Assembly (NCBI GenBank): GCA_963665295.1
Contig: OY762209.1
Location: 1,536,001 to 1,600,000, forward strand
Origin: Syntrophorhabdaceae bacterium
GTDB taxonomy: Bacteria > Desulfobacterota > Syntrophorhabdia > Syntrophorhabdales > Syntrophorhabdaceae
Direction: 5' to 3'
Length of the DNA: 64,000 nucleotides
Shown piece by piece: positions 1 through 64,000 of the stretch. Positions within the stretch are counted from its first letter, which is position 1, and each line of letters starts with the position of its first letter. The notes beneath the pieces were generated by a model that saw only the letters and a program-made list of their open reading frames with translations, was not told the DNA's origin and did no database searches. A program made the position numbers and the translations under genes.

Positions 1-456
1 CTTCATGACAGCCTCGGGACGCTTTACCTGAAACTGAATCGCCTGGACGATGCGAGAAGGTCTTTCCAAGAGGCGGTCAAGCTGAACGGGGAGTTTATGG
101 CCGCGCGGTTCAACCTGTTCTACACCCTGAAAGCCCTGGGGAAGAATGAAGACGCCCTTGAACAAGGGGAGTTCATCTTCGCCAAGAATCTGCCCTATCC
201 CGATTTCTACTGTGCCTTCGGGGAGGTATACCTCGCCCTTTCACGGTTCAAGGAAGCGTCGGAGGCTGCGGACCGCACCTTGAGCCTCAATCCGCAATAC
301 GCGAGAGCCCATCTTCTCAAGGCCCGGATTTGCGAAAAGGAGGGGGATGCGAAGGGTGCCCTGGACGCTGTCGAACGGTGCATGGTCTGCAAACCTCCCA
401 GGGAACTTCAACCCCTGATAGGGGAAATGACGAGGCGTCTGAAGAAGAAGTCCTGA
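1..456 (+). CDS. Tetratricopeptide repeat protein (5' end outside window)
   Basis: Frame 1 is open from base 1 (LHDSLGTLYLKLNRLDDARRSFQEAVKLNG...). It shows repeated TPR-like helices such as FGEVYLALSRFKEASEAADRTLSLNPQYARAH. Confidence 0.8.
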   Translation, partial: LHDSLGTLYLKLNRLDDARRSFQEAVKLNGEFMAARFNLFYTLKALGKNEDALEQGEFIFAKNLPYPDFYCAFGEVYLALSRFKEASEAADRTLSLNPQYARAHLLKARICEKEGDAKGALDAVERCMVCKPPRELQPLIGEMTRRLKKKS

Positions 457-557
457 TCCCCTGATTTACCTATCCCCATGAAAAGACAAGATGAAGACGG
501 GTGGAAAGGGTCTGTGGTGACGGACCTGCTCCTTTCCCCTTTTAAGGCCCCGGAACC

Positions 558-1964
558 ATGACGGGCATGGAGATGGTTTTTCTCCTTGTAGGCGCTGTTG
601 CCGGCGGGTGCATCGCGTGGATATGGGCGCTTTCACGTTTTCAGAAATCCCGGGCCCTATGGGAAGGGGACGCGTCGGGCGCGGAGGCCGTGGCCGCTGA
701 GTTGAGGCATCAGGTAGAGGGAAAGGACCGGGAAACGGCCCGGCTTAGAGAGGAGATCTCCCTCGAAAGGGGGGCGAGGATAGAGGCCGCCACGCGGCTC
801 GAAGCGGCGGCGGAGGGCCTTGACGCGGAGCGGCAGCTTCTCAAGGATTTGAAAAGGGAGATGACGGACACCTTCAATGCCCTTTCGTCCCGGGCCCTGA
901 AGAGCAGCAGCGAGGATTTCATCAGGCTCGCCTCGGAGCATCTGGGAAAGATAATCGAGACCACCAAGGGCAGGCTGGGCGAGCACCAGTCGGCCATGGA
1001 CGGAATGATCAAGCCTCTTCAGGAAACGCTCAGGCGGTACGAGGGTGAGATCAAGGCCATGGAAGAGGGGAGGCAGAAGGCGTTCGGAAGCCTTGAAGAA
1101 CAGTTGAGGGCCCTCGCATCCGGCCAGGAAAGCCTTCAGAGGGAGACAGGCAACCTCGTTTCGGCCCTCAGAAAGCCGGAGGTGAGGGGCCGGTGGGGGG
1201 AGATGCAACTGAAGAGGGTGGCGGAACTCTCCGGCATGTCCATGCACTGTGACTTCACGGAGCAGGTTTCCGTGGATACGGATACGGGGAAGGCGCGGCC
1301 CGACATGGTGGTCCATCTCCCTTCCGGCCGCGAAATAGTGGTCGATTCAAAGGTATCCCTCGACGCTTATCTCGACGCCACGGCAGACAGGACTGAGGAG
1401 GGGAGAAAGACCAAACTCGAGAGACATGCCCGGCAGGTGAGGACCCACATGGACCGGCTTTCCTCCAAGGAGTACTGGAGCCAGTTCGAACAGTCCCCTG
1501 AATTCGTCATTCTCTTCATCCCCGGTGAATCCTTTCTCGGGGCGGCCCTCGACGCGGATACGACACTCATAGAGGACGGCATCGGAAAGAAGGTTATCCT
1601 TGCCACTCCCACCACCTTTATCGCCCTGCTCCGGGCGATCGCCTTCGGGTGGAGACAGGAGCAGGTCACGAAGAACGCCAGGGAAGTGAGCCTCCTGGGC
1701 CGGGAGCTGTATGAGAGGATCTCCACCATGGTCAGGCATTTCGAGGACCTCGGGAGCGCTATAAGGAAAGCAACGGAGATGTACAACAAGACGGTAGGGT
1801 CCATGGAGGCACGGGTTCTTCCCTCGGCGAGAAGATTCAGGGACCTTGGTGCGACCGGTGCGGGAGAAATTCCGGTGCTTGAGGAAACGGATAATCTGCC
1901 GAGGAAGGTGGACGGCCTTCTCTGGGACGGACGAAAGGAGGAAGAAGATGGAGGAAAAGGATAG
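558..1964 (+). CDS. rmuC: DNA recombination protein RmuC
   Basis: N-terminal TM segment, long coiled coil, and motifs RGRWGEMQL, RPDMVVHLP, VVDSKVSL, FVILFIPGE and ATPTT typical of RmuC. Confidence 0.93.
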   Translation: MTGMEMVFLLVGAVAGGCIAWIWALSRFQKSRALWEGDASGAEAVAAELRHQVEGKDRETARLREEISLERGARIEAATRLEAAAEGLDAERQLLKDLKREMTDTFNALSSRALKSSSEDFIRLASEHLGKIIETTKGRLGEHQSAMDGMIKPLQETLRRYEGEIKAMEEGRQKAFGSLEEQLRALASGQESLQRETGNLVSALRKPEVRGRWGEMQLKRVAELSGMSMHCDFTEQVSVDTDTGKARPDMVVHLPSGREIVVDSKVSLDAYLDATADRTEEGRKTKLERHARQVRTHMDRLSSKEYWSQFEQSPEFVILFIPGESFLGAALDADTTLIEDGIGKKVILATPTTFIALLRAIAFGWRQEQVTKNAREVSLLGRELYERISTMVRHFEDLGSAIRKATEMYNKTVGSMEARVLPSARRFRDLGATGAGEIPVLEETDNLPRKVDGLLWDGRKEEEDGGKG

Positions 1965-2151
1965 GCTGCGGGTCGTGCTCATGCGACTTCTCGAGGAAGA
2001 CCGGTATTCTCTGGAAGAGTACGGGCACTGGATGGATGTGGCGGAGAAAGCCGGACTCGGAGACGTCCGTGATCTCATAGGGGAAGCGGAGAAGTCCACG
2101 AGATCGGCCATGAGGGCCACGTCGGCCGCCCTCGATTTGATCAGCCGGTAA
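1948..2151 (+). CDS. Small helical hypothetical protein (67 aa)
   Basis: ATG at 1948 is preceded by AAGGAGG and overlaps the rmuC end. Sequence MEEKDRLRVVLMRLLEEDRYSLEEYGHWMDVAEKAG... looks like amphipathic helices. Confidence 0.6.
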   Translation: MEEKDRLRVVLMRLLEEDRYSLEEYGHWMDVAEKAGLGDVRDLIGEAEKSTRSAMRATSAALDLISR

Positions 2152-2211
2152 GAGAGGTGCGCCGTCCGCGGGAAGCAGGACGGGCCTTGCTCTTATCGTG
2201 CCCGTAAGGCG

Positions 2212-2979
2212 CTAAAGGCGTCTGACCCGGACTAAGGCCCCCTTCCGCAAAGCCTGCATGTCCATGAAGCTTTCCATGAAATATCCGAATTCGAGATACC
2301 CCGAACTGCCGATGAGGCACACCACGTCGGACTCGAAATAACTCCTGTAGAGCCTGTCAAAGCAAAGGGTCCCCACTTCAATCCGGAAAGTTCCCGCCAG
2401 GAAAGGCCCCAGCCAATCACGGGAAATGTTGGTGATCCCGTTTCCGAACCTGTCGAACCTCACGATTTCTCCCAGGAGCGTATCATCTTCCACAACGGGG
2501 ATGAGGCCGGAAAGGCGGACCGGGTCCGGGACGCACGGCCCGAATGCCTGGGGCGTCTCGCCCGTGGAGAGATGCGCCGCGGCAGGGGCGAAGATATCCC
2601 GTCCGTGAAAGGTGGCGCTTACCTCGGGGAGCATGAGATCAGGCCGGTCTATTGCATGGACCTTTGCAGTCTCGTCCATGACGAGGCTGAATATCCCGTT
2701 GTCGGGACCTACGAAGAGATGGCGGTCCCTGGTGACGATGATGGACTTTCTTGCCCCGCCCACCGTGGGATCGACCACTGCAACGTGGATTGCGCCGTCC
2801 CGGAACCACGGGTAATAATCGCCGATCATGAACGCGGCTTCCCGTATGTCCTGGGCTTCCACCTCGTGGGTGATGTCCACGATCCGTGCATCGGGGTTGA
2901 TCGAAAGGATTACTCCCTTCATGATGCCCGCGTAGGGGTCTTTCAGACCGAAGTCCGTGAGGAGGGTGATGGTTTTCAC
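2212..2979 (-). CDS. SAM hydroxide adenosyltransferase (DUF62, SAM-dependent chlorinase/fluorinase family)
   Basis: Motifs ITLLTDFG, DITHEV, VVDPTVG..R, GPDNG, SATFHGRDIFAP and DRFGN. The Asp-Arg-His triad of hydrolytic members is present. Confidence 0.92.
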   Translation of the reverse strand: MKTITLLTDFGLKDPYAGIMKGVILSINPDARIVDITHEVEAQDIREAAFMIGDYYPWFRDGAIHVAVVDPTVGGARKSIIVTRDRHLFVGPDNGIFSLVMDETAKVHAIDRPDLMLPEVSATFHGRDIFAPAAAHLSTGETPQAFGPCVPDPVRLSGLIPVVEDDTLLGEIVRFDRFGNGITNISRDWLGPFLAGTFRIEVGTLCFDRLYRSYFESDVVCLIGSSGYLEFGYFMESFMDMQALRKGALVRVRRL

Positions 2980-4013
2980 GGTTCAGGAGGGAAGAGCATA
3001 CGTATCCCCTCCCTGTAGGGCCGCTCCACGATGCCCTTTTCCGTGATAAAAGCGGAGATGTATTTGGCCGGGGTAATATCAAAAGAGTAGTACCTTGCCT
3101 TCACGTCGTGAAGGGTGAGCAGCTTCTTTCCGATGTACTTCACTTCCCCTCCGTCCCTCTCCTCAATATCGATGGCGCTTCCATTGTCCGTATTTTTGTC
3201 GAAGGTCGAAACCGGCGCTGCGATATAAAAGGGTATTTTATATTCCCGGGCGGCGAGGGAGATCATGTACGTGCCTATCTTGTTCGCCGTGTCGCCGTTT
3301 CTCGCGATCCTGTCGGCCCCTGTCACGACCTTGTCCACGGCCTTGTAATAGCACAGGAGGCCCGCATGGTTGTCCGGCACAAGCTCCACGTCGATCCCCT
3401 CTTCCTTGAGTTCGTATACGGTGAGCCGCGCGCCCTGGAAATAGGGCCGCGTCTCCGTTGAAAAGACCTTTATCCGTTTTCCGCTTTCATGGGCGGCTCT
3501 TATGACCCCCAAGGCGGTGCCGTACCCGCCCGTGGCGAGGGCGCCCGCGTTGCAGTGGGTAAGGATGGTGTCGCCGTCGTCTATCAGTTCCGCGCCATAG
3601 CGGGACAGGGTCCTGTTGTTCTCCACATCTTCGGTGTGGACGGCAATGGCCTCCCGGGTGATCGAATCGAGGAGGTCGGGGTCGTTCTTGTGGAGGTCAT
3701 AGACCTTCCGCATCCTCGTGAGGGCCCAGGAGAGATTGACCGCGGTCGGCCTCGTGGCGAGAAGCCTCTTGCAGACCCGGTCCATGTCGGAGGGGCTGAA
3801 CCGCCCTTTCCGCATGGTAATCTCCCTCATGCCTATAGCCACGCCGTAAGCCGCCACCACGCCTATGAGGGGCGCGCCTCTCACGATCATGTTCCTTATG
3901 GCCTTCTCCACGTCCGCCACGGCCGTGCACCGGACGTATTCCTGTTTGAAGGGGAGTTTTCTCTGATCGAGGAGGTAAAGGGAGCCTTCATCCCAGTAAA
4001 TGTGGTCAATCAT
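2976..4013 (-). CDS. mtnA: S-methyl-5-thioribose-1-phosphate isomerase
   Basis: Motifs LLDQRKLP, VRGAPLIG, RPTAVNL, LTHCNAGALATGGYGTA, ETRPYFQGARLT, GADRI and NKIGTY. Confidence 0.96.
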   Translation of the reverse strand: MIDHIYWDEGSLYLLDQRKLPFKQEYVRCTAVADVEKAIRNMIVRGAPLIGVVAAYGVAIGMREITMRKGRFSPSDMDRVCKRLLATRPTAVNLSWALTRMRKVYDLHKNDPDLLDSITREAIAVHTEDVENNRTLSRYGAELIDDGDTILTHCNAGALATGGYGTALGVIRAAHESGKRIKVFSTETRPYFQGARLTVYELKEEGIDVELVPDNHAGLLCYYKAVDKVVTGADRIARNGDTANKIGTYMISLAAREYKIPFYIAAPVSTFDKNTDNGSAIDIEERDGGEVKYIGKKLLTLHDVKARYYSFDITPAKYISAFITEKGIVERPYREGIRMLFPPEP

Positions 4014-4077
4014 CCGTGTCTCCAGCCTCCTTCTTTCCCGGTGTAATCACTATTGCAGCGCATCCGAAGTCAATCGG

Positions 4078-5529
4078 TCATTCCCCTTTGAGTCTCTTGA
4101 GCAGGAGGTCGTTGAGAAGTTTCGGATTCGCCTTCCCCCTCGTTTCTTTCATTGCCTGTCCCACGAAGAATCCGAGGAGTTTTTCCTTGCCTCCCCGGAA
4201 ATCGGCCAGCTCTTTGGGGAATTTCGCAATGATGGCGTCTATTGTTCCCACGAGGGAGGTTTCGTCCGATATCTGGACCATGCCCTTCTCTTCCACGAGT
4301 TTCTTCGGCGAGATGCCCCGCGCATAAAGCTCGGGGAATATTTCCTTGCCTATCTTTATGTTTATAGTCCCGTCCTTTATGAGGGAGAGCAGTTCCGCGA
4401 GGTGTCCGGGGGTGAGGGGCGCGTCTTTCGGCGACACGTTGCCCGTCTTCAACTCCCTCAAAAGCTCGGTCATGATCCAGTTGCTCACGGTCTTCGCTTC
4501 CTTGAAGAGCTTCAGGGTCTCTTCGAAATAGTCCCCCAGCGCCCTGTCCGAGACAAGTATCTCCGCGTCATACCGGGGTAGGCCGTATTCGCTCATGAAC
4601 CGCTCTATCTTCGCCATGGGCAGTTCGGGAAGGGCCTTTCCTATTTCCTCCACCCAGGCATCGTCGATGGTCAGGGGAAGAAGGTCGGGTTCGGGGAAGT
4701 ACCTGTAGTCGTGGGCTTCTTCTTTACCCCTCATGGAATAGGTTACGCCTTCGTCGGGGTTGAAAAGGCGCGTTTCCTGGACAACCGTGCCGCCCGACTC
4801 TATCAACTCGATCTGCCGCGTTATCTCGTAGGCAAGTGACCTTTCTATGAAACGGAAGGAATTGAGGTTTTTCATCTCCGCCCGGGTGCCGAGTTCCGGG
4901 TCGCCCTTCTTCCTCACCGACACGTTGGCGTCGCACCTGAAACTCCCTTCCTCCATGTTCCCGTCGCATACTTCAAGGTAAACCAGTATATCGCGCAGGG
5001 TCTTGAGATAGAGGACCGCCTCCTCGGGTGTTGCGATGTCCGGTTCGCTCACGATTTCGAGAAGGGGCACGCTCGACCTGTTGTAGTCGACGAGGCTGTA
5101 ACTGCTCGCCTCTATGGTGCTCTCGTGAACCAGCTTCCCTGCGTCTTCCTCCATGTGGACCCTTTTTACACGGATCCTCTTTTTCGTATCCCCGAGGAAG
5201 ATATCGAGGAACCCGTCTTCGCATATGGGCTCTTCGTACTGGGATATCTGATAACCCTTGGGCAGGTCCGGGTAATAGTAATTCTTCCGGGCGAAGATAC
5301 TCTTTTTGTTAATCCTGCAACCGAGGGCAAGACCGAGTTTTATGGCAAAATCCACCACCTTTTTATTGAGGACCGGCAGGGCGCCGGGAAGTCCCATGCA
5401 GGTAGGGCATGTGTGGCTGTTCGGTTCTCCCCCGAATGTGGTTGAGCATCCGCAGAATATCTTGCTGTTCGTGAGAAGATGGGCATGAACTTCAAGCCCC
5501 ATGACGCCTTCATAACCGTTATGATTCAC
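4078..5529 (-). CDS. gatB: Asp-tRNA(Asn)/Glu-tRNA(Gln) amidotransferase subunit B
   Basis: Motifs GLEVHAHL.T.SKIFC, RKNYYYPDLPKGYQISQ, HMEEDAGK, GSFRCDANVS, DYRYFPEPDL, and a C-terminal Yqey-like GFFVGQAMK.TRGKANP. Confidence 0.98.
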   Translation of the reverse strand: MNHNGYEGVMGLEVHAHLLTNSKIFCGCSTTFGGEPNSHTCPTCMGLPGALPVLNKKVVDFAIKLGLALGCRINKKSIFARKNYYYPDLPKGYQISQYEEPICEDGFLDIFLGDTKKRIRVKRVHMEEDAGKLVHESTIEASSYSLVDYNRSSVPLLEIVSEPDIATPEEAVLYLKTLRDILVYLEVCDGNMEEGSFRCDANVSVRKKGDPELGTRAEMKNLNSFRFIERSLAYEITRQIELIESGGTVVQETRLFNPDEGVTYSMRGKEEAHDYRYFPEPDLLPLTIDDAWVEEIGKALPELPMAKIERFMSEYGLPRYDAEILVSDRALGDYFEETLKLFKEAKTVSNWIMTELLRELKTGNVSPKDAPLTPGHLAELLSLIKDGTINIKIGKEIFPELYARGISPKKLVEEKGMVQISDETSLVGTIDAIIAKFPKELADFRGGKEKLLGFFVGQAMKETRGKANPKLLNDLLLKRLKGE

Positions 5530-5841
5530 TTTTCCACCTCTCCGGTAGTCGTAATGGTACTAATATACAACAGGTTCTCCCCTTTTTCCAAATATTCCGT
5601 AGGCGGAAACGGGGCGGTCGCGGACATGGTGCGGGAGGGGCGCTGCAGTCCGGGCAGGAGGGTCCATCACCGCAGGTGGGGAAAGACGGCCCCCTATCCC
5701 CCGGATGTCATTGAAAACATGGGGCATAACAGAACAAGGCTTGACCGTACAGGCATTTTCGGGTATGAAGATAAGATGTGGGTCGGTATACCGGGCCGAC
5801 TGACCAGATATTCAGCCCGGGCCCGCCCGGACTGCGATGAT

Positions 5842-8800
5842 ATGACCTTCAACTGCCATACGGGGCCCTCCACGCCGCAAAACGGCAGAAACAGGCGTCT
5901 TTGCGCCCGGTTCACGGCGTTGGCGGTCCTGTTCTGGTGCTGCGTCTTTCTTACCGGGGCTTTGGGGCAAACCATTTCAGACAATATTACCTCTGTCGGC
6001 CCCGGTATGGTGGGCGTCAGGATAGAGGAGAGGACAGTAAGCGAAACGCCGCCCGTGGATAGTATATCGGGCGGGCAGATAAAGCCGCCGGCTTTGCTGG
6101 ATTCGACGGCGAGCTACACGATTTCGTCCGATGACGACCCCAATTACGTTACGCCGCGTTGCCCGTCGGCCGTGTACAGGAAGACGAGACCCATTGATCT
6201 GGCCTATCCCCTGTTCGGATCGCGGGATCCCTCCGGGGCCGCCTCGGATGTGGCTTCACTGGAGCACAGCCTCTACCTCGCCCTCGATCCGCCCCTTGCG
6301 GCGGGTAAGACCTATACCGTCACTCCTGGTTTCAACTCCCTTGGGAGCAGGACTTTTGTCTTCGGTTGGGGGGTGATGAGGAGCGATGCGGTCCATGCGA
6401 ACCATGCCGGTTTCAGGCCCGACGAGCCTTCCAAAGTGGCCTTTCTCTCCCTCTGGACGGGAAGCGGCGGGGCCCGGAGTTTTGTGGAGGGCAGTGCTTT
6501 TTATGTGTGCCCGGGCGATAATTCAGTGGACTGCGGCAATGAGACGAACCGTGTTTTCGCGGGCCTTGTGGGGGCGCCTTTCACCAGGGAGACAGCGGAG
6601 AATTGGCCTTCCCCCGGTTACCCCGACCCGCCCAATTACAGTTTCACCGACGTTTACCCCCTTGACTTCAGCGCCTGGCAAGGCGCGTCGGAAGGGACCT
6701 ACCGGGTATGTGTCGAAGATGTGGGCTGTTCCTATCCTTTCGAGATCAGTGGGGCGGTATGGCAGAACCTCTTCCTGAAATCGGTGAGGGCCCTCTATTT
6801 CCAAAGGAGCGGAACAGCAGTGGGCACGGCGGGCGACATCTACCACCGACCCCTCGATTTCGGGGGCCTCACGGTGAGCGAGACGGATGTGACGCTCCTT
6901 GAACTGGCCGGTGTATGGCAGGAAGAGCCCCACGCATGGCTCGTCGAGAACAAGCGCGCGGGGACTGCGGTCGGCGGCGCGTGGGGTGGGTATCATGACG
7001 CGGGCGACTGGCAGAGAAGGGTAGAGCATCTCGATGTCCCGCGGCTGCTCTTCGATCTTTATGACGCATTTCCCGCCCGGTTCCAATCGCTCAGTCTCAA
7101 TCTGCCTCAGATGAGCACTGACCCGGCCATTACGCCGCCTGTCCCCGACCTTTTGAGGGAAGCGTTATGGAGCGTCGATTTTTTCAAGCGGCTCCAGATA
7201 TCGGAACCTGGTGATCTTTACGGGGCGGTGCGGGGCGGAATCAATTCCGGGGCATATCCCACCTATGGCGAGAGGAGTTTCGAGCCGGGCTCGTCCCTCG
7301 CCTTCGACCTTATGGCGTACTGCCCCGATGTGTGGTCCTCCTATCTATACGCCGCCGCCGCGGCCCAGACATACACCATGCTCAAGAAGCATGTGACCAA
7401 CGCGCCCTCCTCGCTTGTCGACGGATACCTTCAAAGCGCCCTCGACGCCATGAACTGGGCCGAGAAGAACTGGCCGTCAACCGAGGAGCACTGGGCGCGG
7501 GCAAACGGAAGCATTCCGTTCCCGAGTCAAACCGTGACCAACGCCCGGAACCTGGCCGCCGCCGAACTCTTCAGGGCAACGGGGGATTCCACCTGGCACG
7601 AGGTATTCGCGGCGACCACGTTCTTTACGAAAACCGTCAGCTACGGCGATGGCTATGACCAGATCGACGCCGCATGGACATACTATAATACCGACCGGCC
7701 CGGCATGAGCGAGGGGATCAGGGGATATTGCCGGGACACCCTGGTCGGAGCCGGGCACGCCCTCCTGTACGTGCAGCCCCTCACAGGCTTCCGACTGGGA
7801 AAGAACATCTCCATGCCCGCGGGGTTCGGAAACCTGACCGGCGCGGACCGGTTGCTGGCTCACGCAATTCGCGCCCATATGATCACCCGGGACGCGGAAC
7901 AGCTCAAAGCGCTCATCCTTGGGTCCCAGTCGGGCCTTGGGGCCAACCCGGTCAACATGAGCTTCACCACGGGGATAGGCCATAAATACCCGAAACACCT
8001 GTTCCACCACGACTCGCGAGGTCTTATGGACCCGCCCCCGGGGATCACGGTGGAGGGACCCCTCGACTCCCGCTACTCTGCGGCGGTGACCGATATTTAC
8101 AACTACTTTTTTGCCCCTTTTATCTATCCCGGCACGGATATCCTGCCTGCGTGGCCCCCCATGGAAGCCTATGCCGACGCCTTCTGGCCCCCTATAATGT
8201 GCGAGTTCCAGATCAATCAGACCGTGGCGCGCAACGCGTACGTGTGGGGGTACCTCGCAGCCCTCAGGGGTTTTCAGGCCGTGAAGACACGGTCCCTGGG
8301 AGTGAGCAAATCCGGCGCGGGGTCCGGCAAGGTGACGAGCAACCCCACCGGCCTCGATTGCGGCTCCACATGCGTTGCCGTTTTCTCCGACTGGGCGGAC
8401 GCGATCGTTACCGCTGTCCCTGATGCAGGATCGACCTTCGCGGGATGGGGCGGGGACGCAAGCGGGACGGCGGCGGCAAAGTTGGCCATGACAAAGGACA
8501 GGGCCGTTACGGCAACCTTCGATCTCATCCCCTACACCTTCAGCGTTGCCATTGAGGGTAACGGCGTCATTTCCGCAACCGGCCTTACCTGCAACGGTTC
8601 ATCCTGCCTTGGGACATATCCCTACGGCACGGTGGTGAACATATCGGCCACACCGGCCGTGGGTTCCGTCTTTTCCGGCTGGACCGGATGCGACGGAGCC
8701 TCCGCGGGTTCGGGGAAGAAAGGGGGGAAGAAGGGAAAGGCCCTCGGGACTTCCGGAAAGGCCGCCCGAAGCCGGGTCGCCGCTTCATCGGGCAATGTGT

Positions 8801-9654
8801 GCACCGTGACCGTGACAGGGGACAAATCCGTGTCGGCCCGGTTTGTCCCGGCAAAGACCCTCAAGACTGCGAGATCCGGTTCCGGCACCGTCATAAGCTC
8901 GCCTTCCGGCATCGATTGCGGGAGTTCGTGCTCGGCTTTTTTTGTGGAGGGCACCACGGTGAAGCTCAGCGCTTCACCTGCATCGGGGAACGCCTTTGCT
9001 TACTGGACCGGGGCGTGCACCGGGGCCTCCGGAACGTGCTCCGTTCTTATGAGCGGTGATTCGAGCGTGACCGCTGTCTTCAACCCGTCAGATACCAGGA
9101 AGCATCAACTCCTGGTATCGAAACGAAAGACGGCCGCCGGTGACGGCTCCATAACAAGCGACGACGGAATGATCCGCTGCGGAGAGACGTGCCGCAAGAC
9201 GTATTACCCCCAGACCCCTGTTACCCTTATCGCGGTCCCCAGCGGAAATTCGACCTTCACCGGTTGGGGCGGCGCCTGTTCGGGTACGGGCCCGTGCAGC
9301 GTTGCCATGGACAGGGCGAAACTGGTGACCGCCTCCTTTACGGGACCTCAAAGACTCGTGCTCGTGAAGCAGAAGGTGAAGAAAGGGGACGGCACGGTCA
9401 CAAGCTCGCCTTCCGGCATCTCCTGCGGCGCGGGCTGCACTTCCTTTGCTGCCCTCTATCCTCGGAACGGGAAGGTGACCCTCTCGGCGAACCCCGGTCA
9501 GGGTTCAACCTTTACGGGGTGGAAGACCGCTTCCCACGAATGCGAGGGCACGGGCGACTGCACCGTGACCATGGATAAAAGCCACCTGGTTGTTGCAATC
9601 TTTACAAAGACTTTCGCCTCCCGGGGCGCAAATGTTTCCCCCGAAGAGGAGTAG
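5842..9654 (+). CDS. Secreted glycoside hydrolase family 9 (Ig-like N-domain + GH9 catalytic domain + 5 C-terminal InlB-B/Flg_new-like repeats)
   Basis: Hydrophobic signal-like segment (FTALAVLFWCCVFLTGALG), CelD_N-like VHANHAGFRPD..KVAF, YFQRSG, GGYHDAGD, and C-terminal HLFHHDSR and CEFQINQTVA. The start is uncertain; ATG 5842 was chosen over the ORF-track start 5479, which overlaps gatB. Confidence 0.85.
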   Translation: MTFNCHTGPSTPQNGRNRRLCARFTALAVLFWCCVFLTGALGQTISDNITSVGPGMVGVRIEERTVSETPPVDSISGGQIKPPALLDSTASYTISSDDDPNYVTPRCPSAVYRKTRPIDLAYPLFGSRDPSGAASDVASLEHSLYLALDPPLAAGKTYTVTPGFNSLGSRTFVFGWGVMRSDAVHANHAGFRPDEPSKVAFLSLWTGSGGARSFVEGSAFYVCPGDNSVDCGNETNRVFAGLVGAPFTRETAENWPSPGYPDPPNYSFTDVYPLDFSAWQGASEGTYRVCVEDVGCSYPFEISGAVWQNLFLKSVRALYFQRSGTAVGTAGDIYHRPLDFGGLTVSETDVTLLELAGVWQEEPHAWLVENKRAGTAVGGAWGGYHDAGDWQRRVEHLDVPRLLFDLYDAFPARFQSLSLNLPQMSTDPAITPPVPDLLREALWSVDFFKRLQISEPGDLYGAVRGGINSGAYPTYGERSFEPGSSLAFDLMAYCPDVWSSYLYAAAAAQTYTMLKKHVTNAPSSLVDGYLQSALDAMNWAEKNWPSTEEHWARANGSIPFPSQTVTNARNLAAAELFRATGDSTWHEVFAATTFFTKTVSYGDGYDQIDAAWTYYNTDRPGMSEGIRGYCRDTLVGAGHALLYVQPLTGFRLGKNISMPAGFGNLTGADRLLAHAIRAHMITRDAEQLKALILGSQSGLGANPVNMSFTTGIGHKYPKHLFHHDSRGLMDPPPGITVEGPLDSRYSAAVTDIYNYFFAPFIYPGTDILPAWPPMEAYADAFWPPIMCEFQINQTVARNAYVWGYLAALRGFQAVKTRSLGVSKSGAGSGKVTSNPTGLDCGSTCVAVFSDWADAIVTAVPDAGSTFAGWGGDASGTAAAKLAMTKDRAVTATFDLIPYTFSVAIEGNGVISATGLTCNGSSCLGTYPYGTVVNISATPAVGSVFSGWTGCDGASAGSGKKGGKKGKALGTSGKAARSRVAASSGNVCTVTVTGDKSVSARFVPAKTLKTARSGSGTVISSPSGIDCGSSCSAFFVEGTTVKLSASPASGNAFAYWTGACTGASGTCSVLMSGDSSVTAVFNPSDTRKHQLLVSKRKTAAGDGSITSDDGMIRCGETCRKTYYPQTPVTLIAVPSGNSTFTGWGGACSGTGPCSVAMDRAKLVTASFTGPQRLVLVKQKVKKGDGTVTSSPSGISCGAGCTSFAALYPRNGKVTLSANPGQGSTFTGWKTASHECEGTGDCTVTMDKSHLVVAIFTKTFASRGANVSPEEE
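8287..9603 (+). repeat. Five divergent ~75-80 aa InlB B-repeat-like domains within the GH9 gene
   Basis: Recurring protein pattern G.G.V.S.P.GI.CG..C...F...T.V.L.A.P..GS.F.GW.G.C.G...C.V.M.....V.A.F. Confidence 0.85.
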
Positions 9655-9853
9655 CCCTTCGACGCCCGCGAACCTTTGGAGGCGATGTACGTTGGTGCGG
9701 CCGAAGAGGTAACGGCCTTGCCGTACGGGATCTCCAGGCGGTCCCTCGCCCCCCCCCTTACGCAGCCCGCGTGAAACATGCTAGAATTAGTCGTGGGAAC
9801 CCATTTGACAAACGGGGAGAAAAGACATATCTAATTAATAGGAGCGGCGCACG

Positions 9854-10036
9854 ATGCCCGTCTACCAGTACACATGCAAAATGTGCAGTTTTATGTTCAA
9901 GGATGTGGAGAAGCCCAAGGGAGGGGAACCTGAGTGCCCCCTGTGTGGAAACAGGGAGATGGAGAAAGCGGACATTAAGGTCCCCGGAGACGGCGCGGAT
10001 TCACGGGGGAGACGCAAAAAGCCTCCTTTCAGGTGA
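9854..10036 (+). CDS. FmdB-family zinc-ribbon protein (possibly extended to 10042 by selenocysteine readthrough)
   Basis: MPVYQYTCKMC...CPLCG signature, SD AGGAG upstream. Ends ...PPFR-TGA-CGG-TAA. Confidence 0.88.
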   Translation: MPVYQYTCKMCSFMFKDVEKPKGGEPECPLCGNREMEKADIKVPGDGADSRGRRKKPPFR

Positions 10037-10048
10037 CGGTAATGAGCC

Positions 10049-10065
10049 GGGCGGCGGTGCCGCCC
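10049..10065 (+). promoter_or_regulatory. Candidate bacterial SECIS hairpin
   Basis: Perfect 7-bp stem GGGCGGC/GCCGCCC with a GGT loop starting 19 nt after the UGA at 10034-10036. There is no U-tract after it. Confidence 0.5.
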
Positions 10066-10141
10066 ATTTATGGGGCCGGGGCGCAAAGACGCAACAGGGC
10101 GCCTGACGGGCGATAGACAACGAAAATAAAAGGAGGCCGTT

Positions 10142-10468
10142 ATGAGTAATGCGAAAGCGGTGAGCGATGTAGAATTTGCCAAGGAGGTTATAGAATCCGA
10201 CATCCCCGTAGTGGTGGACTTCTGGGCGACCTGGTGCGGGCCGTGTCAGGTGATGGGCCCGGTTGTCGACGCGGTCGCGGGCGAATATGCGGGCAAGATA
10301 AAGGTCCTGAAGCTCAATGTGGACGAAAACCCGGTGACGCCCTCCAAGTACGGCGTGAGGGGCATACCGACCCTCATCCTCTTCAACAAGGGCGAGGTGG
10401 TGGACAGGATCATCGGCGCTCAGCCGCGTAATGCGGTGGACACCCTCCTGAAGAAAGTGGCGGGCTAG
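10142..10468 (+). CDS. trxA: Thioredoxin
   Basis: VDFWATWCGPC active site and GIPTL motif, with SD AAGGAGG. Confidence 0.97.
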   Translation: MSNAKAVSDVEFAKEVIESDIPVVVDFWATWCGPCQVMGPVVDAVAGEYAGKIKVLKLNVDENPVTPSKYGVRGIPTLILFNKGEVVDRIIGAQPRNAVDTLLKKVAG

Positions 10469-10489
10469 AGCAGCGAAAAAAGGCGACAA

Positions 10490-10530
10490 AAAGGCGGCTG
10501 GGGGTTTCCTGGAGACCCTCAGCCGCCTTT
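10490..10530. terminator. Bidirectional intrinsic terminator between convergent trxA and bamD-lptA
   Basis: AAAGGCGGCTGGGGGTTTC...GAGACCCTCAGCCGCCTTT inverted repeat flanked by A- and T-runs. Confidence 0.8.
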
Positions 10531-10594
10531 ATCTTTTCAGGCCCGAAGAATAAAGCGTCCCGTGGGACGTAACCTGTAAGGTTTCTTGCGACCT

Positions 10595-12364
10595 TTATTT
10601 CGGGGTAAGAATGACCCGGGCCCTTTTGCCCTTCTCCGCCTTGTTTCCCTCCACAACGGCCTTGTCCTCGTTCACGTAATAGGTGACCACGTCACCGGTG
10701 AGCTTGTCCTGGCCCTGAAAAACGATCACATTCCCTTTGAGGGTTATCTCGCCCTTTCTGTTGTCGAAAATGGCCTCGTTCGCCGTGGCGGTGCGCTCTT
10801 TCTTGAGGATCTTCACGTGATCTTTGGCGTACGCCTTGTCGATCTCGTTTGATTCCTCATTGAGGTACGCCCGGATGGTGTCGGCGAATATGTAGAGGTC
10901 CTCCTGCTTTGCAATGACATTACCCTTGAACACCACGTATTTTTCTTTGTCGAAACCTTCCATGGTATCGGACACTATGTCAATCGGTTTGGTCTTGTCG
11001 AAGAAATCGAGGTCCTTCTTCTTATTCTTGTCCGCTTCTTTGGCCTTTGCAGGGGCTCCGGTCTTTTCAGGTTCCCCGGCTTTTCCCGGCGCGTCCCCCG
11101 GCTTGGGCGGCTCTGCCGCGGCCTGGCGGTCTTGGTACATCCTGGGGGTCAGTTCTATCTCCCCCGGCTTCTTCCCCTTGGTTTCCTGTACCGGGGGTTT
11201 GGCTGCCTTGGCCACCATGGAGGCGGCAGGCTTGGGGGGCGGGGTGTTAACGGCCACGGACGGCCCTGTGATAAGGTCTTCCTCCATGATAACGGGCTCC
11301 GGCTTCTGGAGCGCGGCAAGGTCCGCCGCCTCTTGCGCCTCCACGTCCTTTGCCGCATCGGACGCCGCATTTACCGCGGCGGCTGCAGGTTTAGCGGCTC
11401 CCCCGGCCCGAGGAGGAGCATCTTTGGACTTGGGGCCGGAAGTCTGTTCCGCGGCAGCTTGAAGTCCGGGCGCGGCCGGCGGGGAATCGGGCCCCGCAGC
11501 CGGCGAAGACTGCTGCGCCACAACGGCCCCGGTCTGAGCCCCGGCCCCGGCCGGGCTCGCCTGGGCCTCGATAGCCTCCGGGTTCAGCCGTTTACGTTTT
11601 TTGGCTATCGGCTGGGTAGCGGAGTCGGCGACCTTGAGGGTCTTTCTCTGCCTTATAGTGGAGGTTGCGTAGACGCTCTTTGGGTAATCGGCCTTCAGCT
11701 TGGCCGTGTAGTAATCGGCCTTTTCCGGATTGGCGAGGGCCTTGTACGACATGGCGATATAGAAGAGGGCCTTGTCGATCCCCTTGGCGTTCGGATATTT
11801 CTTGAGCATGTAGTCGAGGCGGACGATGGACGCGTTGTACTGGTTCGTCCTGTAGTAGAACTCGCCTACGTAAAGCTCCCTGTCGGCGAGCTTCTGTTCA
11901 AGGCCCTTGAGCCTGTCATCCACGACCTTGGTGTAACTGCTCCTGGGGTAGCGGTTCTTGAGGAGGGTATACTTTTCAATGGCCTTGAGGGTATTCGCCT
12001 GGTCCCTGTCGATAGACAGGGACATGTGTTCATAGCATTCGCCCAGCTTGAGAAGGACATAGGGGGCGTTGTCGTCCTCCGGGTGGGACGCGATGAAGGT
12101 CTCGTATACGCCCGCCGCCATGACGTAATCCTTCTTGTCGAAATGTGCGTCGCCGAGTTTCACCGCCGCCACGAGGGCGAGGGGATCAAAGGGGTACTCC
12201 TCCATGACCTGGTTGAATTTATGGATGGCATCATCCCATTTCTTGACCTTCAGGAGATTGACGCCTTCCACGTAGAGTTCGCCGGGGCCCTCTTTTTTGA
12301 CGGACTTGGAGGCGCACGAGGCGAGGAGGAGACATGCAATAAGAATGATTAGTACTCTTTTCAT
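10595..12364 (-). CDS. bamD: Outer membrane assembly lipoprotein BamD fused to a C-terminal LptA/OstA-like beta-jellyroll domain
   Basis: Lipobox LLASC; BamD TPR motifs (YPFDPLA, HPEDDNAPY, SIDRDQANT, LADRELYVGEFY); ~210-aa Ala/Pro/Lys-rich linker; LptA-like PIDIVSD.ME...VVFKGNVIAKQ...L.GNVIVFQGQDKLTGDVVTYYV...RARVILTP. Confidence 0.88.
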   Translation of the reverse strand: MKRVLIILIACLLLASCASKSVKKEGPGELYVEGVNLLKVKKWDDAIHKFNQVMEEYPFDPLALVAAVKLGDAHFDKKDYVMAAGVYETFIASHPEDDNAPYVLLKLGECYEHMSLSIDRDQANTLKAIEKYTLLKNRYPRSSYTKVVDDRLKGLEQKLADRELYVGEFYYRTNQYNASIVRLDYMLKKYPNAKGIDKALFYIAMSYKALANPEKADYYTAKLKADYPKSVYATSTIRQRKTLKVADSATQPIAKKRKRLNPEAIEAQASPAGAGAQTGAVVAQQSSPAAGPDSPPAAPGLQAAAEQTSGPKSKDAPPRAGGAAKPAAAAVNAASDAAKDVEAQEAADLAALQKPEPVIMEEDLITGPSVAVNTPPPKPAASMVAKAAKPPVQETKGKKPGEIELTPRMYQDRQAAAEPPKPGDAPGKAGEPEKTGAPAKAKEADKNKKKDLDFFDKTKPIDIVSDTMEGFDKEKYVVFKGNVIAKQEDLYIFADTIRAYLNEESNEIDKAYAKDHVKILKKERTATANEAIFDNRKGEITLKGNVIVFQGQDKLTGDVVTYYVNEDKAVVEGNKAEKGKRARVILTPK

Positions 12365-12409
12365 GGCGTAATTATAACAGAATGGGAAATTTTATGCTAC
12401 GCTTTATGG

Positions 12410-13054
12410 GTGAGAGCGGAAGAAATGATAGTGAAAGGCATGGCCTTCTTCGATATCCCCTGCGAGGCAGGGGCCGTCGAAAAGCTCTCCTTTTATATCA
12501 CGGAACTGGCGAGGTGGAATGAGCGGGTGAACCTGGTGGGCTTCAAGGACATGCGTTCCATAGTCGAGGTCCTCCTGTACGACACGTTCTTCCTGCACGG
12601 CTTCGCGGGCGGAAGCCCGAAGACCCTTGACCTCGGCTCGGGGTCCGGCATTATCGCGATCCCCCTCAAGATACTGAACCCGGACATGGAGATGCACGCG
12701 GTGGACAAGAGCCTGAGGAAGATTCAGTTTCAGCGGCACATAAAGAGAAACCTTTCCCTCGAAGGGTTCATCCCCGTCCACGGAAGGGCGGAGACCGTTT
12801 CTCCCGTCGGCGCCGAAAGCCTCGTGGTAAAGGCTTTCGGGACCATTCAGAAGATACTCGAACTGGGAAAGGCCCATCTTGTCGAAGGGGGACGCGCCTT
12901 TATCCTGAAGGGGACAAAAGAGGAGGCGGGCGAGGCGCCCGGTTTCCGCCTGGAGGATATCATCCCCTACCGCCTTCCCCGGAGCGAGCGGAGGTACAGG
13001 CTCTTTGTGTACAGAAAGAGCGAAACCGGGGAGACGGGGACCGGCACTTTTTAA
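12410..13054 (+). CDS. rsmG: 16S rRNA (guanine527-N7)-methyltransferase
   Basis: WNERVNLVG, SAM motif LDLGSGSG..AIPL, GRAE and ILKG; lies immediately upstream of parAB. Confidence 0.88.
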   Translation: MRAEEMIVKGMAFFDIPCEAGAVEKLSFYITELARWNERVNLVGFKDMRSIVEVLLYDTFFLHGFAGGSPKTLDLGSGSGIIAIPLKILNPDMEMHAVDKSLRKIQFQRHIKRNLSLEGFIPVHGRAETVSPVGAESLVVKAFGTIQKILELGKAHLVEGGRAFILKGTKEEAGEAPGFRLEDIIPYRLPRSERRYRLFVYRKSETGETGTGTF

Positions 13055-13090
13055 TAGTGTTCACAACTTAACCGTTTTTATGGTAAGGTA

Positions 13091-13855
13091 ATGCAGGTCA
13101 TGATCATATCTTTGGCAAACCAAAAAGGCGGGGTCGGAAAGACAACCACGGCGGTGAACCTCGCCGCATCCATCGCGGTGGCGGAAAAACGGACGCTTAT
13201 CATCGATCTCGATCCCCAGTGCAATACCACGTCGGGCTTCGGCATCAACTACAGCGGACTCTACGCCCATATCTACAACGTGCTGATCGGCTCCAAGCAG
13301 ATGAAGGAGATCATCCGGAAGACCCAGGTCCCTTTCCTCGACATTGCCCCCGCCCATCCCGACCTGATCGGGGCGGAGGTGGAGATGCTCGACATGGAAG
13401 ACAGGGAATTTGTGCTCAGGAAAGCCCTGGACGAGGTGAAGGACGAGTATGCGTACATATTCATTGATTGCCCTCCTTCCCTGGGACTTCTTACCATAAA
13501 CGCCCTCGCCGCTTCCGATTCCGTGATCATTCCCCTCCAGTGCGAGTATTTTGCCCTTGAGGGCCTTGCGGGACTCCAGCGGACGATCACGATAATCAAG
13601 AAAAGGCTGAACCCGAACCTCAGTATCAAGGGCATCCTTCTGACCATGTTCGACAAGAGGAACAACCTCTCCTTCCGGGTCTGGGAAGAGGTGAACAAGT
13701 GCTTCAACGAGGGTGTGTTCAAGACCGTGATACCGAGAAACGTGAAACTCAGCGAATGTCCGAGTTACGGTAAGCCCGTGCTTCTTTATGATATCACGTC
13801 GAAGGGAGCGGAAAGCTACCTCGACCTCGCATACGAGATACTGGGAGGGGGCTAG
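13091..13855 (+). CDS. parA: Chromosome partitioning ATPase ParA/Soj
   Basis: Motifs NQKGGVGKTTT, DLDPQCN, IDCPPSLG, PLQCEYFALEG and IPRNVKLSE.PS. Confidence 0.96.
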   Translation: MQVMIISLANQKGGVGKTTTAVNLAASIAVAEKRTLIIDLDPQCNTTSGFGINYSGLYAHIYNVLIGSKQMKEIIRKTQVPFLDIAPAHPDLIGAEVEMLDMEDREFVLRKALDEVKDEYAYIFIDCPPSLGLLTINALAASDSVIIPLQCEYFALEGLAGLQRTITIIKKRLNPNLSIKGILLTMFDKRNNLSFRVWEEVNKCFNEGVFKTVIPRNVKLSECPSYGKPVLLYDITSKGAESYLDLAYEILGGG

Positions 13856-14674
13856 ATGGCGAAAAAGGACCCGCTGGGGCGGGGTTTATCTGCACTGCTG
13901 AAGGATGTGGAGGAACGGGGCGGGAGCAAACTCATCGCCATCGACCAGATTACGCCGGGTTCGACCCAGCCGAGACTGTCGGTAAACGAGGAGACCCTTC
14001 TCGAACTTGCCGCGTCGATCCGGGAAAAAGGCCTTTTGCAGCCCCTCATAGTGAAGAAGAAGGACAGGGGCTACAGCATCATTGCCGGGGAGAGAAGGTT
14101 CCGCGCCGCGGTCATGGCGGGACTTACCGAGGTGGCAGCCATAATCAAGGATGTGGACGACAGGGAAGCCCTTGAGATCGCCCTCATCGAAAACCTTCAA
14201 AGGGAAGACTTGAATGCTGTCGAGGTGGCCGCCACGTACCAGAAGTTTATCGACGAATTCGGATACACCCACCAGGACCTCGCAAAGAAGATCGGCGTGG
14301 ACAGGAGTTCCGTCACCAATTACCTGAGGCTTCTCAAGCTCCCCGACTGGATCGTGAAGCTCATGACCGAAGGGAAACTTACCCAGGGGCACGGCAGGGC
14401 CCTCCTTTCCCTGAAGAACGAGAGGGAACAGAAGGCCTATGTGGGGAAGGTACTGAACGAGGGAGCCACGGTGCGGGATATCGAGCGGGCCGCGAAAAAG
14501 AAGGATAGCCGGGAAATCGCCCGGTTCGCCGACGCGGAAGAGACCCTGACCGAGTTGCTCGGCACGAGGGTCGCCATTACCTGCAAGGGACAAAAAGGCA
14601 AAATAATCATCGAATTCTTTTCAGAACAAGACCTTGTGAGAGTAGTGGAAACCATAACAAATATTAAACAATAA
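13856..14674 (+). CDS. parB: Chromosome partitioning protein ParB/Spo0J
   Basis: Motifs LGRGLSAL, QPR, IIAGERRFRA, ENLQREDL and HTH region RSSVTNYLRLL. Confidence 0.96.
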   Translation: MAKKDPLGRGLSALLKDVEERGGSKLIAIDQITPGSTQPRLSVNEETLLELAASIREKGLLQPLIVKKKDRGYSIIAGERRFRAAVMAGLTEVAAIIKDVDDREALEIALIENLQREDLNAVEVAATYQKFIDEFGYTHQDLAKKIGVDRSSVTNYLRLLKLPDWIVKLMTEGKLTQGHGRALLSLKNEREQKAYVGKVLNEGATVRDIERAAKKKDSREIARFADAEETLTELLGTRVAITCKGQKGKIIIEFFSEQDLVRVVETITNIKQ

Positions 14675-14680
14675 AAATCG

Positions 14681-14709
14681 TTGCAAAAGTCTAATATTTG
14701 TGATAATAG
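14681..14709 (+). promoter_or_regulatory. Candidate sigma70 promoter of the atp operon
   Basis: TTGCAA-N17-TAATAG with an extended -10 TG, in an AT-rich intergenic region. Confidence 0.4.
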
Positions 14710-14760
14710 TTAACCGTACTTGTGAAAATATTCTTTTTGAAATAGGAAGGAGTAGGAACT

Positions 14761-15186
14761 ATGATGCAATTTGACACAACTCTACTCTATCAGTTCGCGA
14801 ACTTCCTTATTCTATTGGTTCTTCTGAATTTCTTACTTTTCAAACCTGTTCTCCGTGTGCTGGAGAAAAGAGAAAAGACCATTGGTTCTCTTTTCGAGAA
14901 AGTACAGGACGTAAAGCAAGAAACGGTGGGGCTTGAGAAATCGTACGAGGAGCAGACCAAGGAGAGAAGAAAACCCATCCTTGAATTCCGGGCCTCGTCG
15001 ATAGCCGACGTCCACACCGTCTCCACAGGAATTATGGAAAAAGCGAGGAAGGACCTTTCGGAGGAACTCGCAAAGCTGAAGGCAGAGATAGAGAGCGAGA
15101 GCAAGAAGGTCCGCGACGCACTCATGGCGGACGTGGAGAAACTCGGGTCTGAGGCTGCGGAAAAGATACTGAAAAGGAGCGTATAA
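14761..15186 (+). CDS. atpF: ATP synthase F0 subunit b'
   Basis: N-terminal TM (QFANFLILLVLLNFLLFKPV) followed by a coiled coil; first gene of the atp cluster. Confidence 0.9.
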   Translation: MMQFDTTLLYQFANFLILLVLLNFLLFKPVLRVLEKREKTIGSLFEKVQDVKQETVGLEKSYEEQTKERRKPILEFRASSIADVHTVSTGIMEKARKDLSEELAKLKAEIESESKKVRDALMADVEKLGSEAAEKILKRSV

Positions 15187-15190
15187 GCAT

Positions 15191-15685
15191 ATGATGGGGG
15201 ATCTGCCGGAAGTCTGGAAATGGACCTTAAAGATTTTTAATTTTGCCGTACTGGTGGGAATCCTTGTAAAATTCGGCACAAAGCCTCTCAAGGGTTTTTT
15301 ACTGGGTCGCCATGATAAGGTGAAAGAGAAGATCGACGAGGCCGGCAAGCTCATGAGCGAAGCCGAGGATCTGAAAAAGGAATACGAAGGAAGACTCGCG
15401 CGTCTTGATCAGGAAATCGAAGAATTCAAGGCAAAAGTGACGGAAGAAACGAAGATTGAAAGCGAGAAAATACTCGCTGAAGCCAAGGCGTTCGCCGACA
15501 GGATACAGGAACAGGCGAAACTGACTTACGAACAGGAAATGAGAGAAATATCAGGCAGGATCAAAGAGGAAATCGCGAAACTCGCCCTTGATAAAGCCGA
15601 GAAGCTTGTCATGGAACGTTTCAACAAGGGTGATAACGACAAGTTGGTGGAAGAGTTCATAGAAAAGCTAAGGAGCTTAAATTGA
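15191..15685 (+). CDS. atpF: ATP synthase F0 subunit b
   Basis: KIFNFAVLVGILVKFG.KPL TM segment followed by a coiled coil. Confidence 0.9.
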   Translation: MMGDLPEVWKWTLKIFNFAVLVGILVKFGTKPLKGFLLGRHDKVKEKIDEAGKLMSEAEDLKKEYEGRLARLDQEIEEFKAKVTEETKIESEKILAEAKAFADRIQEQAKLTYEQEMREISGRIKEEIAKLALDKAEKLVMERFNKGDNDKLVEEFIEKLRSLN

Positions 15686-16224
15686 TACATCAGTCCATAG
15701 CCAAGAAATATGCAAAAGGTCTTTTCAACGTAGGAGAAAAAGACGGGAAATACAAGGAGTACCTGGGTGAACTCGCTTCGCTGGTAGAGCTCTTCGAGAA
15801 GGAGGAGCGACTCGGCAAGGCGCTCATGCTGCCCATCCTTGAAATGTCGAAGAGGAAAGAACTCCTCGGGGATGTCGTAAGGGCCGCAGGCCTGTCTCTG
15901 TCTGTCACGAATATGCTCACCATGCTTATGGAAAGAAACAGAATGGGGTATCTGCCCCTCGTGAAAGACGCGTTCAGCGACCTCGTGGACGAGAAGGAAG
16001 GCCGCGTAAGAGGAGTCCTTTGGTCCGCGTTTCCCGTGGATGAAGGTTTGAAGAGCCGGATCCAGGACGTCCTCGGGGCGAAAATGGAGAAGACGGTGGT
16101 CCTCAACGTAGTCGAAGACAGAAGCCTTGTCGGAGGCGTGAAGCTCAACGTAAACGGCACTATTATAGATGGCAGCGTGAAAAGGCAGCTTGAGACTTTG
16201 AAGGAAAATATTTTGAAGGAGTAA
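15682..16224 (+). CDS. atpH: ATP synthase F1 delta subunit
   Basis: IAKKYAKGL and D.SLVGGV...IIDGSVK.QL; TTG start overlaps the previous stop. Confidence 0.94.
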
Positions 16225-16229
16225 AGTTC

Positions 16230-17738
16230 ATGGAGATTAAAGCAGACGAGATAAGCAGGATAATAGAACAGAAGATATCGGGGTTCGAGAGAGAAGTAGA
16301 TCTTCAGGAAACGGGTGTAATAATCTCTATAGGCGACGGTATTGCAAGAATATACGGTCTCGAGAACGCCATGGCGGGCGAGTTGCTTGAGTTCCCTCAC
16401 GGAATTGCCGGGATGGTGCTGAACCTTGAAGAGGATAACATCGGGGCCGTCGTTTTTGGAGAGGATTACAAGATAAAGGAAGGCGATCTGGCCAAGAGGA
16501 CCGGAAGGATTGCCCAGGTGCCCGTGGGTGAGGCGTTGATCGGCAGGGTCGTGGACGGCCTTGGCATACCCATCGACGGAAAGGGACCCATTGACGCGAA
16601 GGAGTACAGGAACGTCGAGCAGACCGCACCGGGCGTCGTTGTCCGGCAGCCCGTTAAAGAGCCGATCCAGACAGGTATCAAGGCAATCGATGCCATGATC
16701 CCCATCGGTAGAGGGCAGAGGGAGCTCATCATCGGCGACCGTGGAACGGGTAAAACCGTCGTCGCTATCGATACGATCATCAACCAGAAAGGGAACGACG
16801 TATTCTGTATCTACGTTGCCATCGGACAGAAGCGGTCTTCAGTGGCAAGGACAGTCGATTTGCTGGCCAAGTACGGGGCCATGGAATATACAACGGTCGT
16901 GGCGGCAACCGCAAGTGACGCCGCTCCGCTCCAGTATCTCGCGCCTTTCTCAGGCACGTCCATGGGTGAGTACTTCAGGGATACGGGAAGGCACGCACTC
17001 ATCGTGTACGATGATCTGTCAAAACACGCGGTGGCGTACAGACAGTTATCTCTGTTGCTGAGGCGTCCGCCCGCACGTGAGGCGTACCCGGGCGACATTT
17101 TCTTCCTTCACTCAAGGTTGCTTGAAAGGTCCGCGAAGTGGGACGATGCCCATGGCGGCGGTTCACTTACAGCCCTTCCCATCATTGAGACTCAGGCCGG
17201 TGACGTGTCGGCATACATTCCTACAAACGTAATTTCCATCACGGATGGTCAGATATACCTTGAGCCTGAACTCTTCTATGCAGGTGTGAGACCGGCTATC
17301 AACGTGGGTATTTCCGTATCGAGGGTTGGTGGTAACGCTCAGATCAAGGCCATGAAGCAGGTGGCAGGAAGGCTTCGTCTGGACCTGGCCCAGTACAGGG
17401 AAATGGCGGCTTTCGCCAAGTTCGGGAGCGACCTCGACAAATCGACACTGGCACTGCTCGCGAGAGGTTCGCGCCTCACGGAGCTGCTGAAACAGGGTCA
17501 GTATGTTCCCATCCCCGTCGAGAAGCAGGTAGTGCTCCTCTTCGCCGCGGCGAACGGATTTATCGATGGGTATCCGGAGTCGGCTCTCAAGAAGTATGAG
17601 GTGGAGCTTATGACGTTCGTGGAGAAGGAACACCAGGATGTCCTGAAAGACATAAGAGAGAAGAAGGAAATAACATCCGCCATACAGGATAAACTGGAGA
17701 AGATGCTCAATACTTTTAAAGAAAAGTTCACATACTAG
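16230..17738 (+). CDS. atpA: ATP synthase F1 alpha subunit
   Basis: Motifs [30 protein letters not shown] and [13 protein letters not shown]. Confidence 0.99.
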
Positions 17739-17755
17739 ACCGGTAGGGACGCGAG

Positions 17756-20064
<2,309 letters not shown>

Positions 20065-20066
20065 TA

Positions 20067-20474
20067 GTGGAAAGTCTGCGCCTTGAGATAATAACCGCTG
20101 ATAGAGTAGTAGTGAGCGATGAGGCCGATATGGTCGAGGCAAAGGGCACTCTCGGCGAGTTTGGCATATTGCCCGGGCACATTCAGTTCCTTTCCACAGT
20201 AGAGATAGGTGAGGTGCGGTACACGAAGGGTGGAGCCACACGACACCTCGCCACAACAGGTGGATTCGCGGAAGTATTCGAGGATAAGGTTACCCTGCTT
20301 GTGGATGCCGCGGAGTTCGCGGAGGAAATCGATGTGGATAGGGCGAAGAGAGCTTTGGACAGGGCGGAAACCGCGCTGAAAGAGCTTTCCGAGGAAGATG
20401 ATGAGTACCGGAAGCATGAGCTTGCCCTTCAGCGGGCAGTAACGAGAATAAGTGCCGCCTCTAAGAGGATATAA
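20067..20474 (+). CDS. atpC: ATP synthase F1 epsilon subunit
   Basis: Motifs GEFGILPGH, GGFAEV and EEIDVDRA; GTG start. Confidence 0.97.
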   Translation: MESLRLEIITADRVVVSDEADMVEAKGTLGEFGILPGHIQFLSTVEIGEVRYTKGGATRHLATTGGFAEVFEDKVTLLVDAAEFAEEIDVDRAKRALDRAETALKELSEEDDEYRKHELALQRAVTRISAASKRI

Positions 20475-20553
20475 GGGCGACTCCACTTTGGCTGCCACTG
20501 GTCGGCTGTTCCCTGGGTTCAGGGAAAGGGCATAACCGGAGGAACCTGCGAAG

Positions 20554-21246
20554 ATGCAGTTTACCGTTGATGAAGAGCTGTATCGTCTTTTTCCGGGGCT
20601 GAAGATAGGCGTTCTGGTCTTGAAGATTGATAATACCAAGTACGGCGAGGATCGGCTTGAACCGGTCCTCGCCGATGTTTTAGCCCATTTCCCCTGCGAG
20701 AGGCCTCAGGATCACCTGAATATAAAGGTGTGGAGGGAGGCTTTCGGGAAGCTGGGCGTCTCCGGGTCTAAATATCCGAGTTCCGTGGAAGCCCTTGTGA
20801 GGAGGGTCCTCAAGGGCGGGCCTTTCCCCAGAATCAATCCCGTTGTGGATCTGTATAACGCAGTTTCTCTTAAACACCTTGTTCCCATGGGCGGTCATGC
20901 TCTGTCTGCAGTGACCGGCGATATCTCGTTGGGGTTTGCGGCGGGTACGGAGAGCTTCGCACCAATGGACTCCATGGAGAAGGAGACCGTAGTGAAGGGA
21001 GAGGTGGTGTATAAGGATGCGACAGAGGTCCTTACGAGGAGATGGGTGTGGAGGCAGTGCGAAAAGGACAAGGTCTCCGTGTCGAGCCATTCCGTGTTTG
21101 TGCCTATAGACGTGATGCCCGGGCTGCCGGAAGGGCTGACGGAGGCAGCGATGAAGGATATGGAGGAATGGCTCGGGGCAAACGGAAACGGCAGGGTAGT
21201 TCATCGGGACATCCTCACCATAGAGAGGCCTGCCACATCATTCTAG
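20554..21246 (+). CDS. B3/B4 domain protein (PheRS beta editing-domain-like)
   Basis: Motifs WREAF, KYPSSVEAL.RR, INPVVDLYNAVSL, GEVVYKD and RRWVWRQ. Confidence 0.88.
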   Translation: MQFTVDEELYRLFPGLKIGVLVLKIDNTKYGEDRLEPVLADVLAHFPCERPQDHLNIKVWREAFGKLGVSGSKYPSSVEALVRRVLKGGPFPRINPVVDLYNAVSLKHLVPMGGHALSAVTGDISLGFAAGTESFAPMDSMEKETVVKGEVVYKDATEVLTRRWVWRQCEKDKVSVSSHSVFVPIDVMPGLPEGLTEAAMKDMEEWLGANGNGRVVHRDILTIERPATSF

Positions 21247-21399
21247 CCGGTGTCCATTGACGGGGTTGGGCGAGGCCCGGGGTCTCGCGGGGCGCATCGG
21301 CTTTTCAATGTTGTTGAATTAAGAACATTACCGGGTTAGATTATACAAGCTTGTACTGAGCACAGCGGGCGGCCCCCGGGGAGCGATCCGGCTTGACGC

Positions 21400-23028
21400 A
21401 TGTATAGAGAATTCTTCGGTCTCAAGGAAAATCCCTTTTCCATTGCCCCGGACCCTCACTATTTTTATCTGAGCGAGGGGCACCGTGAGGCGCTGGCGCA
21501 TCTCATTTACGGGGTGAACAGCGAGGGCGGGTTCATACTTCTCACGGGCGAGGTGGGAACGGGCAAGACAACCGTGTGCCGGTGCCTCCTGGAGCAACTC
21601 CCGGGGAACGCCGATATCGCCTTCATTCTTAATCCGAAACTGACGGTGGAAGAACTTCTCGCCACGATCTGCGATGAGTTCGGCATCGCTTACCCTGAAA
21701 ATACGACGAGCAACAAGGTACTGGTGTCGCGCATCAATGAGTATCTCCTCGACGCTCACACAAAGGGGCGGAGGGCGATTCTCATAGTTGAGGAGGCCCA
21801 GAACCTGAGCGTGGAGTTGCTCGAGCAGATACGGCTTCTCACCAATCTCGAAACGAGTGAGCGGAAACTGCTTCAGATCATCATGCTGGGCCAGCCCGAA
21901 TTGAGGGAGATACTGGCCCGGCCTGAACTGCGCCAGCTTTCACAGCGCATCACCGCCCGTTACCATCTGGGTCCTCTCTCGAAGGAGGAGGTGCCGGAGT
22001 ACGTGAACCATCGCCTCACGGTGGCGGGTCTCGTGCGGGGGCGGATATTTCCCGCGCCCACCCTGCGGCGACTCTACCGGCTGACCGGCGGAGTGCCGCG
22101 GCTGATCAACGTCATATGCGACAGGGCGTTGACGGGGGCCTACGTGGAGGGGAAGGAAGAAGTTGACAGGAAGATCCTGGTCACCGCGGCACGGGAGGTT
22201 TCGGGCGCCGGTCTGAGGGAGGCAGGAAGGAGACGGGTGTACCAGGCAGTTGCCGCCGTGGCGGTACTTCTCCTTTGCGGGGCATTTATTGCGGCGTACT
22301 ACTCGGGGAGATTGAACGTGGCGGGGTCCGTCGCGCAGGCCCCGGAACTCCGGGCGTCCGACGGGGGGAAGGTGAAGGATGCAATGCCTACGGTCCCCGT
22401 CGTCGGTGAGAAGGCGGCGGCGGTCTTGCCGAGGGGCACGAAGGATACAGCCTACCTGGGCCTTTTCGACCTATGGCAGATCGCCTACGACGGCAAGGAC
22501 AGGCGCGGCGCACGGGAGCAGGCCGAAGAACAGGGACTGCAGTGGCTTGAGGAAAAGGGCGATATAAACGATCTCAGGCAGATGAACAGGCCCGCGGTGG
22601 TGAAGCTCGCGGACCCGGGGAACGGTGAGTACTACGGGGTCCTGACTTCGCTGAAAGGGGAGATGGCGACCATCTCCGTGGGGGGAGCGACGAGGTCTGT
22701 GACCGTGAAGGACCTGACGGCGGTTTGGTCGGGGGATTACGTACTCCTCTGGCGTGCGCCCGCGGGGTATAAAGGAAAACTGAAGCAGGGCAGCCGGGGA
22801 CCGGTAGTGGCATGGCTTGACAGGCAACTGGCAAAGGTTCAGGGGCGACAGCCCGGAACAGGGCGACAGTCCGTATATGACGAGGAGATGGCGAAGCATG
22901 TAATGGCCTTCCAGAGCGCCTCCGGGCTCGAACCCGACGGGGTAACCGGTGTAAGGACCTTGGTATGCCTCACAGGAAGAGCGGGCAGCGGCGGACCCAC
23001 CCTAGAGGACCACAAGGGGGGTTACTAG
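21400..23028 (+). CDS. exeA: ExeA/GspA AAA ATPase with TM and C-terminal peptidoglycan-binding domain
   Basis: MY..FFGL.ENPFSIAPDP, GEVGTGKTT, EEAQNL, GVPRLINVICDRAL and C-terminal AFQ...GL.PDGV.G..T. Confidence 0.92.
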   Translation: MYREFFGLKENPFSIAPDPHYFYLSEGHREALAHLIYGVNSEGGFILLTGEVGTGKTTVCRCLLEQLPGNADIAFILNPKLTVEELLATICDEFGIAYPENTTSNKVLVSRINEYLLDAHTKGRRAILIVEEAQNLSVELLEQIRLLTNLETSERKLLQIIMLGQPELREILARPELRQLSQRITARYHLGPLSKEEVPEYVNHRLTVAGLVRGRIFPAPTLRRLYRLTGGVPRLINVICDRALTGAYVEGKEEVDRKILVTAAREVSGAGLREAGRRRVYQAVAAVAVLLLCGAFIAAYYSGRLNVAGSVAQAPELRASDGGKVKDAMPTVPVVGEKAAAVLPRGTKDTAYLGLFDLWQIAYDGKDRRGAREQAEEQGLQWLEEKGDINDLRQMNRPAVVKLADPGNGEYYGVLTSLKGEMATISVGGATRSVTVKDLTAVWSGDYVLLWRAPAGYKGKLKQGSRGPVVAWLDRQLAKVQGRQPGTGRQSVYDEEMAKHVMAFQSASGLEPDGVTGVRTLVCLTGRAGSGGPTLEDHKGGY

Positions 23029-23030
23029 GG

Positions 23031-23759
23031 ATGTCGTACATACTCGAAGCCCTGAAGAAACTCGAGCAGAAACGTCAACAGGAAAAGAATTTCACCTTCC
23101 TTACCCTTCAGGGGCAAGTCCCCGGGGCAGCGAAGAAACGACGCATCTGGCCCTATGTGCTTTGCGCAGCCCTTTTCGTGAACGCGGGGGCGATTGTGTG
23201 GTGGATAGGGCCCTGGAAGGAGGGCGGGAAGATTGTCCCCCACGAACAGCCGCGGCCGAAGGCCGTGAGCGAGCGTCAAGCAGCGGTCGGGGCTCCTCCC
23301 ACAACAAGCGCCGGGGCACGGGGAGAAGAGACGAAGAAGGCCGTTGAGGCCAAGGCAACGGAGAAACCGGCTGTTGAGCGTCCCGTGAAAGAGGCGGGCC
23401 CCGCACATGGGGCAGCGGAGAAAAAGAAGGCTACGGCTCAAAAGCGGGCGTCGGAGGCGGTGGAACAGGCTGAGGCGGAACCCCATACACCGCCCGAACC
23501 GAAGCCGCCCGCCGACAGGAGGGTGTTCAGGATCACGGAACTTCCGTCCATGGTGTCCAAGGAACTTCCCGAGTTGAAAATGTCCCTCCATTACTATATT
23601 GCGGAGCCCCACGCGCGGTTCGCAAGGATCAATGACAAGACCCTCAAGGAAGGCCAGTCCCTCGCCCAGGGACTTAAGGTGGACGAGATCACCGCTACGG
23701 GGGTGGTGATGAATTTCAAGGGCTGGCGGTTTCAGATCGGCATCAACGAAAGCCGGTGA
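23031..23759 (+). CDS. exeB: ExeB/GspB general secretion pathway protein B
   Basis: MSYILEALKK start (ATG 23031), a single TM, Pro/Ala/Lys linker and C-terminal ..HYY..EP..RFARIN...EG. Confidence 0.88.
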   Translation: MSYILEALKKLEQKRQQEKNFTFLTLQGQVPGAAKKRRIWPYVLCAALFVNAGAIVWWIGPWKEGGKIVPHEQPRPKAVSERQAAVGAPPTTSAGARGEETKKAVEAKATEKPAVERPVKEAGPAHGAAEKKKATAQKRASEAVEQAEAEPHTPPEPKPPADRRVFRITELPSMVSKELPELKMSLHYYIAEPHARFARINDKTLKEGQSLAQGLKVDEITATGVVMNFKGWRFQIGINESR

Positions 23760-23884
23760 CGGACACCGGAGCTTCTTGCGAGGGCGAAGGCGGAAATTGT
23801 GTCCCCTCGCGCTTAAATAGCCCCAGGGACCCGGAGCGGGTCCGGGCGGGCAGCGGCCATGACGGAAGGTTCTTCTTTAAATTC

Positions 23885-23914
23885 TTGATTTTTTAGCAGA
23901 AGGCGTTGTAAAAT
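23885..23914 (+). promoter_or_regulatory. Candidate sigma70 promoter of the fusA-like gene
   Basis: TTGATT-N18-TAAAAT about 45 nt upstream of the ATG. Confidence 0.45.
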
Positions 23915-23958
23915 TCACAGGATTCAGTCAACATCGAATATCGGGGAAAGGAGTTTTC

Positions 23959-26061
23959 ATGAAAAAGTATGAGCCTGTAACAATCAGAAATGCAGGGATA
24001 TTTTCGCACGGAGGGGAGGGCAAAACGTCTATTGTTGAGGCTATGCTTTTTCTTTCAGGAGAAAACACGAGACTTGGTAGGGTAGACGACGGCACGTCGC
24101 TAATGGACTACGAACCCGAAGAGGTGGAGCGGAAGGTAACGATCTCTTCTTCTGTCGCATCCTTCGAGTGGGGAAAGAACAAGATCAATTTTGTAGATAC
24201 CCCCGGAGACGACAACTTTGTGGCCGACGCAAAATCGTGCATGCGGGTTGTAGACGGCGCGGTGGTTGTGGTGGGAGCGGTATCGGGCGTTCAGGTGCAG
24301 ACGGAAAAGGTGTGGCAGTATGCGGATGAGTTCGAGATTCCCTCTATGGTATTTATCAATAAGATGGACAGGGAGCGCGCCGATTTTGAAAGGGCCCTTG
24401 CGGATGTGCAGAAGAGCTTTTCCGACAAGTCAATCCTTGCAATCCAGCTTCCCATAGGAAAAGAGGAGAACTTCAAAGGCGTTGTCGACCTTCTCGCCAT
24501 GAAGGCCTATGTCTTCAAGGGTGACGGCAGCGGGGCTTTCGATACGGTCGCCATACCTGCGGAATACCAGGCCGAGGCCGACAAATACCGGGAGAAGCTC
24601 GTCGAGACGGCAGTCGAGACGGATGACGAAATAATGGAGCGTTATCTCAATGGGGACGAGATAACGGAGGAAGAGATAGAGAAATGTCTCAGGGAAGGCA
24701 TTTGGCAGAGGAAGATCGCGCCCGTCATTTGTGGTTCGGCCGCGAAGAACATAGGCGTACAGATGCTCCTCGACACCATCACGAGATATTTCCCGCCGCC
24801 AATATACAAGGGCGAGGCGGAAGGGATCGACCCTAAGACGGGAAACCCCGTGAAAAGGACCGTCTCAGCGGAGCAACCCTTCAGCGCCTTCGTCTTCAAG
24901 ACCATCACCGATCCTTTTGCTGGGAAGCTGACCCTCTTCAGGGTTTACTCCGGTGAGATCCATCCCGACATGACGGTGCTCAATACCACGAACGACGAGA
25001 AGGAAAGGATAGGACAGATATTCTACCTTGTAGGAAAAAAACAGAAACCCGCCGGTTTTGCCTCCGCCGGGGATATTGCGGTAATTGCAAAGCTCAAGAA
25101 CACCGGGACAGGGGACACGCTCTGCGATGAAAAGGCGCCCATAAAGTACCCTGCCGTGGTGAGCGCTCCACCCCTCATCTCCTTTTCTCTCCAGCCGAAG
25201 GCAAAGGGCGATGAAGACAAGCTCAATACCTCCCTTTCCCGGCTCATGGAAGAGGACCAGACAGTGAAGTACACCAGGGACGACCAGACGAAGGAGTTCA
25301 TATTGTCCGGCATGGGTCAGGTGCACATCGAGGTGATCGTCGAGAGAATGAAGAGGAAATTCGGCGTGGACGTGGAACTCAAAGAGCCGAAGGTGCCTTA
25401 CAAGGAAACCATCAAAGGGACCGTCAAGATTCAGGGTAAATACAAGAAGCAGTCCGGCGGCAAGGGCCAGTACGGCGACACGTGGCTTGAACTCGCGCCC
25501 CTTCCCAAGGGGACGGGATTTGAGTTCGTGGATAAGATAGTGGGCGGCGCGATCCCGAGGCAGTATATACCCGCCGTTGAAAAAGGCATCGTGGAAGCCA
25601 TGAACCAGGGCATGCTCGCCGGTTACCCCGTAACCGATTTTAAGGTCACCCTCTACGACGGATCGTATCACGATGTTGACTCTTCTGAAATGGCCTTCAA
25701 GATCGCCGCATCCATGGGCTTCAAGAAAGGCCTGGAAATGGCCCATCCCACCCTCCTCGAACCGATCATGAAGATCGAGGTCATAGTCCCCGACGAGTAC
25801 ATGGGGGACATCATGGGTGACCTCAATTCGAGAAGGGGCAAGATAATCGGCGTGGAGTCAAAGGGTCACAACCAGGTGGTAAAGGCTGCGGTCCCTATGG
25901 CGGAAATTCTCAAATACGCACCGGACCTTAAATCGATGACCGGCGGCAGGGGCACATTCACCATAGAATTCTCTCACCTGGAGGAAGTCCCGGCCCACAT
26001 ACTGCCTAAGATAGTTGAAGCGGCAAAGAAGGAAAAGGAGTTGCTGGAGAAGGAGAAGTAA
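23959..26061 (+). CDS. fusA: Elongation factor G paralog (EF-G2-type)
   Basis: Full EF-G domain order (NKMD, GMGQVHIE, KKQSGG.GQYG, DGSYHDVDSSEMAF, SMTGGRG) but non-canonical G motifs; not in the rpsL-rpsG operon. Confidence 0.92.
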   Translation: MKKYEPVTIRNAGIFSHGGEGKTSIVEAMLFLSGENTRLGRVDDGTSLMDYEPEEVERKVTISSSVASFEWGKNKINFVDTPGDDNFVADAKSCMRVVDGAVVVVGAVSGVQVQTEKVWQYADEFEIPSMVFINKMDRERADFERALADVQKSFSDKSILAIQLPIGKEENFKGVVDLLAMKAYVFKGDGSGAFDTVAIPAEYQAEADKYREKLVETAVETDDEIMERYLNGDEITEEEIEKCLREGIWQRKIAPVICGSAAKNIGVQMLLDTITRYFPPPIYKGEAEGIDPKTGNPVKRTVSAEQPFSAFVFKTITDPFAGKLTLFRVYSGEIHPDMTVLNTTNDEKERIGQIFYLVGKKQKPAGFASAGDIAVIAKLKNTGTGDTLCDEKAPIKYPAVVSAPPLISFSLQPKAKGDEDKLNTSLSRLMEEDQTVKYTRDDQTKEFILSGMGQVHIEVIVERMKRKFGVDVELKEPKVPYKETIKGTVKIQGKYKKQSGGKGQYGDTWLELAPLPKGTGFEFVDKIVGGAIPRQYIPAVEKGIVEAMNQGMLAGYPVTDFKVTLYDGSYHDVDSSEMAFKIAASMGFKKGLEMAHPTLLEPIMKIEVIVPDEYMGDIMGDLNSRRGKIIGVESKGHNQVVKAAVPMAEILKYAPDLKSMTGGRGTFTIEFSHLEEVPAHILPKIVEAAKKEKELLEKEK

Positions 26062-26081
26062 GAACCCATACGAGCGCATTG

Positions 26082-26122
26082 CAGGGGGTTGAGGGGCTTT
26101 CGATAGGTTCCTCAACCCCCTG
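26082..26122 (+). terminator. Stable hairpin (terminator or RNA-processing/stabilising stem) after fusA-like gene
   Basis: CAGGGGGTTGAGG...CCTCAACCCCCTG inverted repeat with a weak U-tail. Confidence 0.6.
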
Positions 26123-26154
26123 TTCTATAGAAGGGAATCTACAGGAGGCCTCTC

Positions 26155-26598
26155 GTGAGAACGGTGATTCAACGGGTCAAAAGGGCGAGTGTGGAGGTGG
26201 AAGGCAGGGTCGTGGGTGAAATAGGCCCGGGCCTCCTCGTGCTTGTGGGCATAAGCCAGGACGATACCCTTAAGGATATCGCGTGGATGGCCGACAAGGT
26301 CGCAAACCTGAGGATTTTCGAGACGGAAGAGGGCAAGCTCGACAAATCCCTCCTTGACATCAAGGGAGAGCTCCTTCTTGTTTCCCAGTTCACCCTTTAC
26401 GGGGATTGTTCCAAAGGCCGCAGGCCCTCCTTCTCCCGCGCCATGGGTGCGGCGGATGCGAAGAAGTCATTCGAGTTTTTTGTGGAAAAGATGCGTGAAA
26501 AAGTGGATAAGGTGGAAACAGGCGTATTTCAGGCAACCATGGAGGTTGCCCTGATAAACGACGGGCCTGTCACCCTCATAATAGACTCCAGGCCCTGA
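26155..26598 (+). CDS. dtd: D-aminoacyl-tRNA deacylase
   Basis: Motifs MR.VIQRV, LRIF, SQFTL, GRRPSF and NDGPVT. Confidence 0.97.
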
Positions 26599-26608
26599 TT
26601 GCCCCGGA

Positions 26609-26893
26609 TCAGGTCATCTTTTCGATGAATTCAAATATGGGAATTGCGGCGTGGGTCTGGAGCTGCAGGGTACCCCGGGCGCCCAGTTCGACGGAAACCT
26701 TGGCAATGGCCTCGTTATTGGCGGCCTCCAGGATGGTCACGAAATCATACTCGCCGATGACCGCATACTGAGCGATGATCTTGGCGCCCATCTTTTCGAC
26801 TTCCTTATCGACTTCCTTTATTCTTTCCGGATTATTCTTTATGGTCTTCCTGCCTTCATCGGTCAGGGTTGTAAACATTACATATATTGGCAT
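26609..26893 (-). CDS. GYD domain protein
   Basis: MPIYVMFTTLTDEG...GEYDFVTILEA; ATG at 26893 preceded by AAGGGG. Confidence 0.85.
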   Translation of the reverse strand: MPIYVMFTTLTDEGRKTIKNNPERIKEVDKEVEKMGAKIIAQYAVIGEYDFVTILEAANNEAIAKVSVELGARGTLQLQTHAAIPIFEFIEKMT

Positions 26894-26961
26894 TTTGGCT
26901 ACCCCCTTATCAACGGTATACAACCTTTTATATCATCGCGGCCTCGGTTGTCAACTGTTTT

Positions 26962-28014
26962 TTACCAGGCCTTCTTTATGACGCCGCCCGCGGCCACCCG
27001 GTCTTCCCGGTAAAGCACCACCGACTGTCCCGGGGTGATGGCGTGGAGGGGCTCGTCGAATTCAACCTCCAGGGTATCACCGGAAACGCGGTACGTGCAC
27101 GGCGTCTCGCCCTGCCTGTACCGGACCTTGCCCGTTGCGCGACCGGGTGTTGGGTCGAAGATGTTGATCTCGTCGGCCACGAGCCTTGTTTGCTTCAGGT
27201 GTTCCTTTGTCCCCAGGATCACCGCGTTCTCGGTAGCCCTGATCTCCACCACGTAAAGGGGTTCGGAATAGGGAATGCCGAGTCCCCTGCGCTGGCCCAC
27301 GGTGTAGAGGTGGATGCCTTCGTGGGTGCCGAGGCGGGTACCGTCCACGTGGTAGAAGGGGCCTTTCTTGAGACCGATGAACCGGGAAAGGAACTCCCGG
27401 TAATCGGCCCCGGGCACGAAGCATATGTCCTGGCTTTCGCGGACCTTCGCAGGGTCCCATCGGATGAGGTGGGAGCGCTGCTTCAGTTCCTCTTTGATCT
27501 CTCCGCCCAGGGGGAAGAGGATGGATTTGAGGAGGTTTTCCTGGATGGGGTAGAGGAAGTAGGTCTGGTCCTTGGCAGGGTCCATGCTCTTCCTGAGGGT
27601 CCAGCCCTCGGCGGTCTCCTCGATGGCGGCGTAGTGCCCCGTGGCGATCTTCTCGCCGCCGATGGAGAGGGCCTTGCGGTAGAAGGAGGAGAATTTTATG
27701 TATTTGTTGCAGAGGATGCAGGGGTTGGGGGTGCGGCCCGCCCTGTACTCGTCGATGAAGCGGTCGATCACGTAGCGCTGAAAGTCCTCGCGCAGGTTTA
27801 TCACGTAGTGGCGGATGGAAAGGTCGTCGGCGACGCGTCGGGCCCGTGCGATGGTGTCGAGGGAGCAGCAGGCCTTGGGGTTGGCGACATCCTTGATGTA
27901 GGAGGGCAGAAGTTGGTAAGTGATGCCCACCACCTCGTACCCCTGCCGCTTCAGCATGTAAGCCGCAAAGGAGCTGTCCATTCCCCCGCTCATAGCCACG
28001 AAAACCTTCTCCAT
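26962..28014 (-). CDS. mnmA: tRNA-specific 2-thiouridylase MnmA
   Basis: Motifs AMSGGMDSS, TPNPCILCN, ATGHYA, KDQTYFL, ESQDICF, YTVGQRRGL and ITPGQ. Confidence 0.97.
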   Translation of the reverse strand: MEKVFVAMSGGMDSSFAAYMLKRQGYEVVGITYQLLPSYIKDVANPKACCSLDTIARARRVADDLSIRHYVINLREDFQRYVIDRFIDEYRAGRTPNPCILCNKYIKFSSFYRKALSIGGEKIATGHYAAIEETAEGWTLRKSMDPAKDQTYFLYPIQENLLKSILFPLGGEIKEELKQRSHLIRWDPAKVRESQDICFVPGADYREFLSRFIGLKKGPFYHVDGTRLGTHEGIHLYTVGQRRGLGIPYSEPLYVVEIRATENAVILGTKEHLKQTRLVADEINIFDPTPGRATGKVRYRQGETPCTYRVSGDTLEVEFDEPLHAITPGQSVVLYREDRVAAGGVIKKAW

Positions 28015-28144
28015 GGCAAGAAGATACCATAGGCCGTGCTCTCCGTCAAAGCACGAGAGGCACTCAGCAGCAGCAGGAGGAGGAGGAGAGCGGGGCGGAG
28101 GGAAGGGAGGGACAATGGAGGGTTTTACGGAGTTTCACTTGGAC

Positions 28145-28282
28145 GGACGGCCGCACGGGGCGAATGCTCCATCTCCGCCGCTCTGCAAAGGTACGCGTGC
28201 TCTGCCGTACATCCAGTACGGCGACGCCCCACGAACCTTCACAGAGCAACGAATCTGAAGCATCCACCCCGTGCGGCCGTCC
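28145..28282. repeat. 138-nt imperfect palindrome (REP/REPIN- or MITE-like element)
   Basis: Perfect 16-bp terminal inverted repeat GGACGGCCGCACGGGG / CCCCGTGCGGCCGTCC, nested paired segments, and central GCCGTAC-ATCCA-GTACGGC. Confidence 0.75.
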
Positions 28283-28320
28283 ACTCGACCCCGGCATCTA
28301 TTAATTCATAAGAAGATAAA

Positions 28321-28419
28321 GGATGCCGGGAGAGAGAAGAGAAGGGAAGAGAAGAGAAGAGGAACATGACAACGGATACCGGGAGAGAGAAGAGAAGGGA
28401 GAGAGAAGAGGAACATGAC
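28321..28419 (+). repeat. Purine-rich tandem direct repeat (2 copies, 50 and 46 nt)
   Basis: GGAT(G/A)CCGGGAGAGAGAAGAGAAGGGA...GAGAAGAGGAACATGAC at 28321-28370 and 28374-28419. Confidence 0.85.
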
Positions 28420-28488
28420 GTGTATTTTCCTTGCAAAATGGTCGCAACAGAAGGAAAATAACAGGGGGAACAAAACCCAGGAGGTCAC

Positions 28489-29379
28489 ATGAGAGGCACG
28501 CTTCATATTATAGGCGGCGACTACGCAGGGAATAGTCTTGCAAAGTCCGGCATTCCGGGAGAAGTATTTGTGTGGCATGACATATTGTACGACGGCCCGC
28601 GGAATCCCGGCCGGCCTGACGACGCGACTCTCGAAGCCCGTGCGCAGTTTCTTGAGCAGGCGACCGGCGGGGGACTGAAAAGGGAGCATATCGTGGGCAC
28701 CCTGAAGGACCAGTACCGGAAACTGGCGGACGCGGCGGGCTACGAGCGAATTGTGCTCTGGTTTGACGCGTGCCTGTTCGACCAATCCATGCTTGTCCAT
28801 ATCCTTGCGTGCATGGCGCAACGGGACATCAGGAAGGCTGAGTTACTCTGCGTTGACGCGTTTCCCGGGATTGAACCTTATAATGGACTGGGCCAGCTTC
28901 AGCCATCCCAATTCGCTGGCGTGTACGCTCAGCGTCGCCCGGTCACGGACGCCCAGTTCCAATTTGCCAAGGTTGCCGATAAGGCGTTTGCCGATCAGGA
29001 TCTGCCGCTTTTGACCGAGTTGTCGCTGAGGGTTGATGCGCCCTTACCATGGGTTCCGGCTGCTGTGAAACGATGGCTTCAGGAACTGCCGGAACCTGTA
29101 ACCGGCCTGGGAAGGCTTGAGTATCTCGCCCTGGAAACTATTCGCGCCGGTTGCGAAAGGCCGGCTGAAATCCTCTCAGCCGTGGCGGCCCGGGATAAGC
29201 CCCCGCTTTTTTGGGGAGACACCACATTGTGGTCAAAGATCAACGCCCTGGCGGATCGAAACCCGCCGCTCGTCCGGATAGAGGGCCCGGCGGACCGGTT
29301 GCCCCAATGGGAAACTGATCTGGATTTGAAAAGTTTTCGTATCAAAAGCCTGCCGCATAAACCGAATGCGGACCATTAG
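28489..29379 (+). CDS. DUF1835-like protein
   Basis: LHI..GD.A..SL..SGIPG...W.D.L..GP, VLWFD.CLFDQ, RWLQELP...GL..LE and FWGD; SD GGAGG. Confidence 0.75.
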   Translation: MRGTLHIIGGDYAGNSLAKSGIPGEVFVWHDILYDGPRNPGRPDDATLEARAQFLEQATGGGLKREHIVGTLKDQYRKLADAAGYERIVLWFDACLFDQSMLVHILACMAQRDIRKAELLCVDAFPGIEPYNGLGQLQPSQFAGVYAQRRPVTDAQFQFAKVADKAFADQDLPLLTELSLRVDAPLPWVPAAVKRWLQELPEPVTGLGRLEYLALETIRAGCERPAEILSAVAARDKPPLFWGDTTLWSKINALADRNPPLVRIEGPADRLPQWETDLDLKSFRIKSLPHKPNADH

Positions 29380-29598
29380 CAATAGCTCAACTGTTATATA
29401 ATATCGAGCCGACCGTGCAGCCAATTTTGGCTGCAAATAGATCCCCATAAAGACGGCATGGAGCAGTACGTTCCCAGCCAACTTAATGAACCGCCGTCTG
29501 CTCGCCGGATCCTTGACCTCTTCTCGTCCAATTTCCAATTGAACAAAATGTATTATTCTGTTCAATAGTGCGCTAATGATCAATGGATTTGTTTAATC

Positions 29599-30279
29599 TC
29601 ACCACTCAAGGCTGGCTTTCCCTCCTCTTGGGGCTCCCTCTATGTCACATCGGCCCGTGGATTTGCCACACTCAGGGCATTTTCGGACGCCACTATGAAT
29701 GCGCGTGCCGCTTACAATGAAAACCTTGCTGCAATGCGGGCATTTGAACGCGGCGGCGTTGCCGACCCAGTCTTCATCGTGGCCTAAGTTTTGTTGATTG
29801 AGTTCCCGTTTAGGCATCTTCACCCCCTCTGTTTCTCTTGAAAGTTCCTTTAACAATCTTTTTTTCCAGAAAAAGTGCTTATAAATGATAGTTCTTATTA
29901 AATAAATTATAATGAACCATTTACCGCAAACGCAGAAGCTTATCAGAGGTGCCCACAGACTTCCCTCATGGTATTCAGGTGCAAGAGTAATGAAGAGAAT
30001 AACGGTAAGCAATATCCAAAGGACGAACAGTGCTCTTATGGTGTTTTTATAGAACCGCTTACTTTCTTGTTTCCATCTCTGATCGGAGTTTGTAACATTG
30101 CGGTCATCATCTAACTGATACTGCTTAACTTCGTCTGAAAATAGCAGTTGGCATTTCTCATTTTTGCAATAATAGTATTCCCTACCTGTACTCAAACAGT
30201 TTGCACAAAAATATTTACCACAGGAATGGCAAATAGACATGGCATCTTCATCGGGATGAGTAGAGCATTTATCTTTCAT
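29599..30279 (-). CDS. B-box-type zinc finger + two TM segments + C-terminal zinc ribbon (probable chimeric ORF; internal start at 29817)
   Basis: C..HP...A...C..CGK.FC..C......YC...C, then hydrophobic helices, then CPHC...CPECG. The 5' part is AT-rich. Confidence 0.65.
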   Translation of the reverse strand: MKDKCSTHPDEDAMSICHSCGKYFCANCLSTGREYYYCKNEKCQLLFSDEVKQYQLDDDRNVTNSDQRWKQESKRFYKNTIRALFVLWILLTVILFITLAPEYHEGSLWAPLISFCVCGKWFIIIYLIRTIIYKHFFWKKRLLKELSRETEGVKMPKRELNQQNLGHDEDWVGNAAAFKCPHCSKVFIVSGTRIHSGVRKCPECGKSTGRCDIEGAPRGGKASLEW

Positions 30280-30592
30280 CTTTTCTACTCTTGAGCATAA
30301 CAAATAATTCGAACAACATAAATAATGTTTCTAGCCTTTTCCAATTTTCGTATTGACCAAAATATAGTATTACTTTCAATACGAGAAAAGGCGGTGTGTT
30401 AACAGCAAAGGTTTGTGGGCCGCCTCCTAGCCCGGCATCGAACAAAATGCACAGCCGGAAAGCATTTCGGCGAATAAAGAATTGAAGGACATGTGCACAG
30501 CGACTGTAAGCGAACCATCCTGCTGCATTTGCCAGGTCGTGGACCTTTTGGCCGTAATATGTAATACCCTCGATGTGATCCCGACTATGCCG

Positions 30593-30860
30593 GGCGGGTG
30601 GGGAGGGGTATTCCCGGTGGCGAGCATACTGGTGGAAGGCCGGGGACCCATTCAATTGCGTTGACCGGCGGCGCGCCTTTTGCGACGCAATACGCCGGAT
30701 AGGAGGATCAGGCGGGACAAGACCGGCAGGGTTTGCGGACGACCCGCGTGCGGACTGCTGAATAACTTGCTGCGCACTGCGTATTGAGGGCGACGGAATT
30801 GATATATGGGTCGGCGTTCCACCGTCGGGGAGCGACCGGGAATGCCCCTCCCCACCCGCC
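30593..30860. repeat. 268-nt rod-like inverted-repeat element (MITE-like or structured RNA)
   Basis: 26-bp terminal inverted repeat with one mismatch: GGCGGGTGGGGAGGGGTATTCCCGGT / ACCGGGAATGCCCCTCCCCACCCGCC, plus nested complementary blocks. Confidence 0.75.
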
Positions 30861-31067
30861 TCACCTCCCAACGAACACGTCCAGGCATCGCTCGTCGATA
30901 GAAGAACCATCGGCAACGCCTCCCTGTCGGCTTCGAACCGGTCATTCATGTCCTGCTCCCACAAAGAATGACCCTGAGGCCCCTCCCTGCCGGCGGATTC
31001 ATTAATCACATTGAAAGTTTGTGTCGATTGTTGTACTATTATCAATGAATAATCAGGAGGATAGTTA

Positions 31068-32435
31068 ATGAGCAAAAAGATGAAGGTATTTTTGAGTATG
31101 GTGTTCTTGTGCATCTTTATTCTCGGGTTCATGCTCGGGGGAGGGGCCCAGGGGAGGAAAGTCCTCGGCGGCGGGGATGACAAGGAGATGTACGAGTATT
31201 TGAAGACCTTCTCCGACACCATTGACCTGGTGAAGAAGAACTATGTCGAGCCGGTGAAGGACAAGGACCTCATCTACTCTGCCATAAAAGGTATACTCGA
31301 GTCTCTCGACCCCCACTCTTCCTTTCTGCCTCCTGATATGTACAAGGATATGCAGACGGAAACAAAGGGTGAATTCGGCGGCATAGGGATCGAGATTACC
31401 GTGAAGGACGGTTTCCCTACCGTCATCACCCCCATCGAAGATACTCCCGCATACAAGGCAGGCCTCAAGGCGGGGGATCAGATCATCCGCATCGACAACA
31501 AGCCTTCGAAGGGCATGAGCATCATGGATGTAGTGAAGATCATTCGCGGCGCGAAAGGCAAGCCCGTGGTCCTTACTATCTGGAGAGAGGGTTTCCAGGC
31601 GCCGAAGGAATTTACCGTGGTGAGGGATGTAATCCAGGTGAAGAGCGTAAAGTACCGGATGCTGGATGACAACTATGGATACATCAGGATAGCCCAGTTC
31701 CAGGAAAAGACCTCGAAGGACCTCGATAACGCCTTCAAGGAACTGGAGAAGCAGGCCAAAGAAAAGGGCATGAAGGGACTGGTGCTCGACCTTAGAAACG
31801 ACCCGGGCGGACTCCTCGAACAGGCGGTGGAGGTTTCGGACCGGTTTATCGAAGACGGCCTTATTGTATATATCGAAGGAAGGAAAAAGGAAGACAGCAA
31901 AATGAAGTTCTATGCCCACAAGTCGAACACCGACTACAAGGGCCCTCTTGTAGTACTTGTGAACGAGGGCAGCGCGAGCGCGTCGGAAATCGTGGCGGGT
32001 GCGCTTCAGGATTATAAGCGGGCCATTATCGTGGGGAAGAAGACCTTCGGAAAAGGCTCGGTGCAGACCATATTTCCTCTTCCCGACGGTTCCGCGGTGC
32101 GGCTCACCACGGCGAAATATTATACCCCCAAAGGCAGGTCCATACAGGGAGAAGGCGTGACGCCCGACATCGTGGTGGACGCCAACGTGACGAGGAGCAA
32201 GGACAGGATTACTCCGCTTACCGAAAAGGACCTCCTTGAAAAGGGATTGCCTGCGGACAAGACCCCGAAGAAGGTTCCCGACGGGAAAGAGGGCACCACG
32301 AACAAACCGGCCGATGGAAAGAATTCCAACGGCGGAAAGAACCCGAGTGAAGCGAAGGTTTCCGATGAGGATGATTTCCAGCTTTACATGGGCCTCCAGA
32401 TATTGAAAGGATGGGAGGCACTCCGGGGCAAATAA
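31068..32435 (+). CDS. ctpA: Carboxy-terminal processing protease, S41 family
   Basis: LDPHS, GEFGGIG, PDZ domain, DLRNDPGGLL, SASASEIVAG, GKGSVQ and TAKYYTP.G.SIQ. Confidence 0.96.
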   Translation: MSKKMKVFLSMVFLCIFILGFMLGGGAQGRKVLGGGDDKEMYEYLKTFSDTIDLVKKNYVEPVKDKDLIYSAIKGILESLDPHSSFLPPDMYKDMQTETKGEFGGIGIEITVKDGFPTVITPIEDTPAYKAGLKAGDQIIRIDNKPSKGMSIMDVVKIIRGAKGKPVVLTIWREGFQAPKEFTVVRDVIQVKSVKYRMLDDNYGYIRIAQFQEKTSKDLDNAFKELEKQAKEKGMKGLVLDLRNDPGGLLEQAVEVSDRFIEDGLIVYIEGRKKEDSKMKFYAHKSNTDYKGPLVVLVNEGSASASEIVAGALQDYKRAIIVGKKTFGKGSVQTIFPLPDGSAVRLTTAKYYTPKGRSIQGEGVTPDIVVDANVTRSKDRITPLTEKDLLEKGLPADKTPKKVPDGKEGTTNKPADGKNSNGGKNPSEAKVSDEDDFQLYMGLQILKGWEALRGK

Positions 32436-32474
32436 TCTTCACCGGCATCTCAGCAACAGGAATGCGCATACGCG

Positions 32475-32500
32475 GGGGCGGCTTACGGACCGCCCCTTTT
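32475..32500 (+). terminator. Intrinsic terminator after ctpA
   Basis: GGGGCGG-loop-CCGCCCC followed by TTTT. Confidence 0.7.
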
Positions 32501-32541
32501 CACTTCAGACGTAGAATATAACAACGGAAAAGGGATACTCC

Positions 32542-33240
32542 ATGAACGCCATCAAACCTGTATCGGGCAGGCACAGACCGCAGGGCCTTACAATTCTGTA
32601 CGAAGACCAGGATATCCTTGTTATCGATAAGGAGCCGGGGTTGCTCACCGTAAAGGCGAATTACGAAAAACTGAGGACGGCCCACCAGATCCTGACCAAC
32701 TATATACGCAAGGGGAGCGCGAAGTCGACGAAACAGTTGTTCGTGGTGCACCGGCTGGACCGTGAGACTTCCGGTGTGCTCGTCTTTGCCAAGAGCTTCA
32801 AGGCCAAGGAGAATCTCAAGCAGCAGTGGGAAGGCGTCAAGAAGCAGTATGTGGCCCTGGTTCACGGGGTTCTGAAAGAAAAGAGCGGGACCATCCAAAG
32901 CTACCTCGCGGAAAACGATGACTATGAAGTCTGCTCCGTGACGGACCCCAAGAAAGGAAAGCTCGCCGTAACCCGGTACAAGGTCATACAGGAGTCGAAG
33001 CGCTTCAGTCTCCTCGAAATCGAGTTGCTCACGGGCAAGAAGAACCAGATACGGGTCCATCTATCCGAACTGGGACATCCGATAGTCAACGACAACAAGT
33101 ATGGCAGCAAGGGCAAGGTGACGGGTCCCCTTGGCCTCCATTCACGGTTCCTCACCTTTAACCATCCTTACAGCGGCAAGAGGATGACCTTCGAAGCGAA
33201 GCTCCCCGCCCATTTCGAAAAACACTTCGAGAAAATATAA
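32542..33240 (+). CDS. RluA-family RNA pseudouridine synthase
   Basis: ILYED..ILVIDK..G, VHRLDRETSG catalytic motif, TGKKNQIRVH and LHS..L.F.HP. Confidence 0.94.
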   Translation: MNAIKPVSGRHRPQGLTILYEDQDILVIDKEPGLLTVKANYEKLRTAHQILTNYIRKGSAKSTKQLFVVHRLDRETSGVLVFAKSFKAKENLKQQWEGVKKQYVALVHGVLKEKSGTIQSYLAENDDYEVCSVTDPKKGKLAVTRYKVIQESKRFSLLEIELLTGKKNQIRVHLSELGHPIVNDNKYGSKGKVTGPLGLHSRFLTFNHPYSGKRMTFEAKLPAHFEKHFEKI

Positions 33241-33463
33241 CTCCCCGGGAACAGGACGGTTTGCAAATCAGGTCTTGATATTCGCGGGTGTAATATACTA
33301 TAGGTTAATAAACCCGGGGCGCAAAAGGCGCCAGGGGAAAGGGCCTGCGCGGTAGATCCGGAATACTTCGCCGGTCCGTCTGCCTGTTACTTACTGCAAT
33401 CTCATCGAAGAAAGGTAAGCGCGGCACAATTTCATTGCTCCAATAGAGCGAGGGAGGATTCTT

Positions 33464-34009
33464 ATGGTTAAGGGATGTTTACGAAAGAGCGGGATGATCG
33501 GGATGTTTATGGTACTGCCGGCTTTGCTTCTCATGGGGCTCGTGACTTTCTACGCCCAGCCGGGCATGGCTCAGACAAAGGACACCGCGGGGATAGCATG
33601 CTCCAAGGACACCGCAAAGGCAATGGTCCACGGTACCGCCGCGGGCTTGGGCGAGATCCTCAAGGGCGTGAAGGACGAAGAGAAACGGATCGGCTTGATA
33701 CGTGCTTATGTCGCCCCCGTACGCTTTTACGCCGACAACTCGGGATATTTCTATGTATATGATATGAACTGTGTAAATATCGCCCATGCGACGCAGAAAG
33801 ACCTGCAGGGCAAGAACCTCTATGATTACAAGGATAGCAAAGGATCGTTCGTTGTCCGCAACCTCGTTGCCGCAGCAAAGAACGGCGGCGGTTTTGTCGA
33901 GTTTTACTGGGTAAAGCCCGGGTCCAAGGATGAGGTCAAGAAGCTGGGATATGTTGAGCCTATTCCGGGAACGAACTATTTCATCGGCACCGGCGTATAT
34001 CTGCCTTAA
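33464..34009 (+). CDS. Stand-alone exported single Cache domain protein
   Basis: Signal peptide, then GYFYVYD, AHA....L.GKN..D.KD..G, GGGFVEFYW.KPG, KLGYV and IGTGVY; no transmembrane or output domain. Confidence 0.88.
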   Translation: MVKGCLRKSGMIGMFMVLPALLLMGLVTFYAQPGMAQTKDTAGIACSKDTAKAMVHGTAAGLGEILKGVKDEEKRIGLIRAYVAPVRFYADNSGYFYVYDMNCVNIAHATQKDLQGKNLYDYKDSKGSFVVRNLVAAAKNGGGFVEFYWVKPGSKDEVKKLGYVEPIPGTNYFIGTGVYLP

Positions 34010-34026
34010 TTTCCGCAACAGAAGAA

Positions 34027-34053
34027 GGGAGGCCGGTCAAAAGCGGGCCTCCC
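34027..34053. terminator. Hairpin between convergent cache and PBP1A genes
   Basis: GGGAGGCC...GGCCTCCC inverted repeat. Confidence 0.55.
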
Positions 34054-34062
34054 GTATCATGA

Positions 34063-36300
34063 CTAGTTATACGGCGTGGACGGGTTGGTGGGGGGACTGT
34101 CGGGGTTGGTCGGCCCTGTCCCCGGAACTGCCTGGGCCCCCGGTTCTTCCGGTGCGGGATGAGGGGCAAGCCCGAAATCATCGGGCGGCCAGTGCCTCAG
34201 GGCGGACGCCATGAAGTGCATCCATATGGGAAGGCAGACCCGGGCGCCGCTCTCACCTTTACCCAGGGATGTCCTCGCATCGAACCCCACCCAGACGCCT
34301 GCCGCGATATGGGGCGAATAGCCTACGAAGAGGGCGTCGTAATAGTTGTTTGTCGTGCCTGTCTTGCCCGCGATGGGATATCCGAGTTTTGAGGCGACCC
34401 CCTTGGCGGTCCCGTATTCCACGGGTCCTTTCAGGAGGATATTCATCTTCAATGCGATCTCTTCGGGGATGGCCCGTTCCTTTACCACGCTGTTTTCCTC
34501 AAGCACGGTCCCCTTGGAGTCCTCTATCCGCTTTACAAAGAGGGGTTTTACCCGGTAGCCTCCGTTCGCAAAGGCGGCGAACCCTTTCACAAGATCGAGG
34601 AGGGTCATATTGGCCGAGCCTAAGGCGATGGAGAGGTTGTTCGGGATATCCGCTTCTATGCCGAGTTCCTTCATGTCTTCCTTGACTGCGCTTACGCCCA
34701 CCTCTTCGAGAAGCCGCACGGCGGCGGCGTTCTTGGAGTAGGCTACCGCGTCCCTGATGGTGATCTGCCCCTGGTATTTGCCGTCATAGTTCTTCGGCGT
34801 CCACGACCTTCCGAGGCCCATGGAGTAACTCTTCGCTTCATCGGTGATCACCGAGTCCAGGTCATAGCCTTTCTTCAGGGCGGCAAGGTATATGAAGGGC
34901 TTGAAGGCGCTTCCCGATTGTACCTGTGCGGAAATGGCCCTGTTGTAAGGGCTTTTGTCGAAGTCCCTCCCTCCCACCATGGCCAGCACGGAGCCCGTAT
35001 CCACGTCCATGCAGAGGAGAGCCCCTTCCACCTTAAGGCTCTTCACGGGCTGGAACACGTTGTTCTTATGTTTGTCCAATCCCCCGTATATGCCCCTCGT
35101 CACATCCCCGGGTTTGAAGGGGAACCCGTCCGTGGGCATATGGCCTTTGCTCTGGCCGGCTAAGACCGTGTACCCGTCCTTTGTCTTCTCCGACACGAGG
35201 AGGTCGTACGTGGCCCCTGCCTTGAGTCCCGAGAGCTTGAGGTCTCTTTCGCCTGCATGCATGAAATCGTCCCATTTCCGCCTCGGGAGGTTGTACTGGA
35301 CCGTATAGTCGCCTTTTCTCTGTTCGTAAATGTTGAGGCCCCGCTTCATGGCATCTTCCGCCGTCCTCTGAAGCCGGCCGTCCACGGTGGCGTAGATCTT
35401 CATGGGCCTCCGGGACAAGATGCCTTTCCCGTACTTGTCTTCAACGTACCTCACAAGGTAATCCTTGAAATAACTCTCGCTGAAGACGCCATTGTCTTCC
35501 CTGATGGCAACCTTCTCCTTCAGCATATCCTTCTTTCTCTTCTCGTCTATGAAGCCCTTGGCGCACATCTGGTCGATAACATACTCCTGCCGGATTCTCG
35601 CGTTGCCCGGGTGTTTCTTGGGCGTATATCTCGCGGGGGCAGGGGCAAGGCCTGCGAGGAGCGCCCCTTCCGCCCTGGTCACTTGCCACACGTGCTTGCC
35701 GAAATAGACCTGGGAAGCGGCCTCTACCCCGTATACACCATGGCCCAGGTAGAGGTTGTTCAGGTAAAGGTTCAGGATTTCCTTCTTGGTGCAGTCGTGT
35801 TCGAGCCGGTATGCGAGGATCGCCTCGCGGACCTTCCTGAAAACATTCTTTTCGGGGCCGAGGATGAGGGCCTTGATTACCTGCTGGGTTATAGTGCTTC
35901 CTCCCTGGGCCATCCTGCCGTACATGATGTCCTTCATGAGAGCACGGAGGATGCCCTGGGGGTCTATGGCCCCATGCTTGAAGAACTCGGCGTCCTCGGC
36001 GGCGAGGAACGCATCTTTCACGTACTTGGGTATTTTGTCGTAACTCACGAATATCCGGTCATCCGGCACGAGGAGGTAGACGAGTTCGTCGTTGGCCCCG
36101 TACACGCTGCTTGCCGGTTTGTTCTGCAGGTTCTTGAGGGCGGCCACTGACGGGATGTCCCCGATGATATAGATGTAGGAGCCCACGGAGAGGAAAAGAA
36201 AGGAGAGGAGCAGGAGAAAGATGAGCCAATTGAGGAGACTCCATTTCCTTTTCGGGCCTCTTCTTGTGTTTCTGGTGGTTTTTTCAGAACTTTTCTTCAA
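34063..36300 (-). CDS. mrcA: Class A penicillin-binding protein 1A
   Basis: N-terminal TM; transglycosylase AED..F..H, GGSTITQQ, RK.RE, YLN..Y.G; transpeptidase SAFK, SKN and KTG motifs. Confidence 0.93.
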   Translation of the reverse strand: MKKSSEKTTRNTRRGPKRKWSLLNWLIFLLLLSFLFLSVGSYIYIIGDIPSVAALKNLQNKPASSVYGANDELVYLLVPDDRIFVSYDKIPKYVKDAFLAAEDAEFFKHGAIDPQGILRALMKDIMYGRMAQGGSTITQQVIKALILGPEKNVFRKVREAILAYRLEHDCTKKEILNLYLNNLYLGHGVYGVEAASQVYFGKHVWQVTRAEGALLAGLAPAPARYTPKKHPGNARIRQEYVIDQMCAKGFIDEKRKKDMLKEKVAIREDNGVFSESYFKDYLVRYVEDKYGKGILSRRPMKIYATVDGRLQRTAEDAMKRGLNIYEQRKGDYTVQYNLPRRKWDDFMHAGERDLKLSGLKAGATYDLLVSEKTKDGYTVLAGQSKGHMPTDGFPFKPGDVTRGIYGGLDKHKNNVFQPVKSLKVEGALLCMDVDTGSVLAMVGGRDFDKSPYNRAISAQVQSGSAFKPFIYLAALKKGYDLDSVITDEAKSYSMGLGRSWTPKNYDGKYQGQITIRDAVAYSKNAAAVRLLEEVGVSAVKEDMKELGIEADIPNNLSIALGSANMTLLDLVKGFAAFANGGYRVKPLFVKRIEDSKGTVLEENSVVKERAIPEEIALKMNILLKGPVEYGTAKGVASKLGYPIAGKTGTTNNYYDALFVGYSPHIAAGVWVGFDARTSLGKGESGARVCLPIWMHFMASALRHWPPDDFGLAPHPAPEEPGAQAVPGTGPTNPDSPPTNPSTPYN

Positions 36301-38033
36301 AATACGATTTCACCTTTTTTTACATCGTAGAGGCCTGAAACAGTGAGCCTCAACTCGATGATTGACGTCAATGTGAGATAACTGATAGTGAGAAACGGAT
36401 CATCAAGGGTGCTCCCCTTGCCCCTTATCGCATCTTTCGCCGCGGTAAGCTCCCGGGCGAGGTCCCTGATCTTCAGGGAGGACATGGTGGCGCCCACGGG
36501 CAGCGCGAGGGCATGAAGGACAGTTCCCTTGTCAACGAGGACTATGCCCCCGCCCATATGGAGGAGCGTATTTCCCGCAAGGACCATGTCGTCGTCGTCA
36601 AAGCCGAGGACAAGCAGTCCATGGGTCTCATGGGCCACTGTGGTGGCAATGCCGCCTATGTCCGCCCCGAGGCCCCTTACGAACCCCTTTCCCCAGTGCA
36701 ACCGGTCCCTTCGCGTGTAGAGGGCCTTCCTGATATCTTCTTCCTTCCGGGGGAGCAGGAAGGCCCCGTCGGTGGGGAGCGTCCGGTCCAGCCTCCTCGT
36801 GACTGTCTTGTCCACCATGTCGATCACGGGGGTCGGACCTGTCCCCCTTGCGGGGATCGCGAAGTCACCTTTGGTGATATTATCGAAGGTATAGGGGTTG
36901 TACCTGTTCCTTACGTCCGGGAACGGGGCCGACCCCACAAGGAGGTTGCCGTCCTCCGAGACGACCCTCCCCTTTTCGATGACCTTAAGGGGCGTGGGGT
37001 GCTCTATGTCCTCGAGGAGCAGGATGTCGGCGATCCTGCCGGGCGCGAGACTGCCTACCTCCGAATCGACCTTGAGGTACCGGGCGGGGTTCAGGGTGGC
37101 CATCTTTATGGCGTCCATGGGGGCCAGGCCGTACCGTATCGCCTCCTGAACCACGAAGTCCATATAACCCTTCTCGCACAGGTCGTCGGGAAAGATGCCG
37201 TCCGACACGAGCATGAGGGAGTCCTTCGGAAGCGCGCGGGCGGCCTTCAACAATTCTTCGAAGTCGCTCCTTATGGAGCTGTGCCTGATCATGGCATAGA
37301 ACCCGAGGCGGACGCGGTTTCGTAGGTCGGCCTCCGTAATGGATTCATGGCACGAGGTGATGCCCGCAGCGGCGAGGGTGTTCAATTTGTCATAGGAAGC
37401 GCCCAGTGTGTGCCCTTCGATGCTCTTCCCGAAAAATTTCGCGAGGAGCATCTTTTCGAGGATGCTGTCTTCGCCCTTCAGCACCCTCATGTACGACGAG
37501 AGTTCGCTCATGGTGATACATTCCCTGTATCCCGAGAAGAGTCTGCAAATGTCGTGGAGGGAATACAGTTCCCCCCCTTCCACTTCCGGGTAGGGAGGGT
37601 AGGTCGCGGGGACGCTCCAGAGATATTTTAGCGCGAACCCGTCGCTTGCCTTCAATACCTCCATGAACCCCGCCACGCCGATGGAATCCACCATGTCCTG
37701 GGCGTCGGAAAATACCGTGGTTGCCCCTTTGGTGACCGCCACCTCGGCGAAGGTGGAGGGATTATAGAAAAGGTCCGCATGGCCGTGAGCGTCCACATAG
37801 CCGGGTGCCGCCACCAGTCCTCTTCCGTCTATTACGAGGATGTCCTTTCCTGCCGCGGGTTCTCTGTCGCCCACATAGGCGATCCATTGTCCGGATACCC
37901 AGATATCCCCCCTGAAAACGCTGCCGCTGAAGACATCGACGATATCCGTATCTTTCACGATCATGTCCGGCGAAGCCTCCCCGGTGGAGACACGGATTAT
38001 CCTCTTCAAGTCCTGAAGACTTTTCTCTATCAT
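36297..38033 (-). CDS. Adenine deaminase-like amidohydrolase (AdeC family)
   Basis: PGYVDAHGH, EGH, SCHES, VSDG, MATLNPA, GSLAPG..AD and an AdeC-type C-terminal domain; several canonical residues diverge. Confidence 0.8.
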   Translation of the reverse strand: MIEKSLQDLKRIIRVSTGEASPDMIVKDTDIVDVFSGSVFRGDIWVSGQWIAYVGDREPAAGKDILVIDGRGLVAAPGYVDAHGHADLFYNPSTFAEVAVTKGATTVFSDAQDMVDSIGVAGFMEVLKASDGFALKYLWSVPATYPPYPEVEGGELYSLHDICRLFSGYRECITMSELSSYMRVLKGEDSILEKMLLAKFFGKSIEGHTLGASYDKLNTLAAAGITSCHESITEADLRNRVRLGFYAMIRHSSIRSDFEELLKAARALPKDSLMLVSDGIFPDDLCEKGYMDFVVQEAIRYGLAPMDAIKMATLNPARYLKVDSEVGSLAPGRIADILLLEDIEHPTPLKVIEKGRVVSEDGNLLVGSAPFPDVRNRYNPYTFDNITKGDFAIPARGTGPTPVIDMVDKTVTRRLDRTLPTDGAFLLPRKEEDIRKALYTRRDRLHWGKGFVRGLGADIGGIATTVAHETHGLLVLGFDDDDMVLAGNTLLHMGGGIVLVDKGTVLHALALPVGATMSSLKIRDLARELTAAKDAIRGKGSTLDDPFLTISYLTLTSIIELRLTVSGLYDVKKGEIVF

Positions 38034-38267
38034 TATCAACCCTTTCGCTCGCTATCGGAACAGATTGTATTCGAAACTCGCTCGCGGCGCACGTATCCTG
38101 TCAGGAAAAACCATGTAAGAATCTATCTCAACGGGGGAATTTAATCAACACCCAACCGCTCGACCGCCCGGACCGGGGCAAGGCGGGTGGTCGGGAACAA
38201 GCCTCTCCCTTACTTGCCCCTGCCCGGCCTTGAGCCCGGAACGTAAGTCCATAGGCCGGAGAGGCTC

Positions 38268-39539
38268 TTAACGGCCGGTATCCGCCACTACCCATAGACC
38301 GGGCTGGACATCTTCCGCCCTGTACCTGCCGGTGGCGGAATCCCGAACCCATTTCCTGAGGGACACCAGGTGCTTTCCTTCATCGGGACGGAGTTCTGTC
38401 TCCACAAAGGTGCAGACGGGCGTGTCGTTCGTCCAGGCCCCTGCGTTGGCATATACCCGTTTCGCCTCAAGAGGGACCTCATCGGGCGGGTAGGGACTGT
38501 CCTCATACGACATGAGACCACAATCATGGGTATGGCCGCAGACCACTATCCTCACCTCCTCGTGCTCGAGGGTGATGGACCGGGCGACCTGATCGAGCCT
38601 CCCCGCGTCGCTCTCAATGGCGTCCAGGCGTCCGACGTTTCCGGGGTGGGTTTGGGGCCATGCATCCCAGGTGTGGTGGTACCGCGCCTTGACCTCCTCC
38701 CACTTCACGAGCCCCGGTACGCCGCCGCTTCCGTTCATGACCGCGCCTTCCCTGCCATAGGCATGTTCGGACACAAGGGTGTCGAAGAGGTCCATGAGGA
38801 CCGCGTCCACGAGGCCACGGGCCGCGCCGTCCGCATCCCCGGCCTCAGGCGCCTTGCCGGGTATGTGTTTCACCCATTCTTTAAAGACCTCCGTGAGTCC
38901 GAGCATCCTGCCTGTCTGCAATGCCTCCTGGGCGTTGATCCGGGTTATGAAATACCCGAGGGGAAGGGCGCTCCCCGCAAATCCGCCGCCCGGTCCCGCC
39001 GGGTAGGGCGCATTGAACATGCCGTACCAATGGCCATGTTCGGTCCAGATGCCGTCAACGCCGTACACATGGTGCCCGTCGGGGGCATCCGGGCAACATA
39101 TGCCGGGAAAGATGTTACGTACCACCTCTTTGACGGCAAACATGTCATGGTTTCCCGGCACATAGACGAGTCTGTCCGCTAAGGCAAGGTTTTTGAGGGC
39201 CTTCACGACCGGGGCGTTTTGGGGCGCGGCCGCAATCCTTCCGTACTGCTCGCCGGGAGGAAGGGGCGCGGGATAGGGGGGTTCCGTCGGGTCGTATTGG
39301 ACGGGACATACCCATTCGTCGAAAAGGTCCCCCACTATGACCACCTCCGCAACCGAACCGTCGTTGATACAATATTCCTCAAGGAAGTCCGCCAGCATCC
39401 CCGGCCGGTCCGTATCGGGCGATAAATCAGGATGAGAGAACCAGCAATAGCCATGGAACGGCGGGGTCTGGTTTGCGCTGCGTCTGTCGCCCATATGAAT
39501 GTCGCTGATGAAAATTCGTCTGTTCGTCCCTCTGCTCAT
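38268..39539 (-). CDS. Calcineurin-like metallophosphoesterase
   Basis: SDIH, GDLFD, GNHD, HGH and GHTH motifs; ATG 39539 with SD AGGAGGTG. Confidence 0.88.
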   Translation of the reverse strand: MSRGTNRRIFISDIHMGDRRSANQTPPFHGYCWFSHPDLSPDTDRPGMLADFLEEYCINDGSVAEVVIVGDLFDEWVCPVQYDPTEPPYPAPLPPGEQYGRIAAAPQNAPVVKALKNLALADRLVYVPGNHDMFAVKEVVRNIFPGICCPDAPDGHHVYGVDGIWTEHGHWYGMFNAPYPAGPGGGFAGSALPLGYFITRINAQEALQTGRMLGLTEVFKEWVKHIPGKAPEAGDADGAARGLVDAVLMDLFDTLVSEHAYGREGAVMNGSGGVPGLVKWEEVKARYHHTWDAWPQTHPGNVGRLDAIESDAGRLDQVARSITLEHEEVRIVVCGHTHDCGLMSYEDSPYPPDEVPLEAKRVYANAGAWTNDTPVCTFVETELRPDEGKHLVSLRKWVRDSATGRYRAEDVQPGLWVVADTGR

Positions 39540-39822
39540 GAAACACCTCCTGTTCCGCCCGGGGGACCGGGGCCCGCTCAAGGCGTCAAATGAAAAGAAA
39601 GCCCTGCCGGGTTATGAGGAATGTGACGGGAGGCGATGACGCCTCATGGACGAACCCGGGAGCCATCTATATTTTCGGGACGAACACACGTATTGTCAAG
39701 CAAATAGGGAGGCTCGTTCCGTGAAATGAGGTTCCCCTGCATTTTTTTCTTGACACGTCGGTTGCTGCTGGTGGTTCTATATAAAGAAGTATGGTTTTAA
39801 ATCTACCCTGGGGTGCGGTGAA

Positions 39823-40605
39823 GTGGACGATGAAGTAAACACCGGTTCGAAGCACTATGTGGTCCCTGCCGTGGAACAGGCGTTACGGGTGCTGTACTGT
39901 CTGGCAGAGGCGGATTCTCCGTTCATGAGTCTTCTTGAGATATGCGCGGAGGTGGGCATCCATAAAAGCAAAGCCTTTTCCATCCTCGAGACTATGCTGA
40001 GATTCAGGATGGTCCGGAAGGGGAGCGACGGCAAAGGCTATGCACTGGGTCCCGGGCTCGCCCTTCTTTCACAGAAATGTCTTGACCATCTGAGCGCGCC
40101 CCGTCTTGCCGCGCCCATCCTGAAGGAGCTTGCAAAGAAGACGGGCTGCACCGCAGTCCTGGGCCTGATCGATGGGACGAGGGTGTTTGTCGCCGCAAAC
40201 CATGAGGGCGAAGGGGACTTCGGCATTACCATGAGGATCGGACATACCCTGCCCCTCACCTATGGCGCTCACGGGAAAGCCATTGCCGCTTTTCTTCCCG
40301 GGGAGGAGCGGAAGCGCCTGATGGAGGAGAAGGACCTCTACTTCTACGGGGACCCCGCGAAGCTCGACAGGGTCCGGCTGGAGGCGGAGCTTGCCGCGTG
40401 CCGTGAAAGAGGCTTTGCCGAAGACCTGGGCGAGGTCAACAAGGGACTCAACGTGGAAGCCGCGCCGGTCCTCGGGCACACCGGAGTTCCACTGGGATTC
40501 GTCGAAATATTCGGTCTTTTCCATGAAGAAACGGCCCATCGGTATGGCCCCATCGTGGCTGAAGCGGGACGGGCGCTTTCGCGAGAGCTGGGCGCCGAAA
40601 TATAG
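39823..40605 (+). CDS. IclR-family transcriptional regulator
   Basis: VPAVEQAL.VL, HKSKAF.IL HTH, Y.LGP, GAHGKA..AF and RGFA.D.GE. Confidence 0.93.
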   Translation: MDDEVNTGSKHYVVPAVEQALRVLYCLAEADSPFMSLLEICAEVGIHKSKAFSILETMLRFRMVRKGSDGKGYALGPGLALLSQKCLDHLSAPRLAAPILKELAKKTGCTAVLGLIDGTRVFVAANHEGEGDFGITMRIGHTLPLTYGAHGKAIAAFLPGEERKRLMEEKDLYFYGDPAKLDRVRLEAELAACRERGFAEDLGEVNKGLNVEAAPVLGHTGVPLGFVEIFGLFHEETAHRYGPIVAEAGRALSRELGAEI

Positions 40606-40733
40606 GCTATCCCCCGGTCTTCCCTGCAATTGCCGCACGAGTGATCTGTTGGTCGCAGGGCCCCGCGAAAGAGACGGATATCTCCTTGGGACCCTGCGTT
40701 TTCCGGCATTCCCCGGGGGGCGGGGAAGTTCCC

Positions 40734-41795
40734 TCAGTATTCGTAAGGAGTGGGCACTTTCCTTGCCTTTTCCTGGGTTTTCCAGTACTCGATGCGCTCT
40801 TTCACGAAGGCGAGCCACGAGTCGATTTCCTTCTCCGAGTAGCCCTTGGACATGAGGTCTTTCTTGAATTCCGCAATGACGGGCCGGGCCGCGTTCATCC
40901 ATCTTGCAGACTCGGCGTCGGTGAGGGGTACAAGCTGTCCCCCCTGGCTCTTGAGGAACTGGACCCCCTCTATCTCGATCTCATTCCACTGGACCGCCCA
41001 CCTTTCCTTGTAATCATTGGCGGTTTCCTGGAAGATCTTCTTGATGTCCGCGGGAAGGGCGTTATACTTGTTTTTATTCATGATGAGGTAGAACGTGTAG
41101 GATGTGCCTATCTTCCAGCACGTGGTGCAGTACCTGATCAACTCGCCGATCTTGAAGCCTTTCAGTTGCTCCATGGGGCCGAAATTGCCGTCAATGACGT
41201 GCCTCCTCAAAGACTCGTAGAGGTCCACCATCTCAATAGGCATGGGCGTGGCGCCGAGGGTCTTGACCAGATCGCCGATCCTTCCCGTCCCCCTGATCTT
41301 CAAGCCCTTCAACTCTTCCAGGGTGTGCACCGGCTTACTGAGGGTTTGCAGCACGGCGGGCGGCGAGGTGCTGAACATTATAGGAACGTAGTCGTTCCAT
41401 TCCTTCGGCTTGAACTTGTCGTAAAAGTCGTTTGCCACGTGGGTGCTTATGTAGGCGCTTGGAGAACCGATGGGCAGTTCCATAAGCTCCATGACAGGGA
41501 AGCGTCCCCGTGAATATCCGCAATGGGAGAGGCCGATGTCGGCGATCCCCGAGTTGACGCCTGTGGCCATCTTGGAAGCGGTGAGAAGGGTGCCGCCGGA
41601 ATAGTAGGAGATTTCCACCCGTCCTCCTGTACGCTTCCTGATCTCATCGGCAAACTCCTTTCCGAATATGGTGTTCTTATGCACCACGGGAAAATAGTTC
41701 GCGAATTTGAGCCGGATCGGTTCCGCTGCCTGGGCTGTAACGAAGAAGCCGGAGAAAAGTGCGATTACCACTGCCCACAATCCTGTTCTTTTCAT
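40734..41795 (-). CDS. dctP: TRAP transporter substrate-binding protein DctP
   Basis: Signal peptide, GGTL, GIADIG, GRFP, LKGLKIR (conserved Arg), LGATP and MNK..Y..LP.D. Confidence 0.93.
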   Translation of the reverse strand: MKRTGLWAVVIALFSGFFVTAQAAEPIRLKFANYFPVVHKNTIFGKEFADEIRKRTGGRVEISYYSGGTLLTASKMATGVNSGIADIGLSHCGYSRGRFPVMELMELPIGSPSAYISTHVANDFYDKFKPKEWNDYVPIMFSTSPPAVLQTLSKPVHTLEELKGLKIRGTGRIGDLVKTLGATPMPIEMVDLYESLRRHVIDGNFGPMEQLKGFKIGELIRYCTTCWKIGTSYTFYLIMNKNKYNALPADIKKIFQETANDYKERWAVQWNEIEIEGVQFLKSQGGQLVPLTDAESARWMNAARPVIAEFKKDLMSKGYSEKEIDSWLAFVKERIEYWKTQEKARKVPTPYEY

Positions 41796-41907
41796 CTGTT
41801 ACCCCCTTTTCACGACACATATTTGCCTGAAAACAGGCCGTTACCGCGCTGTGAGCGCATACTCGCATCGTGCGCGGCGTCTTTCCTGCGGCGTTCCGTG
41901 ACCGTTC

Positions 41908-43551
41908 CTAATCCGCCAGCTTCTTCCTGATATCCTCCTTCAAGGCCTTTTTGTCGGCTTTCCCCACATTAGTGAGGGGGATCTTGTCTATCAGCTCGAT
42001 CCTCTCGGGCAGTTGGAGCACCGACGCGCCGCATCCCTTGAGATAGGATATGAGGTCCTGAAAGGCCAATGCCGCCCCTTCCCTTAGCTGGATATACGCG
42101 CATATGCGCTCACCCAGGGCCTTGTCGGGCATGCCGATGACCGCCACATCGACGACGTCGGGGTGGGAGCTGATCAAACGCTCGATCCCGACGGCGCTTA
42201 TCGTTTCTCCGCCGCGGAGGATGGTCTCCTTGATCCTTCCGGTAATGGTAATGATGCCGGATTCATCAACTTTGGCCAGGTCTCCGGTCTTAAAGAACCC
42301 ATCTTCCGTGAACGTCTTTTTATTGTCCTCCGCGGACTTGAAGTAGCCACTGAAGACGTTCGGCCCTTTTATGGTAAGCTCCCCTTCGTGGCCGGCCGGC
42401 GCCTCGCTTCCGTACTGGTCGAGGATTCTTATCTTTGTATAGGGGCAGTCCTTCTTTCCCACCGTGGTGCAGATTGTCTCTATGTCCGAGTCGAGGCGCG
42501 TCATCGAACCCGGGCCTTCGGCGGAACCGAAGGCGTTTACGAACTTGCAGCGCAGCCTGGCGTAGACGCTCCTTACCAGTTCCGGCGTGCTGGGAGCGCC
42601 GCCTGCGTAGATCTTCTTCAAGGAACTGAGGTCATAATCCCCCAGGTTTTCGAGTGTCACAATTCTCTGGACCAGGGCAGGGACGGTGGGGAAGGCGGTC
42701 ACCTTTTCCCGTTCTATGACCCTGCAGATGTCATCGGCCTCCGTGGAATCAGTGAGGACATACTTGGCATAGTTGAAAAACGCGCCTCCCACCCCGTTGT
42801 GCATGGCCTGAGCGTGGCTGACGGGCGCAACGGTGAGCACCACGTCGTTGCTCGTGACCTCCCACGCCCTGGAGTGGTACTCCACGCTCGCAATATAGTC
42901 GTTATGGGTCCGGGGAACCGCTTTAGGCAGGCCTGTCGTGCCGCCGGTAAGGAGTATCATCGATACTTCCATGGGATCGGGACGTCTGTCTTCGAGGATC
43001 GCAAGGGAGGCGCGAGTCGGTTCGCCCTTCTCCATGAGCGTCTCCAACGGAGTATAAGCCTCGTATTCCGGCGATCTGACGGATATGAGGTGAGTAAGGC
43101 CCTTATGCTCTTCCCGCACCTTCCGGAGAAGAGGCAGGTACTCCACGTTTCTGTACCGGTCCGGACCGACCCACGCCCTGGGATGGGTAAGGCCGCACAC
43201 GTGTGCGATCTCCGCGAGTCCATGGCGGGCGATGAGAAGGACCGGAATGGCCCCTATCTTTTGCAGCGCATAGAAGGTGATGATATACTCGTGCCAGTTC
43301 GGAATCTGGAGGAGAACGAAATCCCGCTCTTCTATACCCAGGCCTATGAAGCCTATTGCGAGTCGATCGACCTTCTCGCGAAGGACCCCATAGGTGAAGC
43401 GGGAGGAATCGTCGGCGAGACATTCCTTATCGGGATAGAGATCTGTCGCCTTGTCGAACATGTCTCCCCAGGTGAGGCCCAACCAGTGTCTTCGTGTGTT
43501 GTATCCCTCGATGTCTTCCGGCCTGTAGGGTTCAAAACCTTCGATGGGCAT
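41908..43551 (-). CDS. AMP-forming acid ligase, DhbE/EntE-like (probable aryl-CoA ligase)
   Basis: TGGTTGLPK, FGSAEG, FKTGD, GRIKE.I.RGGE and TNVGK.DK; ATG 43551 with SD AGGAGG. Confidence 0.9.
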   Translation of the reverse strand: MPIEGFEPYRPEDIEGYNTRRHWLGLTWGDMFDKATDLYPDKECLADDSSRFTYGVLREKVDRLAIGFIGLGIEERDFVLLQIPNWHEYIITFYALQKIGAIPVLLIARHGLAEIAHVCGLTHPRAWVGPDRYRNVEYLPLLRKVREEHKGLTHLISVRSPEYEAYTPLETLMEKGEPTRASLAILEDRRPDPMEVSMILLTGGTTGLPKAVPRTHNDYIASVEYHSRAWEVTSNDVVLTVAPVSHAQAMHNGVGGAFFNYAKYVLTDSTEADDICRVIEREKVTAFPTVPALVQRIVTLENLGDYDLSSLKKIYAGGAPSTPELVRSVYARLRCKFVNAFGSAEGPGSMTRLDSDIETICTTVGKKDCPYTKIRILDQYGSEAPAGHEGELTIKGPNVFSGYFKSAEDNKKTFTEDGFFKTGDLAKVDESGIITITGRIKETILRGGETISAVGIERLISSHPDVVDVAVIGMPDKALGERICAYIQLREGAALAFQDLISYLKGCGASVLQLPERIELIDKIPLTNVGKADKKALKEDIRKKLAD

Positions 43552-43608
43552 ATGAAACCTCCTGACTTTTGGAAGAACCCCTCTCAATCCGCCATGTTAC
43601 CCCCAGAG

Positions 43609-43669
43609 GTTCTCGTGATAAAACTGAAGTTCTATTTGTCGTTTTATCACGGTAAAACAGGTTTGTCAA
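43609..43669 (-). promoter_or_regulatory. Sigma70 promoter with overlapping palindromic operator(s) upstream of ligase 1
   Basis: Minus strand reads TTGACA-N17-TAAAAC with extended TG. Palindrome GTTTTA-N6-TAAAAC at 43641-43658 and an inverted copy CGTGATAAAAC at 43614-43624. Confidence 0.6.
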
Positions 43670-43942
43670 GAAAAAGGAAGGGCAAAAAAGGAAGGGCGGT
43701 GAGGTCCCCGGAACAAGGCGCACGAAGGGCTTTCGGCCCATGGCGTCGCAGGTCGATCAAAGAACACGGCGGGCTTATAAAGAGATCAAAACGACGTCGG
43801 CGCGCACAGGCCGCCCCGTTCCCATACGGGCTTTCAAGACAGGGCGGTATTCCCCGGCAGGAAAGGTCCGGACGTCCGAGCTTTGCCGCTTTACCGAGCC
43901 GGTGAGGCTTTGCCGGACCTTCTGCCGCGGTGGGGGGGATGT

Positions 43943-44722
43943 TTATTTGCCTTTAAACTCAGGCTTCCGTTTGTCTATAAAGGCCTGGAAACCCTCTCTG
44001 CCGTCTTCCGACACGTAGGTGACGACGAAGCATTCGTTTTCGTAGGTAATGGCCGACTGAAGGTCCATGTTCATGCCGTTGTCGATGACGTTCTTGAGCA
44101 CGCTCAGGGCTACCTTCGGCTTTGCGGCGAGTTTCTTTGCCCATGCCTTCGCCTCGTCGAGGAGTGCCTCCTTGGGGACGGCCTTGTTGACGAGCCCTAT
44201 ACGGGCCGCCTCTTCTCCGCTCACGGTCTCACCCATGAAGAGAAGCTCTTTTGCCTTGGCGATCCCGATGAGCCTCGGGAGCCTCTGGGTGCCGCCGGAA
44301 CCGGGTATTATTCCGAGGTTTACCTCGGGGCAGCCGATGGACGCGTCGTTTGCGGCGATTCTCAGGTCGCATGCAAGGGCAAGCTCGCACCCTCCGCCGA
44401 AAACGAAGCCGAAAAGGGCGGCAATAGTGGGTTTCTCGACGTTGGCCACCTTATCGAGACACATCCGGGAGACCCGACCGAAGGCGAAATAGTCGGGGAT
44501 CGTTTTGCCCGCCACCTCTTTCACATCGAGACCCGCGGCAAAAGCCTTTCCACCCTCGCCTGTCAGCACGATGGCCCCGATCGATGCGTCCTTCTCCAAT
44601 TCGCAAAAGGCGTCGTAAATGTCGCCGTATGCTTTCACGTTAAGCGAATTGACGGGCGGCCTGTTCAGCTTGATTACCGCAATGTTTCCTTCCTTCTCAA
44701 CCAGCAATGTTTCGTAACCCAT
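43943..44722 (-). CDS. Enoyl-CoA hydratase/isomerase (crotonase family)
   Basis: LNRPP.N, AFAAGLD, GGGCELALACD and PEVNLGIIPG.GGTQRL; both catalytic Glu present. Confidence 0.95.
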   Translation of the reverse strand: MGYETLLVEKEGNIAVIKLNRPPVNSLNVKAYGDIYDAFCELEKDASIGAIVLTGEGGKAFAAGLDVKEVAGKTIPDYFAFGRVSRMCLDKVANVEKPTIAALFGFVFGGGCELALACDLRIAANDASIGCPEVNLGIIPGSGGTQRLPRLIGIAKAKELLFMGETVSGEEAARIGLVNKAVPKEALLDEAKAWAKKLAAKPKVALSVLKNVIDNGMNMDLQSAITYENECFVVTYVSEDGREGFQAFIDKRKPEFKGK

Positions 44723-44766
44723 ATGAACCTCCTTGATATAGTTTTGTCTTCTTTCAGTAACCTTCC

Positions 44767-46407
44767 CTACGCTCCCATGCGCCCCTTGATATCCTCCCTG
44801 AGCGCCTTCTTATCCACCTTACCTACCTTGGTCGCGGGAAGCTCCTCTATGAACTCGATCCTCTCGGGAAGCTGCTGGACCGATGCGCCCGATTGTTTCA
44901 GAAAGGCGACGATCTCTTCAAAGGTCGCCTTCATGCCCTGCCTTAAGACTACGTAGGCGCATATCCTCTCCCCCAGTATGGGGTCGGGCATGCCTACCAC
45001 CGCGGCCTCCCGGACAGCAGGGTGGGCGCTCATCCTGTGCTCTATGTCGAGGGCGCTTATCTTCTCGCCCCCGCGGTTGATGATGTCCTTGATCCTCCCC
45101 GTGATGGTGATGTTGCCGAAGGCGTCCTTTCTCGCCTTGTCCCCGGTCTTGAAGTGACCGTCGGGGGTGAAGGTCTCCGCGTTCTCCTCTGCGGACCTGA
45201 AGTACCCCGTGAAGATGCCCGGGCCCTTGGACACGAGCTCTCCCTCCACTCCGGGGGGACACTCGTTGCCTGCCTCGTCGATGATGATGATGGAGTCGTA
45301 GGGACAGGCGGGCCTCCCCACGCTGTTGCAGATCACCTCGATGGAGTCGCCCGGCCTTGTGGCCATGTTGGTGCCCTCGGAAGAACCGAACCCGTTGATG
45401 AAGGTGCAGCCCAGCGTGTCATAGACGGTGCGCACGAGTTCAGGGGTGCTCGGAGCCCCTCCCACGGATATCTTCTTCAAGGAGGAGAGGTCGTAGTCCT
45501 TGAGGTTCTCCATGTGCACCATGCGCGTGATGAGGGCGGGGACGGAGGGAAAGGCGGTGACCTTCTCCTTCTCCACCCATGTACAGATGTCCTCGGGGGC
45601 GGTGGAGTCGAGGAGCACGAGCTTCGCGAAATTGAGGAGGGCCGCCCCTATGCCCCAGTGCATGGCCATGGAATGGCCCACGGGGGTGATGACCATGATC
45701 GTGTCGTTGCTCGTGATCTCCCATGCCCTCGCATGGTATTCGATATTGGTGATGTAGCTGTTGTGGGTCCTTACCGACGCCTTAGGCAGACCCGTGGTGC
45801 CTCCCGTGGGCATGATGTGGGAGACCTCGTCGGGATCGGGCCTTCTTTCTTCCAGTTCCTTAAGGTTCTCCTTCGTAAGGGTCACCTCGCCTATGAGGTC
45901 GTCCATGGTAGGGTAGCGCCCCTTTTTGGCGCGGACCTGGATCACCTCTTTCAACTGGGGGTTCTCCTTGAGTACATCATCGATAATGGGCTGGTAGTCG
46001 ATCTTCCCGTACTGTTCGGGGAGTATCCATGCCACGGGCCTGGTGAGTCCCGCGAAGTGCTTGATCTCCGTCTGGTTGTGGCGGGGGATGAGGAGCACGG
46101 TCAAGGCCCCGATCTTCTGCATGGCGAAGTAGGAGATGATATACTCGTGCCAGTTGGGAAACTGGAGGAGGACCCAGTCCTTCGATTTCACGCCCCGCCT
46201 CATGAGGCTTATGGCGAGACGGTCCACCTTCTCCCTTACCTCCCGGTAGGTCCACCTCCCTACGCCGTCCACGAGGCCGATCTTGTCGGGATAGATGTCC
46301 GAGGCCTTGTCCACAAGGTCGGACCACGTCATCCCGAGCCACCACCTTCTCAGGTTGTATTTCTCCCTGTCCCCGGCTGCATACTCCGTGAAGCCTTCTA
46401 TTGCCAT
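44767..46407 (-). CDS. AMP-forming acid ligase, DhbE/EntE-like (paralog 2)
   Basis: TGGTTGLPK, FGSSEG, FKTGD, GRIKDIINRGGEK and TKVGKVDK; ATG 46407 with SD AGGAGG. Confidence 0.9.
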   Translation of the reverse strand: MAIEGFTEYAAGDREKYNLRRWWLGMTWSDLVDKASDIYPDKIGLVDGVGRWTYREVREKVDRLAISLMRRGVKSKDWVLLQFPNWHEYIISYFAMQKIGALTVLLIPRHNQTEIKHFAGLTRPVAWILPEQYGKIDYQPIIDDVLKENPQLKEVIQVRAKKGRYPTMDDLIGEVTLTKENLKELEERRPDPDEVSHIMPTGGTTGLPKASVRTHNSYITNIEYHARAWEITSNDTIMVITPVGHSMAMHWGIGAALLNFAKLVLLDSTAPEDICTWVEKEKVTAFPSVPALITRMVHMENLKDYDLSSLKKISVGGAPSTPELVRTVYDTLGCTFINGFGSSEGTNMATRPGDSIEVICNSVGRPACPYDSIIIIDEAGNECPPGVEGELVSKGPGIFTGYFRSAEENAETFTPDGHFKTGDKARKDAFGNITITGRIKDIINRGGEKISALDIEHRMSAHPAVREAAVVGMPDPILGERICAYVVLRQGMKATFEEIVAFLKQSGASVQQLPERIEFIEELPATKVGKVDKKALREDIKGRMGA

Positions 46408-46553
46408 ATGGTGCCTCCTGCCCTGGAATCTGTCCCCTGCGAGGAAGTCGTCGTGGATCTCTTCAGGAAAGCGGGTCAACCGCGCCCATAAGACTCACGA
46501 ACCGGGACGCCGATTCCACCTGTGGTCCATCCACTGAAATCGACGTTCATTAG

Positions 46554-46584
46554 ATGATATTATCATGTAGGGGATTTTTGTCAA
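46554..46584 (-). promoter_or_regulatory. Candidate promoter with palindromic site upstream of ligase 2
   Basis: Minus strand reads TTGACA-N16-TAATAT (extended TG). Palindrome ATGATA-T-TATCAT at 46554-46566 overlaps the -10. Confidence 0.45.
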
Positions 46585-46665
46585 GAGAAAAAAGACCGGC
46601 GAGGAACAGGCAGGGAGCCGCGGCGGACTTCCCGTTCCCGCGGTTCCCGAGCCGTTCTGCGAAAT

Positions 46666-47679
46666 CTATTTCTGGTGTGCGTTTATGTAATCAACGCAGA
46701 ATTTGAGGCCTTCTTCGCCGGGCAGCCCTTTGCCCTTGACCTCTTTGGCATATCCGTCAATGATGGGTTTTACCTTTGCCGCCCATTTCGCGTTCTCCTC
46801 CTTGGAGAGGGAGATGATCTTGTTGCCCCGTTTTATGGTGAAGTCCTTGCCTTCCTTGTCTATCTCGTCCCATACCTTCGCCTGCTTGTCTATCCACTCC
46901 TGGCTCACTTCGTCCATCACCTTCTGGACGTCCGGGGGCAGCTTGTTCCACTTCGACTTGTTCATGATGACGAACATGGCCGCTGTGTAGGCGCTGCCGT
47001 AACACTCCGTGCTCGAGTTGATGACCTCGCCCCATTTCCAGCCCTTGAGGGCCTCGTAAGGGGCCATGGAACCGTCGACTACGCCGGTCCGCAGGGCGTC
47101 GTAGGTCTCAGGCATGGTCGCCCCTACGGGGGAGCCGCCCAGAGCCTGGACGATGGGAACCACGGTCCCCTGTGCCCTGATCTTCATGCCCCGAAGGTCT
47201 TCGAGTTTGGCGACGGGTTTCTTGGTATGGAGGATGCCCGGGCCGTGGCCATGGAGATACAGAACATGAACTTCGTCGAGTTCTTTCGGTTTGAACTTCT
47301 TGAAATACTCGTTTACGAGCCCTGTCGCCACAGCGGCGCTCCGGTATCCGAGAGGCATGTCGATCATGCCCATCATGGGAAATTTGCCCCTTGTATAGCC
47401 GAACACGCTGAAGCCGATGTCCGCGATGCCTTTGACTACGTTATCATAGGTCTGAGCGGCGGGGGTCAGGGTCCCGCCGGGGAAATAGGCGATTTTGACC
47501 TTGCCGTTCGTCCTCTTCTCCACTTCCTTGCACCACTGGTCAGCGAGGATGCTGTTCTTGTGCGGGGCGGGGAAGAAGTTGGAATAGTTGAGCTGGATCG
47601 TTTGCGCATGCCCGCTTGATGCCATGAAAACCAGGACAAAAAAGGAAACCACTACGGTAAAAGCAAGACACTTTCTCAT
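46666..47679 (-). CDS. dctP: TRAP transporter substrate-binding protein DctP
   Basis: Signal peptide, FPGGTL, GIADIG, LRGMKIR, YDALRTGVVDG and MNKSKWNKLP.D. Confidence 0.93.
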   Translation of the reverse strand: MRKCLAFTVVVSFFVLVFMASSGHAQTIQLNYSNFFPAPHKNSILADQWCKEVEKRTNGKVKIAYFPGGTLTPAAQTYDNVVKGIADIGFSVFGYTRGKFPMMGMIDMPLGYRSAAVATGLVNEYFKKFKPKELDEVHVLYLHGHGPGILHTKKPVAKLEDLRGMKIRAQGTVVPIVQALGGSPVGATMPETYDALRTGVVDGSMAPYEALKGWKWGEVINSSTECYGSAYTAAMFVIMNKSKWNKLPPDVQKVMDEVSQEWIDKQAKVWDEIDKEGKDFTIKRGNKIISLSKEENAKWAAKVKPIIDGYAKEVKGKGLPGEEGLKFCVDYINAHQK

Positions 47680-47768
47680 ACCTAACCCCTCCTTTTTATC
47701 GGCTACTCACGGGCCGTATGCCCGTGGCATTTGACTTGGCATGGACCTGATCTTTCAGTCTATCAATT

Positions 47769-49058
47769 TTACAATACGCCGGGTATGATGTTGCCCCCGG
47801 AAGGGAAGATCGCCACATCCGCGCTCGAGACGGTCCTCGATGCGATGTCGATGGCGTCGCGGAGAGTCCGTGCGTGGGTGAACTTCATCATTTTCACCTC
47901 CTCCGCGGTAAGCCCCTCCGTCACGTGGATGACGTGGAACATTTCCGCCAGTTCTTTGAAGAAGACGATCTGCATGATATAAGAGATACCGAAGGACCTG
48001 AGTTCATCGGGTATGTCGCCCCGTATGAGGCGGCGGTGGAAATCGCTCGCCGACTCCGAACTGGCCATTTCCTTCATGAGAGGCATGATGGGGCCCGCCC
48101 CCTGGCGCTGGGGCGCCACCCAGATGATGGTGCCCCCGGAACGGGTGCAGAATTTTGCCATGGTAAGGGACTTCGTGGCCTGGACCGCGACTTCCAGGGG
48201 GAACGCGGAGGTGATGGTGACGTCGGCCATCTTCGGCATGGGCACCCAGTAAAGGGACGAGGCGAATGTGGCGGCCTCAAGGTGCTCCGCCATGGTCTCC
48301 CCCGCAAAGGCGCGGATGATCTCTTTCTTGTCGTTCATCACGAGGTCGAGTTTGAAGGCGATGCGGGCGAGACGGCCCGCGTCCACGATCTCCTCGTAGA
48401 AACCATTACCCTGGGTCATGTTGACCTTGCTGTACCGGTGGCGCATCCAGGTAAAATGATGGTCCGCCACCGCCCTGTACGACGAGACACCGGGCATGAT
48501 GATCTTGAATCCTCCGCCGAATCCCGCGCAGGGATGGGGCATGCACTCGCCCACGCCCAGGATGAGATCGGCGGCAGCCACATAGGGGTTCACCTCAACG
48601 GTGATTCCCCGGTGGGTCTTGCCGATAACGATGTTTTCCGCAGAGTAGGGGTCGTGAGAAAAGACCCGTCCGGGCAGGCGCAGGATGACATCCCTGCCCA
48701 CCTTGGTCTCCAGTTGCTCGAGGGTATAGGCGGGATGGGTCCCGATGGCGCAGACCGCCGTTACCCTGGAATCGGGTATGCCCGCCCGGTTCAGCCGGTC
48801 AAGGATCTCGGGGATCGCAAGATGTGCGGGGGTCGGACGCTGGAGGTCGTCGAAGAGGAGTGCCACGTCCATACCCGGTTTTGCGATCTCCTCGATCCGG
48901 GGCGAGCCTATGGGATTGTCCAGGGCCCGCCTGATCTCTTCTAACGGGTCCGCCACGCCGGGGACCGAAGGCCGGTCCTCGGCGGTCATCACCTTCCACC
49001 CTGCGGGGAGTTCGAAGCAGATCTTCTCTCCCTCACAGATCACATATCTTTCTTCCAC
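47769..49058 (-). CDS. LarA-family (DUF2088) nickel-pincer-dependent 2-hydroxy acid racemase/epimerase
   Basis: DDLQRPTP, AIGTH, PH..AGFGGGFK.IMPG, ADHH and VQATK correspond to LarA catalytic and NPN-binding residues. Confidence 0.88.
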   Translation of the reverse strand: MEERYVICEGEKICFELPAGWKVMTAEDRPSVPGVADPLEEIRRALDNPIGSPRIEEIAKPGMDVALLFDDLQRPTPAHLAIPEILDRLNRAGIPDSRVTAVCAIGTHPAYTLEQLETKVGRDVILRLPGRVFSHDPYSAENIVIGKTHRGITVEVNPYVAAADLILGVGECMPHPCAGFGGGFKIIMPGVSSYRAVADHHFTWMRHRYSKVNMTQGNGFYEEIVDAGRLARIAFKLDLVMNDKKEIIRAFAGETMAEHLEAATFASSLYWVPMPKMADVTITSAFPLEVAVQATKSLTMAKFCTRSGGTIIWVAPQRQGAGPIMPLMKEMASSESASDFHRRLIRGDIPDELRSFGISYIMQIVFFKELAEMFHVIHVTEGLTAEEVKMMKFTHARTLRDAIDIASRTVSSADVAIFPSGGNIIPGVL

Positions 49059-49061
49059 GAC

Positions 49062-50060
49062 TCACCTCCCCGTGGTCAGCAGTTTCTTCAACTCCGGACC
49101 GGTCTTGGGGTTCTTCTGGATAATGTCTTTCCAGCCCTCTTCATATCCCACTTTGAGGAATTTCTGTTTTTCCGCGGCCGGCAGATCGATGACCTGAAGG
49201 CCTTCCTTAAGCAGGATGGGCCGCTCCTGTTTGGCGAGGTCGTCGAAATAGGCAACTGCCCTCTTCTCCGCCTCTGCTGCCGCTTCGGTGAGGAGGTCTT
49301 TGAATTTCTTGGGAAGGTTGTTCCACGTCTTGAGGTTCATAACGAGAGGATTCGGCACCTGGTAGAAACCCGGTTCCACGATATATTTCACCTGCTTCTG
49401 CCATCCCCAGTCGCGGATACCCACGGCAGGCCAGCAAAAACCGTCCACCACATTTCTCTCAAGGGCAGGATATACTTCCGTGGGTGGGATTACCACGGGG
49501 TTCCCGCCAAGACCCTTGATAATCTGGAGGTACATGGGGGAGACCCTGATGTTGAGGCCCTTCAGGTCCGCGGTGTGTATGGGTTTCTTGAGGTAGAGAA
49601 AGAATTTCTCACCGAGACCGAGCCTTCCCAGGAGATAGAGTCCCTTTTTTTCGTGAAGGTCGTTCATGTACTTCCAGGCGCCTTTCGCGCGCTCCTGCGC
49701 AGGGGTAAATTCGGAGAGTTTGTACGCGTCAACCTCGGGAAGCACCGACACGTAGTAGGCGTTGGTGGTGTATACCATATCCACCATGCCCCGCTGCGCC
49801 GCCTGGATCTGGTCCGTGCTCTTCACCGCCTCGGGTCCGCCCACATAGTTGATCTTCAACTCGCCCGGATATTTCTTCGCCGTCATTTGTTCGACGAGGT
49901 CGGTGAAGATAAAGAAGGACTTGTTCTCACTCGATGTCTTGGGCCACCCTGTGACTGCTTTGAGGGTGATCGTCTCGGCCCTTGCGGGCATGACCGTTGC
50001 GCCAAGGACCGAAAAGGCGAAGAGAGCCGCCAGAACCACAAACGCTAATCTTTTTCCCAT
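49062..50060 (-). CDS. dctP: TRAP transporter substrate-binding protein DctP
   Basis: ATG 50060 with SD GAGGAGG; signal peptide, GGPEA, LKGLNIR and EVYPALERNVVDG. Confidence 0.92.
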   Translation of the reverse strand: MGKRLAFVVLAALFAFSVLGATVMPARAETITLKAVTGWPKTSSENKSFFIFTDLVEQMTAKKYPGELKINYVGGPEAVKSTDQIQAAQRGMVDMVYTTNAYYVSVLPEVDAYKLSEFTPAQERAKGAWKYMNDLHEKKGLYLLGRLGLGEKFFLYLKKPIHTADLKGLNIRVSPMYLQIIKGLGGNPVVIPPTEVYPALERNVVDGFCWPAVGIRDWGWQKQVKYIVEPGFYQVPNPLVMNLKTWNNLPKKFKDLLTEAAAEAEKRAVAYFDDLAKQERPILLKEGLQVIDLPAAEKQKFLKVGYEEGWKDIIQKNPKTGPELKKLLTTGR

Positions 50061-50164
50061 TGCAAACCTCCTCTTTTTTAGTGATATACCTTCCAGCTTT
50101 CTTTTGCAACCTTCTTTTTTTGTGGGGTTCACCCCCTTTTCCTTCTGCATCCTCTCACGCCCCT

Positions 50165-51484
50165 CTATTTCATACCCATAAGATTCGGCACCACAGTCGC
50201 GAGGAAGGGCATGGCGAGGACGAGGGCGATGCACACCATATCGATAATCACGTAGGGGGTGACCGCCTTCCATATATCCGCCATGCTTACGTCGGGGGGC
50301 GCCACGCCCTTCATTACGAAGAGGGTCACCCCGAAGGGCGGTGTGATCAGCCCCGTTTCAAGGGTAATGAGCATGAGCACCCCGAACCAGACCGTGTTGT
50401 AGCCGAAGGCGTTGATGACGGGCATGTATATGGGGATGGTAATCATCATTATGGCCACCGTTTCCATGAAGCAACCCATGATAAGGACCACTGCCAGCAT
50501 ACTGATGACGATCACCATAGGTGGGATGGTGAGGCTCGTGATGAACCCCGTCATGCCCGAGGCTGCGCCGGAGAAGGCGAGGATTTCGCCGTAGGTGCTG
50601 GAAACAATGATGATCATGAATATCATTACCGTGACCTTGACCGTGCCCATGACCGATTTCCTGAAGACGTCCCAACTGAGACGTCCGTAGATCAGGGCGA
50701 GGACAAAGGAACCCAGTGTGCCAGTGGCCGCCGCTTCCGTGGGTGTCGCCACCCCGAGGAATATGAGGCCGATTACCATGAAAATGATGAAGCCGAGGGG
50801 CAGAAGGTATTGGACGGTTACCCGCACCTTCTCCTTCAGGGGCACGTGGGGCACATCATACATGGGCGCTTCCTTGGGAAACATGTGGCACCAGGTGATG
50901 ACGAAGACAAAATAAAGGCCGGACATGATCATACCGGGCAATATGCCCGCAATGAGGAGTTGTCCCACATCGATATTTGCGAGGCTTGCGAGGACCACGG
51001 TAAGCGCGTTGGGAGGGATGAGGGCGTCAACCGTCCCTACCCCCATGAGGGGGCCGAGGCTCATATTCTTGCTGTAACCCCTTTTCAGCATGTCGGGAAG
51101 GAGAATGGTACCGAGGAGGGCGCACGTGGCGATAGTGGAGCCGCTCAATGCGCCTATGATTACCCCCATGATCACGGCGAGTATGGAAAGCCTCCCCCGG
51201 ACCTTGCCGAGCCATTTGTCGAGTACGTTCACCGCGTCGAGGCCGAGGCCGGAATGGAAGATCAACTCTCCCATGAGGATAAAGAAGGGCACGGGAAGGA
51301 GGGTGAAGGTGGTAATGGAGGTAAAGACCCCGGTGGCGACACCCATGAGTCCGGGTATCCCGCCGAGGAAAAAGTAGGCGGCCACCATGTTGACCACGAG
51401 AAAGGCAAAGGCTATGGGCAGGTTCGTGAGGAGCAGAAATACCATGCCCCCGAAGAGCAGGCTGATAATGAGCCACCATTCCAT
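50165..51484 (-). CDS. dctM: TRAP transporter large permease DctM
   Basis: Polytopic membrane protein with PIAF, VPFFILMG, SGS..A, LIPP, ATPTEAA, WFG and ITPPFG. Confidence 0.95.
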   Translation of the reverse strand: MEWWLIISLLFGGMVFLLLTNLPIAFAFLVVNMVAAYFFLGGIPGLMGVATGVFTSITTFTLLPVPFFILMGELIFHSGLGLDAVNVLDKWLGKVRGRLSILAVIMGVIIGALSGSTIATCALLGTILLPDMLKRGYSKNMSLGPLMGVGTVDALIPPNALTVVLASLANIDVGQLLIAGILPGMIMSGLYFVFVITWCHMFPKEAPMYDVPHVPLKEKVRVTVQYLLPLGFIIFMVIGLIFLGVATPTEAAATGTLGSFVLALIYGRLSWDVFRKSVMGTVKVTVMIFMIIIVSSTYGEILAFSGAASGMTGFITSLTIPPMVIVISMLAVVLIMGCFMETVAIMMITIPIYMPVINAFGYNTVWFGVLMLITLETGLITPPFGVTLFVMKGVAPPDVSMADIWKAVTPYVIIDMVCIALVLAMPFLATVVPNLMGMK

Positions 51485-51487
51485 GGG

Positions 51488-51982
51488 CTACCTCCCTTCC
51501 CTGATCCCGGTAAGCCTGTCCCACGCCATCCGGAAGAACTGGATGGCAAGAAGGATGCTGCCGATGGGGATGATGATGAAGATAGCTGCCTTGGGAACGG
51601 TCACCGCCCTTACGTCGGTTACCCCGTTTATGATACTGTCAATGGTGTATTCAGCGCCGAAGTAGACCATAATGGCCGAGACGAGCCCGCCCACCACGCC
51701 CATGATGAAATTGAGCCAATGTTTGGCCTTCTCCGTGAGGTGAACATATATGATGTCCGTGGTGATATGGCCGCCTTCCCGGAGGAGCCAGGCGGTTGCA
51801 AGAAAGACGATCCAGAGAAGGGCATATTCGGTGGTCTGAATGATCCATATGGTCGTCTGTTTGAAAAAGAACCGCATACCGATGGTATAGCAGACCGCTG
51901 CCACGATGAAGACGAGTATTACCCCTGCTGCGCCCGCCATCACGTCCAGGAGTTTGTCGAAGAACCGCCAGAACACCTTCAT
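51488..51982 (-). CDS. dctQ: TRAP transporter small permease DctQ
   Basis: Four TM helices with R.FF, EY.LL, GHI..D; directly upstream of dctM. Confidence 0.92.
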   Translation of the reverse strand: MKVFWRFFDKLLDVMAGAAGVILVFIVAAVCYTIGMRFFFKQTTIWIIQTTEYALLWIVFLATAWLLREGGHITTDIIYVHLTEKAKHWLNFIMGVVGGLVSAIMVYFGAEYTIDSIINGVTDVRAVTVPKAAIFIIIPIGSILLAIQFFRMAWDRLTGIREGR

Positions 51983-52154
51983 TAAACGTACCTCCTCGCA
52001 CACGAAAGTAAAACGTATCTGTTTCGACGGTCAGAGGACCGACCTCCCTGCCCGTATCTCGCGAGTCTTCAGCCTTGCAAAAAAGGGTATCCCTTCCCAC
52101 AAGGGTACGACCGGGCCTTCCCTCTTGCCTTCAGGAAGAGCGCCCGTAATAAAT

Positions 52155-52838
52155 CTAAGTCTTCACCTTGTGTTCTTCTTTAAAGGCGTAACGAAGTGTG
52201 TCCGCTTTGGACTGGTCCAGGTGACGCTTTACCGACTCCGATATCTCTTCGGGGTCGCCCCGTTTAATGGCGTCGAGTATGGCCTTGTGACCCTCAATGG
52301 CCCTGACCGCGGGATCGGGGAGGTACATGCTCTCCAGCCTGTACCGGAGCGCATGCCGCCTCAGGGTCTGGGCAAGTTCGAGGAGGCGTTTGCCCCCGCT
52401 CAACCTTGCGATGATTTCATGGAACTGGGCGTCGATATCGGCGATGGCGCACGTGTCGCCCGACGCAACGTGTCTTTCAGCGAGTTCGATATTCTTCTTC
52501 AACTCTTTTATCAGTTTATCGCGGGCCTTCTCCACGGCCCACCGGACGGCAAGCCCTTCAATGAGGAACCTGATCTCCCAGAGTTCCACCACCTCGGAGT
52601 CGCTTATGGGCTTTACCATGTAGCCGATGCGCGGCAGGGATTCGAGGAGCCCCTCGATCTCCAGGCTGTGAAGGGCCTCCCTCACGGGGGTCCTGGATGT
52701 GCCTATATCCTGCGCTATCTTTGCCTCCACGAGCCGTTCGTTGGCCTTGATCTCACCGCTTAAGATCTGTTCCCTCACATACTCATAAACCTTTCTCCGG
52801 ATCGTGGGGCTGTCCTTGATAACGAGCTTCTTCTCCAT
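52155..52838 (-). CDS. GntR-family regulator (FCD subfamily)
   Basis: HTH GTSRTPVREAL..LE.EGL; FCD motifs D.QFH..I and EH..I.DAI; start overlaps the beta-subunit stop. Confidence 0.93.
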   Translation of the reverse strand: MEKKLVIKDSPTIRRKVYEYVREQILSGEIKANERLVEAKIAQDIGTSRTPVREALHSLEIEGLLESLPRIGYMVKPISDSEVVELWEIRFLIEGLAVRWAVEKARDKLIKELKKNIELAERHVASGDTCAIADIDAQFHEIIARLSGGKRLLELAQTLRRHALRYRLESMYLPDPAVRAIEGHKAILDAIKRGDPEEISESVKRHLDQSKADTLRYAFKEEHKVKT

Positions 52839-53719
52839 CAGATGCAACCTCCCGTCTCTGTTTGTGCCACGAGGCGCTCCCAGTCTTCGTCTACCTCCTT
52901 CTGGAGGCGCTCCACATCATCCGCCGTGAAATGGCGGAACCGGCCCTGTATCTTCAGATATTCGTCGACCGACAGGCCCTGGGGTTGGTGGGTGATCCGG
53001 TACTCCGTCCCGTCTATGATCTCGTAAAGGGGAAAGAGCCTGGTCTCCACCGCAAGCTGCGCCGCCACCGCAGTCAGATCTTCGGGCATTCTCCAGCCCG
53101 TGGGGCACGGTGTCAAAGTATGGATGAACTTCGTGCCCTTTATCTTCTTTGCCTTCTCTATCTTCTCCATGAGATCCCAGGGGTGCCCGACCGAGGCGGT
53201 TGCCGCATAAGGCATGCGGTGGGCTGCGATGATCTGCATGAATTTCTTCTTCCTTCCCCGTCTTCCTCCCGGGGTAGTCATGGTCCACGCCTTTTCCGGC
53301 GTGGACGAACTCGACTGGATGCCCGTGTTCATATAGGCTTCGTTATCGAGACAGACATAGATGAAGTTCTCGTTCCGGTCCGCGGCGCCGGACAGGGACT
53401 GAAGCCCTATGTCGAAGGTCCCCCCGTCGCCCGCGAAGGCAACGGTCGTCACGTCCTCCCGGCCCTGGATCTTGAGCGCATTGGCGATGCCCGCCGCAGT
53501 GGGGGCTGCGATCTCGAAGGCCGTGTGGAAGCAGGGCACGGCAAAGGTGCTGTTCGGGTAGGTGGCGCTGATCACGCCCACGCACGACGGCAGGATCACT
53601 ACTATGGTCTTTTCTCCAAGAACCTTGAGGACGAGCCTCATGGTGTTCGCTTCGCCACAACCCGGGCATGCCATGTGCCCTGAACGCATATATTCTTTTT
53701 CCGCCGATGATCTGGTCAT
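52838..53719 (-). CDS. porB: 2-oxoacid:acceptor oxidoreductase beta subunit (TPP-binding)
   Basis: GHMACPGCG, GDGGTFDIG, DNEAYMNTG and PCPTGW; ATG 53719 overlaps the alpha stop. Confidence 0.92.
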   Translation of the reverse strand: MTRSSAEKEYMRSGHMACPGCGEANTMRLVLKVLGEKTIVVILPSCVGVISATYPNSTFAVPCFHTAFEIAAPTAAGIANALKIQGREDVTTVAFAGDGGTFDIGLQSLSGAADRNENFIYVCLDNEAYMNTGIQSSSSTPEKAWTMTTPGGRRGRKKKFMQIIAAHRMPYAATASVGHPWDLMEKIEKAKKIKGTKFIHTLTPCPTGWRMPEDLTAVAAQLAVETRLFPLYEIIDGTEYRITHQPQGLSVDEYLKIQGRFRHFTADDVERLQKEVDEDWERLVAQTETGGCI

Positions 53720-54873
53720 GTCATATCCCTCCGTATCCATACAGGCAAATTGTCCGGTATCTCTTTCTCCATGGCCCGGACCACCATATCCTCGATCATG
53801 TCGGGCGATACGTCGGCGCCGCAGATGCCCGCGATATAGCCGAACACCTCCGGCCGTCGCGGGAGCGGATAAAGGGCGGCCTTCAATTCCTGGCACCATA
53901 TACCCTCTTTGCCCAGAGAGATGTTGCGGTCGAGTACCGCCACTTTGGGAACGTCCTTCAATATATGCCGCACTTCCTCGGAGGGGAAGGGCCTGAAGCC
54001 TTTCATCTTGAGGAGCCCCGCTTTATAGCCCTTGTCCCTGAGGGAACGGATCGCCACGCGGGCGGTGCTCGTCATGGCGCCGCTCGTGACGAGGACTATG
54101 TCCGCGCCGGCCGTATCCACGGCCTCCACCGTGCCGTAGCCCCTGCCCACGATACGGCGGTATTCTTCGTTTACCTCCCGTATCACGGGCCTCGCCTTCT
54201 CCATGTCCTCGAAGCTCCTTTGCCTGTATGCCATGTACTGTTCGGGGTTCACCACATTCGCCACATACGCGGGTTCCTTGATGTCGAACCGGGTAGGCAC
54301 GCTGAAGGGCGGTAAAAAGGCATCGATCAACTCCTGATCGGGTATCTCGACAGGTTCGATGAAATGGGAGGTGAAAAACCCGTCTATACAGACCATGACG
54401 GGAAGAAGCACCTGCTCGGCTATCTTGTACGCCTGGACCACCGTATCAAAGGCTTCTTGGGCATCTTCACAGTAAAACTGGAGCCATCCCGTGTCCCGCT
54501 GGGAGAGGCTGTCGGATTGGTCGCTTCCGAAGGCCCATGGAACGGAGATGACACGGTTCACGTTCGTCATGACAATGGGGACCCGGTTGCCCGAGGCAAA
54601 GTGAAGCATTTCGTGCATGAGGGCGAGGCCCTGGGAGGCGGTTGCCGTAAAGGTGCGCACTCCCGTGAGGGAGGCGGAGATGCAGGCCGCCATGGCCGAA
54701 TGTTCCGATTCCGGCCGCATCATGATGCCCGTGAGCTTCCCCTCGTTTTCCATATCCGAGAGCTTTTCGTAGATGGGGGTTTGGGGAGTGATGGGGTAGG
54801 CCGCCACAAACTGCACCCGCGCAAGGCGCACGGCTTCCGCTACCGCGTAGTTGCCTGCAAGAAGCAGTCTCAT
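53716..54873 (-). CDS. porA: 2-oxoacid:acceptor oxidoreductase alpha subunit
   Basis: GNYAVA, AYPITPQT, ESEHSA, TATASQGL, RDTGW and FRPFP; ATG 54873. Confidence 0.92.
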   Translation of the reverse strand: MRLLLAGNYAVAEAVRLARVQFVAAYPITPQTPIYEKLSDMENEGKLTGIMMRPESEHSAMAACISASLTGVRTFTATASQGLALMHEMLHFASGNRVPIVMTNVNRVISVPWAFGSDQSDSLSQRDTGWLQFYCEDAQEAFDTVVQAYKIAEQVLLPVMVCIDGFFTSHFIEPVEIPDQELIDAFLPPFSVPTRFDIKEPAYVANVVNPEQYMAYRQRSFEDMEKARPVIREVNEEYRRIVGRGYGTVEAVDTAGADIVLVTSGAMTSTARVAIRSLRDKGYKAGLLKMKGFRPFPSEEVRHILKDVPKVAVLDRNISLGKEGIWCQELKAALYPLPRRPEVFGYIAGICGADVSPDMIEDMVVRAMEKEIPDNLPVWIRRDMT

Positions 54874-56660
54874 TGGCCACCCCCTGTTGCGTTCTCCCGG
54901 GTTGCGGCGCCGGTTTCGCCCATTTCTATCACGTGCCTGGGGCACGTGGTGGCGCATATGCCGCAGCCCTTGCAGTAGTCCGTCTCCACTCCGTAGCCTT
55001 TCGGTTTTTTTGTTATGGAGATGTCGGGACAGAGGAGGAAGCAAAGGTCGCACTCGGTGCAGGTCCCGCACTTAAAGCAGCGCGAGGTTTCGTCCTCCAT
55101 GACCCCGGGATCGAGGCCCGTGGTAATCTCGTGAAAAGTGCTTACGCTTTCCGCGGAGTTCAGCATGTCAGGGTTGTCGTTTCGCGCACCGTGGGCGTAG
55201 CAGAGGGTATTGATCTTCTCGAAGGGAACGATATCCTTGAGGTCGTACGCGTGGCCCGCGGGGTCGACAAGGTGGGAGAAGGAAAAGGATGGCCGGGCGC
55301 CTATCCGGTGTTTTTCGAACTCTTTCCTGATCTCCTTTCCTTCCAGAAAACAATGGATTGCGAGGGCGCCCATCTTGCCCGCCGCAATGGCATCCGCCAC
55401 GAAGGCCTTCGTCCCCGAACTGTCCCCTCCCGCAAAAACCCCTTCCAGGTTGGTCTCTGCAGTGGCGGGAGAGATCTCGATCATGCCCCGCTTGTCTATT
55501 ATAAGTCCCGGTCCGCTCGCGAACCCGGATTCGGGTATCTGTCCTATGGCCCCGACCAGTGTATCGACGGGGACCACGAACTCCGATCCCGCTACAGGGA
55601 CCGGTTGAGGCCTTCCGCTTGCATCCGGCGCGGCAAGTTCCATCCTGACGCACTCGATGCCTGCAAGCTTCCCCTTCTCCGAAATGAGTCTCTTCGGCGC
55701 GGCCAGCACGTGGATGGTGATCCCTTCTCTCTCCGCGGCGGCAAGGTCTTCGTCGAGGGCGGGCATCAGGTCCCGGGTACGCCGGTAGATGATGGTCACT
55801 TCTTCTCCACCGAGACGTCTCGCGGCCCGGGCACAGTCGACTGCGGTATTGCCGCCGCCGATGACTGCCACCTTCTTTCCTGTTTCGACCTTGCTGCCGA
55901 GGTTTATATCCCTCAGGAATCTTATCCCTTCCATTACGCCGGGAAGTTCCTCGCCTTCCATACCCAGCCGGGTGCCCCCGTGGGCGCCCACGGCAATAAA
56001 GACTGCCTTGTGGTCCGCCCTTATCTCCTGAAGGGAGGCATCGATGCCCACCCGGAACCCCGTCCTGATTTCTACTCCCAGGTCTCTGATGTACCCTATC
56101 TCCTTGCGAAGAACCTCTTTGGGAAGACGGTACTCCGGGATACCATACATGAGCATTCCTCCGGGCTCGGGGAGGGCCTCGAAGACCGTGACCCTGTAGC
56201 CCAGCCTTGAGAGGTGACAGGCGGAGCTCAAGCCGGCGGGTCCCGATCCGACGACCGCGACACGCTCATCCCTCATGACGGGCGCCCTTTCCCGTGTTAC
56301 GTCTACCTTGCCGTGGTCGGAAAGGAACCGTTCGAAACCCCGGATGTTGATCGCTTTGTCAAAATCTTTCCGGTTGCACTCGACCTCACACGGATGATAA
56401 CAGACTCTCCCGCACACGCCGGGGAGGGGGTTGTCCTCCCGGAACACCCTGAGCGCCTCATCGTAGTCGCCCTTCGACGCATGGGCGAAGGCCCTCGAAA
56501 TATCGTTGCCTATGGGACACCCGTGGCGGCACGGCGAGGTTTTCTCCACGTATACGGGTTTCTTCGGGCTCCAGCGTCCCGTGAGAAATATCCCGGTGGA
56601 ACCCCGCGAAAAGGGGGCCAAAGGCTCTATGTCTTTAATGGTCAATTTATGCTCGCTCAT
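54870..56660 (-). CDS. OFOR delta-like ferredoxin subunit with an inserted GltD/NfnB-like FAD-NAD(P)H oxidoreductase
   Basis: N-terminal TG.W...KPV; GltD-type Fe-S motifs (PC..GCP, CGRVC.HPCE..C); VGSGPAG; GGGNTAVDCAR; YRRT; C-terminal C..C..C...CP and CKGCGICA..CP. Confidence 0.88.
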   Translation of the reverse strand: MSEHKLTIKDIEPLAPFSRGSTGIFLTGRWSPKKPVYVEKTSPCRHGCPIGNDISRAFAHASKGDYDEALRVFREDNPLPGVCGRVCYHPCEVECNRKDFDKAINIRGFERFLSDHGKVDVTRERAPVMRDERVAVVGSGPAGLSSACHLSRLGYRVTVFEALPEPGGMLMYGIPEYRLPKEVLRKEIGYIRDLGVEIRTGFRVGIDASLQEIRADHKAVFIAVGAHGGTRLGMEGEELPGVMEGIRFLRDINLGSKVETGKKVAVIGGGNTAVDCARAARRLGGEEVTIIYRRTRDLMPALDEDLAAAEREGITIHVLAAPKRLISEKGKLAGIECVRMELAAPDASGRPQPVPVAGSEFVVPVDTLVGAIGQIPESGFASGPGLIIDKRGMIEISPATAETNLEGVFAGGDSSGTKAFVADAIAAGKMGALAIHCFLEGKEIRKEFEKHRIGARPSFSFSHLVDPAGHAYDLKDIVPFEKINTLCYAHGARNDNPDMLNSAESVSTFHEITTGLDPGVMEDETSRCFKCGTCTECDLCFLLCPDISITKKPKGYGVETDYCKGCGICATTCPRHVIEMGETGAATRENATGGGQ

Positions 56661-56682
56661 CTGCTCCACTCCTTCCAGGTTC

Positions 56683-57225
56683 TCAGGATATCAGACGGGT
56701 CAGTTCGTATGCCCGCCGTGCGGCAGCGATATTCTCGTCGATCTTGGCGGGGACGGTCTCCCTGATTGCCTGTTCGAGGTATTCCATGGATACGGCCCCG
56801 CTCGCCCTGGCGTAGGCCCCCAGTATAGCGGTGTTGATCGTACTCCCGAGGCCCGCTTCGTCGGCAATCGAAAGGGCGTCCACAAGGGCCAGGTGGAATT
56901 TCTGCAGGGGCTTGAATTCATTCGTGGTAAGGGCGTTGTTGATGAGGATGAGCCCGCCCGGTTTCAAGGTTGTCTCAACCTCCGCCTCATCGACGAGGTC
57001 CGGGGCCATGTAAATCACCTGATCCGGGCGCCTGATCTCGCACTTGAGAAAGATCTTTTCCTTATCGACCCGGAGGAAACTCGCCACAGGAGCGCCGCGC
57101 CTCTCGCCGCCGAAAACCGAGAAACACTGGGGATACATTCCCATGAGAAAGAAGACCTTCGCGAGGATCTGGGCAGCGATGACCGCCCCCTGTCCTCCCC
57201 TTCCGTAGAATTTAATTTCAGTCAT
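56683..57225 (-). CDS. porG: 2-oxoacid:acceptor oxidoreductase gamma subunit
   Basis: Motifs GRGGQGAV, FGGERRGAPV and NTAILGA. Confidence 0.93.
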   Translation of the reverse strand: MTEIKFYGRGGQGAVIAAQILAKVFFLMGMYPQCFSVFGGERRGAPVASFLRVDKEKIFLKCEIRRPDQVIYMAPDLVDEAEVETTLKPGGLILINNALTTNEFKPLQKFHLALVDALSIADEAGLGSTINTAILGAYARASGAVSMEYLEQAIRETVPAKIDENIAAARRAYELTRLIS

Positions 57226-57408
57226 CGGTCGTTAACCCCTTTCCTGTAAGCTCTATACTCTTAAGGACGCATTGCGTGCGGCGTCGACAGACGTTATCCC
57301 GGGCAGGAACAGAATAGGTTTTCAGCTTTCGTGCACAATCCGCTGACGCTGCCTGATGTCTCCTGAACCCCTTTGCACGAGTCGGCCAATCCAAATCAAG
57401 TTTTGATC

Positions 57409-57447
57409 GTTATTGAATACTGTACCCCAGCAAGAAGCGTCTGTCAA
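57409..57447 (-). promoter_or_regulatory. Sigma70 promoter of the OFOR-GntR-TRAP operon with possible GntR/FCD operator
   Basis: Minus strand TTGACA (57447-57442)-N17-TACAGT (57424-57419). The overlapping GTACAGTATTCAA resembles FCD-type GntR boxes. Confidence 0.55.
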
Positions 57448-57531
57448 TAGACAATTTGCCATATTTTCCGCGCCGCCGAAAGAGCCGTTTTATTTATTGA
57501 GTTTTTTCCCCTTTACAGGTAGAGTCTAAAA

Positions 57532-58704
57532 ATGGAGAGATTTGCTTCCTTGAAGGGCAGGGCATTCCTGCTCCTTCTGTTCCTGGCCTTTCTGTGGTTC
57601 CTCAATTTTGTGGGGAGGACGCTCTTCGCCCCGGTCCTGCCCTTATTGGAGGATGAATTTCACATCGCCCACGCGAAGGCAAGCAGCATCTTCGTCTTTC
57701 AGTCCCTCGGCTACGGGATTTCCATATTCTTTTCCGGTCTTCTCTCGGGTCGCGCCGGATACCGGCGGTCGATCATCGTATCCCTTGTGGTGACGGCGTG
57801 CATCTTTTTCATGATCCCCTTTTCCAGGGACTTCTCCGTCCTCTACGTGTACGCCTCTGTAGTCGGCCTTGCCACGGGCGTCTATATCCCGGCGGTAATG
57901 CCCCTCATCACCCGCTCCTATGACGAGAGGATCTGGGGCAAGACCATCGCCATTCATGACTCGGCGGCCTCCATAGGGGTATTCGCGACGCCCCTCATCG
58001 CCCTTCTTCTGCTCAGATTCTTCACGTGGAGAGGCATGTTCGGCGCCATGGGGATCGTGTTCCTCCTTGCCGCCCTGGCACTTTATTTTCTTTTCGACGA
58101 ATTGAAGGTCGGCAAAATAACCAGGGCTGCCATCGGTAATTTCATGACCAGGAGGTCACTCTGGATATTAAGTGCTGTCTGGATCTTCCCTGCGTCGACG
58201 AGCCTGGGCATTTACTCCATAATCCCCCTTTATCTCACAAAGGAACTGCACCTCGACATAGGGTATGCAAATACCATATTCGGGATATCGAGGCTCGGAG
58301 GGTTCGTGGTCGCCATCAGCGCGGGTTTCCTCGTTACGCGTTTCAGTCTGAGGAGTATCATGGTTTCCATACTCGTGATCTCCGGGGCATTCACGGTTTT
58401 TGTGGGCCTCGCGGGTGTCCGGGTGATCGGCGTAGCCCTCTTTCTCCAGGCGAGTTTTATCTATGGGTTTTTCCCCGCAGGCCTTATCGCGATCTCCCGG
58501 ATGTTCGACCTCAATGTGAGGGGAATCGCCACGGGTTTCATATTCGGGTTCGGTGTCGTATTCGGCTGGGGCGTGGCCCCTTTCCTTCTCGGTCTCTCGG
58601 GAGACGTGCTGAGTTTCCGGTTCGGCATCCTCGTGCTCGGCATCTCCACCATCCTCTCCTCGGGGCTGATCTTCCTCCTCAGGGAACTCCGCCCGGAAAA
58701 GTGA
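57532..58704 (+). CDS. Major facilitator superfamily transporter
   Basis: About 12 hydrophobic helices with an MFS motif A-like GLLSGRAGYRR; divergent from porG. Confidence 0.9.
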   Translation: MERFASLKGRAFLLLLFLAFLWFLNFVGRTLFAPVLPLLEDEFHIAHAKASSIFVFQSLGYGISIFFSGLLSGRAGYRRSIIVSLVVTACIFFMIPFSRDFSVLYVYASVVGLATGVYIPAVMPLITRSYDERIWGKTIAIHDSAASIGVFATPLIALLLLRFFTWRGMFGAMGIVFLLAALALYFLFDELKVGKITRAAIGNFMTRRSLWILSAVWIFPASTSLGIYSIIPLYLTKELHLDIGYANTIFGISRLGGFVVAISAGFLVTRFSLRSIMVSILVISGAFTVFVGLAGVRVIGVALFLQASFIYGFFPAGLIAISRMFDLNVRGIATGFIFGFGVVFGWGVAPFLLGLSGDVLSFRFGILVLGISTILSSGLIFLLRELRPEK

Positions 58705-58762
58705 AGACCGCCGGAGCGGCGGTCAACCTGAAGGGCCGGACGTTGCGAGGCCGCTCATTCCG

Positions 58763-61700
58763 CTACCAGATCAGCCGCAGTTCGGGACTCGTGAAATACT
58801 CGTGCCGGAAGTGTTCCGGAATGCTCGCGTGGTGTTTCAGACAGAACCAGACGATCTGGCTGTCGAGGGCCTTGACGGGCGTCTCCTGAATATCGGCGGG
58901 AGCATGGTAGTGGGGGAGATAATGAATGCCATTCTCCTCCTCGCCTCGTAAGCATTCGTTATTCTCGTAGCATTTCTGGCATCTCACGGCAAAGGACGGG
59001 CTTTGCTGCCCCGGCCGGCCGAACCTTATGCCTGCCGTGGGAAGACCGATAGTGAGGCCGATATCTCCCGTGACAGCGGAAGCTCCGGTCCCTTTATCGA
59101 GTTCATTGAGGGCGCATGCCACTATGTGCCTGTATGACTGCAGCTCTTCGGGCAATTCGCCTACAATCATGAGCCTCGGCGTTTCTTCCTCGTGGTCCCG
59201 AAGAGAGCAAAACAAGTCGTATACCCCTGTGACCCCAAGGTGATTCTTGTACCGGTATTCGGCGGTTCTGAGGGCGTAGGCGGTAAAAAGGTTGACGCAA
59301 TTATCGACTATTTCATCGATAAGCGCTTTACCGGCGCGGGAAATGGGCTTCTGGCGCGCCAACTTGCCGAGTGTCTTTGTCAATTCGTTCAGGCACTCCA
59401 CAAGTTTTCCTATCTGTTCGTCCTTCTCCATTCCCGCCCTTTCTTTGTCGATAGCGTACAGGTCGAGCCGTACGAGATAGTCTACGAAGACCGCCTTCTT
59501 TTCCTCCAGCAACGTTCCGGCTTCACTGCGCTCAAGCCCGCTTTCAACGACCGGATCACAGAACCAGCATTTCAGCAGGTCCCGGAGAAAGGTCTCATAG
59601 GTGCCCTTAATGGTATAGGTCATCAGCTCCCTCAGCTTGATGTCCCCCAGATGAGCCACCATGATATCAACGTCCTTGTACATTTCGTTAATGTTGGAAT
59701 AGTTCTCCGTATCGCCGGTGACGCCCAGCCTTACCACGGGCTGAACCTGTTTTTCCTTCAGACGAGGCAGCTTTTTGTTGCGGTGTTCCAGCACCATCCG
59801 ATTCAGCTTTCGCCGTTCCCTCAGATCCTCAAGGGAAGACCCCGGTTCCCCCTCGCGATTGCCGAGGGACTCCTCAAAGGTCTTTATATGCTCCGGGTAC
59901 GAGCTGTCGTCGAACTCTGTGTAAAGGCCTTTTTCCTTCAATTTCTCGTTTAATTCCGCGATCTGGCCCACGTACTCGGCGGCGGGACCCGTGAATTCCG
60001 CTGCCTCGAACCTTACGATCGCCTCCGGGTCGAAGAGATGAAAGATAAACCCCACCGAAGAGTATTTATCGATAAGTTCGTCGTGCCATGCGGGGATGAC
60101 CTCGATTCTCATGTGGTAGCTCTGCAGGAGGTCTATTATCTGGTTGCTGCCAAGCTCGTTGTAGTCGGCTCGATGCCTGCCGTCCGACCTCTCTTCCCAC
60201 CGGCTCGATTGAAGAAGAAAGATCTTCCTGATACGAATCTTTTTTGCGTGGAGCCAATTGCTGTACTTTCTGTATGCTCCTTCATTCAGGAAGAGGTCAA
60301 GATGTTTTTCCCTGCGGGTAATGGCGTTCCCCTTGCCTGTGAAATAGCTCCTGGCTTCCTGCACCTGATTCCATTCCTCCACCAGTGTGAGAATGGTGTT
60401 CAGTTCGTCCTCGTGATCGGGGTGGGTATGAGTGACCACAATGGCATCGATATCTTCAATCGAAAAACCCTGTTCGTAAAAATTCTGCACAAAATCATAG
60501 CCGGGGTCTATCACCAGGCCCTTGCCTTCCCAGAATAAAAAGTACCCCCCGCCTCTAATATCCTGCCCCTTGGGCCGCGGCACTTTCGGGTTAAACGACT
60601 GCCATCGCCGCAAGACTACAAATTTGTTGAGAGGCGGCCTTTTCGTCGTCTTTTGCCTTGTTTTGTAGCCTTCCTGCTCCAGATAACGTGACACCTTTCC
60701 GGGGATGGACGCAATATTCCCCACATTGACCAGAGATAGTCGGGCGATGTTTGCACACATCCATTTAAGCTCTTCGGTCTTCTTGATGTCCCGGGGGAGG
60801 TGCTTGAGGTAGAGATAACTGAAGAGCCGTTCAATCTTGTTCGTTTTGAATGTTGCCGACTTGAGAGCGGGTGCAGCCGCTCTCAAGTCTTCCGGTGTTC
60901 CAACCTCCGGTCCCTGCTGCTCCGGTTTCCCGGTCTCCGATCTCTCAGCTTCCAGCCTGTCGGCATCCCGCCTGCGCGCTTTGCCGCCCGGGTAAAGGAT
61001 TGCGTAGGTGTAGTCGCCGAGTTCCGAGGTCTTTCCGAACCCCCTCAGGTATTCACCTATTTCGTCCCTTACGGCCGAGTCGAAATCGTTCCATTTGACT
61101 ATCTTCTTTATTATCTCCGAAAGGTCATATCCGGGATCCCTGGGGACAAGGGTGCCATAGAGCTTTTCCATGGCAAGGCGGGTTAAGAAAGGCCTGCAAT
61201 CGACTCTGCCCTCATCTATCTGATCCCGCAGAGTAATTGCATCGGGATGACTCAGTTCCAGGTCCCTGGTCCAGATTCTTTCGAGAAAGTCCTGATCCGA
61301 CAGAAGTTCGTTCAGGCTATCGCAGCCATTTTCGGGCTTTTCCGGAAGAGACGCATGTCCTTTCATGCGGATTGTGCGGCAAAGTCCCTCCGCCTCTTTC
61401 GCGTTTTTGCTCTGTGAAAAGAAGGGTGTATAGGGAAATTTCTCGATCTCCGGCCTCTCGCGGATGGTGAACAGTATGAAGCCGAGCCGTGCAACGATGT
61501 CGGACAGGACGCGGTCCTCCTTGGATAATTCGAGCGGCTCCGGGAAGTACCGCGTAACCGTCTTTCTAAGCTCATCTATGTCGAGGAGCGGGAGCTTGGC
61601 TGCGCCGGTTTTGGCAAAAATGGGCTTGCGAGGAGTATTCTTTCTAATCTGGAACATTTCGCTAAGGTCTTGATCCTGATAGGGCTTGATAAAGAGGCTC

Positions 61701-62725
61701 AAAACCATATCCCGGCGCAGGCTCTCTCCGGAAAAGTAGCCGATGTTCTTGAGTATCTCCCGTATTTCCGTCACCTTTCGATCCTCGTCTGCCCAGGCAC
61801 GGTGCTGATCGTCAAGCTGGGGTGCGGTGACGAGACATTGGGCACGGCACATTTGAAACAAGAGAGACATGGATGAAAGCACCTGAATGAGCGATTCGAG
61901 AATCGAACCCCTGTCGAAGAGAAGTTTCGATGCCTCAAAGTGGGTCTTGTAGAAGGTACTGCAAAACAAACGGGGATCGGTTGCCTTTTCGGGCTCGGGT
62001 TCAAGGGGGACCGGCAAGTTCTCCATGGACCTTATCGCCCTGTAATAATAGTCGAGGGCATTTTCGTTGAAATTGATCTGTTTGCAGATATTCCCCTTGA
62101 AAATGTCGATGATGGGCTGAAGAAGGCATATGAGCGACCCATAGTCCAGATAGTTGTCGTCGGTGAATACGAACTGTTGCAGTTTCGTGGTGCAGAAGAT
62201 ATAGTGGTTCCCCCTGTCTTCCATGCGAAAACCGAAAAACAGGTCATGGAGGAGCGCGTCCGCCTGATGGAGATCGTTAAGGGCCGATGTGGAGCCCGAG
62301 TACCCGCCTATACTTGATTGCTTCCTTGACCAGAAGCGGCAGTGGCCTCTCAGTAAATAAAGAAAGATAGTAGACAATACCTTTTTGATTTCATCAGGGT
62401 TCTTGAAGTTGGAATGGTCGTACTGGAACTGTCTCCGGGACAGGACATCCTCCTTCTCGCATTCTCCAATCAGAGAACCGGTTGCGACAAAAAGCCCCTC
62501 GAGGGCCTTCGCCTTATTCTTGTCTCCGTCGGCCTTCTGGTAATCTCTCAAACACTTCGCCGCCGGCGCGTACTCGGAAGCGGCGCCGGTCTTGTCGAAA
62601 AATTTCCCGGCGACGCCATAACTCCCCATGAAATGGAAGAGGCAGCCGTAAAGAAACGGATCAAGGTTCGCAATGTCCGTGGAAAACACCGTGTTCGGGG
62701 TCAATGTGTCCATGTTTGCAGTCAT
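58763..62725 (-). CDS. 1320-aa protein with N-terminal helical region and C-terminal MBL-fold (RNase Z-like) metallohydrolase
   Basis: LRRWQSFNP, GGGYF, LVIDPG, THTHPDH (HxHxDH), PAWH, TGDT, AHLG, NHLG and C-terminal CxxC...CxxH; SD GAGGAG. Confidence 0.85.
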   Translation of the reverse strand: MTANMDTLTPNTVFSTDIANLDPFLYGCLFHFMGSYGVAGKFFDKTGAASEYAPAAKCLRDYQKADGDKNKAKALEGLFVATGSLIGECEKEDVLSRRQFQYDHSNFKNPDEIKKVLSTIFLYLLRGHCRFWSRKQSSIGGYSGSTSALNDLHQADALLHDLFFGFRMEDRGNHYIFCTTKLQQFVFTDDNYLDYGSLICLLQPIIDIFKGNICKQINFNENALDYYYRAIRSMENLPVPLEPEPEKATDPRLFCSTFYKTHFEASKLLFDRGSILESLIQVLSSMSLLFQMCRAQCLVTAPQLDDQHRAWADEDRKVTEIREILKNIGYFSGESLRRDMVLSLFIKPYQDQDLSEMFQIRKNTPRKPIFAKTGAAKLPLLDIDELRKTVTRYFPEPLELSKEDRVLSDIVARLGFILFTIRERPEIEKFPYTPFFSQSKNAKEAEGLCRTIRMKGHASLPEKPENGCDSLNELLSDQDFLERIWTRDLELSHPDAITLRDQIDEGRVDCRPFLTRLAMEKLYGTLVPRDPGYDLSEIIKKIVKWNDFDSAVRDEIGEYLRGFGKTSELGDYTYAILYPGGKARRRDADRLEAERSETGKPEQQGPEVGTPEDLRAAAPALKSATFKTNKIERLFSYLYLKHLPRDIKKTEELKWMCANIARLSLVNVGNIASIPGKVSRYLEQEGYKTRQKTTKRPPLNKFVVLRRWQSFNPKVPRPKGQDIRGGGYFLFWEGKGLVIDPGYDFVQNFYEQGFSIEDIDAIVVTHTHPDHEDELNTILTLVEEWNQVQEARSYFTGKGNAITRREKHLDLFLNEGAYRKYSNWLHAKKIRIRKIFLLQSSRWEERSDGRHRADYNELGSNQIIDLLQSYHMRIEVIPAWHDELIDKYSSVGFIFHLFDPEAIVRFEAAEFTGPAAEYVGQIAELNEKLKEKGLYTEFDDSSYPEHIKTFEESLGNREGEPGSSLEDLRERRKLNRMVLEHRNKKLPRLKEKQVQPVVRLGVTGDTENYSNINEMYKDVDIMVAHLGDIKLRELMTYTIKGTYETFLRDLLKCWFCDPVVESGLERSEAGTLLEEKKAVFVDYLVRLDLYAIDKERAGMEKDEQIGKLVECLNELTKTLGKLARQKPISRAGKALIDEIVDNCVNLFTAYALRTAEYRYKNHLGVTGVYDLFCSLRDHEEETPRLMIVGELPEELQSYRHIVACALNELDKGTGASAVTGDIGLTIGLPTAGIRFGRPGQQSPSFAVRCQKCYENNECLRGEEENGIHYLPHYHAPADIQETPVKALDSQIVWFCLKHHASIPEHFRHEYFTSPELRLIW

Positions 62726-62892
62726 GTTCTCCTCTTCTAATAAATTGACAGTACGAGCAGGGCTTTACGTGCAGAATCTGCTTACGGGGCTCCACCTTTG
62801 CTGTTTTTGATACTCTTAGTGTTATTCTCCGAAAATAACACCCTTTTTTCAAGAGGAAAAGGAGACAATTGTTCGATTTTTCGATATCACGG

Positions 62893-62934
62893 AAAAGGCG
62901 GGCCGCAACCCGTGAGGATTGCGGCCCGCCTTTT
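62893..62934. terminator. Intrinsic terminator downstream of the last dctP
   Basis: AAAAGGCGGGCCGCAA...TTGCGGCCCGCCTTTT perfect 16-bp inverted repeat with A/T tails. Confidence 0.85.
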
Positions 62935-62970
62935 ATCGGTTATAGGACGGAGGAGTTGCTAACCCGCTCT

Positions 62971-64000
62971 TTAATAGTGATACGCCGTAGGCACCTTCTG
63001 AGCCTTTTCCTGAGCCTTCCAGTACTCGATCCGCTCATTGATGAAGCTCAGCCATGTGTCTACTTCCGCAGCCTTGAATCCCTTGGAGATGAGATCCTTC
63101 TTGTAATCCGCCACTACGGGCTGCACGGCCTTCACCATCTTCGCCTGCTCGGCGTCGGAGACGGGAAGCACCTGACCGCCGAGTTTCGTGAAGTAATCCC
63201 GGCCTTCGATGTCTATCCTGTTCCATTCCACCGCCCACCTGTTCAGGAACTCCTTGGAGAATTCCGTAAAGGTCTTCTGTACGTCCGGGGGAAGGCTGTT
63301 CCATCTGTTCTTGTTCATGACAACGTAGAACTGAAAAACACTGCCGATCTTCCATGTGGCGGAGGCATATTTCTCCACTTCGCCGAGCTTGAAGCCTTTG
63401 AGGGTCTCAAGAGGGGTGTAGGTGCCGTCGATGACCGCTCTTCTCAGGGCTTCATAGAGGTCGACCGTCTCGATGGGCATGGGTACCGCGCCTAAGGCCT
63501 TCACGATATCGCCGATCCTGCCCGTGCCCCTGATCTTCATACCCTTAAGCTCTTCGAGGGTCTTTACGGGCTTCTTCAGCGTCTGGATCACGTTCGGGGG
63601 GCTTGTGGAGAACATGAGGGCATGATAGCCGTCCCACTCTTTCGGTTTGAACTTCTCATAAAAATCCATGCTCACGTGGCTCGCAATCCAGCTGCTCGGG
63701 AATCCGAGGGGTAACTCCATGACCTCGAGCACAGGGAAGCGTCCCCTCGAGTAGGAGCAATGGGAGAGGCCGATATCGGCAATCCCGCTCGACACGCCTG
63801 CGGCCATCTTGGTTGCGGTAAGAAGGGTGCCGCCCGTGTACTGGGTAACCTCCACCTTGCCCGCGAGCTTCTTGTTGATCTCTTCGCAGTACTTGCCCAT
63901 CATTACCGAGTTCATATGGGTGGGCGGAAAGTAGTTTGCGAATTTGAGTTTCACCACATCCGCGCCGGCAAAGGAAGAGAAGGATACGAGAAGTGAAAAA
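62971..64000 (-). CDS. dctP: TRAP transporter substrate-binding protein DctP (5' end outside window)
   Basis: The frame is open to the window edge (FSLLVSFSSFAGADVVKLKFANY...); close paralog of 40734-41795. Confidence 0.92.
   Translation of the reverse strand, partial: FSLLVSFSSFAGADVVKLKFANYFPPTHMNSVMMGKYCEEINKKLAGKVEVTQYTGGTLLTATKMAAGVSSGIADIGLSHCSYSRGRFPVLEVMELPLGFPSSWIASHVSMDFYEKFKPKEWDGYHALMFSTSPPNVIQTLKKPVKTLEELKGMKIRGTGRIGDIVKALGAVPMPIETVDLYEALRRAVIDGTYTPLETLKGFKLGEVEKYASATWKIGSVFQFYVVMNKNRWNSLPPDVQKTFTEFSKEFLNRWAVEWNRIDIEGRDYFTKLGGQVLPVSDAEQAKMVKAVQPVVADYKKDLISKGFKAAEVDTWLSFINERIEYWKAQEKAQKVPTAYHY

Follow-up and report, generated by a model that had tools for sequence, protein, structure and literature searches.

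A single gene in the 64,000-nucleotide stretch of Syntrophorhabdaceae DNA analysed here (the window) encodes a lipoprotein in which a BamD domain and an LptA-family domain are joined by a long linker, an arrangement which suggests that two machines that build the outer membrane are physically linked. The fusion is real, inherited and widespread, and not an assembly error. The original prediction of one uninterrupted 589-residue frame was borne out by the open reading frame itself, and both domains lie in a single intact frame at 65 of the 72 named loci of the order, including that of Syntrophorhabdus aromaticivorans UI (L083). We favour, at a probability of about 0.4, a reading in which the BAM-anchored LptA would dock on LptD as the outer-membrane-proximal unit of the LPS bridge. 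The full-length protein would have a mass of about 63 kDa by estimate; its parts are listed in Table 1.

Table 1. Parts of the BamD-LptA fusion, and the LptC-LptA tandem of the same genome. Positions are those of the window unless a genome contig is named.
Feature	Position	Strand	Detail	Basis
bamD-lptA fusion gene	10595..12364	(-)	589 aa (P0001)	single uninterrupted ORF
Lipoprotein signal peptide and lipidated Cys17	12314..12364	(-)	signal peptide aa 1-16; +2 residue Ala	sequence
BamD (YfiO) TPR domain	11645..12313	(-)	aa 18-240	TIGR03302, PF13525, model match to 3qky and 5ayw_D
Ala/Pro/Lys-rich linker, probably disordered	11009..11644	(-)	aa 241-452	composition, low pLDDT
Short linker motif, variant form	11144..11167	(-)	aa 400-407	pattern count against shuffles
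LptA-family beta-jellyroll	10598..11008	(-)	aa 453-589	PF03968, TIGR03002, TM-score, E. coli LptA alignment, column profile
Jellyroll edge strands	N-terminal aa 460-466; C-terminal aa 581-588	(-)		column profile, alignment
LptC-LptA tandem	G000:C1:4778198-4779115 (L006:8199-9116)		305 aa; between kdsD and lptB, far from the window	

The N-terminal part is a BamD family member by every test that was run, and is predicted from sequence and model to bind BamA and to take part in outer-membrane protein assembly. The complete BamD TPR domain claimed for it was recovered by TIGR03302 (residues 2-232, 193.7 bits against a cut-off of 81.4, covering model positions 2-238 of 239) and by Pfam YfiO (PF13525; residues 27-218, 113.5 bits, cut-off 25). 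The AlphaFold model has a BamD-like fold with pLDDT >85 over residues 21-230, and the top 27 rows of a Foldseek search are BamD structures, with a TM-score of 0.90 to 5ayw_D. The lipobox, which ends at Cys17, was likewise as claimed. This cysteine is nearly invariant (28 homologs), and the +2 position is occupied by Ala, Ser or Gly in 65 of the 70 homologs and never by Asp, including among the 69 homologs with the Cys; the +2 Asp rule for lipoproteins comes from E. coli. The genome (G000), a single contig rated 98% complete, holds one BamA and two YfiO matches, one strong (117 bits) and one weak and partial (27.6 bits), and P0001 is its sole convincing BamD. The lipobox, the full TPR domain and the predicted fold are common to P0001 and the BamD proteins of E. 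coli (5ayw_D) and Rhodothermus (3qky), but none of the solved BamD structures matched here has an LptA domain, whereas P0001 adds a 212-residue linker and a C-terminal LptA.

The long Ala/Pro/Lys-rich linker that had been foreseen consists of 24% Ala, 14% Pro and 12% Lys with one aromatic residue, and is modelled mostly at pLDDT <50 except for one helix at residues 337-352. No hydrophobic segment was found in it by an 11-residue hydropathy scan of P0001 (peak 0.98, against 3.73 in the signal peptide), in agreement with the claim that no second signal peptide precedes the jellyroll. Across 66 proteins of the order the linker measures 42-213 residues (median 110) and is unalignable except at a short motif with the consensus [KR]x[IV][DE]LxP, which is present in 55 of the 66, compared with a mean of 0.28 and a maximum of 3 in 200 linker shuffles. 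In the variant form carried by P0001, Leu405 is invariant and Pro407 nearly invariant among homologs; one homolog (L123:2551-3402) has the motif tandemly repeated. The motif was also considered as a first-strand mimic capping the jellyroll in cis, and this found no support: residues 224-272 of a short-linker homolog are modelled with pLDDT <50 and no strand (AlphaFold, 70-row alignment), and likewise in P0001. The computed contour length is about 150 Å for a 42-residue linker and about 760 Å for one of 212 residues. The linkers would be long enough for the tip of a neighbouring LptD, the short forms reaching only a close one.

The C-terminal part is an LptA-family domain that probably functions like LptA, and it is predicted to bind LPS, LptC and LptD. 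The LptA/OstA-like jellyroll of the original prediction is matched by PF03968 (residues 463-567, 70.6 bits, cut-off 20.4) and by the LptA model TIGR03002 (residues 455-589, 80.4 bits, cut-off 71.7). The latter cut-off is passed by 3 of 4 canonical LptA copies and by 2 of 9 other fusions, 5 of which score 55.7-70.8 while 2 (families f16 and f50) give no match at E 1e-6. In the AlphaFold model this domain, like the BamD part, is well folded. Foldseek TM-scores, normalised by target, are 0.83 to 2r1a and 0.81 to 4uu4, and the model of a short-linker homolog (L084) matches 2r19_A with Z 16.8 and rmsd 2.2 over 127 residues (second Z 16.7); the last jellyroll strand is of low confidence in both monomer models, that of P0001 and that of the short-linker homolog. 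The tethered domain aligns to E. coli LptA over the full length of the latter, and in a sequence profile both edge strands and the alternating inward hydrophobic pattern match the phylum's canonical LptA column by column. At the N-terminal edge, Pro460 and Asp466 are conserved in 93% and 97% of family-weighted rows, respectively. The E. coli residues I36 and Y114, LPS cross-link sites according to the available text of PMC5575297, correspond to Ile461 and Phe533 in the alignment. The counterpart of L116 is Asn535, a substitution common to many canonical copies in the phylum. No column sets the fused domain apart from canonical LptA in a manner that points to a new ligand.

The full-length jellyroll, both edge strands and the groove pattern are features shared with LptA (YhbN)/LptH (2r19, 2r1a, 4uu4). 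The tethered domain differs from these in being joined to BamD as the C-terminal part of a lipoprotein, with no signal peptide of its own such as soluble LptA has, and in being a second copy encoded outside the lptC-lptB operon, where the LptC-LptA tandem sits. Within the order, the tethered domain is 50-69% identical and the operon copy (the second domain of the tandem) 30-43%; the corresponding values are 80% against 50% in f27 and 66-81% against 44-68% in f13/f62, and the two are about equal in f14 and f18. By these sequence comparisons, the tethered domain is seen to be conserved at least as well as operon LptA in most lineages.

A Pfam search of this genome and a six-frame scan with a broader custom profile each gave three jellyroll proteins, namely BamD-LptA, LptC-LptA and LptD, and no free LptA. 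As to whether a canonical lptC-lptA-lptB locus accompanies the fusion, the outcome is divided. A kdsD-lptC/lptA-lptB-rpoN locus does exist, and outside the order separate lptC and lptA genes are kept in 19 of the 19 genomes whose operon was checked; the tethered domain is therefore an extra paralog there, 25-41% identical to the operon LptA copy. Inside the order, however, the locus holds a single LptC-LptA tandem, made up of an N-terminal membrane anchor, an LptC domain (positions based on TIGR04409) and a second LptA-like domain. We take its neighbours to be kdsD, lptB and rpoN from their sequences and known motifs. The tandem is present in all 26 order loci fetched, 23 of which had been preselected for a second-domain match and so do not form a blind sample; tandems of about 305 residues in the kdsD-lptB-rpoN operon recur across the order (L177-L181, L234-L253).

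The second domain of the tandem is homologous to the fused domain (hhalign 98.4%) and 20-23% identical to it within one genome. On TIGR03002 it scores 42.6-62.1 bits, below the cut-off in 6 of 6, and the match stops at model position 125-130 of 142 in all six tested. The canonical terminal loop-and-strand motif is replaced, and the domain may still end in an edge strand. By sequence identity between order genomes it evolves faster than the fused domain, and the BamD-tethered domain is the only canonical-scoring LptA of this genome. BamA, LptD, LptE, LptF/G and LpxC are all present, and LptD begins with an exposed LptA-type first strand. LolB gave no match here, with a profile that detects LolB in only 1 of 14 control genomes. 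An LptC-LptA fusion has been engineered in E. coli (PMC12065857, available text); the operon of the order encodes a natural tandem of this kind, but its second domain has diverged, has a different end and coexists with BamD-LptA. A separate LptC-LptA tandem with a canonical-type LptA was seen in f15 (L041, L048, L056), where the BamD frames are short (199-224 residues).

Within the order (named relatives being Syntrophorhabdus, Syntrophorhabdaceae and Syntrophorhabdales records), the C-terminal domain was matched in 94 of 96 genomes, one of which (G075) matches through the tandem only. The fusion gene has the same gene as its upstream neighbour in 71 of 71 loci, and the same thioredoxin-like gene downstream in 64 of 71. 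The idea that a missed stop or frameshift has joined two separate genes could draw on the 7 of 72 named loci that are broken into several frames, but we give it practically no weight. The broken loci all belong to a single title series of 18 records, and the remaining 54 include none; the break lies inside BamD in 5 of the 7 (L133 among them). In the three broken loci that were inspected, the frame downstream carries linker sequence and lacks a signal peptide. We infer that the breaks are assembly indels. Contigs of two runs (X2 and X3) each extend over the entire gene and show 0 differences from it and 0 gaps, and runs X4 and X5 yielded shorter pieces of it only. Because the X2 and X3 contigs may be the source of this DNA, conservation across the order loci, and across families, is the stronger check on the fusion.

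A survey of relatives confirmed the fusion well beyond the order, and the supposition that it is confined to one lineage did not hold: it extends through the order and turns up in 8 of the 108 other families sampled from the phylum (46 of the 386 genomes that lie outside the order). Two samples were used, one of 150 phylum genomes from which long BamD frames were excised and scanned, and one of 400 genomes searched with the fusion profile at E 1e-75, a threshold under which divergent fusions would be missed. Genomes with two-domain frames number 10 in f14, 8 in f62, 7 each in f18 and f16, 6 in f27, 4 in f13, 3 in f50 and 1 in f28; in addition, the frame is split at a masked stretch in one f27 genome and cut by a contig end in one from f18. 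Most sampled families are without the fusion, and no jellyroll was found in the long BamD frames of f23, f24, f58, f67, f40, f74, f20, f54, f46, f19, f112, f30 and f70. Among representatives at 50% identity, both domains are present in 29 of the best 150. P0086 and P0093, which have both, are only 36% identical to the nearest BamD in the set, and more fusion lineages therefore exist. The database labels on such proteins are BamD, LptA or TPR protein.

The C-terminal region has had different fates in these families. The f27 jellyroll is succeeded, after a second linker, by one or two Cds6-type NTF2 domains (L062:780-3434; P0067, P0076), and these Cds6_C NTF2-like domains presumably hint at a cell-wall link. 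In f16 and f50 the jellyroll is eroded (37-67 bits on the broad custom profile, on which the remaining outside families score 121-161) and its terminal motif is gone, and it has been lost altogether in 3 of 6 f50 genomes, which are nested within a well-supported fused clade. A first jellyroll tree, with LptC-linked rows included, placed the fused domains in 5 groups. With the 11 LptC-linked rows dropped (75 rows, 135 columns), a tree holding all 31 fused domains together beat the free search by 18.9 log units (p-AU 0.79), and in a BamD tree (56 rows) the one-clade tree was 21.7 lower (p-AU 0.17). A single origin would be compatible with these trees, being neither rejected nor demonstrated by them. 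Other BamD proteins (P0127, P0146, P0154, P0168; L068:1295-2512) have C-terminal tails of 150-400 residues with no jellyroll, some of which end in a conserved amphipathic motif.

In the mechanism we favour, one lipoprotein, shown by its sequence to bear both domains, would be kept beside BamA, the site of LptD folding, by its BamD part, as expected from established BAM biology. The C-terminal edge strand of the jellyroll would pair head-to-tail with the first strand of the LptD periplasmic jellyroll, the tethered domain loading LptD as or after the latter leaves BAM. The free N-terminal edge would accept the arriving bridge, made of free LptA in lineages outside the order and of the LptC-LptA tandem within it, and LPS would slide through the tethered domain, which would lie at the outer membrane with the variable linker as a spacer. 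LptD translocons within leash length of BAM would then be primed first, and LPS would be delivered beside sites of protein insertion. Such a role is consistent with the edge strands and inward hydrophobic pattern shared with canonical LptA, with the alignment of the two cross-link sites, with the conservation of the tethered domain relative to operon LptA, with the small set of jellyroll proteins in a genome whose tandem has a diverged second domain, and with the exposed first strand of LptD and the presence of its partners. In addition, LptD is a slow-folding BAM substrate which needs dedicated helpers, and in E. coli its stalled intermediates are in contact with BamD (PMC13067283, available text).

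Other observations weigh against the favoured mechanism. The edge strands belong to the fold too, and their conservation is no proof of use. With free lptA in all the outside genomes checked, a bridge could be built there without the tethered copy, and the domain is eroded or lost in f16 and f50 and absent from most sampled families. The engineered E. coli LptC-LptA fusion is reported to hand LPS over to LptD in vitro with no further LptA present (PMC12065857), and therefore the tandem of the order may be able to reach LptD unaided. Insertion of LPS in E. coli is described as dispersed and uncoupled from BamA activity (PMC11912417). A prediction of the three-chain complex (LptD N-terminal domain, LptC-LptA tandem and tethered domain) gave 0.58 against 0.53 for the control and was counted neither way. 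The coupling of BAM and Lpt first proposed for this protein fits the conserved docking strands and groove, but we arrive at it by inference, and sequence cannot separate a tether from a cap.

Such a cap would act as a transient chaperone, the domain binding the LptD N-terminal jellyroll only while LptD folds on BAM, shielding the groove and blocking an early bridge until displaced by the true one, with no passage of LPS. We hold this unlikely, while giving it real weight. It is in keeping with the 19 outside genomes, where the domain is additional to a full canonical bridge, and with the slow, helper-dependent folding of LptD and the stalling of its intermediates on BamD, and an assembly-only helper could erode and vanish as the jellyroll has in f16 and f50. 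One edge would suffice for a cap, yet conservation of the N-terminal edge equals that seen in canonical LptA, and inside the order it is the tethered domain alone that exceeds the LptA cut-off. The groove might instead take over acyl chains, those of LptE, Bam lipoproteins or surface lipoproteins, at the Lol pathway and bring them to BAM or LptD, and so partly replace LolB, a proposal we regard as distinctly improbable. The unmatched LolB is weak evidence for it given the sensitivity of the profile; from the available texts, LolCDE of E. coli passes the lipoprotein LptM on to LptA (PMC12065857), Bacteroidota export surface lipoproteins via an expanded Lpt translocon (10.64898/2026.10.03.756453, 10.64898/2026.10.02.756314), and LptD folds around LptE at BAM. 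No hint of a new ligand is seen in the columns of the domain, however, and an outer-membrane tether of about 40 residues could hardly reach inner-membrane LolCDE.

It is less probable still, and in our view very unlikely, that there is no coupling and that the fusion merely exports or doses a second LptA, periplasmic cleavage of the linker freeing an ordinary BamD and a soluble LptA. The linker is long, of low complexity and unconserved save for one short motif, a candidate protease site, and release would restore the normal arrangement in a genome where no free LptA gene was found. Outside the order, however, free LptA is already present; a split bamD and lptA with its own signal peptide is absent from 28 unfused bamD loci (short flanks) as well as from the three broken order loci, and the further domains that follow the f27 jellyroll on a second linker fit a multi-domain tether. 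A stricter form of the favoured mechanism may apply in Syntrophorhabdales, although we consider it doubtful: the LPS bridge would have no soluble part, the inner-membrane LptC-LptA tandem meeting BAM-anchored LptA as the obligatory last unit before LptD. This arrangement would go back to an ancient accessory BamD-LptA paralog turned essential after operon LptA fused to LptC. Were this true, LPS could enter the outer membrane only through translocons that the leash of a BAM complex can reach, and its delivery would be hard-wired to sites of outer-membrane protein insertion.

A fusion of these two essential outer-membrane machines is apparently undescribed. No description of BamD-LptA was found in a full-text literature search, although a mention in a comparative-genomics table is still possible; none is given in the available text of PMC13721041, a 2026 BAM review never mentions LptA, and BamD is mentioned 0 times in the available text of the two Bacteroidota preprints. 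LptM and LptE, which help LptD assembly at BAM, and Bacteroidota LptP, which packs on LptA, are likewise described as outer-membrane lipoproteins at the LptD/BAM or LptD/LptA junction, but none of them belongs to BAM as a subunit or is paralogous to LptA. The question touched is how cells coordinate protein insertion by BAM with LPS insertion by Lpt. In E. coli the two machines are reported to cluster yet obey distinct rules in space, and patches of LPS alone are proposed to arise where LptDE lies at a distance from BamA (PMC11912417). The fusion, in which an essential BAM subunit is covalently joined by nature to an Lpt bridge unit across an order and eight other families, would give the machines a concrete point of contact, and bears on the hand-over of LptD from BAM to the bridge and on the number of LptA units per bridge.

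Another attachment of LptA was noted in f57, f38 and f23, where the operon LptA has a large extra N-terminal region (416-595-residue frames; L038:2010-3272, L039:258-1505, L045:272-1540, L061:182-1510 and L172:2030-3814). Two of these have weak FlgT_M or LpoB matches, and the extended LptA is perhaps attached to a lipoprotein. P0197, of 350 residues, has two LptA domains in tandem. Directly upstream of the fusion gene and divergent from it, we take window positions 12410-20064 (+) to encode rsmG-parA-parB followed by an F-type ATP synthase operon. A G+C-rich inverted repeat flanked by A/T runs (10490-10530), which separates the fusion gene from the convergent thioredoxin-like gene, looks by eye like a two-way terminator. 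Further along, a 1391-residue frame (5479-9654, (+)), the start of which is probably over-called, encodes what we assume to be a glycoside hydrolase family 9-like domain followed by several paired-cysteine repeats.
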